This document shows positions 1 through 64,000 of a DNA stretch of 64,000 bases, piece after piece. The notes under the pieces are model-generated. The model worked only from the letters and a program-made list of their open reading frames with translations, was not told where the DNA came from and did no database searches. Every line of letters begins with the position of its first letter. The first letter of the stretch is position 1. Both the position numbers and the translations under genes were made by a program. Source of the DNA: Laetmonice hystrix (Eukaryota); assembly GCA_965235115.1 (NCBI GenBank), contig OZ249450.1:21824001-21888000 (forward strand), written 5' to 3'.

Positions 1-1070
1 ACTGGCCTATACATGATTCGTTCACACAAGTAGGCCAACAACACACTTTCCTTTTTGTTAGGGAGCATGGTCACGAATCTGAAAATATTACAAACACTAA
101 GCTAGATACCACAGTACCCGGAGCTGCATGCAGAAATGCACAGTCATGTACAGTTGATGACCCTAAAGCGGTAGATTTTTAAATGGGGATCCCGAAGGTC
201 GTGTCCCCTTCTAGGGCTCAAGGGGCATGTTTCCCCGTAATATTGTGATGTATTTAACATCAAATGATACATTTCGACGGTATCACAGGAGAGGAAAAAC
301 ATTTCTGACCTGGTCACTCTCAGGTGAGTACAAAGGGTTTCAAAGCTATCAGAATGTTGGATTTGTATGGATGGGAGAACTATGGAAGAGACCGTGTTTG
401 ATACGGCGTGTGACAAAAATTTCGAAGACCCAGAGCTGCATATGAGCAGTTCGCGTCCCTTCATGATACATCCTCGGCGGCCGTGATAATTAAAAGATTA
501 TAATTAGCCAAGTAATGAAACCATTTACACTCCTTCGTCGGGTTATCATATGGGGATACTTTCTGATCATTCTAAATCAAAAAGAAGTCAGCGATGATTT
601 TTAGGAGTCCCACGTGTACATTTCGGTTTGTGGATTGATGGAGAAGGCCAGTCATCAGACGCCAGTCGGCACTGCCACATTCCCATAGCGTAATATATTG
701 GGAATTATTAGCGATCCTAGAGCGTGGCCTTCATTCCTCTGTCACTCACCATTTCTTACAAATCTTGACTTCGCTGCCACATATTCGTCCCCAAGCTCTC
801 ATTAATTCTTAAGGATTATGTCCATACCGTTACGGCTTTATTGTCATATCGAAAACGGAAAAAGATGGCAGCATTTTCACTTGAGAGCCGACAGTGGTTG
901 GGGGAGTGGCCTATAAATTGGGCGCTTACTGTACATTGTTACGATCTATTAAAACATTCCCCACCCCCTGTCTACAGATTCTCATTACTCATCATGCTTC
1001 AATGGTATTAAGGGTCAACCTATCCAAGATCCATACACCTCTGGGACTCGTCGGGTACAAGAGTTTAGAG

Positions 1071-1212
1071 CATGAACAAGTTTGGTTGTCTTGCTCTCGA
1101 CTTCAATATGGCTGAAAAACTGGGGACAAGGCGTAAATCCTCAAGTTCCCTCACTCACTCATGCACTCACTCACCCACTCATTCAATCACTCAGTCAGTC
1201 ACGCACTCACTC
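1071..1212 (+). mobile_element. 3' end of a SINE/LINE-tail-like dispersed repeat ending in a (CACT)n-type microsatellite
   Basis: TGAACAAG..CTCTCG..TCAATATGGCTGAAA.ACTG..GGC.T.AA resembles the minus-strand copy at 13519-13597 and is followed by an imperfect CACT/CAGT tetranucleotide tail (1149-1212). Confidence 0.5.
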
Positions 1213-1909
1213 TATGTGTCTTTATACTGGACAAAATGTATCTTCTGAAATCGGATAAATACCAACAATAGAAAAACTCTTACAATACCACAGGTACTTT
1301 TGGATTATGTGGACATTCTCCAGCGCCAGGTGGTTCTGATTCATTGTAGATCAAAGAGTAATACCCCACCGAATCTAAATCAGAGCATTAAACCCCGAGT
1401 CTGAAAGGCTGCAGCTGAGAAACATGCACCGTGAGAAGAATCTAGGCGGCTCTTGAATATTCCACCAGCGTCCTTCATAGTTGTCTGAACGTATTAACGG
1501 TTCTGTCCGACTCGGAACGCTGGCGGTGGAAGGACCTCACTAATTAGATTCTCCCGCCTGTACCACGACCTATTCACAATGCGTTCAGACCTCCCTGGAG
1601 AGTCCCTACGACTGCTCGCCATGTATTCTACAGAGGTCGACCTCTTCAAGTGGCGGCTCGACTGCCATTGTGCTGTCGTGCTCAACCCCATAATGTGATG
1701 GAGTTAGTGATGGGTCAGAAGGGCGACTTTTCCGAAAAGTTCGGTTCAAAAGAACGAGGGGGAATCATGGAACATGACATAAGGACGTGTAGCTTTCGTG
1801 ACGAAGAATAGTTCAACATTTGAGACTCAAACTTTGCTGAAAGTTTTCCTAATCAGCGTTCCTTTTCGGTGCAATTCCACCTCAAAAATTCTAAGAGATC
1901 CAATCCAAA

Positions 1910-2392
1910 GGGCCCGGTCGTATTTTGGAGAAATTTGATCTTTTTAAAAAAGGTAGACCTTTTAGGAGAAGGTGGATGGTAATCTGATTGGCTGACCTAC
2001 ACAGACCAGCCAATCAGAAGCGTTAAGTTTAAGCTTAAAGTCCAACAGACATCAAAATTTACATGAAATTTAGTGCCAGATCCTGATGATACATGTAATT
2101 TGTTGTTGTTTAACTTAAAGGAGCGGTTATTGTACAAGAATATGAACTGTGTGTGAGCCGTTTTAAAGACCAATTCCCCTAGTGACGTCATCAGGGGCAA
2201 TGGTAAAGAATAGGCAGGAGTGAAACTGTGATGAGGCGTGAGATTTGAATTTTCAATATTTTTCTAAATTGAGAAGACTTCTCAGAAAACCTATCGGGGT
2301 TACGGCTACAACTCAAAGTGATCTATCTAGATGTTACCTATGTGATGTCAGTTGCACTTTAAGCAGATATTAAGGTTTTACACACTGGGCCC
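1910..2392. mobile_element. Hairpin (Harbinger-like) MITE host interrupted by a TTAA element
   Basis: Ends GGGCCCGGT / ACTGGGCCC; internal inverted CTGATTGGCTG...CAGCCAATCAG core shared with copies at 25215, 27515 and 29776. Confidence 0.5.
2039..2358. mobile_element. Kolobok-like non-autonomous DNA transposon (TTAA TSD)
   Basis: TTAA at 2035-2038 and 2359-2362; TIRs AGTCCAACAGACATCA / TGATGTCAGTTGCACT match at 14 of 16; body homologous to 25275-25622. Confidence 0.7.
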
Positions 2393-2504
2393 AGGACTTC
2401 CAGGAAGGGTTTAGTCAGGAAAGGTTTTACCCTTCAGTGCCAACTGAAAACAAAGAATGTTTTCTGCATACTTTTCTGCACGGAAAGGTAGCCCATTGTC
2501 ATTA

Positions 2505-2632
2505 GGGTCGTCCGACCTCCTGGCTAGGGGCGGGGAGGGGGTCGTCCGACCTCCTGGCTAGGGGCGGGGAGGGGGTCGTCCGACCTCCTGGCTAGGGGCG
2601 GGGAGGGGGTCGTCCCACCTCCTGGCTAGGGG
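2505..2632. repeat. 34-bp G-rich minisatellite, ~3.8 copies
   Basis: Unit GGGTCGTCCGACCTCCTGGCTAGGGGCGGGGAGG; period 34 confirmed at 2508, 2542, 2576, 2610. Confidence 0.95.
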
Positions 2633-3007
2633 TATGGCAACAGATCCAGGCGTGCTACTAGGCCAGGTAGTTCTCAAAGCGAGGAGATGACTCGAACCCG
2701 ATTGGACCAAGCTGCCGGTCTGAGGTTGTGTTCTGGCCACTGTGGCGAAGACAAACGAGGTAATCCAGTCCGTTAATATTCTCACGGCCACTGCAATCAC
2801 CATTGCCCCCGGTAAACGTCATCAACATCAAAGGATTAATACCATGCCGGCGATGATTAACAAACAGTTAACGACTGAGATAGAACTCACCCTAATCGGT
2901 CTTTAGGGACCGATTGTGGCCTTTCCCACTCTGACCTCTACACGCAGACGAACCCACACATTCATGCACACGTTTCAAGATTTTTCGGAAAAGATTAAAA
3001 GTAAACA

Positions 3008-3089
3008 CGCAGCCGGCAGGATTCGAACCTGCGCGGGCAGAACCCAATGGATTTCAAGTCCATCGCCTTAACCACTCGGCCACGACTGC
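3008..3089 (-). tRNA. tRNA-Ser-TGA: tRNA-Ser, anticodon UGA (82 nt, long variable arm)
   Basis: Reverse complement GCAGTCGTGGCCGAGTGGTTAAGGCGATGGACTTGAAATCCATTGGGTTCTGCCCGCGCAGGTTCGAATCCTGCCGGCTGCG: 7-bp acceptor stem, A box TGGCCGAGTGG, anticodon stem ATGGA/TCCAT with loop CTTGAAA, B box GGTTCGAATCC, discriminator G, downstream T4 runs. Confidence 0.97.
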
Positions 3090-5273
3090 CTATATAAAAA
3101 AAATTATATTAATAAATTTCAAATTTGTTTCATAAATATATGTACACGTAGTCTATAAATAGATTCGTTGGTTACATCCTTGTGTTTATTTGTTCCCATG
3201 GTAACAATCGCTGTGAAAGGATAGGTGTAACACTCAAAACCTTTCAAACTCAGAACCATACATATTTATCACCCTTTGTCCAAATTTCAGAGAATCTACC
3301 TAAATGCACCATCCCCACAAAGTTATTTTACGTGGGTCTCCCAGATTTGTCCCAACGTTTTCCCGCCATACAATCGAGGAGTATCTCACTCCGTCTCCGA
3401 TCAGATTTCTCCCATCTCGCCGAATCACGCGTGACATCCGGTCGGAGACGAACTCACGCGAGAGTGTGGGTCTGCGTTCATCCAGGCTGACTTTTACATT
3501 TCCTGGCCTGCCATGACACTGATTGCATACCCCCCCCCCTCCATCATTGTGGTCCTACATGTCAGGCACCTCATTTTGTCTGAGGAGGTTTGGGTAAACG
3601 TGTTCTTGGTAATTGCTCACTTCCAGGATGAGACAAATTACTCAGTGTCGAAGATCTTACCCTCTCTGACGTGCGTTCTCACGTGTCAGTAGCGTTACGA
3701 GGGACAGGAACCGGACACCACTTAGGGTATTAAAAGTTGTCACTTCCTAAAATTTACTTGCGTACAGAGATATCGAGAGTTCTTTATTCTCAGTTCAATA
3801 TATTTGCTGAACCGAATCATGTACTTCAGCCATGCAAGGCCTTGTCAAGCCTTCACCACGGAAAATTACATTCCCCAGAAGAAGAAACACTTGAGTTCCA
3901 CGACCTTTTTTATTAGTAATTAAAAATAATATATTTCATTCGCCTCTACAATCTTCGGTTAATGCCTCAGATTTGAAAGCATATTGAAAAACGACTATTG
4001 TGAGGGTAAACCGATACAGCTACTCGGGAATACATTCACCGGAGACATTAGAATCTGCCGGCGAGGCCCACAGGAGCCCCTCTGGTTAGTCCTCCATGCA
4101 TCATTCCCATGAAATTAGGGGGGGATAAGGTTTGAGGTTTGAGGCTAGGGATTTCTGGGGGACTGGGAGCAGGGGTTAGATGTAACCAGGGGGTTTTACC
4201 CCCCCCCCCCCGTTTGATCACTTGGTTGTTGTTATATGTCTTGAATGTGCGACTGATCCCTTGTGGGTTATCAATAGCGCGTGTATTATAGAATGTGGTC
4301 AGGTTTTGTAAGCCAGGAAATTACTCAGGAACTGGGGCCGATTGTGGTGGCAGTTCCCAGTAAACATTGACTGGGATAGATCAATGTCTGCTGGCGGGAC
4401 TTACTGCAGGAACATTGTCGAAACGACTTCAAGTCGCGCTGTAATGACGTCAGCTATTGTCATTCGATAGATCTGACACCACGTCCTTCTGTCTTTATGA
4501 TACATATGGTCCGCCGTGAAGATTTATGAGTTTTTCACGTTCTTTATCCCAAATATTTAACATCACTGCATTAGTTTTGTTTTCTTCTAGATTTCTTTAT
4601 GCAGCATTGCACCCAACAGTAATCGCAGTCCTCTGGTTGCATAGAAAAAAAGAAAGAAAGCTGCGCGGCCAATTTTTTTTTTATCTTAAAGGATAAGAAC
4701 CCAAACTCTTTTTTGGGGGCCTATAAGAGCGACGGTGCGATATGAAGTCACACTGCTTTCCGGGGGGTAAGCTTTTCAAGCAAACAGGCATTTTCTCAAC
4801 ATATTCATCGAATTTTAGTCTTCCTTTAAACGACCATATTACTGCATAGCACTGACATTATACATACGTTCATCTCGCAACTTAACAATATTAAACATGT
4901 CCATTATCCTATCGGACTCCGTTTAAAATTGCCCTGGAGCGAAATATAAACAAAGCACAGCTGGATAAGGTGATCAAACAGAGGGAAAGCAATGAAATTA
5001 TTTTTCTTGAACATGATTCAATATGATTTCATAATGGGCGGTGTTATAGCGTGATTATGCCCGAGGTAAAGCTGAGGGCATATACGGCATAATTCCACCG
5101 ACACCTCGCGCCGTCATGCAATATTTACTTTTTGCACAGTCATGTCGCAATATTTGGACCCACTTGCTAAGGGTGCATTATGCCTGAATAACGCAACTTC
5201 TATCAGAGAATAATGACACTTCTAGCGGTACCAGCATGTGCTAAATGGTCCTAATTCCGTATAAATGACTTAC

Positions 5274-5473
5274 CTTTGGTTAGTGAAAGGACGGTAGCAT
5301 GAAAACCATTGAAATCATAGGGAGGTAGGTTAGGACCCGTGAAGAATTGCACGAACATGTGACCACCAGATGTTGTGATATCAGGTACGTCTTGCCCACA
5401 GAACCGTCCAACTAGTGGACTGTCCGGTGAGTCTCCGTCATACACCGCTAAATACTCATCCATACATTCTGAT
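5274..5473 (-). CDS. CUB-domain protein, exon encoding the second half of CUB domain 2
   Basis: SSECMDEYLAVYDGDSPDSPLVGRFCGQDVPDITTSGGHMFVQFFTGPNLPPYDFNGFHATVLSLTK (YDG..FCG..GF CUB motifs); acceptor TTTTAG, donor GTAAGT; phase 2 to 1, 200 nt, in frame with exon 7967-8159. The gene must continue to lower coordinates; next exon not resolved. Confidence 0.9.
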
Positions 5474-5697
5474 CTAAAACAGGAATACATACTCTATTAG
5501 TAATTCTGATCTAAAACAGGAATACATACTCTATTAGTAATTCTGATCTAAAACAGGAATACATACTCTATTAGTAATTCTGATCTAAAACAGGAATACA
5601 TACTCTATTAGTAATTCTGATCTAAAACAGGAATACATACTCTATTAGTAATTACATACTGATCTAAAACAGGAATACATACTCTATTAGTAATTAC
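5468..5697. repeat. 37-bp tandem repeat x6 containing the CUB exon splice acceptor
   Basis: Unit TGATCTAAAACAGGAATACATACTCTATTAGTAATTC; GATCT starts at 5471, 5508, 5545, 5582, 5619, 5661 (last interval 42 bp). Confidence 0.95.
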
Positions 5698-5724
5698 AGA
5701 CTTAGAAAATTTTAAAGGAGAGAT

Positions 5725-7742
5725 AACAAGCTTGTGAAGCTTATAGCCCCCACCACGAACTATGAATTCTTGAAAAAACGATGCACGACTTCAATTGATC
5801 TTTGAAGGGCAAAGGAAATATTGTCAAATGAAACTTTGTAAACTTAGTAAAGTTCTATGCAGTTGTATGTACAGCTTGATGGCGATATCCGGCGTAAAGA
5901 TGCATGTCTCTGCAATAACTATACAGTTATGTACAGTTTGATAGTGTTATCCGACATGAAGTGTTTTGTAGATATGCTTGACCTCGATTGACCTTTAGAG
6001 GTCAGTTATGTACAGTTTGATAGCGTTGTCTGGCGTGAACCAACTGAGTAGGGACAAATTATCTGTGGGTCCGGGGACTATACGTACTTTTCGCACGCTT
6101 GTTGCCCCTCATGCATTCTGTCAGAAAGAACGAAATCCAGAAAATGGCAGAGTTATTGCTTCGAACTTCTTTAAATCCAAGATGGCCACCAAGCCATATA
6201 TTTGGCCTGTGTCCTCCTTAGACTGTCCCTGGTTATTATGTAATGTTTCATGCAAGATTAGATGTTGTTATTTTCAACTGGTATGGAGGTACAGGCCATT
6301 AAAATATGCATGACCTTGATTGACCTTTCAAGGTCGCTCAAGGTCATGGAAAATGACGCCAAATGAAACTTCATATATGACTTCCTATCTATCAATAATA
6401 ATAACTGTTGCCTTATCTTGCACCGTTTTCGAGATATGAGCCAAAACAGTGTTATGGGGGGGAGAGTAAAATATTAATATGGCCGCCATGTCGCAATATT
6501 TGCTCTGATCTGGCAATACATTAGCATATACATTACCCCTCATATACACCTTCTTTCCACCAAATTTGAAAGAAATCGGGATCGTTTTGTCCGAGTTATT
6601 GCTCCAAATGTGTTTACATCCAAGATGGCCACCACGCGGCCATTTTGACCTGCCTCATCCGTGGACTGTCCCGGATCATGATGTAATGTTTCATGCAAGA
6701 TTATGTCGTTATCTTTAACTGTTTTGAAGATCCAGGCTATTGCAAATATGCATGACCTTGATTGACCTTTCAAGGTCGCTCAAGGTCATCGAAAATGGCG
6801 TCAAATGAAACGTCATATATGACTTCCTATCTGTCAATAATAATAACTATTGCCTTATCTTGCACCGTTTTCGAGATATGAGCCAAAACAGTGTTATGGG
6901 GGGGGTAAAATATTAATATGGCCGCCATGTCGCCATATTTGCTTTGATCTGGCAATACATTGGCATATACATTGCCCCTCATATACACCTTCTGTCCGCC
7001 AAATTTGAAAGAAATCGGGATCGTTTTGTGTGAGTTATTACTCCAAATGTGTTTACATCCAAGATGGCCACAACGCGGCCATTTTGACTTATGTCAAAAA
7101 TATCTTTGACCTGCCTCATCCGTGGACTGTCCCGGATCATTATGTAATGTTTCTTGCAAGATTATGTCGTTATCTTTAACTGTTTTGAAGATCCAGGCTA
7201 TTGAAAATATGCATGACCTTGATTGACCTTTCAAGGTCGCTCAAGGTCATCGAAAATGGCGCCAAATGAAACGTCCTATATGACTTCCTATCTATCAATA
7301 ATAGTAACTATTGCGTCATCTTGCACCGTTTTCGAGATATAAGCCAAAACAGTGTCATTGTGGGGGTCAAGAAACAAATATGGCCGCCATCTCGCCATTT
7401 TGGATCTGAATTGAAATTTTATTGTGATGCATATTGGCCCTCATTATGCCTCATCCCTGCACCATGTTTGAAAGAAATCGTGATTGTTTTGGCTGAGTTA
7501 TTGCTCAAAATGTGTTTTTATCCAAAATGGCCGCCAAGCGGCCATTTTGAATGATATCAAAAATCTGTTTGACGTGCATCATCCTCAGTTCATCCCTGAT
7601 CCTTGTGTGAAGTTTCAAAGAAATCGACCCATACACTTCTGAGAAATCGCTGTCTACGGACATACGGACGGACGGACGGACGGCCGTACGGACGGACGGA
7701 CGGAGGTCGAATTATAAGCCCCCCGTTGTGGGGGCTAATAAA
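5725..7742. mobile_element. Helentron/HINE-like non-autonomous element with ~440-460-bp internal tandem repeats
   Basis: Starts AACAAG..TTATAGCCCCC; ends with hairpin AGCCCCC-CGTTGT-GGGGGCT then AATAA, inverted relative to the 5' subterminal motif; (GGAC)n microsatellite ~7657-7705; about 3 diverged units (CCAAGATGGCC at ~6177, 6620, 7060, 7522) with TGACCTT/AAGGTCA motifs. Confidence 0.7.
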
Positions 7743-7966
7743 CAATCATGACGGGATACATTGACTATAAATTACCTCTCATTTGCAATCGAAATGGGTA
7801 AAAAGACCTGATCCACTAAGGCGATTTCCCTTGCGACGGTCATGCGATTTTTGATTTAATGGTGGAATTTCACTCTCTAAGATCATAGACTCGTCACACT
7901 CCCCACCCCTTCATGAAGTTAAAAATAGAACCTCCCGTAAAATAGCTAAGACAGGTTGGTACTCAC

Positions 7967-8159
7967 GATGTTTGTATATTGAAATGTCTCTCTGATGATA
8001 GAAAACTATTGAAGGATATCTGTAAGGCTGACATGGGATCTCGACTGGAGATATGATATTGGCATTCCATATTTGGTGGGTAGACGCCCGGGTAACCAGG
8101 CGACGTGATATCACAGTAAGACTTTGTACACCGCTCCGTGCGAATCGACCAATCACAGA
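7967..8159 (-). CDS. CUB-domain protein, exon encoding the first half of CUB domain 2
   Basis: VCDWSIRTERCTKSYCDITSPGYPGVYPPNMECQYHISSRDPMSALQISFNSFLSSERHFNIQT (SPGYP..YP.N..C.Y motif); acceptor TTTGCCAG, donor GTGAGT; phase 1 to 2, 193 nt. Confidence 0.9.
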
Positions 8160-9730
8160 CTGGCAAACAAAGCGAGAATGACATCGACATGATGTAACAG
8201 AGTGCATGGTTGGATGAGATTATTGGCGCACTGAGTGGCGTGGATAAACCTGAGATGGCGTTTTGATGAATGAGTACCATGGTGCTAAATGCGGGCTAAA
8301 TCATATCTAGAATGGTCCGATGGTAGTGAAGCTTTATCGTTTTGGAAGCTTTACCAAACAAAGGAAACAAAAGAGGTTTCCCAAAGGCTTTCCTTCTTTC
8401 GTCACTTTGTTCTGACTCCAGAGTATTTATATAAATAGATTATCAATTTTCGCTCCAAAATAAAATTGCAATCACCGCAATAAAATACGCAACAAAGGAA
8501 TCAGCAAAATTGCACCAACTCATGTAGGCTGATAATCTTTAGTGACAATATTTGATCAATCCAAGGATGTGTTTGGAGTAGGCGACGAGGCCTGCCATGA
8601 CTCGTCAATTCCTGACGACATTGGGGATGAGAGTTCTCAAGACAGAGGAGGTAACGTCACGCAAACTTCACGTGGGACCAGCTGGAGTTTTATCTAATAA
8701 ACTGGTCCCAACCATTAGTAAGGCCACATAAACAATTACTCGTTTAGCGTCCTCGCACGACCTAACAAATGTCACCGACCTGGAATGTTTTATATCTTTT
8801 ATTTTTCAAAGAACCCTTAAAATGAAGTGTAAAAGTTGTCAAAACAACGGTTCCCCGAGCTGATTAAGAATACTCGAACACTCCAAACAAAGATTTAAAC
8901 AGCAATTTTCATGTTTTCTTCTTCAATTTCTGGCTTGAAAGTTTCTATGGTTTTCTTTACCTTCCTAACCTGCCTTCTTACCATGACCATGGTGTCTTCT
9001 TCCTTCAGCCACACTTTTTTTTTTAAATACCTCTCTCCCGACCTGGACATTGGAAGAGGTGGACGCTAAACAAGCAATTTTTTTATGTGGCCTAGAGGTC
9101 ATTAGAATATAGGAATGGTGATTTTTTAACATTTTTATCACAACATTTCGCGGGGGTGTTAGGGGATTTATCCCAGTATTATATCGTCCATCACTGTTAC
9201 AAACAAAGGTGCACTCCCTGTTGTGTCAACCAGTGGCTATTAGTGCAATACTACGACCTTTGTTTATCCTGGGAAAGCTTGGTATTGCCCTTTGTTTATC
9301 CTAGAAAAGATTGGCAGGGGGATATACAGACATCGGATCGTAAATTATTGAGTGGTCCGGTCGATTGGGGCCTTCACGCTTCATCCGCGCTGCCACTAAT
9401 GTTGTTCATGGATGAGCAACGCTTCTGACAGGGCAGAGCAGGTTTTCTATAGATAATCCATTTGTGTAGAGTGGGAATTTTCACCAAAGTGGGCCAGACA
9501 GAGGCGCCGGAACGGACGGGGTGGGCAAACCAGGCATCTACCTTTCAGAAAGTCATATATTTCACCCAAAACTCACTTTCCCCTTTAATGGACATGCATT
9601 ACCAACCTTGGCTGAGTCCCAAACCCATAGATCCGGCGGGTCCCATTTCCAAGCCTGCTGACCCTGCCCCCTCTCCCAGCGTAAAATCGTTCCAGTGCAA
9701 TTGCGCGTTACGTTCAGCCAACGAGATCAA

Positions 9731-9860
9731 GACCCGGTTCACAAGCAAAGTCAAGTCAATTTTAATGAACTTGAAGTTTATTTTACTTGAACCTGATTGG
9801 TTAAAATGGATTTCACGTTAATAATTACATTTGACTTGACTTGGCTTGTGATCCGGGCCC
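9731..9860. mobile_element. Short hairpin MITE (Harbinger-like ends)
   Basis: GACCCGGTTCACAAGCAAAGTCAAGTCAA ... TTGACTTGACTTGGCTTGTGATCCGGGCCC long imperfect inverted repeat. Confidence 0.65.
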
Positions 9861-11147
9861 ATGACTAAAGTTTATATGCCAGAAAAGATGTCTCCAACGC
9901 CTGCTGTCACACCGTATTTTCCATAGTTTCCATAACCGAAATTGATCAAATTTGCTATTGGTGAAATACTTAACCGAAATCTGCGCTTGAAAAGGAATAC
10001 GGGGGGGGGGGGGTAATATAATTTCCTTAAACGGTTTTATGTTAAATACGTCGGTCTATTATTATATCAGTAAAGACTCCTGACGGTTCCGTTAATACCG
10101 GCGTTTTCGTTCTGCAGAATGATTTGTTACATGGTAAAAGCTGAAGTAATTAATTGATGTATACCTGCAGAGCTGGCTCGCCTCATGTCGGTGGATGTCA
10201 GCAATGGGAAGAAATCCGTTTCAATGTCTACCGTCCGTCAGTACCCAAATATAGAGGAGAAAAAGGAAAATATTACACGCTGCTCAGCTGCAGGTTATAG
10301 GCAGAAAAAGTTTCGTTTCTTGTCCCCGCGCGTCACTCGAAACACCCTGAATCAAGTTATGTTTTAATGTTCCTTAATAAAAACATTAAACATCAATTCA
10401 ATAGTTTTGGTTCTTTCAAGAGTTCTTCAAGTTTTCAGGTGATCCAGCAAGAAAACCGAGTCCGGTATGCAATGAAAATAAGATTAAAGACTAGTTGGAA
10501 TTCAGCATCTTAGGCTGCACATCTCGGAAAAAAAACTCTCAAAGAGAAACTCCACATAAAACGCTACTAGAAATCCACAGAAGAAAAAGAACCACAAAAA
10601 GGACCCCACTTTACAGCTAGGATGCCTTCTATCTCGGAGTCATATGAAAACATCAAAAGGCATGACGTGGTACGATTCATTTTAATGCTGTTCCACGATA
10701 CATCCGGGCATCTTTTTTGGTCTTTTTTGTATCATGTGTTTGAATAAATTTTCCAAGGTGTGTTACAGAACACATGTTGACTGGCCTAATTCGGCCAACA
10801 GCATACGTCTGTTCCCACACTCGGGCGATATTCTCGGGAAACAGATTGATTTTGGGGTGATTAACACGCCGTGGAGGAGAACAACCGTATGCCGCTACTC
10901 TCACCGCCAGTCAACACGTTTATACTATGACATGTTGGATGTGATACTATACGCCACTGTACCTGCTATATCTTATTCATCAAAGAACATTTATCTCCTT
11001 TGAGTTTTCTTGCATGAGTCTCTTTTGCTTGTTTGTTAGATGATACGGTATCCGCAAAGGCAAAACTACATTCATTTTGATGCGGGGGGGCAGAGGGGGC
11101 TACAGCTCCCCACAAATCGGATTGATATAATAAGGTGGTGAACTGAC

Positions 11148-11356
11148 CTGTGTTGACGTATTTGTACGTCAAGCTGAAGGTCACGTGTCTGTCGGACGTC
11201 TCGGCGAAGAACTCGACCTCGGCGTTGATTCCCGAGGAGAACTTCCTTGTGTCGAGGCCGACATCTGTGTAGTGTCCACACAAGGTGTTGGGTGGATACG
11301 TGTACTGGCCAGGCCGGCTCAGGCCGTCCCACAGCCTGAGGTGGCCCTCTATACAC
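11148..11356 (-). CDS. CUB-domain protein, exon encoding the second half of CUB domain 1
   Basis: CIEGHLRLWDGLSRPGQYTYPPNTLCGHYTDVGLDTRKFSSGINAEVEFFAETSDRHVTFSLTYKYVNT; acceptor GTGTAG, donor GTCAGT; phase 2 to 1, 209 nt, joins both neighbours in frame. Confidence 0.88.
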
Positions 11357-12483
11357 CTACACCGACAAACGGGGCAAGGATACCAATTTATCTAAGGTTA
11401 TTATGGTGTTAGGATATATTAAAGGCACACTTAGATAGGAGAAAAGTCAATCCGTGCTCCATTGACAGTGTAAAGTGACCCTTAAATCTTATCACTGACA
11501 TCGGGCTGACAGACGTATTTTCACTGCCTAAGCAGTAACGGAAGATTGATTCGGTGTGCACCGTTTCATTTAACCTGGCGCCATATCCTGATAGTGATAA
11601 GCAGATCATCTGGCCGGCCCATGATTCCCCGCAACTATCTACGTCACTTTATTGTGTATACACCAGCATATTAAATAGATAACGCGCATGTCGATTCTGA
11701 GTCTAATGGATCTTGTTCAAAAATGCTGATTTCTGACAATAATCCTGCGCCCTTTGTTTAGCAATCAAATCCAACGAAAGCCCTCATCACCAAAACAGCA
11801 AAAGAAGTTGTTTTTGTTACTTTCTCCCGAAATGCCTATTTAAGTTCGTTTGAAAGTTATATCATCTTTTAGCACTTTAAATGAAGGATTTTACAGGATG
11901 AAACGATATTTAGAGCTCTCCTTTCTTCACCTTGACCTTTGAACCTGGGAAAGCAGACCGCAGCAGTAAATTGTTCTCAGAAAGTCTCTAAACATGAAAA
12001 GATAACACCCTATTTATTTTCTCGGGACTGTCATCGGGTTTATGGGTCATTCCAAGGACTCGGTTTGGGTAGTGGCAAGGCGCTATTGTATACCGTCAAT
12101 TACAACAAAGAAACTCATGTTACATTATTAATTACAATAATTAAGATCGAGGACCAAGTCCGTATGTTCTTCAGCCTGATTGAACCTCAAAGGTTACTAG
12201 CAGAAAACAAGAATTCTGTTTTTACTGTAGCTAAAGGATTTTGCCACAGTATGGGTTAGCGTGGACCTAAAGCGCAAGCGTATCTTGATACTATTGCAGA
12301 CAAACATATTATGGCTAAAGCCAAAAACGGTGTTGTTGTCTGTTGTTGATCCATATGAAGGACATACATTGTTAAGGCCCAGTACCGGTTTTGCAGTAAC
12401 CAATTAAAGTCGAACAATTTCCATCACAGAGGAAAAGGTTACGGTCTTAGGTCGTCGGTATACATACTCAAAGTGGTACGTAC

Positions 12484-12691
12484 CTCTTATGCCGGAAGTC
12501 AAAGCGCCCGACCCGCAAGGACTTGACGTGAAGCAGCACACGCTGACCTATGACCCCACGGAAGACGTATTTGCACAGGAAGTTCTTGTGCACATGCGTG
12601 GACGGAACCCTGGGAGGCTTGATGAGGCGGGGACCATAGTAACCGTCAACAAAATGGCTTCCCTCTGAGGTAAGGTTGCAGGAGTCGGACT
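12484..12691 (-). CDS. CUB-domain protein, exon encoding the first half of CUB domain 1
   Basis: SDSCNLTSEGSHFVDGYYGPRLIKPPRVPSTHVHKNFLCKYVFRGVIGQRVLLHVKSLRVGRFDFRHKR; acceptor TTTCCTTCAG, donor GTACGT; phase 1 to 2, 208 nt. Confidence 0.85.
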
Positions 12692-13258
12692 CTGAAGGAA
12701 ACCAAAACATATACATGTATCCTCCGTCAAAAATGGGTTTCCTAACTTATTGAGGATTGCTTCCATAACAGACGAACCTAAATGACAGAGGTATTTATCA
12801 AGAGATAAATTCACGCTTTCCTTCAACTACGGTAGTCGTCTTCCAAAAAGGGTTGTCTCACAAATGTGGGGAATGTGAGAAAAGTGTTAGAATGTGGACA
12901 AAATTTTCAAAATGTGGGAAATGTGGGACCACTGGGCACCCTGAATTTGTGTCTTGCACATGGACTGGCTTATAAATCCAGCGCTGCTTGGCACTTACAA
13001 TCATCGCAGACCTCCCATTTGGGGGTACAATCAGCCACAAATCCTTTTCAAGGTGAACTGGCCCCATGACCTACGCTTCCCTGCCGTGAGCTTGCCTCTG
13101 ACCTCCCACCGACCCTGCCGTCGACACTTGTTCTCGTCACGCGAGGTCGCGCGTGGTCTCACGAGAAGGCGGCTATTTTACCCCTGACGTAGACAACGTT
13201 TGATTGAGACAAACGGACTGGACACATGACACCGCTGTCACGGAGGTTTTCATATTGC

Positions 13259-13484
13259 CTCACCAAGCAACACCGCCGGATAGCCTGTCTCACCAAGCAA
13301 CACCGCCGGATAGCCTGTCTCACCAAGCAACACCGCCGGATAGCCTGTCTCACCAAGCAACACCGCCGGATAGCCTGTCTCACCAAGCAACACCGCCGGA
13401 TAGCCTGTCTCACCAAGCAACACCGCCGGATAGCCTGTCTCACCAAGCAACACCGCCGGATAGCCTGTCTCACCAAGCAACACC
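13259..13484. repeat. 30-bp minisatellite, 7 perfect copies plus a partial copy
   Basis: CACCAAGCAACACCGCCGGATAGCCTGTCT repeated exactly over 13261-13470. Confidence 0.97.
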
Positions 13485-13518
13485 ACCCGGGAACCTGTAC
13501 GGAGCAATGAGTGGTTTC

Positions 13519-13597
13519 GTGAGTTAATTTGGAGTTTGATGCCCGATCGGCAGTATTTCAGCCATATTGAGGGCGAGAGTAAACCATACTTGTTCAC
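13519..13597 (-). mobile_element. SINE/LINE-tail-like repeat, 3' portion (family shared with 1071-1212)
   Basis: Reverse complement GTGAACAAGTATGGTTTACTCTCGCCCTCAATATGGCTGAAATACTGCCGATCGGGCATCAAACTCCAAATTAACTCAC aligns by eye with the plus-strand copy near 1.1 kb. Confidence 0.5.
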
Positions 13598-15396
13598 TTG
13601 GCGAGATGAGGGTGTAACTCGGCGATAAGTGGACACAACTCTTCTAAAGGGATCTAGCAATAGAACCCGTACCCCGTCAGTGGGCTCAATCTGCGGCAAG
13701 GATTAAAATCAGTTGTCTCTTAATGGGTTATCGTGTGTTCTCCAGACGCCAGATCTTCGAACGGTAGGACTTGGACCAACTGCCTCTAGGATCAGTTCCC
13801 CTTTTTAGGCACTCTCAATTTTTTGTTATTCTCTGCTCAATGTCCAGACACACTCTAGCCCCAGAATCTGATTCCTCCGTGATCATCTCAGGTGCCATCG
13901 GTCGCTGGAACAGCTCACATTACACAGAGTCAGAGTATTTTGACCCAAGCTTCTAATTCCCGATTCTATGTGGCAGTCTAAGCTAACTATTGTGATATGT
14001 ATTGAATCGTTTGTTATGTATCGTGATACGTATCGTATCGTGGCACGACTGCTTCATTGCCCCATGAGACCTTAGTCATGGATTATCGGGGATAATCCTG
14101 GATTACTTCACCTTATTAGAAAGTCGAGACAATTCAGCGAATGTAATCCCTTCCGTACGCCCATCCTCTTCCATTACAACGAACCCAGAATCAATCCAAT
14201 CATACCTCAGGAACGACCTTGAACTTGGGCGTTCCCCAGGAAGATTAGTCGAGATTAGTTGTAGGATTTACGTCCTTATCTAATCCGTTCTCACAGAGAG
14301 GGTTCGCTGACAGATAGTCAGGCTGGTTGGGCTTAACTTCAATACCTTAGAATATTCATCTATTGCCGGAGGTACCGCAAACTGGGTTTTGGTTTGACTT
14401 CAGCTTTTAATTCGTACTTTAATGATCATATCCACACACAAACAGAACACATCTATAAGAGCTCAAGGCTGGTAAATTGTCTAGCTGCCCGAAAAGGAAA
14501 TTATATTATCTATAAAGGTTTAATCAGGTGGTTCAAACAATGAAAACGTTTGTTGTACCGGGACGTATCAGAAGAGCTGTGCCTGCCGCCTGTCCGACCT
14601 CCACCAAGGAACTGCTCAGAACCTCTTTGACCGCATTCCCTGAAACCTATTGTATGGACCTCCCCCGGTGTCCTCTACATCACACATTAACTACACCGCA
14701 TTACCAACACCTCCAAGTTTTGAAATGTACATTGTCGAAGTAATTAATACATGACTGAAGTGGTCTCGATCTCCAATATAACTGTGCTAACCGAAGGAGT
14801 AGTTCGATCCGTCTTCTACCACAGTGCGGGTGGTCCCTCCTGAACACGACCAATTATATTTGACCTTTCCCCACTGAGTAACCACCCGTTGTTGGCGGGT
14901 TCTCTCCAGGTTGATTACCCCCCACCACCCCCGCGATCCACCCACCCTCTCACCCACCCCACCGCCCGTAGTTTCTTTCATCAGCCATGATACCTTATCA
15001 TGGCCAATTGGCCGACCCCGCTCAGCCGCCGGATTTCGGATCGCGTTATTAGGTTTCCCTCCGCCACACATCGATCCGTGTCCTTTCTGCCAAGCCTCCT
15101 GCCTGAAGACCTTCAGAATGGATTGAGTACCGCTCGGCGCCCAGTGTTCAGGGGTGGGAAGTTCTGGTTCTGGAGGGGTCGCCCTTTCCCAGGCATGGCT
15201 CCGTCGAGATGTGTCACCCTTTGGCCGGCTATAACCTTGCTCATCGCCAGATAACCAGACATAGGCTGGTCAGGATCGCGGAGACACCAAGGAAATCGAT
15301 GAGAGCGTTTAGTGTCCAGGATAAAACACCCGCCCCTCTCACAGCCACTAACCCCGCCGGTTACCTTCCCTGGGTGGGGCACGTAAACCACACTGT

Positions 15397-18300
15397 AAGG
15401 GCGCGGTCCACTGTCCCGATCGTGCCCGATCGGATCGGCACCGATCACTGCAAGGATCGGCCCCCAAATCGTACCCGATTACTTGAAACCGATCCTAACG
15501 TCCACTGTCCCGAGTGATCGGTAGATTGAAATCGACCCCGGTTGAAATCGGTACCAATTCAGGGGGCGGATCCAGCTTTTTCAAGTAGGGGGTCCAACGT
15601 TTCTAGGGGCGCCACAGGCGTGACTGTATACGAGCGCCGAAGGCGCGAAGTCCGCAAGCGCCCAAGGTGCGAAGCCTTGCTAGGGGGGTCCGAGGGCATG
15701 CCCCCCGGAAAATTTTGAAATTCAAGGTGTAATTTGGTGAAATCCGATGCATTTTGGAGCACAAAATAAGCTTTTCAATGACCGATGTCAAAATTCTGAA
15801 GTAGGCATCAGCTGGCGGATCCAGGATTTGGTTAAGGGGGCGCAAATTTTGTTAAGGGGGGGGGGGTGCAAAAATTCAATCACAGACAATTTCATTATGC
15901 ATATATTCATTTCCTCCAATAAAACGGTAACTCACATCAACACTGCATGGGGGAGGGGGGGGGGTCCTGGCCCGGGCCCCTGGGCCCCCCTAAATTTTCC
16001 TCTTTTTTGGAGGGGACTAAGATGCTCCTGACACCAGCATTCCAACAACATTATTTTAAAAAGCCTCCTGTACGTGATAGTAGGCTAACATCGGGCCCCC
16101 GAAAAAGGGCCTCGAGCCTCAAGTCCAACAGCAACACAACCTTGTCTCTAGGTATGAAAAAAAAGGTATTTTTTATCTTGCGACGGCCAGAAGGGGGCGC
16201 GCCCCTGCGCCCCCTTGGCGCGCCCCTGCGCCCCCTTGGCGCGCCCCTGCGCCCGCCACTGCATGATGGGCCTACAATGCTGTCGCCTATTTTAGAGTTT
16301 GCTGCATGTGGGTGTGGTGTCCGAATTCATGATCGGCAGGAGAGGCGCCATGATCGGCAGGAGGGGCGCCATGAAATTTTAGGGGGGGGGGGTCCGGACC
16401 CCATGTGACCCCCTGGATCCGCCAGTGTGATCCAGCAATGTTTTAGGGGGGCTAACCATCGAGCAAAAACATAAAAAAGCCAGTAAAGGCCTAAAATATA
16501 TGATAAATATGATCATAGTTCACTGGGGGATCCAGGGGGGTCAAGGGGCCCGGCCCCCCTTAAATTTTCCTTTCCCTCCCCTTTTTTATGAAGATGCATT
16601 ATTCGGACCCTGAAACCAGGATTACAACAAAATGCTTTTAAAAAAGCCTCCTATAGTGTACCTGATAGTAACATCGGGCCCAAAAGGGGCTCCTCAGTCG
16701 TCCAGCAGCAACATAACTCAGGGCCATGCAACGACCTGTCTGCAACTACCTGTCTGCAACGACCTGTCTGCACCGATCACGTGATCACCTGACCTGACTT
16801 TGAGTTTGACTTGGACCTAGTTGGTCACCCCCCCCCCCCCCCCTGCGCCGACGACACCCACCACCTCCTCTGAGTCTGAATTTCCTGATCTTCCTAACTT
16901 CAGTTATTTTTTGCTCCAAAATGCACCAGATGTCACCAAAATACACCTTAAATTCCAAAAATTTCTGGGGCCCATGACCTTGAACCTGCCTAGGCCTATA
17001 TTTTGTGTCTGCGGGGCTTGTGCGCTTCGCGCCTATAGCTATGCATGGCGCTGGGGGACTGTAATGAGGGGTGGGGGGCGGGTGTCCCCTGCATTCCTGT
17101 TTCCTAAATATTGACAGCCAAGGCCATAGCTAGCGGAGGGGGGGGCAGTTTCCCCTTGTAACCCCCCCCCCCCCCCCCCACTGGGCCCCCCGCCCCGAAA
17201 ATTGTCATAGTAGGCCTAATTTGACTGCAAACTGGCTGGGATCGTCGGTGGTATCATCGAAAGTGACCCAGCAGGCTTTTCATTTCTATCAGAAAAGTGG
17301 TCTCCAGATGCCGGGAAATAAGGGGGGGGGGGGGGTGCCTTCCATATTAATTTTGGGAGGGAGGGCCCCCGGACTCCAAGCCGCAGGAACGGCTCACACC
17401 TTTGGCGCCCGCAGAATTTTATCTTACCTTTATCTCTGCAGCCCCCTTTCGCAAATGCCTGGATCAGCCCCCCCCCCCCCTCCCCAATATCTTGTTCATT
17501 ACATAAATATGCAGAGTATTCGAAATCCCATGCAGGGACGGATCCAGGTTGGCGCCAAATTGGGGGGGGGGGTTGTGACTGCCAAGAAGGGGTATAGACT
17601 CTATGCTTGGTTTTAACGTTACGTCATTGGGGGGGGGGGGGGGCTTGCATGTTCTATTATTTACGTGCAAAAGACGTCTTCACCAGATTTTTATCTGGCG
17701 CACTGCCACAGGCGGATTTAGCGGGAGGGGGTGGCAGCACGCTCCCCTGTTCATTAAAAAAACTTTTTTTTAGCAATAGGCCCTCGGCCTAACTAAGATA
17801 ACACCTTGCATTTCGTTCTCAGATGCCAGGGAAACACGGCACTTTAATTTTCTCTTTTTTTCAGACCCCTCTCCCCCACTCAAAGCTTCGCGTCTTCAGC
17901 GCTCGCATCGGGGGGGGGGGGCTTCCCCAAATTCCTGAATCCGCCCCTGACTGCCCTACTCAGAACGTTCGAAGCTGGGTAGGCTATGATTCAGCCTTGA
18001 TCATCACGGCCCTCTGCAGGCATACACCGCGAAGAGGGCCTTGGTTTCTGTTTGCGAACCTCTTGCTCCCTCCCTTCCCCATTGTTTTGGCGACGTTGGT
18101 AAGCACCTTTACCGCCCAAATTAGGCCACCTAGACAGAGAAAACCGATGGCAAAAATATCCCTTCTTCTCCATAATGCGGCAGTGGTGGATCCAGGGGGG
18201 GGGGACTGTCGGCGACGTCCGGACCCCCCCCCCCCCTCAAATTTGCCAAATTAATTTTTTTATAACCAAAATGCCTTTTGTTTTTACAACGGACCCCCCC

Positions 18301-18694
18301 TCGATTTGCCCTTTTTATGCTGGACCCCTAGGACCCCCCCCCCCCCCCCGATTATAGACCCTAGATCCGCCCCTGAATACGCACCCCCCCCCCCCCCAAA
18401 AAAAAAAAAAAAAAAAAAAAAAAACATGGCTCCGGCCTGCCGTACGTCAGACCACTGAGCCATCTAGCGGTGGTTGTAGATACCATCGGTCGGGCCCGAT
18501 TGTAGGATCGGCCCCGACCACATTAAACCGTGTTAAAGCGATCGGGCCTGTGAAATCATCGGATCCGATCATCTTACATCGGGAACGATCCTTACGTCCA
18601 CTATAACGATCGATCGGGGGTAACAAACGATCGCCCCCGATCAGATCGTAGGTCGAGATCGGGCCCGATGATCGGGACAGTGGACCGCGCCCTT
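15397..18694. mobile_element. 3.3-kb composite non-autonomous TIR element (Harbinger/PIF-like ends) enclosing a MITE nest
   Basis: Perfect 25-bp TIR AAGGGCGCGGTCCACTGTCCCGATC at 15397-15421 and its reverse complement at 18670-18694; CGATC/GATCG-rich subterminal zones (~15397-15555 and ~18480-18694); TA-containing flanks; no transposase ORF. Confidence 0.75.
15560..18440. mobile_element. Nest of about ten or more hAT-like CAG..GGCGGATCC / GGATCCGCC..CTG poly-G/C MITEs and fragments
   Basis: Left ends at 15560, 15809, ~17532, 17707, 18181; right ends at 16261, 16427, 17949, 18375; two nearly complete examples 17707-17949 and 18181-18375; long G/C homopolymers. Confidence 0.75.
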
Positions 18695-18719
18695 TAGGCG
18701 ACGCTATATTTCGACTTAA

Positions 18720-18988
18720 AGGGGCACCGTACAGACCTTTCTAAACCGTTAGCTTGCCTTAAAAGTCTAGGTGGCGGCCTCTAGTGACTACGAAGGTTCA
18801 TCGTTTCTCATTGATTCCTGTGTGTTGTTGAATATATCTGACCTTGAAGTAGACCTTGACTGTGGGGAAACGTACTAAAACTGCAATGCTGGGGGTTTTC
18901 CTGCTGCCTCCTGGTGATAGACAACAACCGTTGCATAATATTATCCACTAGGTGGCTCATGATGTGAGAAAGCCTATACCGTGCCCCT
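18720..18988. mobile_element. Kolobok-like MITE (TTAA TSD)
   Basis: TTAA|AGGGGCACCGTA ... TACCGTGCCCCT|TTAA, TIR 11 of 12. Confidence 0.75.
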
Positions 18989-19301
18989 TTAATTTGGGGT
19001 TATAAGATCTTGGATCCAGGCGACGACAGTTCAATGCCAATGAAAATCAATACGAAACGAACGCAATTGCCCAGAAGGGTTATTACATCACGAGCTGGGA
19101 CAGCTTGGGGGCCACTACAGTATATAAAGAGTAGGGACTATGGATGCAGTAGTCCCAGTACCAAATACTATTAAAGAACAAATTGGTGAAACTTTTACGA
19201 CACACTCTTAAAGACGTTTCCGTGACTTGAATAACTGTGACTGTATACATCAGTATAGTATCAGTAGTTACTGACTTTGAAGAACACAAGTCAAAGTTTC
19301 T

Positions 19302-19430
19302 NNNNNNNNNNNNNNNNNNNNNNNNNNNNNNNNNNNNNNNNNNNNNNNNNNNNNNNNNNNNNNNNNNNNNNNNNNNNNNNNNNNNNNNNNNNNNNNNNNN
19401 NNNNNNNNNNNNNNNNNNNNNNNNNNNNNN
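19302..19430. other. Assembly gap (N run)
   Basis: 129 Ns. Confidence 0.99.
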
Positions 19431-21597
19431 ATATGAGCTCACTGTCAGGCATTGGCAACAGTAATTATGTGTATACGCTGCACCTACCATCCTGGGTTTA
19501 TTGGCCCTATATTCAACGGTACATATGACACGGCATGACTCATAGGACCTATTAGATCCAAAAATTCCAAAATCGATAGGGTAAAATAACTGAACGGAGC
19601 TTACTGCCTTGAGAAACAAGAACGGAAGGCAGTTGTTACCACCCAAATCACACAAGAGAGCCATATAAGTCTATTCTGGCTGCTCACGGGTCCAGGACTA
19701 TCTTAAGTACACGGTGCTTGCAGTTATCAGACTTGTGCCAAACTTGACGTTGTGCGTGCTTGAGCATTCCCAACCGTATGGGCATCTAGTACAATAGGCT
19801 CGTGTTGTCCGCTGATAAAGGAGACACACACAGGAGAAACATGAACCTCTGCTCCTGGCACACTGGAGGGTTGGGAGTCAAAGTCATTAAACCCAACATG
19901 ACAACTTCGGTTTCAACTGCTTCTTCGTTTGGACTAGAGGAAAAGTTTTATAAGTTATATCAACGAGTATAGAACTCTATACTCGTTGGTTATATTATAA
20001 CCACCCGTTTCACATATTATGCCGCTCAAAGAGGATGTGAACTCAGAGGTGAAAGCCCCTGTGGTGACGAGCTGGAACCTAAAACTACTGAGCCACCGCG
20101 GCCACCTCAACCGCGGCCGAAACAGTGCAGAACGTTTACAGTGGGTACAAAAGAAAATGAACAAGGCGCTGAAAAAAGTGAACAGAGCCTAATCTTTGTC
20201 ATGATTATAATCAAAGTATAGTAAGATGTAGCCAATCAAAATTAATATCAACCCATCCCTCATTAAATCCGATTCAAATCATACCGCACAAAGCCATTGA
20301 AACACAATCCGCCGTACTAATCGATTGTACCCCCTAGGTAGTCAGTAGTCAGTCCCCCGCCGAGAGAACCAACTCCTCTTGTTACAAGCTGGCATGCCAA
20401 CGCCCACTGTTCTCCCCCACGAGATCAATAGAAGAACATGGGTTGGGATCATTAATCATACGTTTATATTGATATCACAACTCAGCAGGTCCGTATGACG
20501 GATCGTACTATCGCATGCTCTGTAAACAAACCTCCCTCTGAATCCATACCACCACCCCGGAGATATTCATAATCACCATTGAGAAAAACTATTGTCGTCA
20601 CTCCCATCAATACGATCGACGTTCTGCAATCAATGAATACTTTTTGTGATATATTACACTCGTGATGGAAAGAGAAACATTGGTGTCTGCGCCTTCACTT
20701 TGAGAGTTATGCCTGTATGCTTGACCACTGGCTCACCAGAGGTGACAGTCCAGGGGATCTTAACACACCCCTTTGCACAATCTGATTGCCCTTATTGGAC
20801 CTATACCCGACCCTTAAATTGTTTCTCTCTGACCCCCCTGGTCTTCTGAAATCATGTTTAACCTAAAAGGCTCATCCACAGATACAACACTAGAATTACG
20901 CAAAGGGAAGTCGCTATAAAGTGTAGAGAGGCACAAGGCAGAGGCAGTGCCTTTTATCTAAATACAACGAGTCTAAGTCTTGACAGAGTTATGGCCAGAC
21001 ATCACAGAGCCAACCTTTTGTTGACAGCCATGTAAGCCTATATGCCGCTGTCCTTGGATACCGTCAATGACACTAAGCATCGATACCGTTTGATAATAAC
21101 CAGTCAAATCATCGGGACCATTCCGAGTTTTCGTACATCGCAAGGAGATATATAATTCCGGCAACACTTTAAAATTCATTGATTTATCGCAACTCTTTGC
21201 TATGCAATTTACGCGGTGCTGCACGTAAGAGAACACTTGCCACTTATTGATCAGAGCAGGACATTGGTCGGATGTGCGTGAGGTCTCCTGTATGATCTCT
21301 ACATCATCGTCATCATACCACATCATCATCCTTGCCATCCCACAACATCAACATCATCGCCACCGTGAGACAGAAAACATGAAAACCTTGTTCCCATCCC
21401 ACAGATGGCCAACAGTTGGCGAGAACGTAAAACCACCAACCCGCCACACTCTAACACCTTTACAAAAAGGTCGTTCGACTGATTCAATTGTTTACGGTAG
21501 GCAAGCTTTCCAGCTTGTGTTCGGTATTTTCTCCTGAAAGTTGAAAGCTAAGGTATATATATCACACGGCTAACCTGCCTTTCTCTCAATTCTCTTT

Positions 21598-21876
21598 NNN
21601 NNNNNNNNNNNNNNNNNNNNNNNNNNNNNNNNNNNNNNNNNNNNNNNNNNNNNNNNNNNNNNNNNNNNNNNNNNNNNNNNNNNNNNNNNNNNNNNNNNNN
21701 NNNNNNNNNNNNNNNNNNNNNNNNNNNNNNNNNNNNNNNNNNNNNNNNNNNNNNNNNNNNNNNNNNNNNNNNNNNNNNNNNNNNNNNNNNNNNNNNNNNN
21801 NNNNNNNNNNNNNNNNNNNNNNNNNNNNNNNNNNNNNNNNNNNNNNNNNNNNNNNNNNNNNNNNNNNNNNNNNNNN
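21598..21876. other. Assembly gap (N run)
   Basis: 279 Ns. Confidence 0.99.
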
Positions 21877-24800
21877 GGGTTGGATTCTGCCGCGTTGATA
21901 TACCAGTCTGCACGTCACGTGACCATGGACCCACCAACCCGCCGGTTCCGGAACCTGCCGGCTCGCCTGTCATTAGAACGACAGACAATTTCCGGTGCCG
22001 GGCCCTGGGACCGGGATTAACCGGTCAACCAAAATAATTGTCCGATTTGGTTTCAAGGTCACCTTCAGTCAATCGGTGGAGGGCGACACTTATCCAAGAT
22101 AATAATCAACGCGGATAAACACAACTCGAACCAATAAAAATGGCCACCACATCTCAACACATAATATTAGGGAAAATCTCAAATACTTCCAGCCAGGTCC
22201 CCGTAGTTTTGGGGTTAGTGTCTCATTTCATCATCATCACCAGACAGAAAAAAAAGATAAATGATCAAGTCTTGTTCCCATGCATCTTGAAGATGACCAA
22301 CAGTTGCCGAAAGGATGTAAGAACGCCAATGCAGCACCAGCATTCTGTACTTTTAAAAAATAATTGTCTAATTTGGGCACGTAGGTAAAAGCATGTGTGC
22401 AGGCACGATATATATTCTGTATAGGTTCATTGTCACTGAATCACTTGGTAAACATCTATAAGTCTATAGCCATAAATAAATAAAATCAATGAACAAGCTT
22501 CCCAACATATCAAACAAGATATGCAATATAGTATCAGACATCATAATATGGAAAAACATCTTAGGCTTCACACCGTAGAATGTCATTTTCAGACACTGAC
22601 GCTTGAGAAATAAAAGATCTCGATTCTCTGGTCGTAAAGATGAAGCAGACAAAGGGAGAATATTCTCTGGAGACTGGCACCGAAATGTTTGGTTTCTTTG
22701 TGCGAGTTTCGTGGTACGGCCTCATGAAGCCTTGAATGGGCACCCAGCACGTGATTCCTCGATATCTACGGCACATGGGAGGGGACGGGGGGTGGGTGCA
22801 GACAGCAAAGAGCTCTCTGTGTTCTGTGCTTGGTGTTTGTAAGTATTCCCTATATGGCCACCTGAACCGCCAGACCACAGCTATAGCTTCGGATATACCA
22901 CAGCTTGGTGTAATACAAAAATTAATTGGATTAACTTTTCGCGGCCGACCCATTTTTATTCCTCGACTCAAAAAAAAATCGATATTTAACAGATGTAAAG
23001 GTATACCACTGATGAAAATGAAACATCTTCCTTCTATATCCAAGTGAGAGAAAAATATCTTTCCATCCAATAACGCAAATGTCATTAATAAAAACAAACC
23101 AGCACAGGCCTGTACGTGTCTCCTGAATCTGTAGCGCCACCTATACAATGAATGGGGAAACGAAATCTCTAACTACGGACCTCTATGGAATAAAGACCGA
23201 TGTCACCTGCTGTAATTCCGGCAAATCTTGTTAAACCGCCAACATGGCAGATGTTCACAATGCTGTAGCTTCCAAAGGCCCCAAGAGTATAGAGGAAGTA
23301 CAGTCGCAGTATATGACGACCCCCCCCCCCCCACCTCCGCCAATGCTGGCATCAGCACGCTAAATATCCACGTTAACAGCACTAACAACAGATGAAAAAT
23401 GAATCATGTTATCAATAGAGATTTCGTATTCCATTAGTAAACCATGTGTCTGCTCTCCTTTCCACGACGAGACTCGTACAGCAACATTTGTATCGAGCTT
23501 CAGATTTCTGCCTACAGCCAAGAGTTTCTCCATGTTTGGAGTATGCATGATACACATCCAATACTGGAATCATATAACCAGCTCGGCACGGGAGGAAAGG
23601 AGTCCAAACAAGACAACATGCAATGAGATAACTATCACAAAGCAATATCACGAATATTACATACAGCACTGCACAACAGTATTGACTACATTCTGGCATT
23701 ATGTTTTATACTGACAAAAGTACGAGTCCTCCGTGCCATCATAACGTATTTGTACTATCTCTACGCGTCCCTACCCATCTCCGGAGTACAGGAATGTTGA
23801 GCACACACTCTACCAGTAACCCGATATCACCCCCTCCCTTCTCATCTCTTTAGTATTGTGGCCAACAAACGGTCCTGGCTGTCTTGTCTTTTTGTAATAC
23901 CGATTACTTGACGTTCCTCCCAGCCTCGGCAGTCTAATAACAATAGGCAGCATTGTTCTAGTGTCCTCTGTTCTTACTGTATGGTACAGCTGATTTAGCG
24001 TCTTACTTCTCCATGAATATTCATATTGTGCGGCATACAGTGTGGCAGCTGTATGTAAAGTATTAAGTACATTATTCGAGTGTAGAATAATACAACACGT
24101 TCTGCATAATTACCAGGCTCCACGCTCGGGGAGTGGTTTAAGTTGTTACTAAGCGACGGTGCCTCTGCTTGTTGTGGACTTAATCCAATACATGCTTTCA
24201 TTATGGATACTTTCCTGTGTTCCACGCCAGCTATTATAAAAAGCAGCGATTTTTAAAGCGTCACTTTCACCAATATTGAAGGTGTTGTATAGATGTGTTT
24301 CATTTAGTAGTTGGAAAAATACTGCTATTTCCTTTTAGTCACCGGTGGAAATTTTTTCTACCCTTAAAGGTGCGATTCGATGCGACCTAACAACATGTCT
24401 ACAGCATTCACCCTAGAACATCAGAAAGTCATGATCAGAAAGTCAACTCGGTGACCTTGTGGTGTCAATGTCTGCATCAATAGGTTAATCAATCCCATAA
24501 TATTGCAACTAATCCATCTGCATATAAATTCAGCGTAAACCCTACCTAGTGTCATGCATTATCTAATTTTCACCGCAAGTTTCCCTTTAAGACGTTTTGG
24601 ACCAGTTTGATATCCATTCAATGTATACAGTCAATAGCAGTGGGAGATGAACTCCCCGTCTCATATTTCACCAAATGGCCTGTACAGGATACCGAGCGTA
24701 TGTCTGAGCGACCTGCGGTCTGACAGTGGTAGGATTATATGGCTGGTTATAACAGAAGTGATCATGACTTGTGATTGGGACGGCAGCCAGGACTGTGCCT

Positions 24801-25274
24801 GTGGTGGATTGTGTGGTCGGTGGAGCTATAGGATCCTGGCAGTGACGTGGTGCGGTTAATGAAGGTTGATCGATCCCCGCCAGCGATGACAGCCTATACC
24901 CCCCGGCACCCTGCCCGTACCCCGCTGGGTTGGGGGTTCACGTTGGGGGTTGGTAGGGGTGGGGGGTCCCTTCACTGTACCAGTGGCGTGAACAAGGTGT
25001 GAACCCCCGCGCGCGGGGCCGTTGCGTAAATTCCGCTCGCTAAAATGAGCGGGAATTTAGGCAACGGCCATGGATCATCTAAAATATTGTGGGGATTATA
25101 ATGCCGACATTGAGATCACCGCTATAACAGGGAGATTCTCCCTGGTGACATCTCCACGAAGGGTTCTTTGTTCACAGGAAGAACTAACCCCCTAACACTA
25201 AAATTAAGACCATGCTTAAGCTTGAGCTTAACGTTTCTGATTGTCTAAGCAGACCAGCCAATCAGAAGCGTTAA

Positions 25275-25622
25275 ATTGCTACAGACAACACAATTAACAT
25301 GAAATGTTGTACCAGATCACGATAATACTTGTATTTTATATTATTTCTCGTTGTTCTGTAAAGGAACGGTTGTTGTACAACAACGTGAACTGTCTGTAAT
25401 CCGTGATCAAAATGACCAATTCCCATGCACACGTCACTTCCGGTGTTCGGCCATGAGCAGTTAAGAGCGAGACTGCATGGCACGTGATTCAAATTGTCAA
25501 TTTTTTTTAAAACGTTACTTTCTAAGAGAATTTATCAGAAAAACCTATCCCGGACACGTCTACAACTCACAGTCATCTATCTAGATCAGTAAAGGTGCCT
25601 ATGTGATGTCTGTAGCAAGATC
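25275..25622. mobile_element. Kolobok-like MITE, diverged relative of 2039-2358
   Basis: TTAA at 25271-25274 and 25623-25626; TIR core TTGCTACAGACA / TGTCTGTAGCAA; shared internal motifs (ACATGAAAT, GACCAATTCCC, AAAACCTATC, CTACAACTCA, CCTATGTGATGTC). Confidence 0.65.
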
Positions 25623-27514
25623 TTAAGTTTTACCTATCCCTATCCCTATCACCTCACTCTAATTTCGTGGAATGGTACCATGGGGAGACAACAACTCCGT
25701 TCACTGTATCAGCGGTGGAACCAGGCGTGAACACTAGGGATCATCTAAAACAATCGTAGAGATTAAGGCCGCCCTTGAGATCATCGCCAAACACGGTAAT
25801 CCATTCACTCCGTCGGAGCAGATTGCGGAAACCGTTCTGGTTTTCCAACCCGGCCATTTCTTACAGCTGCGGTACCATTTAGTGCATGAGACAGCAGGGA
25901 TACGGAATAGAATTGTTGTAGACAAATGAATGAGGCTCCCGTCGCACTAAGAGAACACATGACTTCCAAACCACAAGAAACATGCGACAGAAGCAAACAA
26001 AGAAAAGCGCGAAGGGAGGGAGAAAAACGGATTCGGATAATAAATCTAGTTCCACCATGCCATCGGTGATCGCTAAAAGCATAACGTTGTCAACCACCGT
26101 GCCCCATTGGAAGCAGCCTACGGTTCCAGCCCCAAAACGAATTGCTCAGCGGCAAGAATTGCTCTGCAGCAATGAGACAAACCTGAACCGTCGGTATAAC
26201 TCACTCTGGGGTCAGACTATCGGCAGCCATGTTCACGTGTCAATGCGATCTAAACGCCCCCAAATAGACACGACCACAATTGTATTAGTGGGGTGATTTC
26301 AGCAAGTCGGCGCCAAGCGACGGGTGCCTAGTCTCATTACACCCCACAGGCTCGGTAACTATACACTAGTGGTATTGGCAGTGTTAGTAGTCCCTAAAAA
26401 TGGGGCTTTGTTTCAGGATTTTTCATTGATTTACAATCATAGATTGTCGCTGAAGGCGGGCGACTCGCTATTGTTACGGATCCAATTCAGCGTATGGAAC
26501 ATTTGATAGAAGCGATGAAACCTAACCATTTTTGTAAAGTGAAAAGCCATGGAAGAGAAACGATTTTGATAACTTTGTACATTTATCGACACATACAATA
26601 CGTATCTCTGGTTAGTCTCTTTCAGACTCAATAACCAACCCGTACGATTGAAACGATTGGTCTTGGACGCTGTGAACGCGGCTATTGACCGGCTTTCGGT
26701 GGCTAATGCCATTTCATGTCGCAGCCAAAGGGGCGTATAGAGTGGAGCGCTGCCGGTCGGAGGGAGCCTGTGCGTGGCCTGGGGAACAGTACCTGACGGC
26801 TATTCCCCCAGGCCCACTCTCAACGATCAGTATCCAGGCCCGGGCTGAGTAACACACTATTCATCAGGGCCTTCACTGATCAACTCACCAACCGTCGGGA
26901 ACCATCGACGGCCTGGCCGCTAACATACCGCCGTCAAAAAGGCACGTCTGTGGGGGAGAGGTTGGGTGGGAGTCTCTCGGTACGGTTCGATTTAACGAGA
27001 GAATTTGCGTAAATCGTTCACTACTGCCTTTGTAGTCTACTATAGCGGTTCAGCGTGGGAACGTTCGGGTTAACAAACAGGTATAGGTATTCAGGAGAGA
27101 AGTCGATTTCTTACAAGCCTAGCCTGAGCTGTAAATAATAAACATATGAAAAGAGAACGCTCGCCCATGTGAGAAAATGATTTTTTTCAACTGCAAGCAC
27201 AGGGAGATTACATCATTTGTCCCATTAATATACCACTGGAACCTTTCATGTTTACGTTCTGCATGTATACTGTCGACAAGGGAAAAAATCAAACCTTATT
27301 TTCTGAATTGCCCCTTTAATGCCCAACGCCTATAGTGCTGTACATACTCCCCTCGAGCGGCGGATTACATAGGTGGTGTTTGGTTTGGGGCCTGTTAGTG
27401 TATCGTGGGTAAATCCCGACCATGAGATCAATATATGAAATTGGTGTTTACTGCTGATGGTTTGACACGGCCGACTGTCAAGGATGGAAGTGTCGGTTGT
27501 GTTAAAACTCGGGT

Positions 27515-27667
27515 CAGGGCCCGGTTTCAGAAAGGTTAGCATCTTAACTTAAGGTCTGCTTAGGGCCTCTCATTGGCTGGTTGAAGCTGAGCAGCAGAGG
27601 ACCAGCCTATCAGAGGTCCTAGGCAGACCTTAAGTTAAGATGTTAACCTTTCTAGAACCGGGCCCTG
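27515..27667. mobile_element. Palindromic hairpin MITE (Harbinger-like)
   Basis: CAGGGCCCGGTTTCAGAAAGGTTAGCATCTTAACTTAAGGTCTGC ... GCAGACCTTAAGTTAAGATGTTAACCTTTCTAGAACCGGGCCCTG; almost the whole length is an inverted repeat. Confidence 0.8.
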
Positions 27668-29197
27668 GTCAGATTGTCATGGTAATATTTTCACGAAATT
27701 TGGGAGTATCATCAATCCTAGCCTCAAATCTAACAAATGATCAGCCAATCAGAAGCGTTCAGCTTAAGCTTAAGCTTAAGCACGTTCTTAGGTTTTTACG
27801 AACCGAGCTCAGACCTCCCCTGGAAAAAAACGGTATCATATCCTGAGCCCTTTGCGTAATCCCAACCGCCGGATTCGTGGGGGTTCTACCATAGGTCCCA
27901 GGTTGGACTGGTGTTTTTATTTTCAGCACCCTAGGTCTTAGGCTGCTGAAGAATGAGTAAAATTGCCCAAATCTCTATTGAATCGCAAATGTAACATTTC
28001 AAACCAAACATATGTCAATAAATTTAAGCATTATACTTCTGTCCATTCTTTCCATAAGATTCTTCCATCCTGGGTTGCCAGGTGATTTAACACCACTTCA
28101 AACGGGTAAATACCCCGGAAAATAATTACCCTCCGAGTCAACTACCGCTGGCATCTATCGAATATTAAAATGCCAGAAGAATAAGCTTTAGGAATTTCAC
28201 AGTGAAGTACAAAATACATGACTGTAACATGCAGTCAGCAAAAGTCACTTTTTTTTCATTCTTTCAACTGCATAAGTTCTACAGATAATGAATTGCATGT
28301 AGTCACGTCAATCAGGTACCTTTTTCTTAAGGTTATCATATGGCCCCTTGCATGTCGGGCAAGTTTTTCCCAGCGCAATTAGCAAGCTCGACTTCTGCTA
28401 CCTGGAGCTTATCTACAGACGTCAGGCACGTCTGAAAACTTTGAAGTTGTTGCTTGCTCAGTCTGGAAGGGTGAGTATCATTGTTTCTGGGAGTGGCTCC
28501 CTCAAAGTTCCAATTGTCAGGTGTGAGACTTGGCCTCTGCCGCTGGGAACTGTTATACATGTGTACATCAATTATTTTGGCGGAATCTGGGAGCGGGTCT
28601 TGCGTATACACGACAATGACAGCACAGCTGGCTAATGGACTGCTATTTCTCAGCGTTGCTGCCGATGCAGGAGCGAATTATTTCAATGTGCCATGTATGT
28701 GGGGGGAAAGATGAACAAGGTGGCAGTTCCGTCCGTCTGTCTCCACTCGTGGTTCTATCGGAGTCAAGTTTGAGACAGTTTGCATTCAGTTCAAACCAAG
28801 GCGCGTCAAAACTCACAATAGAACCTATCTCTGACTCTGTCTCTCTCTCCCAGTGGAACAAAACCTCCTGCGCATATTATGCCTATCTCTCTAACGGTAC
28901 CGTGTCGTGCCAATATCTGTTAGATTTATGGGATGACAGAATTGGTACAAGCACACTGCCATTTTTCTCCTTGATGCTTGGGTTAACTAGTATGGGATCC
29001 CATCGTCCTGTCCGATCATTGTATCTCCAGAGTGTGCCATGATTCAGTTGATACATATTCACAGCTCATATTCATCCCTGATTCTAAATGTGCTATGTGT
29101 GATGTATTTTACGGTACACACACTGTCGACATCAAAGTCTGTCATTACTGCATTCCGTCACTGCAGGACCTTGCCTATTTCCCCATAATATGCTCAA

Positions 29198-29416
29198 CAG
29201 GATGGGCCAGAAAAAGTAGCATATTTATGTTATCTAAACACACAAACAACGAATTAATCATAGGAAAAGAAATATTCTTTAATGAAATATGACGCCAAAA
29301 CCATCCGATTAGGTTGACTAGCTTTTTAAAATATCTAGTCTGTGTTTTAACATGTCTAGCTTCAATTCTACGGTACGCCGGAAATATGCGAATCCCTTTT
29401 TTTCTGGACCACCCTG
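29198..29416. mobile_element. Tc1/mariner-like MITE
   Basis: Left CAGGATGGGCCAGAAAAA; right end reverse-complements to CAGGGTGGTCCAGAAAAA followed by TA. Confidence 0.65.
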
Positions 29417-29775
29417 TATGTAAACACAATTCTATACACAGAGTGTGGGAGATGATCGTCATCCCGTCGTGGCCTGTAGCTATAGGCCACCAACATTTCG
29501 GTACAGAGGCCGGTATCCCTGGCAATACTGCCGTGGCACAGTGAGGAGATTCACACCCTGGCCTGAGATTTACCTGAGAGAAAACCAAAGTTTCCCTGAA
29601 AGAACCTACATATCATTATGATTAAACAGGCATTGTCTTCCTCACACCCCTACGGCCAACCCAGCCTCCATGCATTTAGATACAGTTTTCGTTCACTTCC
29701 AAAAATGTTGACAACCATACTGATCTCTGAGAGTTAAACAAATTGCATTAATTAATAAATTCATTTTGAAATTCT

Positions 29776-29833
29776 AAGCTTAACGCTTCTAACTGGCTGG
29801 TCTAAGCAGACCAGCCAATCAAAAGCATTAAGC
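29776..29833. repeat. Core of the CTGATTGGCTG/CAGCCAATCAG hairpin MITE family
   Basis: AAGCTTAACGCTTCTAACTGGCTGGTCTAAGCAGACCAGCCAATCAAAAGCATTAAGC; same family as ~1985-2034, 25215-25274 and ~27744-27782. Confidence 0.65.
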
Positions 29834-32376
29834 GTGTAGGGCCTAGAATCACAAGCTTCACACGTCTAAATTGAAGGTATGAGCAAACAACTTTACCAGG
29901 CCTTTCTTGTTAACCATGAGTCTTGCAGTCAAGCATACATATATAAACCTACATGGAAATTTATGATTGGACCTACATATCTCTACCCGCCCACCCCAGT
30001 ACCATGAAACCTGCTTTTTTGATTAATCACATAATAATTTACTGTAACAGCAGACGCCAGCTGTTAATTAACAGCGCCGCGCGTTCTCTTCAAAGGCTTA
30101 CTAGAATGTCAACTTATTTTGGTTGTGGCACACTTGGGTGAGCACGCCAATTAAAATAATTTAAACAGTAATCAGCCATAATTGCTGTCCATTTGAGATC
30201 ATTAAACGCGTGAAATACGATGCAGATTTCTCACTTAGAGTCTCAATGTTAACATTAGAAGTAGCCCAGTGGAAGCTCTTGGCAATTACATGCACTTGGC
30301 TGGTCCATATTACGGGAGGAAAGGACGTTTCTGTATTTCCCGTCCTCTTTAATTTTGCGTTAATCAATTCCGACAGGCTCCCGTTCTGTCCAGCACGGGT
30401 CTTAGCGTTGTCCGATTTTAAACCGCCGGTGTTGATTTTCAAATGATTGCATCCTCTACTGTCAGCGTTTTATTCAGTTATCCGGAGGACCTGCTGGAAT
30501 GGCACATTGCTTTACAACAAAGGAGGGCTGAAATGGTGCCGTTTAGGCAAACATGACGTCTTGGTCAGGCTAAGAAAAATATTTTCTTGTCCCCACACGC
30601 GACACTTCCCCGTTGAGGCTTTGATTATCGTTTTCGTCAAGATTTATTCATGTAACCAACAACAATCGGCATTTGTCTGGCTGCATCTAAACAAAATAAA
30701 AATTTTAAACCATTTTTAAAAAGAGAGGACACCGACCAGATTTTCATTAAAAGGGACAAGAAACAAAACATTTTTGGCCTAAAGTGTGCAGAAAAGTGTT
30801 CAGGCGCACGCTAGAAACACGACTCCACAATGTGGAAATTACGGCTTCAGAAACATAGGACCCGAGACAAATATTATTGACACCAAACCTGCGCTGCGAA
30901 TCGGACTACAGTGTGACTACGTCATAATTGTAATGTTCTTATATCGATTCCGTCTCAAATAATGAGTTTGCCGGACTTCAAATGCCGTGCGGCGATGGCG
31001 GGGTCCTTCACATACAGATGGCTATTCTCAGCGGAAAGCGTTGAACGTTTAGTTTAGTCTGAGGGATGGATCCGCTGGGCGCTTGCATTCGCATGAATCG
31101 AATCGGAAAATACGACCCCTATGGGCAAGTAAACAATCCGTCTTACAATAATTAGGATACTTCTATAGAGAAAACACACCTGAAACCATCACATTGGAAA
31201 ACACAAAAACCACCAACGCTTGTGTGCATCCAGGTTTTAAGCACAGTCCTACTAGATCTATTCCTCTGGAACTATTGGAGTCTGAAATGGACTGGAAGTA
31301 CTTGCACTCTTCAAACCTGTAATTCACTTGTTCGAACTGTGCGCAAATAGAGGAGACCGCTGCCGCACCGCAGACCGATCATAAAGCAGAAACCAAGATT
31401 GGCTTTAATCAGGAAATGCGAGATGAATTACATTGGACTTTTGTGATGAGATGTGAGTACAAAGATCCTCTCAACCACAGAACCTCCCAGATTGATCTGA
31501 ATTAATGTTGTGGGGGTACCTTCTTATATTCCGTCTCCACAGCATTAATTCCCATCGGTCGTTTTGTCGATTTCAAAGGACTCTTTCCTCACAATGCGGA
31601 GTTTGCTTTTTTTAGATATTTTGATTAACAGTTTTTAAACGTTCATCCTAAAAAAAAGGTTCAGGACATATTGAATTATACATGATCAAAATGTGTTGTG
31701 CATGTTGCTGTAGCATAAATCCTGCCATGTGTGCTTGTCTTAATGCAATTATATTATTGTCATTACTCAACATCAACCTATCCATCTTCAGTCTTTTCTT
31801 TAAGAGCAGAAATTAAGAACGGCCGTAGTGCTTCTTTAATATAATTAAAACTGGTTCTTATTGAAAATCGTCATCCATCCCTGTGATCTTTAATAATTTA
31901 TCTGCAATTTTACGTCATTCCCAATCTCAAGGCAATTACAGTCGTAAAACGGCAAGTGCGAAGTCACAAAGCAAACAAATGGAAAACAGATCACATATAT
32001 TAAATTCTCATCTTTCTCAACTGGAGACGTTCGATCGATACGGTCTGTGGTTTATTACTGACAGACGAGTCACTTGCCCTTCCAATATCAAGCAGTGTAA
32101 ATAATTTAACAGGGTGTAGATAACACCAAAGTCAGGCTGCCCTATCATGTCCTTGCACGGCTCACTCGTTTTTCATTGCAGCCGATAGGTGGCGTTCTTA
32201 AATGACGGGTTTCCAATTGCTGTTTCCGGTTTCGTTTTGGCTGCTCGTACTGAACGCATCAAATTTAATGGATGTATTTATCAGAGACATACCGAACAGG
32301 CATCCATTGATAGCGATGAAAGTCCTAATCGTGTTAATATTAATGCACGACGGCACTTTCCTCCCCCGGATATTAA

Positions 32377-32454
32377 AGGCCAACTTGCGGGAGTACACTA
32401 CCGCGGCTAACGGCTATGAATACGAGGGGTCACGTGACTTTACCCAGTGGGCCT
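32377..32454. mobile_element. 78-bp TTAA-flanked mini-element (Kolobok-like)
   Basis: TTAA|AGGCCAACT ... AGTGGGCCT|TTAA; the adjacent tandem unit lacks it and shows a single TTAA. Confidence 0.7.
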
Positions 32455-34395
32455 TTAAGCTATGTTATTTCTGAGTTCGGTTTTCGCACGGACATACCGA
32501 ACAGGAATCCATTGACAGCGATGAATATCCTAATCGTATACGTACACGGTGGGGCTTTCCTCTCTCGGATATTAAGTTATATTATTTCTGAGTTCGGTTT
32601 TCCCCACGGGCATCCATATATTTCGTTGGATGCTCCCCACCACCACCACCCAATACACACCCTTTCCTCAAAGTTATAATTTTCTGCGTAGGAGCCTGTT
32701 TATATGTGTATTTTAATATCCAATTAGATGAATATATTTTCAAGTGTCCGAGCCACTTCCGGTATGCGGGCTTGTGTTGGTCACGTGACCACCTTGGCGG
32801 CCTTTACGATCAAGTGGACGTCGTTTTTTTTCTTCTTTTCTCTCCATTGTATTTTGTTTTCTCTTATGTTTTTCTTCTAGCATTTCTATAATAAATGCCG
32901 GAGCACATCTCTGGTTTACGGCAACCATGCGATGTTTTGTTGTCATTAGCTCACACCATAAAATATAACATCTTATAACCCTATACATTTATACCCAATA
33001 TCATGACACACTTTAACTTTAGACCTGGCTGTACTAAGCCTTTTTATGTGAATATAACTAACTATAATAAGTTTCCATTGCTTATGTGTATACAACATGG
33101 CCGCTTCACACAAAAGGAAGATGCCTAAGACTTAAACATTGAGCTCTAGTATCGCTTACGAATGAGCTTGCCGCACATAACTATCGTTCGTGTCTTGAGA
33201 ACAAAGACTGAAGGCAACACACCGCCAAAACAGAGCTAACAGACGACACAGAATATCACCTGGAAATTAAGGCAACTAGACGGAAACCATGGCAACACGT
33301 TCGTGATAAATTCACACTGGGTGTCGGGTTTCATTCAATCTATTGACTGCAATCTTCCCGCCCGTGGCAGTTTACACGACGCATTGTCTTAGCTTTTCTA
33401 TTTCATTTTCCTGCAGGAAATTTCAGCGGAGACTAATAGTTTCAACATCACATAAAGATTTCCGAACGCTACTGTATTAAAACCATGGTCCAAAGGAACA
33501 ACGGAATCCGGATTCAAGGGGGGTGGGGGTAACAACCCCCCCCCCCCCCCTTGGCAAACAATGTTTCTTTTTTCCTCATAGAACTTTCTGAATTGACCAT
33601 GCTGACCCAACCCCAACCCCACTTCCAGCCAAGCAAATTACCGCCCCCGCCCCATCCCTTACCAAAACCATGGACCCCCCCCCCCCCCCCCCCCCTCCAG
33701 GAAGATATCACTACATTTGGATTCCCCTCCCGCGCCCTTGAGGTGGAGGGATTGGGAACCAATCTATTGCTCTTGTCTACACAGACCCGGGTGTCATATC
33801 TGTACGTGGGTCCACCGTGCTTAGCCTAGCTATCTGTGCTGTCACAATGCTCCTCTTCCGACCAAATGGACATCGTATCTGTTCATCCATAGCCACCCTT
33901 TCAAAGCGCTACGTGAGCAGAAGACAGCTTGATCACAACGTCTGGTTGTCTGGAGACCAAGGGAAGGACACAGGGCCGATAGTGAGAGTACGATACGTAC
34001 GATACCTCAAATCATACATCCATGACCTTCCACGAACACAGGCAGGCAATGCGCAGGTTTTGAATAATTTCTATTTCTAGCTGATGAAACAGGCATCAAA
34101 ATTACCAGTTGTGTACAAAGTGACGCCCTGAAATTGCTAGGGAAGCTTAAGAACATCAGCTGGTAATTTACGGCATGGTCCGTTGTCCATCTACGTCCCA
34201 ATTTCTTATGTAATATGACAGGGCGACTCATTCTCAGCCAATCTACACCATGTCGCATTACATAATAATGATGGCGGCTTTATACGATTACCGCAACCAA
34301 ATGGCAAACCAGGTATTGTTGGACACACGGTATCAACACAGAAGATGAAACAAGAGTGAATTACCAGAGATCAATAATACAGGGAATGTGAGGGA

Positions 34396-34549
34396 NNNNN
34401 NNNNNNNNNNNNNNNNNNNNNNNNNNNNNNNNNNNNNNNNNNNNNNNNNNNNNNNNNNNNNNNNNNNNNNNNNNNNNNNNNNNNNNNNNNNNNNNNNNNN
34501 NNNNNNNNNNNNNNNNNNNNNNNNNNNNNNNNNNNNNNNNNNNNNNNNN
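34396..34549. other. Assembly gap (N run), flanked by AG-rich simple sequence
   Basis: 154 Ns. Confidence 0.99.
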
Positions 34550-36917
34550 CAGACAGATACAGAGAGAGAGGCAGTGATAGACATGAGACAAAGTTGAATG
34601 TATTTCATGAAAACCTACCCCTTAACCTGAATGCGTTCGCAGGTCTACCTCCATGGAAAAGCAAAATGCCATAGAAAGCCGTCAATATCGACACTTGATG
34701 CGCTTGAAGTCGACGAAGCCACAGAGACCAATACAGCATCGTCAACACGTGCGCCTGCGATCGCCTACAATCGGGCGGCATTTTTTATGCTCTTCCTTCC
34801 CCCAAAGTAAAGAGTGTCACAAACGATTGTAATGTTCTTTCTTTCTGTGTATATCACCTTAGGCTCTCCCCTTTATCTCTACGTATGTCCGGGTCTTTGA
34901 CGCGAGGCCTCGTCACATCAACGTGCTCACTATACCTGTCCGTCGGTACAGGAGCGTTTATGATCCCATTCAGGTATGTACGGCTGCTCTCAACCTCAGA
35001 GGATGAATTACAACTGGCTGTACCGGCTGTACGTCTTCCACTATCGGAAACAAGTGGTAGGCGCATAAAACTCGGTGAAATATTTCCGGGAAAGTTTCTT
35101 ATGCACCACCTCGAATCAAGAACACTTTTGGGTAAATCTTTCCTTGGCTGAATTGAATGCACTTTGTTTTGTAAAGTTCAGATCCATCTTTCACATCAGA
35201 TGGTCCTGGGAAATATTCCACCTGGTGATCTGGGTGTCCATATGTCTTGGCTGCAGTATTCCTGATGCCGTTTTATAGCAGTAATCTGCTCAAGTCCCGG
35301 GAGTTGTCGAAGGCGGTCTTTTGTATCAGCCCCTTTCATTGGATGGAGTTATCTGGGCTTGTCGCCAGGTGCCACAAACTCGTTCCAAAGCACATGAGCA
35401 TTGTTCACTGCACGTTAGGGGCGGTTCACTTTGAGCGCCCGTCATAAACGAGGCCTGACGCTTTACGACGGACTGTCGGGATCCCTCAACACCACAGCGT
35501 TCATTCATAATACCACTCACTGGCTCAACCACCGCCACCTATTGCATGACGCCGTCAGCTAGGGGTCAGCCACTGCCCAGCCCCTGATGATCCACGATAG
35601 TTCCTCCAGCCATCATCACTCAGTGGACAATCTCCACATCCATATGGATTGATTCACGTGTTCTATGGATGCGAGCACCTGCAGCATGGTTTCACTTTCA
35701 CACCAAGCCAATCATCTGCCACATCACGTGTTGGGCCTTTACTTACGCGGGCCGCTCCTCTCGTCTCCTACAGACGACTGCCATGTGCCCTTATGAATCC
35801 TCTTAAATTCGATCCTGTGGCGTTGCCGCTGACGTGAGATTGGGGGCCCGGGTTGTATATGGCGGTAAGGTGCTGCCATATAAAGATTTCACCGCCCTCC
35901 AGGTCGATGACCCGTGAAGGGGTCCTCACCCCTTGAAAGTTGAAGTGCCATATCGTGTTGACCTTTTGGGAGCATCTTTCAGATATCTCTGCTCCGCAGG
36001 TCATGAGGCTATACATCTATACGGACAGTCAGTCCAGAGGGCAGATTTCCCATCTATACCTCAACGATCGCCGTAGTGGGTGGTTGGATCGGATTGGGTG
36101 CAGTTATGATCATAATGGCCGGTTATAGCCCATTAACTTGCTGAAAATTACTGCTATTACACGGACATACCTAAATTAACAAATTAAGGTCAGACTATTA
36201 TGTCCGGCATATGTGTTAGCCAGGCGACTAATGGGCTTCAGCGATTAGGTATGATTTGATGGATACTTCATCATGGATACTTCATCGAGGGGGGGGGGCA
36301 GACAATTGCCTATATGTTGGGTTATATTACCGGTTATTCTTTGTATTTATGTTATAAAATCTATTCAAAGCTAGGCTTCTCAATCTGTGAATTTGCTCGG
36401 AGTAGCTGAGTCACGTGACTTGCAGCGGACTACGACTCTGCCGTCTAGAAACTGTAGGGAAACAAATCGTTTACCCACAATGCACGGGTGATAATGTCTA
36501 CATGTAGAGGTCTAAAAGTAGCCCAGAAAAATAGTTTACATTTTAATTGTTTAAAATTATATTTGAAGCATATTTGAACCATTTAAAGAAAATGAAATAA
36601 GTTATAAGTAACATCTAATAATGTAATTAATGTTTGATTTAAATTATTGTGCGAGTATTAGGTCTTGCACATGTCCATGTTGACAGATCGTCAGTAGTCT
36701 CGGCCTATCCCAAAATCCTCAACCAGAAGAGGTTCAGTAAAACCGACCTCTGGTGGAAGGGTAAAAACGGCCGTGGGAACGATGCCTATGTGCAGGGGTC
36801 GATCGGGTCCTCCACCATGGGAGGAGTCCATGGTTATCTATCGACTTAACAGGGATTTTGGCCTAATAAGACTCGATTCGGAGCAACACTATATAGACAT
36901 GAATATTACAAGACGAT

Positions 36918-37012
36918 CGGGCACGAATCCAAGGGGGGGGGGGCGCAGGGGGCACTTGGCCGTATGCGCCCCCCCCTCCCCTCCCTTTAAAAACATCCTA
37001 GATCCGTGCCTG
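36918..37012. mobile_element. Solo hAT-like poly-G/C MITE
   Basis: CGGGCACGAATCCAAG ... CTAGATCCGTGCCTG inverted ends. Confidence 0.65.
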
Positions 37013-37312
37013 CAAGTGTGTAGTTGGAGGGCATGACATTTTGCAGCCGTGTGTGTTACTGGGTTAAGAGGTCTATAATAGTATAAAAGCACGTTAAAGA
37101 ACTAGAATTCTCTGATGAAAAATTGGCGTTAAGTAAGTTAAAGCCTTACCATGAAATCATCTGCGAGAACTGGTAGACCTGGCTGTAGCGTGGTGAAGAC
37201 GGATTATACAGGACTAATCGACCAATGACCATCAGCACGACGATCCAGTGGTGATCTGCAATCATGTCACTATTAGTCGGGTATGGCAGTTTTTCAGCTC
37301 AACAGCCGGACC

Positions 37313-37511
37313 CATGGGCGGATACAGGAATTTTTTATTGGGGGGGGGGGGGCTAACCAACGGGCAAAAAACATATTATTACGCCTAGGTCTAAAACATA
37401 TGATAAATATTATCAAATTGGATGATAAAAGAAAGTAGGAATAACATCTGGCTAGAACCCCCTTACCCCCCCCCCCCCGCCGCCGCCCCCCCCCCCTTGG
37501 ATCCGCTTATT
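37313..37511. mobile_element. Solo hAT-like poly-G/C MITE related to copies in the 15.5-18.4 kb nest
   Basis: CATGGGCGGATACAGG ... CTTGGATCCGC ends; internal GGGGGCTAACC..GCAAAAA..TATGATAAATAT shared with ~16440-16510. Confidence 0.6.
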
Positions 37512-38721
37512 TTTATTTTATTTTTTTTTCTGATCTAGATACATGTATCAAGGTTTAACTTTGGACAAACCACCTGTAAACTGTAAAAGTTACCAAAACG
37601 AATCAGTCAACCAATCTGTTGGAATTACACTATTAGAATACTTAAAACATGAGATTGAACGTGCATGGGGCAGAAAATCCTACCCTGCCATTGAAAAGCG
37701 CATGCCTGAAGACTAGATAGGCCTAATAGCCTACTCACGAATGGGTTAAATTTTTTATACATACCTGCAGCAGCTCTAGCCTATACTATACCAGTCAAAA
37801 CTCCATGAGGTGACAGAAAATGGTCTTCTTGGAGCTGGGGACTTTGAAACACCTTGACTTGAGTGGACGCTTGCGAAAATTCATCCATCGAAGTTTAAAA
37901 AACAAGTGACGGATTAACCGAAACCGCTCAGTGGGTCCTTTATGGGCAAAAATGCCAAAATATTTTTTTTAAGATTGGAACTAGGTCTATAATAGGCCTA
38001 TATACCTGCCCTAGGCCGTCCTAAAAGCGTTTCCATGTCTACAATCGTACTATACGTAACGTACACATGGAAACGCTCCCATACGAAATTAGATCTACTA
38101 GACAAAAAAACGATCGAATCGGAAACGGAAACGGATAACGGAAACACGTGGAAACCCAGCCCACATAGGCCTATATAGAGGTCTAGGCCTATCATCCAGA
38201 TTTGGTAAGGGGGTGGGGTGGGAGAAGGGCGTGTAGATCTAGCCCCCTCCCCCCCCCCCCCCCCCCTGGATCTGCCGATAAGCCTAGTATAAATGGTAGG
38301 CCTAATTAGGCACAGAGTCTATGCTATCACGTACAGACATAGTCGTCGAGCCTTACCAGGAAATAAACATTACCCCGGCAAGGATGCATCCTTGCTGAGC
38401 TACAGACACCACACATGTAACCTACATCACCTGAGGTACAACGACCAGTCAGGTGTTCTTACACCTACATTAATGTCACTCCAAGTTACATGAACCATCT
38501 CCTAACGACATGAGGAAGCCCCACGCCACAGCTGTAACCCGTTACGGGATAAAGTTTAAAGAGGATCCGTTGGCGTTGCACTTTCAGGGCCAGGGAAGCT
38601 AACGTTAGGCTAGCATTCTTAGACTTGGCTTCAGGCCCAACCATCTCATTTCTTCGCTTTAAAGTCAGTTTATCGGTGTTATAAGTGATACAAATATATA
38701 CATCATCAACTCGTCGCTTAC

Positions 38722-38825
38722 CGTGAATGAAATCTTTGGCATACCATGAGAATGAAGAGAAATCCTGACAGAATCGTTCCCACCTGACATGTGCTCGGCC
38801 TGGACCGTGGCGCCCGGGACGCCAT
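38722..38825 (-). CDS. Candidate first coding exon (signal-peptide-like), possibly of the CUB gene
   Basis: MASRAPRSRPSTCQVGTILSGFLFILMVCQRFHS followed by donor GTAAGC (phase 2); GC-rich context with two AGATGGCG motifs. Link to the CUB exons is inference only. Confidence 0.35.
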
Positions 38826-41800
38826 CTCGTGTTGAATCTCGCGTGACTATGGTGGCGCCATCTAGCGTATATTAGAGAAATGATTCTGTTGCAATCCGCC
38901 AGGGTACATGTGGTGATCCGCCAGGGTGCGTCCCAGGTCCGGGCCTCCCGCCTGTACCGGGGGGGGGGGGGGGGGCACAGTTGGGCAAGTAGAACCCGTA
39001 GCCATGACTCCCAAAGCTTTCTGGCAAGCGACAAACGAATTCCTGTATAGTTTTTCACCACGATAATAATTGCCCTGTGTCCATTGATGGTGGGGTCGCC
39101 CCAGGAAGTGTGCATGATTTCTTTTTTGGTTGTTGCCCCAATTCCCATCCCGAGGTGGTTTAAAAAATAAATCACCAGCGTCATCTTGACAACACATTTT
39201 TATTCTAGAAAAAACACAATTCTTGTACACAGCTTACAGCATGTTTGTACAGCAATAGTACAATTATATTGGCCTAAAACAACCTAACTAGCTTGCTACC
39301 ACACAGCTGACTGTCACTGGACAAACAAGTAAGGTTTTCTGACTGCACCATTACATGACAGGAAGACAAAAACGATGGGACCACACACACATACACACCC
39401 CCACACACACTTCCCAAATTGACGTCTATTTATAATAACACGTGTCAGGACCAATCTGCAAGTTTGGCTTAAAAACTTCAACTGACTCCAAATACTGGAA
39501 TTACTTTAAATTATTCTTTCATTCTATCACTTTTATAACATAAGGGCTACTTCTGACAAACGCTCAGCATTGCCCTGAATGCCGTTAATTATGTTTAATA
39601 CTCATAGCGGCTCTGCTGTCCCAAGGGTGTGTCAATGTGCAGAGAAATCAAAGGGTCTCTTTTGTAACAGAAGAAAAATGGTGCAAAAGTCAAAGAATGA
39701 TTGGGGCGCTTATTATAAAGCAAATGGTGGACAGGCGTTCTGCAGCCGCTCCTAAATGCGACAAGGACCGACAAGTTCAAATTAAGCTCAGACAGATATA
39801 GTACCTATGAGAATTCTTAAAGATGAAAAGTCTACAAGCTACTGTTATATTCTACCGTCAACACTGTTACAGTCACATCTTCACGTCTCAAACATCTTTT
39901 ATACTTTCAATAATATCCTGCTAATGAAAAAAATGTCATTCTTACATTTGGATAAATTCACCAACGGGACACACTCACTAGCGGACTAATAAATACAATA
40001 TGATGATAACATTAATAAGGAGAGGCACAGATTACGATTAACGCCGCAGTACTGACAACGGACAAAATATCTTTGCTGGAATCTCCGGGTAATTAGATTA
40101 GTACGTACTTCAACCCGTTCTCGCCTATTGCTATCATAACTCTAGACACATTCGCCTACAACATAACGACAAATCTTAAAACTGGACCCGATTTTTGAAA
40201 TCTTCAGATTTTACCTAATCTTAAAGTTTCTGATTTTCTGATTGCGTTAGACCAGGCAATCAACAAGATCTTCATTTTTCGAAAACCGAGGATACAGATC
40301 TCTGCGTCTGGAATGTTCCTTTCACAATTTACCTGAACCGGGTCAAAATTTCTACAGCACATCTGTCCAAGAATCCAACCGTTTTGGGAGCTGCTCGCTC
40401 CGTCCAAACTCTGATATGGGTCATTTCTCTTCAGCTCAATTAAAACCGAACTCCAGTTTTTCTCAACTGTAACCTTGTCTTAAACGTAACACTACGTCTC
40501 GGACGTACAACTTCTCTCACAACAAAATCAAGGCCAGAACGGCTTCGCCTCATCTTCACACAATTATTTCAAAAAGGTCTCCATTAAATTCCCTTCTACA
40601 GAACATGTCACAATTCTTGCAACATCTACTAAGACTTTACTTTGTTGGTATTTTCCAAGCACGGCCTTCCCTGAATTTCAAGACTATCTACATCTTCCTC
40701 TTACATAACTTACATATTCTAACTACAGCAAAGTTATAATCTCCCTAAACACGCTCAATATTACGTCAGAGAGAAATAAAACTACCTTCTATGTGCGCGT
40801 CAGACAGTGTTTCCCCCAGATATCTTAACCTGGGGAGAACACTGTTTTCCGTACCTAAATCTGTTATCCCACATAGTTCCCACTTGTGCTATTGAATATT
40901 CAGTTGCCATTCATTTGGTCACAGCGTTTTCTCCGCTCTTTAAGAAAAACCCCACCTCTGTTGTATGTCATGTTAAAAATGTTAGTATATTGACCGGCAC
41001 TATACCATACCTAATCTACAGAACAATGATAAACATCTAGGTTAACACGTCACACATTAAACAGGCTCGTTCGCCTTCACTCAACTTACTCTCAATATAT
41101 CCTGACTACAAAACAGGTTTTGTTTTTAGACTGACTAGATAAATGGCGGATTTTCCCATGATATGAAATGAACCAGACTGAAATTTTTAACCAACCGTTC
41201 CCACCTGCAGCACCTGACTGTCACTTAACTGACGATTTTTTTATTTTTGTTTTTTTTAAATTTCTCTCCCTCCCACTTCTTTATTTAAAATTAATTTTGA
41301 CTTTCATCAAGTACACATCTGGTGTGTGATGATTGACAGCTGTCAATGTCACTATAATTATGGCACGTCTTGTAGTGCAGTAGCAGAACTACTATACATT
41401 TGGTTTCTAAACATCTACTTTACCTTTCTTTTCGTTAACGGCTACAATATTCGCAACATATTTATCCAATTTTCTTTATCATTTCCAATCAAATTCTACC
41501 TAATATGTCACCAGCATTAAATAAATTCACGAAGGGTCGAAGTCAGTCTTCAGATCCATCTCCAACGCTTGAACCTTTAGACTCTGCCCCCCTCCCCCCT
41601 CCCCCCTCATTTCTCTCTTCTGGATGACTATTGTCATCCTTGAGCTGTTTGAGAACGAAAGTATGTCACTCACGATGATGAGTTTCGGGTAGCGTCAAGT
41701 AATGATTTACCAATTTCGGGATTCAAAACCAATAATTTCTCAAAAACTGTTGGCATGTGTTAACCATGACGCCGACGGAAAAGCACCAATTGTTGGGCAA

Positions 41801-42164
41801 CAATAACCAGACTTCCCAGAGGGGGAGTTGGGGGGGGGGGGGTGCTCATTCTCTAGCTTCATGTACTGCTACTGTGACTCATTATTGACAATAAGAACGC
41901 CCCGTAAGTCTGCCATATTGAATCTCGACATACATGCACACTCCACCCACACATCTTTCACGTGCACACACACAACAAACACACACGGACACACGCACAC
42001 ACAGAACGAGAACCCTGCTGTCGGCAGGTTCAAACTAACAATATCTCCCGCCAATTCTTTCTGTGTCCTTGCTCAGGTTAAAACTTTCTAACGTCAAACT
42101 CTGTCTTTATCAGAGTGTAAGGAATCAAACATTTTACTGCAGAACTAACCTTCCATTTCAACAC

Positions 42165-42539
42165 CATAAACACACCTGCACAGATCGAAGTGCACCCCAT
42201 ATTTATCATAAACACACCTGCACAGATCGAAGTGCAACACCATATTTATCATAAACACACCTGCACAGATCGAAGTGCAACACCATATTTATCATAAACA
42301 CACCTGCACAGGTCGAAGTGCAACACCATATTTATCATAAACACACCTGCACAGATCGAAGTGCACCACCATATTTATCATAAACACACCTGCACAGATC
42401 GAAGTGCAACACCATATTTATCATAAACACACCTGCACAGATCGAAGTGCAACACCATATTTATCATAAACACACCTGCACAGATCGAAGTGCAACATCA
42501 TAAACACACCTGCACAGATCGAAGTGCAACACCATATTC
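42165..42539. repeat. 43-bp minisatellite, ~9 copies
   Basis: CATAAACACACCTGCACAGATCGAAGTGCAACACCATATTTAT; starts at 42165, 42207, 42250, 42293 and onward. Confidence 0.95.
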
Positions 42540-42776
42540 AAACTCAAAATGATTAGCCTTCTGCTACCAATTTCACTAAACGTTACATATTTCCACATTC
42601 CGGCCATTTTGGCATTTGTTCACAATTTGTTCACACCACTGTTCGTATAAGACTGTGCGGGTATATTAAACAGAAACCATGACAGTTTCTGACCGTCTAC
42701 TTCACTTCTGCCTATAACATCTTACATCCGCTAATGCTTTTGTTTTTGCAAAGAATTCTGCGGCCTGACACTGATT

Positions 42777-42782
42777 TTTATT
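42777..42782 (-). terminator. Candidate SMCHD1 polyadenylation signal AATAAA
   Basis: TTTATT on the plus strand about 570 nt past the SMCHD1 stop; use is untested. Confidence 0.35.
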
Positions 42783-43351
42783 CTGCTTGCTCAATGTTTT
42801 GTGTGCCATATACTATATGTTTATAATAGTCCACTTCCTATGGCACACTTTAGTCCTGTTGTCCTGATAGTCAGACATTGTGTTAAATACTATCATGTAT
42901 TTTCAAAAGCATGATTACATATAGCCGTGACTTAATTACATATGACAAAAACACATCAGCTGCACTTTGATGAAAAGAGTATAATCGACGGCAACCAATT
43001 GTTTTGTTGTTTCCTATTTCTTGATTGGTTTGTCAATTTTCATTAATGCAAGGTAACTCACCACTGTTGAATACGACTAATGATGCAGTCACACTTTCAA
43101 TGACTCGTTTAACATTAACTCTCATTTTGACGGGTTCAGTTTTGATTACTACCACACCAGCCTCAGTCACGATTAAATTTTGAGTATGTAAGCTGAATTT
43201 TGGTCGTCATCTTTGGTTTGGTCGTCAACGGTAGAGGCTAGCGTCGCTGTACATACTGAACTATGACGGGTTAGCAAACCCTGATTGTGGAGAAAATACC
43301 TTGACGCAGCGACGTCTGTCAAACTACCAGATCAGATCGCCTCATCTTTCA

Positions 43352-43569
43352 TCATGTTCTCCGTGAGCGCTTGCGGCCCTCACTGGCAGGAGTCTCTGCT
43401 GCAGACCGACGGAGCGAGCTGCGCGTTGGAGTCGCCGGCGTGTCCCCGTTTACTGACGACGCAGCGGATGTAGAAGTGCGTGACCTTTTGACCGTTGGTT
43501 CGTCAGGGCTGGCAAGGGATGCGGAGGCTGGGCGTCGGCCGCGTTGGGTTCCTCCTGCTGGTGTCATGC
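43352..43569 (-). CDS. SMCHD1: SMCHD1 last coding exon (basic S/T/P-rich tail)
   Basis: [13 protein letters not shown]...RKRSRRT-stop; acceptor GCTGTAG, phase 1. Confidence 0.85.
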
Positions 43570-46500
43570 CTACAGCAGGGGTAGGAGATAAAGGGACAAT
43601 TATACACAGGCACAGTCACATATCATAACAGTCTCGATGGGAAACTGATTGGTCATTAAATTACTTTGCTTATAACATATCTACAGGATCAGGGCCTCTA
43701 TCATTGGCTATCATATCTTCTCCCTTCAACATTTCTGGGGGTTCTTTTTGATGGCGGGAATAATTATACATGTACCGCGTACTCAAGTGGAAATCATCAT
43801 TCTGAACATCACCACCCTGAGCAACCTAACTAACCGTGTTTCCATTAATCAAAAATCCAACCTTACTCTGATTATAAAACAAAAACATTGATAGAAATCA
43901 ACTTCTGGTCAGTAATTTCTAATAATTCTAATAATTTCATGAGGTTTGGACTACTCGAAAGAATATTTCAAAATCTGAGGTAACCAGACTAACCGAGGCG
44001 TGCTTCAATATCGCGCAGCTGCTCCTCGGCCTCGGTGCACTCGCGCAGTTTGGCCTTCATCTCGGGCGTGCTCTGATGTGCTTGTTGGTCGCTAAGCTCA
44101 GCCTCCGCATTCTGACGGCGCTGCATGGCCCCGCGGTAATGCTGCAGCATGTCTGAAATACAGTTCAATGTCAGCGTATTTCTGTAATGTTATCTTCTCC
44201 CTGCACCATCCAGAACTTAACGATGATTCTTACATTAAATCTCTGCACTTCTACAATACATGTACTCCTGTTTCTAGACTCCTTAACAGGCCTGGAATCT
44301 GCTTTCATCTATTGGCGAGCACGGACTAGATTTTAGAATCTACAGAAAAAGCTCATGTCTGTGGATGGCTTGGTTTGACTTACCGATCTGTGTGGCTAAC
44401 TCGTGGAAGTGAGCTTTGAGGGGCTCCCCAAACACAACACCTCGCAGTTTCTCTATTGGCAATGCTTTGTTCATCAGACCTCCAAACTTGCCGTTACTAC
44501 GGATACGGTCACCTTCCCGGGTCAGAATAGTTGGACAGTGGGTTGACTTGACAATCTGAGGGTAACCAATGAAGTTATATCAATACATCTAATACACGAG
44601 ATCTGGGAAATGTTCTTGTGTGCGACATTTTTAGATATTTTGGAAATATGACAAAAAATCAGAAAGATTTTCAGCACGTAAAAGTCACGCAAATGGCGTG
44701 AAAAATATGCACACATGGAAAGGTTCAAATGTGGCCCAAATAAAGAGTACTTTCACAGAAAATACCAAATTCTTGAAGGACTGCAAAACAGAAAATTTGA
44801 ATGTGAGAAGATTGTGAAGAATACAGAATAAGACTGACCTCTTGCCGGTAAGCGTTCGCATGATCCAATGTGTCCAAGATGATTGTGTCACCAAGCAACA
44901 TTCCAAAAACTGAAAAACAATCAACCAACACATTTTAAAAAAGTTTTCAAAGTTGGTCAACCTCATAAGTTTCATTAATCGCCGAAATTCTCGAGTGACT
45001 GATCAATTATTTTCCAATTTTCACCACAGAAATGATATTATCACAGTACAACAACTACAAATACTAGTCATGTATGTATGTTTTCCTCGACAGAACTGAC
45101 CAATCTTGCAGCTGTCCTCGCTGGCTGGGAAGACAAGCAGGTTGCGAGCATACTGTGGGTTTCCCGCCGGTCTCCAGCTGGGTTTGATTCGCTCGTGGGG
45201 AAGTGGCCTGTACAAACACAGAACACCATTTTTATTGCCAAAAGTTACATAAATACTCAGGCTTTTGTTATAAAATTTGTGTTATAATATGATATTTCCT
45301 TTTAGTATAGACTCCTCAAACATCTCACCAAGAAATAAAATTAACTTTATCAATGAACTTACTTGTTCCAGTCTGGCAGGTTTTTTTTATAGATGGAGTC
45401 TAGTGGTAGAACTTGTTGCTTGCCGTGTGATTGGTTGTAGATCTCTTTGGCCTATAAACCCAAAACCATCAGTAAATAAACAATTTATAGATTGTGATGT
45501 AGTGACAATATTAGGGTTTTAAAATTTATTAAATCAGCCAGGGCTCTCGATGACCCGTGGTCTCGGGTCAAATACGCACGAAGTGTGTAGTCTGACGCAC
45601 AATAAAAACCAGCAGGAGTCCGTGCGATGCACGAAGATTCCCCCAATTTTGACCCCCAGACTAGAGAATGGTATGCTGGGTTACAACCCTTCACCGCAAA
45701 AGGCATGCTCTCGTCGAGTGGCTAATTTCATTATCTACATATCAGCACACTCAACAACACGTTGACTACGAGTTTAGATTAGACAAAAATACTGGCATGC
45801 ATTTGACTCTTCAAAGTTGTGAACCGACCATGCTTGACCCCTGACTTTTGAGGGTTGTTTCCCCCCCCCCAAAAAAAAAAAAATAGACAGAAAGACAGAA
45901 GTCTCTGACCCTTCTACTGAAAACTCCAGTGAGAGCCCTGATCAGCTTTCGCCCTGTACTTTGAATGTGTAATTAATGTCTAATCATTTCTTCATCACAT
46001 TGAGATGTTACCTTCCGAGTTGTGAGTGTAACGACACAGTCCATGTCGGCCGACATGTGCCACGACAGAACGCGAGCTATGTCATTGTCCTCCACCTCTG
46101 CAAGGTGAGCAATCTGAAACATACAGTTAAATCTTTGCAGATATCTAGATCTCTATGGGCCCTGGGCGTCTTCATCTCAAGACAGACTTTGTCAGGTGAT
46201 GAGGCCAAAGGCGGATCATATGAACCCCAGGGTGAAATCCTCTGTTGTCATGAGAACCAGCTGGTGGTGACTTACCTTACCAAGGACCTCCGGATCCTTT
46301 AGGGCCGGTTGAAGTCCACACATTCGACGTGGTTGTTTCATTAGCTGGTCCTTTTCCTTGGTCTTCCCGCTGACCACGTTCTCTACCGCCTCCAGCTATA
46401 ACATGTATAACACAAACTCTAATACTATCAGAGCCCAGACCTATGTGCTACAGTGTCACAGATCTAGTGTCACAGTTTTAGTGTCACAATAGTGTCACAG

Positions 46501-49500
46501 ATCTAGTGTCACAGTTTTTGTGCCACAGTTCCAGGGTCACAGTAGTGTCACAGTTCCAGTGTCACAGTTCAGTGTCACAGTTCTAGTGTCACAGTTCCAG
46601 TGTCACAGTTCAGTGTCACAGTTCAGTGTCACAGATCTAACCTATATTTATTAAGGAATCGACCTGGGCCTTTTTTATCATGCATGTATTTCTCATTTGC
46701 TGCACAGATTCTTGTACGTTTGTTACTACATTGTATTTAGACAAATGTATTATAATGTTTGTAATCTTATTTTGCCTTCATATGTCTTGCTCTGGCCAAT
46801 AAACTTACTACATATGAAAAGCAGCAGTAAAATGTTTCTGCTGTCAACCTGAAAATCTTACAATAAGACTAAGAATGAGCTGACTTACGGAGCTAAGCTG
46901 ACTGGCTGGAATGGAGCGTTTCCGGAGGTCCGACTTTATCTTCTGCTCCTCCTTCGTCGCTTCCGTCAACGACACTGGCAACAAAATCACCACTTATATT
47001 GATTTGGATTTAGATTGGGGTTTAACGCGTCCGCAACATCCAGGGTCAGATTGAGGTAGTCAGTTATAATGGATGAGGAAACGGGAGTATCCCGGGAAAA
47101 AACACCGACCTTACATTTATGGTGAGGGTATGACATCTACTAAGTGCAGGATTTCCTGTAGGCTTTTTTTTGTGGGGGGGGGGGGGGGGGGAGACTCCCA
47201 ACAACGTTTTCTGACTGTATTTTATTTTTAAAAATCCTACTCCTAAGCTTCCCTCCAAAAAACCTGTCGCCCCCCCCCCCCCCAAAAAAAAGGCCAAATC
47301 CTCTAGGAAACCCTGACGTCTGTAACCAATAAATAAAGCACAGCTACCCTAACAATCCTCAATGCCCATGTTCCAGATGCAAAGTTTGATACAATAGCCA
47401 AACTTTTGGCCCAAAGATTATTTTCATAACCATTGTACAGATTTATCCGCCAAATCTAAATGTAGCCAAATGTCAAATAGCCATTTTTTAACTGTTCTAT
47501 GAAAGCACTACACTTAATGAAGATGGAACAGACTGATTAGATAGATAGACATTTCTATGGCAGAGCATTCTAACATAATATTTATTACTTTTTTTTAAAC
47601 TACCATTATTTTTTCTTGCCAAATCATCAGAATAGATCAATTTATTGAATTTATCAATTGGCAGCACTGGTGAATGGCAACATACTTTTGAGCTCATCGA
47701 TGAGCTGCTGAGTGGTGTCAAACAGCGACTTGTAGGTACGGATCGCGTTACGCAAACTGTCACGTTCCTTGGTGAGTGCTGCCATCTGTGACTGTTTCTT
47801 CACATCTATAAACAACAAAAACATACAAATTAAAATTTCACTGAAGATCTCACGGAATCCCGAAGTTAACGGAACTTCAGGAGATGACATAACACAAAAC
47901 AATGAGCACGTATTTCTTGTACTAATCGGGTTTGGCCAACAATCAGGGGGTTTGGGGCAGGGGCAGAGGTAACAATCAGGGGGTTTGGGGCAGGGGCAGA
48001 GGTAACAATCAGGGGGACAGTTAGGGTCAGGGTGAGGGATATTAATTTTTTTTTTCACCACCAAATTTTGTGAGGTTGACCATTGTCACCTCTACAGCTA
48101 TTACATATTACTTCACGCCAAAACTTTGGACGACAAAGGTGCAAAAACAGCTTGTGATATTCTCATGAAGTATCTTACAACCTACTAATTTATTCTTTTT
48201 TCACTAATTGGTTTCCACCTACATGCCCTTCAAGGTTCCGTACCTAATCAAAAGAATGTACCCCAGAAATAGCATGTTGTATTTCCTGGCCGTGTTATGT
48301 GTGGGTTTATACATGGCCTCTTGGCCCCTCCCCCCGGCCCCGAACTGGGTTGAGGCACGCCCCCCCCCCCCCACTCTCCGGTACCAGAGTGACGGGGAGC
48401 TGAGAGGCCTCCCCCCCCCCACTCCTGGCACACACACACACCAGTACGGTACCCGCCGCTACCTGATATAACAACGGACCCACACACAATCATGGATTAA
48501 TTAAACCTTAATCCCCGGAGATTACCACACCCTGGGCGTGCCTGCCAACAGGCCAGCGGGAAGGTGAGGGGTGCCCCCCGTTACACAACCACTGGATGAT
48601 CCAATCCCATATAACAACGCTCTTTTTCTTAATATTCAGCCTTGGTTGCCATGACTTTAATTAATTCATAAGAAAATCAATACATTCACGAAACTGCTCA
48701 CAATGACAGATTTAAATTTATTTATTTATTTATTTGATGACAGAAAAGTACACCGTCCCTCTTGTACAGCCCATCATGTTTCAATCACTTCCTATCTACA
48801 ATATGCACTGGTCCATAAATCCACTAAACCCACCTGTTCACATCCCCACAAAGTCTTACACTTCATGGGGAGAGATCTCACAAAGAAAAATCCCAGTCGT
48901 GAATAATTAAATGATTCCCGACCAGTAGGAAGTGACGGTGCGAAGGTTCCAGGTGGGGTCTTTTTAAAACAGGAAGATCAGAACAAGGCTAGGTCGTGAA
49001 AATATTAAATTTGAATTATCCCGACTCAGACCTAATCAACCTAACCAAGAATACATGGAGCACAGGATAATGAGGGGACAAAATGATCTTTTTACACAGG
49101 TTTATTGTCGGCGAGCAGCGGAGTGAACATCTACTCGGCGCGGTATCACAGTGTTTTGTTTCCACAGCAACACAGCCCCCCCCCCTACACACACACTCCC
49201 CCCTCCCCCCTCCCCACTCAACCTCCATCCTGCTCCAGTCTCAATCAAGGTAGGAGGAGGAGGAGCCCTGTCCAAGTGGAGCATGTACTGGAGGATACCT
49301 CCGGTACGGAGTAAGTAAAACTCCAGTAAGTTGTCACCTGGAGTACCTGAACCCCGACCCGAGCTAGCCCTGGAGGAGTGTTACACATACATGGTTATCT
49401 CAGCCACATGGATACACTCTCGTTACCTGGAGTCTGCATATATATACCAAATATAGGATGAACTCTAACCCTGGCTCAGCTCACAGCATATTCTATAATG

Positions 49501-52500
49501 GGTAAGTCACCGGGACTTTCATCTTTATAATGCAACAAACATGGCATATGTTGTACGGTTTATAAACAAACCAACATGATATAGTGTTATATGCGTTTGG
49601 TATATGTTATATGGTTTATAAACCACCTAACATGGTATATGTTATACGGTTTATATGGTATAGTGTTATAAGTTTTTGGTATATGTTATATGGTTTATAA
49701 ACCACCTAACATGGTATATGTTACATGTAGTTTATAACCAACTAACATTGTATATGTATACCCTAATTCTATTTCATACTCTTCCACTTTGGATTTCTTC
49801 CATTCACTGCAGTACAACTCTCAAACTCTGTCGGATGCGACCACTAGGAGAGCAGCTGGATTAAAAATGTATTTAGGTCTGTACCCCAGAGGGTATGTAC
49901 TGAACCGCAGGTGATAACTTTTTACATCTGAACCGAGCTTTATTTTCCTTTTCTTCTGCTGACTCATGATCAACTGAACTGACTGAGCATGTGAACAACT
50001 GAAGCAGGAACTTATGGCATGGACCAAACTTAGCATATGGAGAGAAGACTTCATCCAGAATATGAGTGATATTAACCTAATTAAACAACTAATACCAACA
50101 TACCAATCTCAGTTTGCTAGTTACTTGCTTTTGACGGGTACTCCAGTTGTTTCTACCCGTCACAACTGGTCGCTTCTATGCAGAGGTGTAAAACGTCAAT
50201 CCCATCCCAATCAATCCCCAAAGTCTATACATAAACCTTATAACTTATATCACTGTGGTAAATCCAAAATCCAAACCGATTATCAAAAAAATTGTTGAAA
50301 ATAACCCGTGGTATTTAGAGACAACCCTGAGAAGTAAAGAGCGTTTTTAAACCAGGGGGTTTGATTAATTTAGCGGTCATGTTACAGGTCATGTTGGCCA
50401 TGTCCTCGTTAGCTGCCAGTAGTTGTCAGCAGTAGGTGAGAACATTGTGGGGGGAGGGGCGCAGCCGTGTACTCCGTTACGTACACATAGACATGCAACT
50501 GGTGTTAGCAGGCCGCGGTGGTGGTCAGTAGGGGCTGGTGGGTCTGATCGATAACTGATCAATAACCGATAATGGCCAGCGCTGATCGCCGCCACTCCCT
50601 CCCCCCCCCCACCCCGCCCACTGTGAGTCTCAGACCTAATTAATCCCTCTCCCACCATCAGCATCCCAAGTTGTAATCAGCGCTGTGTACAAACAGGGAA
50701 GGCCCCACAGTTTGTCTGAGAGCGGGAAATGTTTGAATACACAGTCAACACGGTGGTGATTATTATTCTCCAAGATAGTTTACCGGGAATTCTGTACTCT
50801 CATAATAAGAGAACAGAATTTGGTGGCTGAATATTCCCCACTATCATACATATACTTTGGGAGTTTAATCCTGGTGATATATAATATTTGAGGTACATTT
50901 ATTATTACATGACATGATATTGCATGACATACCACAGCAGGCGGTCGACAGCCGTGGACCCCGTCGATCACTGACTGACTCTCCGACCCACCATACAAGA
51001 CGAGTCAGAGGTTTTTTTACCACTCCAAACGACAATGTATTAACAAACATGATTGATGGCTACGACTGGCAAGCTGCTCTCTTCATTTTTTTTATTTTTT
51101 TTTTGAGATTGAGGGAGGGCAGTTGTATTTCGTATGTCTACTTAATACTCCCGTGAAAGAAATTTCCGAATATGTATAACAGATTGCCACTGACTTCATT
51201 TAAATCAAGTGAGAAGTTGGTGGGCGATGACCAGTAAAAAGTCTATGATTGCGGCCTCGTCCTGTGACTCACCCACGTCCGAGCACCTGGTGTGAGGTGA
51301 AACTCATTACTAGAGACAGTCAGAGCACACCTGTGTTCATCAGTTATTGGTGATCAATCAGTCATTGTCACGGTCCATTGGTCGGCGGCCGGTCCCCTCC
51401 ATAACTACCCTCACTTGGTTGAGGTGACAAATGTAGAATGGACGCGATCAGAACACTAATTTCACCAATCAATAACACACTCAAACTTTCAAGTCCTATT
51501 AGCTAGCTCCGTATTCACTAATAGAAAACACATCGCTCTGCTGAAAATATAATTCTTGGCGTAGCTGAAATCAAAATTCCCTTTTCAAGTATTACGAATT
51601 GGTGACAGCAAACTTTTTTCCCATATTAATTTCAATACCACGGTAAAATTACTATGAATGAGAAATTTAACACATTTAACTTATTAAGCATCTGGTCCTA
51701 AATACCCCAAAGTGCCCCCCCCCCCCCATGGGAATTGATCAAGCCACGTCCTAGTAGACGCCATCGATCGCCCCTGACCTCCCACCCCCACCCCCACCCC
51801 CACCCCACCAGCTGACAGGGTCGTCAGCTGTGGCCCGCCGTAACTCAGCCCCATCCCCCGGCAGACAGCGACCGACAGTTGGTCGACCGTCGGACTGAGC
51901 CGGGACGAGTCTAGCCACTGCCAGGACACGTGTCCAACACGGCCCCCACCCGTACATCTACCCCGGCAACAACTGACTACTCGCTACACCCGACAACAAC
52001 GTCAGTGTGAGTCGAGGAAATCAACTCAACAACTGACTACTCGCTACACCCAACAACAACGTCAGTGTGTGTCGAGGAAATCAACTCAACAACTGACTAC
52101 TCGCTACACCCAACAACAACGTCGGTGGGAGTCGAGGAAATCAACTCAACAACTACTCGCTCCACCCAACAACAACGTCCGTGTGAGGCGAGGAAATCAA
52201 CTCAACAACTGACTACTGGCTACACCCGACAACAACGTCAGTGTGAGTCGAGGAAATCAACTCAACAACTGACTACTCGCTACACCCAACAACAACGTCA
52301 GTGTGAGTCAAGGAAATCAACTCAACAACTGACTACTCGCTACACCCGACAACAACGTCAGTGTGAGTCAAGGAAATCAACTCAACAACTGACTACTCGC
52401 TACACCCAACAACAATGTCGGTGTGATTCAAGGAAATCAACTCAACAACTGACTACTCGCTCCACCCAACAACAACGTCAGTGTGAGTCGAGGAAATCAA

Positions 52501-55500
52501 CTCAACAACTGACTACTGGCTACACCCAACAACAACGTCAGTGTGAGTCGAGGAAATCAACTCAACAACTGACTACTCGCTACACCCAACAACAACGTCA
52601 GTGTGAGTCAAGGAAATCAACTCAACAACTGACTACTGGCTACACCCGACAACAACGTCGGTGTGAGTCAAGGAAATCAACTCAACAACAATGCCGGTGT
52701 GAGTCAACAAATCAACTCAACCAAGGACACCAACAACTGACTACTCACTACAGTGACTACACCCAACAACAACGTCTGTGTGAGTCAAGGAAATCAACTC
52801 AACAACAATGCCGGTGTGAGTCAACAAATCAACTCAACCAAGGACACCAACAACTGACTACCGGTACTCGCTACACCCAACAACAGTGTGATTCAAGGAA
52901 ATCAACTCAACAACTGACTACTCGCTACACCCAACAACAACGTCAGTGTGAGTCGAGGAAATCAACTCAACAACTGACTACTCGCTACACCCAACAACAA
53001 CGTCGGTGTGAGTCGAGGAAGTCAAACTCAGCCAAGGACACCCCTAACTGCCAGCTTCTAACACAACCACACACACACGTCATACCTAACCATAGACTGT
53101 AAGAACTGCCAGCATGGTATAACCACAGATGAGCTCATCTGTGGTATAAACACAACAGCACACACAGTTAGTTCTCCATGGATTTATACACTACAGACTA
53201 CCAATAGGATTCTAACGTTAACTCCATTGTGTGACCATGTCAATCTGAACTCCTCAACTGTGATTACAGACGGCCACCAGCTCATCTTGCCGCTAGTTTC
53301 TCACGCCAAGAGAGAGTGGAAATTATCTGAGTCACATCAAGTTGGTACAATCTGACTCAACATTGGAGTGTGCTGAAATCCCAGCTACAGCACACAAGTA
53401 CTGCACACCTACCATCCTGACATGGATAGGTTATACAACTGTTGTAAACGGTATACCGAGTAAACTTCAGACGTAATCCTTACAAAAGGACATTAGGAAA
53501 TGGCCAAGTCGGCCTTGGCACACCAGGACAGACCATAATGTTCCCAATGTCTGGCCTGGGTTTGTTGTTTTACAATGAGGGTCAGACTTGAGAATCGGGA
53601 AGAGGTAGGTGTTCCAGAAGTAAACACATAAATGAGGGGGGCCCTTTCAGGGGAGGGGGTAGGAGATCAGAACCCCACGGCCCAAATTTCTGTCAATTTT
53701 TTAGATATCTAAAGTATCCTTATTTCACCTTGCTGGACCTTCCATTCTTGCCAGCTTTCCCTTTTCGACTCTAAAATTCAAGATCTATACCTCCACAGGA
53801 GATAAGGAAAAGGCAACTCTGGCCTGAGTAAAGTCTTCCTGAAGTTGATCGCAACTAGCATATTTCTGTGATATACATCCTACGGGGGCTGAGCACATAA
53901 TGGAGTCTTGTAACGATTATGTGTTCTGTAACCTGGAAATAGGGCGCGGAGGAGGCGAGCATGCTTTTTGAGATGTTCCGAATTGTAAAGTCAATTTTTA
54001 CAGGTGTTCTGCTCCCATTCCAGGTGTTAGAGTGGCCAAGGTGTGAGATCATCTTTATTCACCCTCCGACCCAGGAGGACTCGGACACCTCCAGCATGAG
54101 GACCGACACCATCAGCCTCGGTGACGAGGTTCGCTTCGCTCCCAATGTCATCACCATTGACCCCAACACACCGTCCGAGCCTGGCTACCACCCGGACTAC
54201 ATGCGGAGTGACTCCCCGCGGGGCCGCAAGCTCCGTGTCCAAGTTGTAACCAACAAACATGGCTTCATTGAACTCAACCTCTCCAATCTCGACCTCCGAG
54301 GTGTCCCTGCCGAGACTTTCAACTTCACCCGGATTGAGGTGCTGCGTCTGTCCAAGAACAAGTTGACAACAATACCGAGTGGCATTGCTCACCTGCGGCG
54401 GCTCCGGGTACTGGAGGCTCCAGCTAATGTCCTCCAGGTGTTACCAGACACTATCTCTAACTGCTCCCACATCCAGGAGATTGACCTGTCCCACAACTGC
54501 CTCAGTTCTCTCCCAACCACCTTTAATGCCCTCCGCCACCTTCGCATTCTCAAACTCGGTCATAATCAGTTTGAAAATCTCCAGCATGAACTCGGTGACC
54601 TCGAGTCACTCCGGCAACTTGACCTCCCAGGCAACAAACTCTGGCACCTGCCGAGCAGCCTAGCCAACCTCCGCAACCTACGACTGGTGAACTTGGGTCA
54701 GAACCTTTTCGAGCACCTGCCAGTGTGTCTGTGCCAGGCACGAGAGCTGGAGGCCATCGACCTGCGGGGGAACAAGTTAATCAACCTGCCTGCCGAGTGC
54801 GATAAGTGGCGCCAACTCAAAGAGCTCAACCTGTCTTCAAACCGGCTCGAGACCGTCCCCCACTGTATCTCTAACCTTCTCAACCTCCACTCTCTTGACG
54901 TCTCTCACAACAAACTCAAGAGTCTCCCGGCTCGCCTCTCTAAACTTCCCAAGCTCCGCGTCCTTATGGCCTGCGGAAACCAAATCACAAACATTCCAAA
55001 CAACTTTGAAATCCTTGAGTACCTAAACTTGACTGATAACCGAATAGTGAATTTTTCTGTGTCAAAAATGCGGCGGCTGAAGTACCTAAACGCGAGCCAC
55101 AATGCCCTTGAGAATCTCCCGCTTGGGGTGTGCAACCTGCCCCTTCTGGAGGTCCTAAAGCTGAACACCAACCGCATCAGTTACATGTCACAGGACATCA
55201 TCCTGCTCAAACACCTGAAGACTCTCGACATCGGTAACAACAAGCTGACCAGCCTCCCACACGTCATCAATGAGCTTGAGAGGCTCGAGACGTTTAACGT
55301 CCAGGGTAACAGGATTGACACACGAGATCACACTCCGAGGACGCGGTCCGCTCCCTTTGTCCAAGCGACAAACGGCCTTGCTGCCCACCAGGTCCGACAG
55401 CGGCACTCACGCGATGATCTCCATGGGAACGAAACTCATCCACTCTATGGGACCAAAGGAAACAAACAATCTTTGGATAAACCAAAGAACAAAAAGAGCC

Positions 55501-58500
55501 TCCAGCCTCATTCCAGAACTATAGCGACTCAATACACCCCCAAATCCAGCATTAAGATGCGGGAGAGGCCGCCACTGGACTATCAACCTAAAACCCACTC
55601 CCTCCCTTCCTACCCCCACTCACGGTTTGGGCACAGCGGCAATAACACCGAGCATCTCCAAGCAGACGGCACGAGTCTCCCAAACACGATACCTCGGAGT
55701 AGTGTCCCGAGGGACATGACCGAAATAACCTACCCCATGGAAAGGACAGTGGAAAAGTCCATCAATGCCAGGTCAGTGGCAGAGAAACTCTATGCTGAGA
55801 AATCTAGTGCCTCTCGGTCTTTGCTTGACAAGTCTCTTGAAGGCCGATCTCGTCATATCAGCAATCCTAGCCACTTGCCCATTACGACCATCGACGACAT
55901 CAAAACCTCCTACACCAGGAGATGGCTGGAAGGCCGCAAACCAAACGGCATTAACACAAGTGTGCGAAGTAATGCTGCCACTGTCAACGGTTCGGTTGGA
56001 GATGAACTCTCACTGGGCGAGGAGGATTACGAGTTCCAGCCAACGACCGTCCAGGATCAACGCCTCCTCGGAGTTTGTCAGCAAGTCGAGGCCATGCTCA
56101 ACAAACAAATGCTAGACCCGTTTGTCACTCCAAAAGGAATATTTCGGAAAAGGTACAAATTCAAATTCCTCCTGAAGTATTCAAAATGTATCACTTCAAC
56201 AATGCCTCTACTAAGTACTGCTAGAGGCTCTCAATTTTTTACACATACTCCCAAGTTTAATTTCTATTCATATTAATGAAACCACTAAAACTAAACTTCT
56301 TAATATTAGATGCGTAGTTTTAAACGGGAATATGTTATTTTCACCTTATTTCTCATGTGATGACCTCACACCCATTGCCATACTTGTGCCCACCATTTGT
56401 ATTTCACCAACAGCCTCAACGAGTACGGAACAATGCGCACCCTGAATGGTTTACATGATCCCAAGTATCACATGTATGAGGTGAACCCTGACCGCCGACA
56501 CAAGGTCAACGGTGCCATCCAAGTCTCCGACAATGTCTTCCTCAAGCGCCCCCTGGAGGCGGCTAACCCAAACATCCTCCTGCGTACCAAAGCCGACCAG
56601 TTTGACGTCACACCTGCTGGGGGTCTGTTCAAGTCGAGCGTCGATCCCAACATCAGCGTTTACTTCCCAGTCAAGGCCATCCCTGAACCTCTGACTATAA
56701 CCCTGCAGGTTAGCTTTTTACAATGTTACGCTTAAGGGCAGGGCTAGGGCTAATGATCCTATGTTCACTGCGCACCTCCACTGATTAAGAAAAAAATTTT
56801 TAAACTGTTTTATACCAAGCTTGGTGAAAGAAATAAGACAAAGATTGACATGATTTGCTGTGAACTCCAGATGGTGTGAAGGTTTTGTATATTTTGTAAA
56901 AAGTGTTTAAGACCTTTTGAGGCATAAAAATGGGAAAAGAAGATGAAAAAAATCGAAAACAAATCTATGGGCTCCAAACCTGAGCCACAACAGACTCTCA
57001 AAAAACGTCTTTACAAACTTTCCTATGCTATCATGTAGGAACTGTGTTTGAGATCTGTGTATTTTACAGCTGGAGAAGGTTGACCAGGAGGCTCTGCTCC
57101 AGGCCAAGCGCCACGACCCCATCATCAACAATATCTTGGCCATGGGCCACGTCGTACACGTCACCCAGTCGCACGACATCGACTTCCAGGAGCAGGTGAC
57201 ACTTACCATTCCAGCACCTCCCGCTCCAAAACGTGGGAAACTGCACCTCATGACGTACCATGAGGATAACTCATGCTCGCCGTGCACCTCGCCGTACAAG
57301 GTCTACCAAGGCTACATATCGCTGCAGGCTTGGCACTTCTCTGGGTCAGTACCAAAACTTCTCTCCATCTAGATTTTTAATTACTCAGTCATGACGCATT
57401 AACAATATCCAAACTATATAGTTTTAATAACATGCCGTTTAAACTAAATGCAAACATCAACAAAGATTTTAATAGTAGAATAACAAAATTATATTAATAA
57501 CATAATATTTTCTGTTTCCAGCAAAGGTGCTGTGTTGACGAGTTCTAAGTGCAAGTACAAGGCTTGCAAGTCAGTGGAGCAGCTTTTGTCCACCCTGTAC
57601 ATATAATACAAACTTTTTAATGGATCATAAAACCCTAAACCCCAGGAAAAGACTTCCTTCAATGGATTATTGCTTGGGCTTGCTGAAATAAACTCGAGTA
57701 CTACCGAGTACGTGAGCAGAAAGTGTGTGGAACTGTGTGTGTGAAACACATTGTAATAGTTTTGGTTGGTGTGGCTCTGGTTCAGTACCAAGATCTCTGG
57801 CTCTAGATCATGTTGTGGGAGTGCCAGCCAAGTCTACAGGAACCTTCTGCCAGCCAAGCCTACAGGAGTGTACACATTCTGCCAGCCAAGCCTACAGGAG
57901 TGTAGACATTCTGCCAGCCAAGCCTACCTGTCGAGTGTACACAAATGTCCATCTATAAACCAAGGTCTAACTCCTGCCAGCCAGCCTCGCTGGTCACTGG
58001 ACACTCACTGTGCCAGCCAAGCCTGGTCTGTATGCCATGGCAAAAACCAACCCTGCTGGAGGTTCATTGTACGGAAAGGGTTGAAGGAGAAAACACTGCC
58101 ATATAAGTCAGCCGTGAGGTGGTATATTATAATATCAAGGACCAAGCAAACTGTGGTCATGTGATACCAATGTTATACTGTCACAAATGTTAGCTGCATC
58201 CTCCCCCTGCCAGCAAAACAAAATTGACTTCTGTTTTATCAAGTTATGACCTATATGTACCAGTATTCCCAGGAGGGAGGTCAGTTAACATAATCTTTAT
58301 TAAGGTACCTCAACTTGACTATTTTCATTCCTTGTTATGTACTTTTACTGTTATTACTAAGACATAACCTGTCTTGTTTATGATTGTACGACCAAATATC
58401 TTGACGTTAACAAAATAACCAATGTCGTCATTCCACTTGATGTTACTTACATCACAGTTTCTCTCACCATACTTGTATACTTGCACAAATTCAGCTAATA

Positions 58501-61500
58501 AAGGTTATATTATAAATCTATTAGTTCAAGAGAACACCTGTGGGGATAGTTAGCTTCTTGGACTCAATAAACTACAACTCCAAAGCACTTTACGTTTCGG
58601 TATGTGTAAGAAAAACAATGTATTTCCTGAGTAGACCTTAGCCGTAACGAAATTCAGTAAGGATTTTTGAGAAGAAACTATGATATGGCAGAAGCATTCA
58701 ACTTCAGACCAAATAGAGCTAAGACAGACTCGAAATTGAGACTTCAAGTTCAAGTCACTTTGTCTACTTCATGCATTGTGGAACCTGCATAACAACCGCC
58801 TCAGCTAAGTGACCACCTCTCAGCTAAGACCATATTGGCTAGTATAAATACTAAAAATATTTCCTTCCACAAGTCGCCCAGTAACATGCATGCAATCCCA
58901 TTATTCAACCACAAAAAGTTCGGCCCCACAGCCGGCCCACTGTACTTGTCTATTCCTGCATGCCTCGGAAGACTACAACAAATTCTTTGTATCACCTTTC
59001 CGACAAATGAAGTTGGTATAATCTACTCACCATTGTAGAAGAGGAATGGCAGGTCGAAGGGTGGAATGGTTCGGTTTCGGGGCACGTCGCTACTGACCAG
59101 GGTACAGCGCAGCATGTACTCCTGACCATCTTTGCCGACCGTGTTCTCTTGGATCATCAAGTTCTGCAAGAACAACAATAACATACTCACTCGAGGTTTC
59201 TACACAGACTCGGGTATTTACAGAAATTCAAGGGAAAAATTCTTGGATACCAAAAAAATCTTCCGAAAACTCTGATGTGTCTTCCTGGCTTAAATCACTG
59301 TCCAGGATGAAACAACGAAATGCAATGGCATTTCAATGAGACGTAACGGCCTGTTCAAGAGCCTTTCACATTTTACACCTGGACCAATAACATGCCCCTA
59401 ACATTTCATAAACAGGTCAATATAAACCAACCCTGCTACTTTAGAAATGACAGCTGATTTTAAGACGTTCCGTGACGTACCTGTAAGATGGCGCTCCCCT
59501 TTGAGAATGGTACCTCCATCTGTGTGGTGTTTCCGACCAGTTCCGGTAGCTCCGAGGCATCCTCCTCATTGTCAGCTGTCACAGTCATGACCAGTTTCCC
59601 CTCAATGTCCAGTCCCGTCACGTTTCCGTATTGGTCCTAGAACGGATCGACACCAAAACATGATTGAAGCCACCACAATATCTGTTATCAGGGCAATACG
59701 ATGGACTGCAGTGTTCTCGCCAGAACGTTTGATAGTATAGCAGTCAATATCAATCAAAGAATAGACCAGTAGTTTAGAGGTTTCCTAATATTTACCTTCC
59801 CAGGATATCATACAGCTAGAATCTTATATTATGTTGAATTTAAACCATTTTTAGCACTACACTGTTTCAATAACACTTGTGAAAATCTCAGACTCATTCA
59901 GACCTTTTAAGGACTTTAAGGACGAGTCCCTTTGCCCATTTTTCCCCACGACTTCCCCTGAGCTGTTTAAACCCTGATGAGTAGTAAAACACTCTCCAAG
60001 GAGCGTGAAGCCAGCCGCTGAACCCACCCACCTGTAATTCCAACTTGAGTAACTTGAGCAGACTACGACTGTTTTGGTTCTTGGTGTTAGAGACTGTGAT
60101 TGTCCCAGGGAGATGGATGGGGACGAGTTTAGAGGCTGGTCCTGGCTGGACGTTAATGGCAATCTGATTGCTGAACACCTCGTGTTTGTTGTCCGAGTAA
60201 ATGAACATGATGTTGTGAGTGCCTGACGTTTCGGGAACTCGACGGTTACTGTGCAAACATACACGTACAATAATGAAAATTGGTGTTAACTTTCAGCACT
60301 ACTAACAACATTAAAAGCCACAGCCATTTTAACTTCACTGAAACTTCCTGTACATCTCCAATGCCTTACAACTGACTTATACTTTTTTGTTACGACTAAA
60401 GTTGCTCCAACTTCAACAGAGATGGGGAAATTCAAGAGCAGATTCCTTGGAACTAACCTGAAGTAAAAAACACCATCCTGATCATTTTTCCGTTTCGTGT
60501 CAGGTGGGTGAGTGACAGCTTTGTTTGGGGGCCGTGCTGTCAGACCATCCGCCTTCCATAATTTCATATTCAAACACGATGCCTTTGCTGTTGCCATGAC
60601 GCTGTCATCCTCAGACAGAATTCGTACTGTGAAGTCTGAAACCACAGATTTCTTGCTCAATCTTCAAAGGATGACACCAAAAAAAGTCTTGTTTCAAAAC
60701 TGGCTATTATTAGCTCATTCCGTACTTTGTAATCAACAACACTTCAATTCTGACAATTCTGACAAAAATATTACTCAAATTACAAACAATTTTTTTTTCC
60801 AATTATTAAGACCTGATAAAATTCAACGAGAGCTCACACCCCTACCTGGTAGTTCCTCGCCAACTGTGTAGGTGGCGTTCTTATCATACTCGACGACGAT
60901 GTTGACCGGTTTGGTTTGGTCTGGTTGAATATTAATCTTGATCTTGGGACCTGAGATGGTGGTTCGGCCCATGAAAGCCTTCGGCTGTATCTCGTATACC
61001 CCTCTACAAACACCAGGGCAAGTGGTAAATTAGTATGTTCAGTACTTGATGGTTGTCATGGCAATATTACCTGGCAAACTTCAGTCACAGAGTATCAGCT
61101 GTCTTCTTCAATTGTTTAGTAATTAATTTAAGTAGAATAAATAAAATTGTACATCCAAAAGGTCACAGCACTAAAAACTTTAGAATAACACTTATAACTG
61201 ATGCTATCATAATTGATAAATAATAGCAAGGAGAAAAATATGAATTTATGTATGAATCATGGGGTCTCTTGATATTTGTACAATGGTAACAAAAAAACTT
61301 TAAATATTTTAAAATTATATTTCAAAGCAATGTTGGCTGGTGCCAGTTTTACCTTTTTCCTGTGACTGTGAAGGTTCCAAAATCAGCACGACCATTCTTG
61401 TCTGTCTTGAGTGGCTGAGGCGAAGGGGCAAGCTGTAGAAGAGATCAGTAGTTTCCTGATATATTTACTTAAAATAAACTGACAGAATTTCAGGACAGGA

Positions 61501-64000
61501 TCAATTCCATCATTCCTGCAACCATCACACATGCAAATTGAAGATTTTTGTAAAGAACAGTGCAGGCGATTTTTAAGACCTACATTTCTATGAAACTTCC
61601 GGTTAAACATAAAATTTTAATGGTACTTAAGTTAACAAAGGAATTCTGAAATCTGAGACCTTTTTTAGATCTTTGCGGGGAAAAAAACATAATTTAAAAC
61701 TTTTTAAGGCCAAGTTATTGAATGTATAATCAATATGAGGACTTTTCAGGCTTTTCAAGGATCTACAATACCATTACCACTGATGTTGGCATACAGCAGT
61801 TGATGAGCGCCGTACATGAATGCTGACTTACCAGCACAGTAATGATTGACAAGTCGATGGGAGTTTACCTTGATGCCAGGGTCCCTGGCTAGTTGTACAC
61901 GTATGTTGGGTTCAGCGGTCGGGTTGCCTCCTGCGTCACACAGCTGTACCATCAGTGACTGTTGTAGCTTGTTCTCATTGTATACAGAAATAGGCTAGCA
62001 AAACAAAAACACAAAGTTACCATTACATACTTAAACCATATGGATTACATCATCACTAAAGAGCCAACGACTAAGACATATTTCAAAATGTGTCTTTACC
62101 CATTTTCATATTATTTAAACTAATGTATTTTAAAGAGGTTTTCAATGCAAGACAGACAGAGGACAGTTCAGAGTACAATTTTTAAACGTAGACAATCTCA
62201 ATATTTGTATTTCTAACATTCAGTCATTGTTCACATTTTCATGCTTACCTGTAGAACATCCCAGTCTGGTATGGTTAACTTGGCCGGGGGTCCAGCAATC
62301 ATCTGTAGGCGGACGTAGTCAGTCATACCACGCCAGCTGACGACAACTTCGCGGCTGCCCAGGGTGCCTGACTGGAAGCGGATGCCGTGGATGTTGAAGC
62401 CGGAGCTCTGACCAAGCGCCCGGACCGTTTCCTCCAGCACCAGACCTTCACCCGTCACAGACAGATCCTTCAACACCCCCTTCTCCAGCTGTAATTTAAT
62501 ATTTGTAACATCAGTAAACATTCAAAAAATAACATCGAACCACTACCTAAACTCACACCAACATCAGTAAACATTCAAAAAATAACATCGACCTAAACTC
62601 ACACCAACATCAGTAAACATTCAAAAAATAACATCGACCTAAACTCACACCAACATCAGTAAACATTCAAAAAATAACATCGACCTAAACTCACACCAAC
62701 ATCAGTAAACATTCAAAAAATAACATCGACCTAAACTCACACCAACATCAGTAAACATTCAAAAAATAACATCGAACCACGACCTGAACTCACACCAACA
62801 TCAGTAAACTTTAAAAAAATAACATCGAACCATGACCTAAACTCACACCAACATCAGTAAACATTCAAAAATAACATCGAACCACGACCTAAACTCACAC
62901 CAACATCAGTAAACATTCAAAAAATAACCTCAAACCACGACCTAACCTCACACCAACATCAGTAAACATTCAAAAAATAACATCGAACCACGACCTAACC
63001 TCACACCAACATCAGTAAACATTGAAAAAATAACATCGAACCACGACCTAAACTCACACCAACATTCAAGAAAGTTGACTTGAGACTGTAGCTGTTGGCC
63101 CTACTTCTCATTTTTAAGTTCATGACAGGAACGGAGAGAAATCTTTTACCTTTTTGATCTCGTTGCCATGTTTGTCCTTGACCCCAACAAGGATGTCTCC
63201 CTGGAGTTTTTCTCCCATCTTGACAGAATTGTCTCCGCTAAGTTTACACTTTATTTGAGATGGCTCTCCTGGCATTGACCTAAATACATGAACAAACAAG
63301 AAGATATTATTACGTCCTTCAACATGCAGGAAACAGGAGAAAAAAAGAAAATTGGAAATTTGAACTATTCAAATTTCAATCAATTGTCCACACTTACTTG
63401 ACGGTAAAAGCGAACTCCAGGCCCGAACCGTCGCCCAGTGAGATGTGACAGTATTTGGTGTCAGCGACAAGGTTTGGTACCTTGACGTCTGGCAGAGTAC
63501 CGTGTGCTACGTCTTCCTTTGATACCTTCGGTGTCCAGTTCACTTTCACCTTATTCATAAACTCATCGTCTATGTCCTTGGATCGCCCCGCTTCATCTGT
63601 TACTTTGAAGGCTGAAATTTTTATAAACAACCACCATGATTGAAAATAGTCACAAAAGAAAGCGCAGGGCCCTGGTTCTCGGAGAGCTCATACTGCGCAA
63701 GCTCAGGAACTATAGGTGTCTCAGACTTATGGTTCATGAGCTCAGCATTGAATTTCAACTATTGTTTCACGAGGAAACCAGCCCGAGGGTTTATTGGGGA
63801 ACGAGGTTTATCTAGGCTTCTCCTAGACCTCTGTCAATCAATGGTGCAAGGCAAAGTAACAAATGACAAAAATGACAAGACAATGCCTGTCTTGCCACAG
63901 TGGATGAAGAAAGACATCGGCAAGATGAAGCCTAGTTATTCAGGATAGGTTACCAAGTCCCTTGATGGTCTGGCCTGCGATGCCGTAGATATCTTGGCCT
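43352..64000 (-). CDS. SMCHD1: SMCHD1 orthologue, 3' ~half (21 exons, ~973 aa; 5' end beyond window)
   Basis: Spliced translation follows recalled vertebrate SMCHD1 collinearly ([115 protein letters not shown]); all 20 introns are GT-AG with matching phases. Confidence 0.96.
43994..44152 (-). CDS. SMCHD1: SMCHD1 exon (C-terminal coiled coil)
   Basis: [53 protein letters not shown]; phase 1 to 1. Confidence 0.92.
44384..44555 (-). CDS. SMCHD1: SMCHD1 exon (hinge)
   Basis: [46 protein letters not shown]...; phase 0 to 1. Confidence 0.96.
44839..44909 (-). CDS. SMCHD1: SMCHD1 exon (hinge)
   Basis: [24 protein letters not shown]; phase 1 to 0. Confidence 0.96.
45101..45207 (-). CDS. SMCHD1: SMCHD1 exon (hinge)
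   Basis: [35 protein letters not shown]; phase 2 to 1. Confidence 0.93.
45363..45451 (-). CDS. SMCHD1: SMCHD1 exon (hinge)
   Basis: [29 protein letters not shown]; phase 0 to 2. Confidence 0.95.
46012..46113 (-). CDS. SMCHD1: SMCHD1 exon (hinge)
   Basis: [34 protein letters not shown]; phase 0 to 0. Confidence 0.96.
46276..46395 (-). CDS. SMCHD1: SMCHD1 exon
   Basis: [40 protein letters not shown]; phase 0 to 0. Confidence 0.93.
46451..46636. repeat. Short-period (~13-15 bp) AGTGTCACAGTT tandem repeat
   Basis: More than 12 degenerate copies of GTGTCACAG in an SMCHD1 intron. Confidence 0.9.
46889..46974 (-). CDS. SMCHD1: SMCHD1 exon (coiled coil)
   Basis: [29 protein letters not shown]; phase 1 to 0, donor GTAAGT. 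Confidence 0.9.
47069..47110 (-). mobile_element. Fragment resembling the conserved V-SINE/Meta-type SINE central domain
   Basis: Reverse complement GGTCGGTGTTTTTCCCGGGATACTCCCGTTTCCTCATCCAT resembles the recalled GGTTTTCTCCGGGTACTCCGGTTTCCTCC motif. Confidence 0.45.
47147..47315. mobile_element. hAT-like poly-G/C MITE
   Basis: CAGGATTTCCTGTAGG ... CCTCTAGGAAACCCTG (13 of 16 inverted match). Confidence 0.65.
47686..47805 (-). CDS. SMCHD1: SMCHD1 exon (start of coiled coil)
   Basis: [40 protein letters not shown]; phase 1 to 1; joined to 59031 across an 11.2-kb intron. Confidence 0.96.
47940..48016. repeat. 33-bp G-rich tandem repeat, ~2.3 copies
   Basis: CAATCAGGGGGTTTGGGGCAGGGGCAGAGGTAA at 47940, 47973, 48006. 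Confidence 0.85.
49540..49760. repeat. Degenerate AT-rich tandem repeat (TGGTATATGTTATATGGTTTATAAACCACCTAACA-like)
   Basis: Recurring GGTATATGTTA / GGTTTATAAAC motifs. Confidence 0.7.
51968..53018. repeat. 60-bp minisatellite, ~17 units with variants
   Basis: AACAACTGACTACTCGCTACACCCAACAACAACGTCAGTGTGAGTCGAGGAAATCAACTC; one plus-strand frame is open (52065-53102). Confidence 0.95.
54075..56152 (+). CDS. Nested gene exon: LRR array plus linker
   Basis: Pyrimidine-rich acceptor CTTTATTCACCCTCCGACCCAG; LRRs from ELNLSNLDL to TFNVQGNRI; donor AG|GTACAA. Confidence 0.9.
54075..57606 (+). CDS. Nested LRR-ZU5 protein (PIDD1-like domains, no death domain), 4 coding exons, ~900 aa
   Basis: Exons 54075-56152, 56414-56708, 57070-57344, 57522-57606 join in frame (phases 2, 0, 2); 16 LxxLxLxxNxL repeats, S/R/P-rich linker, ZU5 (VTPAGG..S..P.I.V.FP..A...P..I.LQ ... 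F...VT..IP.P) ending in WHFS. Likely start is ATG 54096 (A at -3) or an unseen upstream exon. Confidence 0.88.
56414..56708 (+). CDS. Nested gene exon: pre-ZU5 segment and ZU5 N-terminal half
   Basis: SLNEYG...[45 protein letters not shown]; acceptor CCAACAG, donor GTTAGC. Confidence 0.9.
57070..57344 (+). CDS. Nested gene exon: ZU5 C-terminal half with HFS motif
   Basis: [10 protein letters not shown]...[26 protein letters not shown]...[12 protein letters not shown]; acceptor TTTTACAG, donor GG|GTCAGT. Confidence 0.9.
57522..57606 (+). CDS. Nested gene last coding exon
   Basis: Acceptor TTTTCTGTTTCCAG; [30 protein letters not shown]; AATAAA at 57687-57692. Confidence 0.7.
57687..57692 (+). 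terminator. Candidate polyadenylation signal of the nested gene
   Basis: AATAAA ~80 nt after the predicted stop; further AATAAA at 58497 and 58566. Confidence 0.4.
57822..57945. repeat. ~32-bp tandem repeat (GCCAGCCAAGCCTACAGGAGTGTACACATTCT), ~4 copies
   Basis: Repeated GCCAGCCAAG motif, with partial copies near 57975 and 58010. Confidence 0.85.
59031..59163 (-). CDS. SMCHD1: SMCHD1 exon
   Basis: [44 protein letters not shown]; phase 0 to 1. Confidence 0.94.
59481..59636 (-). CDS. SMCHD1: SMCHD1 exon
   Basis: [52 protein letters not shown]; phase 0 to 0. Confidence 0.94.
60032..60248 (-). CDS. SMCHD1: SMCHD1 exon
   Basis: [43 protein letters not shown]...[12 protein letters not shown]; phase 2 to 0. 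Confidence 0.92.
60458..60635 (-). CDS. SMCHD1: SMCHD1 exon
   Basis: [28 protein letters not shown]...[10 protein letters not shown]; phase 1 to 2. Confidence 0.94.
60846..61003 (-). CDS. SMCHD1: SMCHD1 exon
   Basis: [52 protein letters not shown]; phase 2 to 1. Confidence 0.94.
61353..61432 (-). CDS. SMCHD1: SMCHD1 exon
   Basis: [26 protein letters not shown]; phase 0 to 2. Confidence 0.92.
61869..61994 (-). CDS. SMCHD1: SMCHD1 exon
   Basis: [42 protein letters not shown]; phase 0 to 0. Confidence 0.94.
62249..62488 (-). CDS. SMCHD1: SMCHD1 exon
   Basis: [16 protein letters not shown]...[46 protein letters not shown]; phase 0 to 0. Confidence 0.95.
62507..63065. repeat. 53/46-bp minisatellite, 11 units, filling most of an SMCHD1 intron
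   Basis: AACATCAGTAAACATTCAAAAAATAACATCG(AACCACG)ACCTAAACTCACACC; starts at 62507, 62560, 62606, 62652, 62698, 62744, 62797, 62850, 62902, 62955, 63008. Confidence 0.95.
63150..63279 (-). CDS. SMCHD1: SMCHD1 exon
   Basis: [43 protein letters not shown]; phase 2 to 0. Confidence 0.94.
63398..63611 (-). CDS. SMCHD1: SMCHD1 exon
   Basis: [46 protein letters not shown]...LEFAFTV; phase 1 to 2. Confidence 0.95.
63954..64000 (-). CDS. SMCHD1: SMCHD1 exon, truncated by the window edge
   Basis: [15 protein letters not shown] then donor GTAACC; phase 1. Confidence 0.85.

Follow-up and report, generated by a model that had tools for sequence, protein, structure and literature searches.

A complete spiralian LRR-ZU5 gene in Laetmonice hystrix that ends at the ZU5 fold and carries a variably conserved HFS motif

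The 64,000-nt stretch of Laetmonice hystrix DNA analysed here (contig OZ249450.1; the window) holds a real, complete, single-copy gene for a 903-aa protein in which leucine-rich repeats (LRRs) are followed by a poorly conserved, fast-evolving linker, a short conserved block and a single ZU5 domain, and which finishes where the ZU5 fold finishes. Judged from sequence comparison, it belongs to an uncharacterised orthologous LRR-ZU5 family found across Spiralia, in molluscs, annelids, a brachiopod and a nemertean. In the reading that we consider probable, the gene encodes a complete scaffold or adaptor, presumably cytoplasmic, in which the ZU5 domain and its C-terminal tail are conserved and self-cleavage would be dispensable.

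Four coding exons joined by GT-AG introns keep an open frame from an ATG at 54096 to the stop (Table 1), which bears out the gene model of a preliminary description of this DNA, including the end at 57606 and the nearby AATAAA. The span that it had given, 54075 to 57606, stands as regards the exons, the frame and the end, but the coding sequence starts later, at that ATG; position 54075 is preceded by AG and may be a 5'UTR splice acceptor. Exon 1 closes on the donor AG/GTACAA at 56152/56153 and is spanned end to end, with matching start and stop points, by P0001 (80% identity) and P0002 (60%). Exon 2, inside which the ZU5 fold begins (near aa 740, nt 56574), is present likewise in the relative L001 and was also matched in the genome search, and exon-sized ORFs in other species finish at the same W-x-x-x-G as exon 3. 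The junction at 57344/57522, the tail and the stop recur in L001 and in annotated proteins of Owenia, Lingula, Lineus, Pecten, Haliotis, Patella, Mytilus, Elysia and Octopus, and it is this comparison that supports the junction as well as the 3' end and the lack of alternative isoforms. A search of sequencing runs for this species returned three, all DNA-like contig runs of a single study. This gene is the only locus that the family profile found in the 627-Mb genome.

Table 1. Features of the LRR-ZU5 gene, in positions of the window
Feature	Start	End	Strand	Remarks
Coding exon 1	54096	56152	+	aa 1-685 plus two bases; N-terminus, LRR domain, linker, conserved pre-ZU5 block
16 leucine-rich repeats	54255	55331	+	aa 54-412; Pfam LRR_8 1.4e-43, LRR_4 1.4e-31, LRR_14 3.5e-30
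Linker	55332	55958	+	aa 413-621; no Pfam match; length and sequence vary
Conserved pre-ZU5 block	55959	56152	+	aa 622-685, including a 48-residue stretch; alignable in Lingula, Owenia, molluscs and P0003-P0005
Coding exon 2	56414	56708	+	spacer and first ZU5 strands; orthologue alignment continues over the exon edge (TITLQ/LEKVDQ)
Coding exon 3	57070	57344	+	ZU5 core to hairpin W-H-F-S-G; genome match E 5.2e-40
HFS codons CAC TTC TCT	57334	57342	+	H873, F874, S875; candidate autoproteolysis site F874/S875
Coding exon 4	57522	57606	+	last ZU5 strand (KGAVLT), 19-residue Lys/Cys-rich C-terminal helix, stop TAA at 57604-57606
AATAAA poly(A) signal	57687	57692	+	81 nt past the stop; predicted

The LRR count of 16 agrees with that first given, three of the repeats being read by eye; they start at aa 54, 77, 100, 123, 146, 169, 192, 215, 238, 261, 284, 304, 325, 348, 371 and 394. 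The matches of the LRR domain favour PIDD-like proteins no more than LRRC40-, SHOC2- or LAP-like ones. The linker that follows is probably disordered: the equivalent residues of the Owenia orthologue have a pLDDT below 50 in the AF2 model, and orthologue linkers range from about 150 to 700 aa. When the LRR domain and the C-terminal region of the Lingula protein were modelled as a complex, the score was 0.00, which speaks neither for nor against docking.

For the ZU5 domain, which had also been recognised in the preliminary description, the family profile and the modelled fold both match ankyrin ZU5. Pfam found no match in single exons 2-4 of the window, the domain being divided among three exons, and among orthologues the Pfam ZU5 profile (PF00791, cut-off 21 bits) scored 31.4 bits in Sinanodonta and 17.3 bits, below the cut-off, in Lingula, with no match in Owenia. 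The family profile, searched against the PDB, reached ankyrin ZU5 at 1e-10, and it matched Ank-ZU5-Death proteins down to 1e-20. Structure was modelled with AF2 for the Owenia orthologue in place of the window's own spliced protein, and that model has a pLDDT above 90 over residues 51-220. Foldseek matched it to ankyrin-B (4d8o) at E 3.7e-08, and VIA-align superposed 151 residues on the ZU5C region of the same structure (Z 17.9, rmsd 2.2 A). The tandem ZU5 structures of ankyrin-B and ankyrin-1 gave Z 16.4-17.9 over a model range that extends to 217-219; ZU5N alone and UNC5b (Z 8.8) match the model only to 198-200. Structural matches in AFDB included PIDD1 455-611, which aligns with model residues 61-213, DTHD1 and ANK3, and there were weaker matches to CARD8, NLRP1 and GAIN domains (Z 6-8.5). 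As modelled, the domain is one complete ZU5 of the type of ankyrin ZU5C and the second ZU5 of PIDD1.

The protein runs for 28 residues beyond HFS and then stops. This early end had been described before, and orthologues finish alike: the tail is shared by about 15 of them, among molluscs, annelids, the brachiopod and the nemertean, and in at least 12 named species from four phyla the protein stops 0-9 aa beyond it. The Owenia model folds the tail into a strand (192-198) and a helix (203-219) at pLDDT 90-98, and the helix is matched in ankyrin ZU5C as well (model range to 218). The preliminary description had suggested that the protein could expose the tail as a 29-aa peptide; at a pLDDT above 90, however, the tail is no appendage but the last strand and the C-terminal helix of the ZU5 fold. 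Its motif K-C-K-Y-K-A-C-K-S is conserved better than anything else in the family. By column counts, C891 is kept in 17 of 17 sequences, and P855 and C853 are present in 33/33 and 32/33, respectively, of the family alignment. A zinc or disulfide cluster of C853, C886 and C891 was considered. The Owenia protein is without C853.

Neither a UPA nor a death domain (DD) is detectable in any frame of the window. The preliminary description had found neither in the protein, and its statement that no death-domain-like exon lies in the remaining intron before 59031 agrees with three blank searches. ORFs between 57345 and 59038 had no Pfam match, tblastn with five UPA-DD tails returned nothing in the same interval, and custom HMMs for DD and UPA, applied to all six translated frames of the entire window, gave a best E of 0.95, with positive controls at 4.7e-30 and 2.9e-07. 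One marginal tblastn match, to a death-domain tail at 32226-32516 (E 0.024), is interrupted by a stop, has no further signal behind it and was set aside as chance. That UPA or death-domain exons have been missed, or that the locus is what remains of a longer gene in decay, is extremely improbable. The splice structure and the 3' end do rest on comparison, which leaves such a reading its opening, but the frame is intact, the sequence is conserved across phyla, the same stop follows the same tail in L001 and in RefSeq and other models from four phyla, and a poly(A) signal lies shortly downstream. Exon-like ORFs on the minus strand, moreover, begin near 59023-59190, and the contig of a relative has downstream minus-strand ORFs, with SMCHD1 Ig domains. 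Such Ig domains are seen downstream in the relative's contig only; in the window, the convergent minus-strand gene, from about 59023, had no Pfam match. The short end is natural and not a truncation, and ending at the ZU5 fold is probably the ancestral state of the family; the protein would not be a truncated PIDD.

The HFS codons lie where they had first been placed. In the Owenia model, the cleavage-motif hairpin sits between strands 182-187 and 192-198, and NLRP1 ZU5 fragments terminating at the cut (6x6a_B, which ends at 1212, and 7crv_C) align up to model residues 190-191, the F/S position; the modelling thus supports a location of HFS at the structural position of known ZU5/FIIND autocleavage sites (NLRP1/CARD8, PIDD1 S588). 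It is possible, if doubtful, that the ZU5 domain is an active self-cleaving module which in this species cuts itself at F874/S875. An LRR-ZU5 fragment of 874 aa would then carry, non-covalently attached, a strand-plus-helix peptide of 29 aa, an arrangement comparable with the tethered strand of GAIN or the UPA fragment of FIIND, and unfolding or degradation of the N-terminal fragment could free the peptide. The intact H-F-S-G in the hairpin preceding the last strand, the reach of the cut-ended NLRP1 fragments and the presence of CARD8, NLRP1 and GAIN among the structural matches are in keeping with such a module, as are the closest outgroup ZU5-death-fold proteins, which read HFS, SFS or HFT at the aligned position. 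However, an HFS motif does not by itself predict cleavage, the ZU5 domains of ankyrin and UNC5 are to our knowledge not cut, and the C-terminal fragment would be without a known effector domain.

Conservation of the motif also bears on this question. HFS is found in only 11 of 33 family sequences, with H in 21, F in 18 (F or L in 31) and, at the nucleophile position, S, T or C in 25 (S in 17) and A, E or K in eight. Several lineages have lost the nucleophile (L001, Candidula, Octopus, Mya, Pinctada, Dimorphilus and two more), while the tail is invariant. The preliminary description had spoken of a retained self-processing site and had named loss of HFS in close orthologues as evidence against it; L001, at 60% identity, reads HFA, and with eight of 33 sequences lacking the nucleophile the site does not hold up as one kept by selection. 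Among the sampled relatives the nearest, P0283 (84% identical), retains HFS, and 25 of 33 members have the nucleophile, so for part of the family cleavage could be of importance. The histidine is not strictly needed in Nup98 or CARD8, and fragments remain associated once cut (PMC3210808), which again leaves room for self-cleavage. From these sequences, self-cleavage may be chemically possible in this species, though we regard it as the less likely case, and it does not appear to be the conserved function of the family. A long shot would be a minimal tethered-peptide switch, with autocleavage at HF/S and the 29-aa Lys/Cys-rich peptide (last strand and KCKYKAC helix) held non-covalently until the LRR-ZU5 part unfolds or is degraded and lets it go as the active signal. 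If true, this would be a FIIND- or GAIN-like logic in which a peptide replaces the death-fold effector, in a lineage from which no PIDD is reported.

A homologue search started from the C-terminal region of Lingula recovered nothing beyond the query, and family members were gathered by exhaustive profile search. In the ZU5 tree, they form a group (SH-aLRT 89) whose internal branching follows taxonomy and which takes in a single stray row on a long branch, P0233. The family's nearest ZU5 relatives are ankyrin, DTHD1 and PIDD1-like proteins alike, and the tree does not separate them; hemichordate PIDD1-like rows are placed away from the family, with weak deep nodes. The label "PIDD-like" in the preliminary description is accordingly not specific, and a particular kinship to PIDD is not supported. 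The same description had suggested a decoy or partner for a PIDD-type pathway, a protein that would mimic the LRR-ZU5 half of PIDD and modulate a PIDDosome-like pathway with no signalling of its own. We consider this very unlikely. The order of LRR then ZU5 is that of PIDD1, PIDD1 455-611 matches well structurally, and some orthologues have been named automatically "LRR and death domain-containing protein 1-like"; but ankyrin-type and DTHD1-type ZU5 domains match equally or better, the LRRs are no more PIDD-like than LRRC40-, SHOC2- or LAP-like, the hemichordate PIDD1-like proteins are not tree neighbours, and there is a single ZU5 rather than two, with UPA and DD absent. A published exhaustive search reported PIDD to be absent from lophotrochozoan genomes (PMC11463336), which leaves no such pathway for a decoy to act on.

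In the scaffold or adaptor reading, the protein is made up of the 16-repeat LRR solenoid, the fast-evolving linker, the conserved short block and the single complete ZU5, to which the tiny exon 4 adds the final beta-strand and the C-terminal helix. The HFS triplet, intact in this species, may descend from the autoprocessing hairpin seen in ZU5-UPA-death-fold proteins. The repeated loss of the nucleophile in the family, set against a KCKYKAC tail helix that is almost invariant, suggests that the conserved function is partner binding; the LRR domain and the intact ZU5-plus-tail domain would bind partners, and no signalling fragment would be released. ZU5 domains are known mainly within ZU5-UPA-death-fold modules (ankyrin, UNC5, PIDD1, NLRP1/CARD8), in which autocleavage frees an effector, whereas here a conserved single-copy spiralian family has a complete ZU5C-type domain alone behind a sensor-like LRR domain. 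With the cleavage motif decaying and a new Lys/Cys-rich terminal helix frozen, the structural and self-processing roles of the ZU5 hairpin appear separable, and the natural HFS, HFA and HLA variants offer material for testing what lets a ZU5 domain cut itself. Some names that databases assigned automatically ("lap4-like", "scribble homolog", "LRDD1-like") are misleading and are corrected by these results, and "LRRC7-like" is another name that orthologues received in this way; practical importance is modest pending a partner or phenotype.

Among known systems, ankyrin ZU5C/ZU5B, the second ZU5 of the ZU5-ZU5-UPA-DD supramodule (PDB 4d8o, 3ud1/3ud2), is the best match in sequence and fold, including the helix after the last strand, but ankyrin has its own ankyrin repeats, a first ZU5, UPA and DD, whereas the present protein has LRRs, a single ZU5 and nothing past the helix, and the KCKYKAC motif is specific to this LRR-ZU5 family. 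PIDD1 is an LRR-ZU5-ZU5-UPA-DD protein that autocleaves at HF/S446 and HF/S588, and it shares the LRRs upstream of ZU5 and an HFS placed in the hairpin that precedes the final strand of a ZU5. In the family described here, HFS is not conserved, orthology to PIDD1 has no tree support, and only one ZU5 matches the profile, a second tandem copy not being found in the linker, which has no Pfam match or fold; with a single ZU5, no UPA and no DD, no RAIDD-binding fragment could be released. The FIIND of NLRP1 and CARD8 is a ZU5-UPA unit with SF/S autocleavage, and the GAIN domain of adhesion GPCRs is cut at HL/T or HL/S. Both are the same beta-sandwich cut just before the last strand, with fragments that remain together afterwards (PMC3210808), and the HLS, HLT and HFT versions seen in the family are similar to the GPS motif, but the fold match is weaker, and their post-cut fragment is a UPA-CARD or 7TM effector where ours would be 29 residues. 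With the LAP proteins (Scribble, Erbin, LRRC7, LRRC1) and the LRRC40/SHOC2-type proteins, this protein has its 16 cytoplasmic-type LRRs in common, but they are without ZU5 and the LRR similarity, about 30%, is generic; unlike LAP proteins, this protein has no PDZ domain by Pfam. The C-terminal ZU5 of ZO-1 (PDB 2kxr; Z 7.1) aligns only to model residue 190 and is therefore without the last strand and helix kept in this family, and the remaining PDZ-SH3-GuK architecture is unrelated, but it provides a precedent for a terminal ZU5 domain with neither UPA nor DD.

The spliced product of the LRR-ZU5 gene is encoded by 903 codons of open frame across four exons, with GT-AG introns throughout, and its 16 LRRs occupy residues 54-412 (Pfam LRR_8, 1.4e-43). 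The preliminary description proved accurate for every item that it listed (exons, LRRs, linker, HFS motif, tail, and AATAAA), with the exception of the start of the coding sequence, which lies at 54096. A search of the 627-Mb genome with the family profile found a single locus, the one in the window.

Coordinates of the LRR-ZU5 gene and neighboring features in the window
Feature	Position	Strand	Content
Coding exon 1	54096-56152	+	16 LRRs and long linker
Coding exon 2	56414-56708	+	
Coding exon 3	57070-57344	+	
HFS codons	57334-57342	+	CAC TTC TCT; splice donor two bases further on
Coding exon 4 (last)	57522-57606	+	27 residues, then TAA
Poly(A) signal	57687		AATAAA, 3' of TAA
60-bp tandem repeat	51967-53030		18 copies, 82% matches
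345-aa repeat ORF	52065-53102	+	Q-, T-, and R-rich 20-aa units, one Cys each
32-bp repeat	57822-57927		~3.6 copies (TGCCAGCCAAGCCTACAGGAG...)
Convergent neighbor gene	59023-63630	-	Series of exon-like ORFs
N runs (gaps or masked)	19302-19430; 21598-21876; 34396-34549		

Whether the protein truly ends shortly after HFS, lacking a UPA or death domain, or whether a downstream exon was missed, was judged by comparison with relatives. Searching with exon 1 recovered orthologues in Owenia fusiformis, Lingula anatina, and Sinanodonta, as well as ORF fragments of closer relatives at 80% and 60% identity, and a profile of the C-terminal region, run against 1.84 billion representatives, recovered ~15 full family members, from Pecten, Haliotis, Patella, Mytilus, Candidula, Elysia, Plakobranchus, Octopus, Biomphalaria, Mya, Pinctada, Dimorphilus, and Lineus. 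Complete orthologue models end 0-9 residues beyond the common tail, and in L001, the genomic locus of the 60% relative, the exons, the junction directly after W-H-F-x, and the stop are at matching places. No death domain or UPA was detected anywhere in the window with home-made HMMs (positive controls, 4.7e-30 and 2.9e-07), tblastn with five UPA-DD tails gave no convincing match across the window, and Pfam gave none on the ORFs downstream of the gene; the exon-like ORFs beginning near 59023 are on the opposite strand. Given the orthologue tails, the matching L001 exons and stop, the empty searches, and the single genomic locus, the short C-terminus is, on this sequence evidence, the native and ancestral state of a single-copy gene, and a missed exon is barely credible.

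Six database protein models of family members, P0133 (Plakobranchus), P0134, P0141, P0011, P0127, and P0132, are mis-ended at the last intron, either by intron read-through or by a stop at the exon edge W-x-x-x-G, which hides the conserved tail exon. In L001 (13187-13662), an extra intron between ..FKEQ and VTLT divides what in the window is one undivided exon, coding exon 3. The 60-bp repeat lies ~1 kb upstream of the start codon, its ORF gives no Pfam match, and the 32-bp repeat directly follows the poly(A) signal. None of the minus-strand ORFs of the convergent neighbor has a Pfam match; this gene may be SMCHD1-like, since ORFs downstream of the orthologue in the contig of the 80% relative carry Ig_SMCHD1_7th and 8th domains.

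For the Sinanodonta orthologue the Pfam ZU5 match is significant, at 31.4 bits, and for Lingula it stays below the threshold. Ankyrin ZU5 structures match the family profile at 1e-10, and matches reaching 1e-20 come from deuterostome and spiralian proteins of the Ank-ZU5-Death, DTHD1, and PIDD1-like kinds. The structural view of the domain comes from an AF2 prediction for the last 220 residues of the Owenia orthologue, in which pLDDT is >90 from residue 51 on and a strand (182-187), the W-H-F-S turn (188-191), a second strand (192-198), and a helix (203-219) follow in order. This model matches the ankyrin-B ZU5-ZU5-UPA-DD tandem over 151 residues (model 51-218; Z 17.9, rmsd 2.2 A) and ankyrin-1 ZU5A-ZU5B (Z 16.6), whereas isolated ZU5N and UNC5b match only as far as residues 198-200 and the match to ZO-1 ZU5 stops at residue 190. 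The best AFDB matches are DTHD1, ANK3 1141-1307, and PIDD1 455-611. Because of the strand and helix that close the model and the ankyrin tandem match, the 29-aa Lys/Cys-rich peptide of the preliminary description is predicted not to be a loose appendage but to complete a ZU5C-type fold by supplying its final strand and closing helix. As judged from sequence and model, the family has an architecture new among ZU5 proteins, in which LRRs are joined to a single, complete domain of the ZU5C type that closes with a Lys/Cys-rich helix specific to the family. A literature search found no description of the family, the automatic database names of its members contradict one another, and all of its members with a species name to date are spiralian. 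The proposed role as a decoy in a PIDD pathway appears highly improbable, as there is a single ZU5 and neither UPA nor DD, the tree, whose deep nodes are weak, shows no specific PIDD affinity, and an exhaustive survey did not find PIDD in lophotrochozoans (PMC11463336).

At the place aligned with HFS, outgroup ZU5-death-fold proteins carry HFS, SFS, HFT, or VFT. The NLRP1 ZU5 fragments 6x6a_B (to residue 1212) and 7crv_C, which end at the natural cut, align to the Owenia model up to residues 190-191, and the second ZU5 of PIDD1, where S588 sits, covers the corresponding part. D'Osualdo et al. placed the cut just ahead of the last strand, with the fragments remaining associated, and found Ser essential, Phe structural, and His dispensable (PMC3210808). 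Based on these alignments and this cut position, the HFS in the window is the homologue of a genuine autoprocessing site and is predicted to be chemically competent.

Conservation of the site is weak, and HFS is lost in close orthologues, an outcome that the preliminary description had named as counting against its view of a retained self-processing site. Over 33 family sequences, His is found in 21 and Phe in 18 (F or L in 31), and the nucleophile position holds Ser in 17, Thr in 7, Cys in 1, and Ala, Glu, or Lys in 8. HFS is kept in the closest fragment (84% identity) and is also read in Owenia and Lineus, and Lingula has HFC; the nucleophile losses are scattered, comprising L001 (HFA), Candidula (QFA), Octopus (HLA), Mya (NLA), Pinctada (TLE), Dimorphilus (TAK), and two further sequences. 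Nearly invariant are P855 (33/33), C853 (32/33), C891 (17/17), and the tail helix K-C-K-Y-K-A-C-K-S-[VM]-E-x-L-L. Since the triad decays while these persist, selection seems to act on the intact domain and tail and not on the cleavage triad. Self-cleavage in Laetmonice hystrix itself is less likely than not, though quite conceivable. Residues 853-891 (nt 57274-57566) hold three almost invariant Cys, C853 in D-N-x-C-x-P and C886 and C891 in C-K-Y-K-A-C, together with a run of five lysines. This stretch might form a disulfide, bind metal, or be palmitoylated, or it might act as a basic helix that contacts a membrane or a partner. Outgroup ZU5 proteins also carry a helix here, but one that lacks Cys.

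The LRR-ZU5 protein is probably a cytoplasmic scaffold, a reading by analogy that draws on this conservation pattern and on domain precedents, namely the binding of spectrin by ankyrin ZU5 and the terminal ZU5 of ZO-1. The LRR solenoid and the ZU5-plus-tail domain would each have binding partners, and cleavage at HFS would be optional. If cleavage does happen, the fragments should remain together, as do those of CARD8 and NLRP1.
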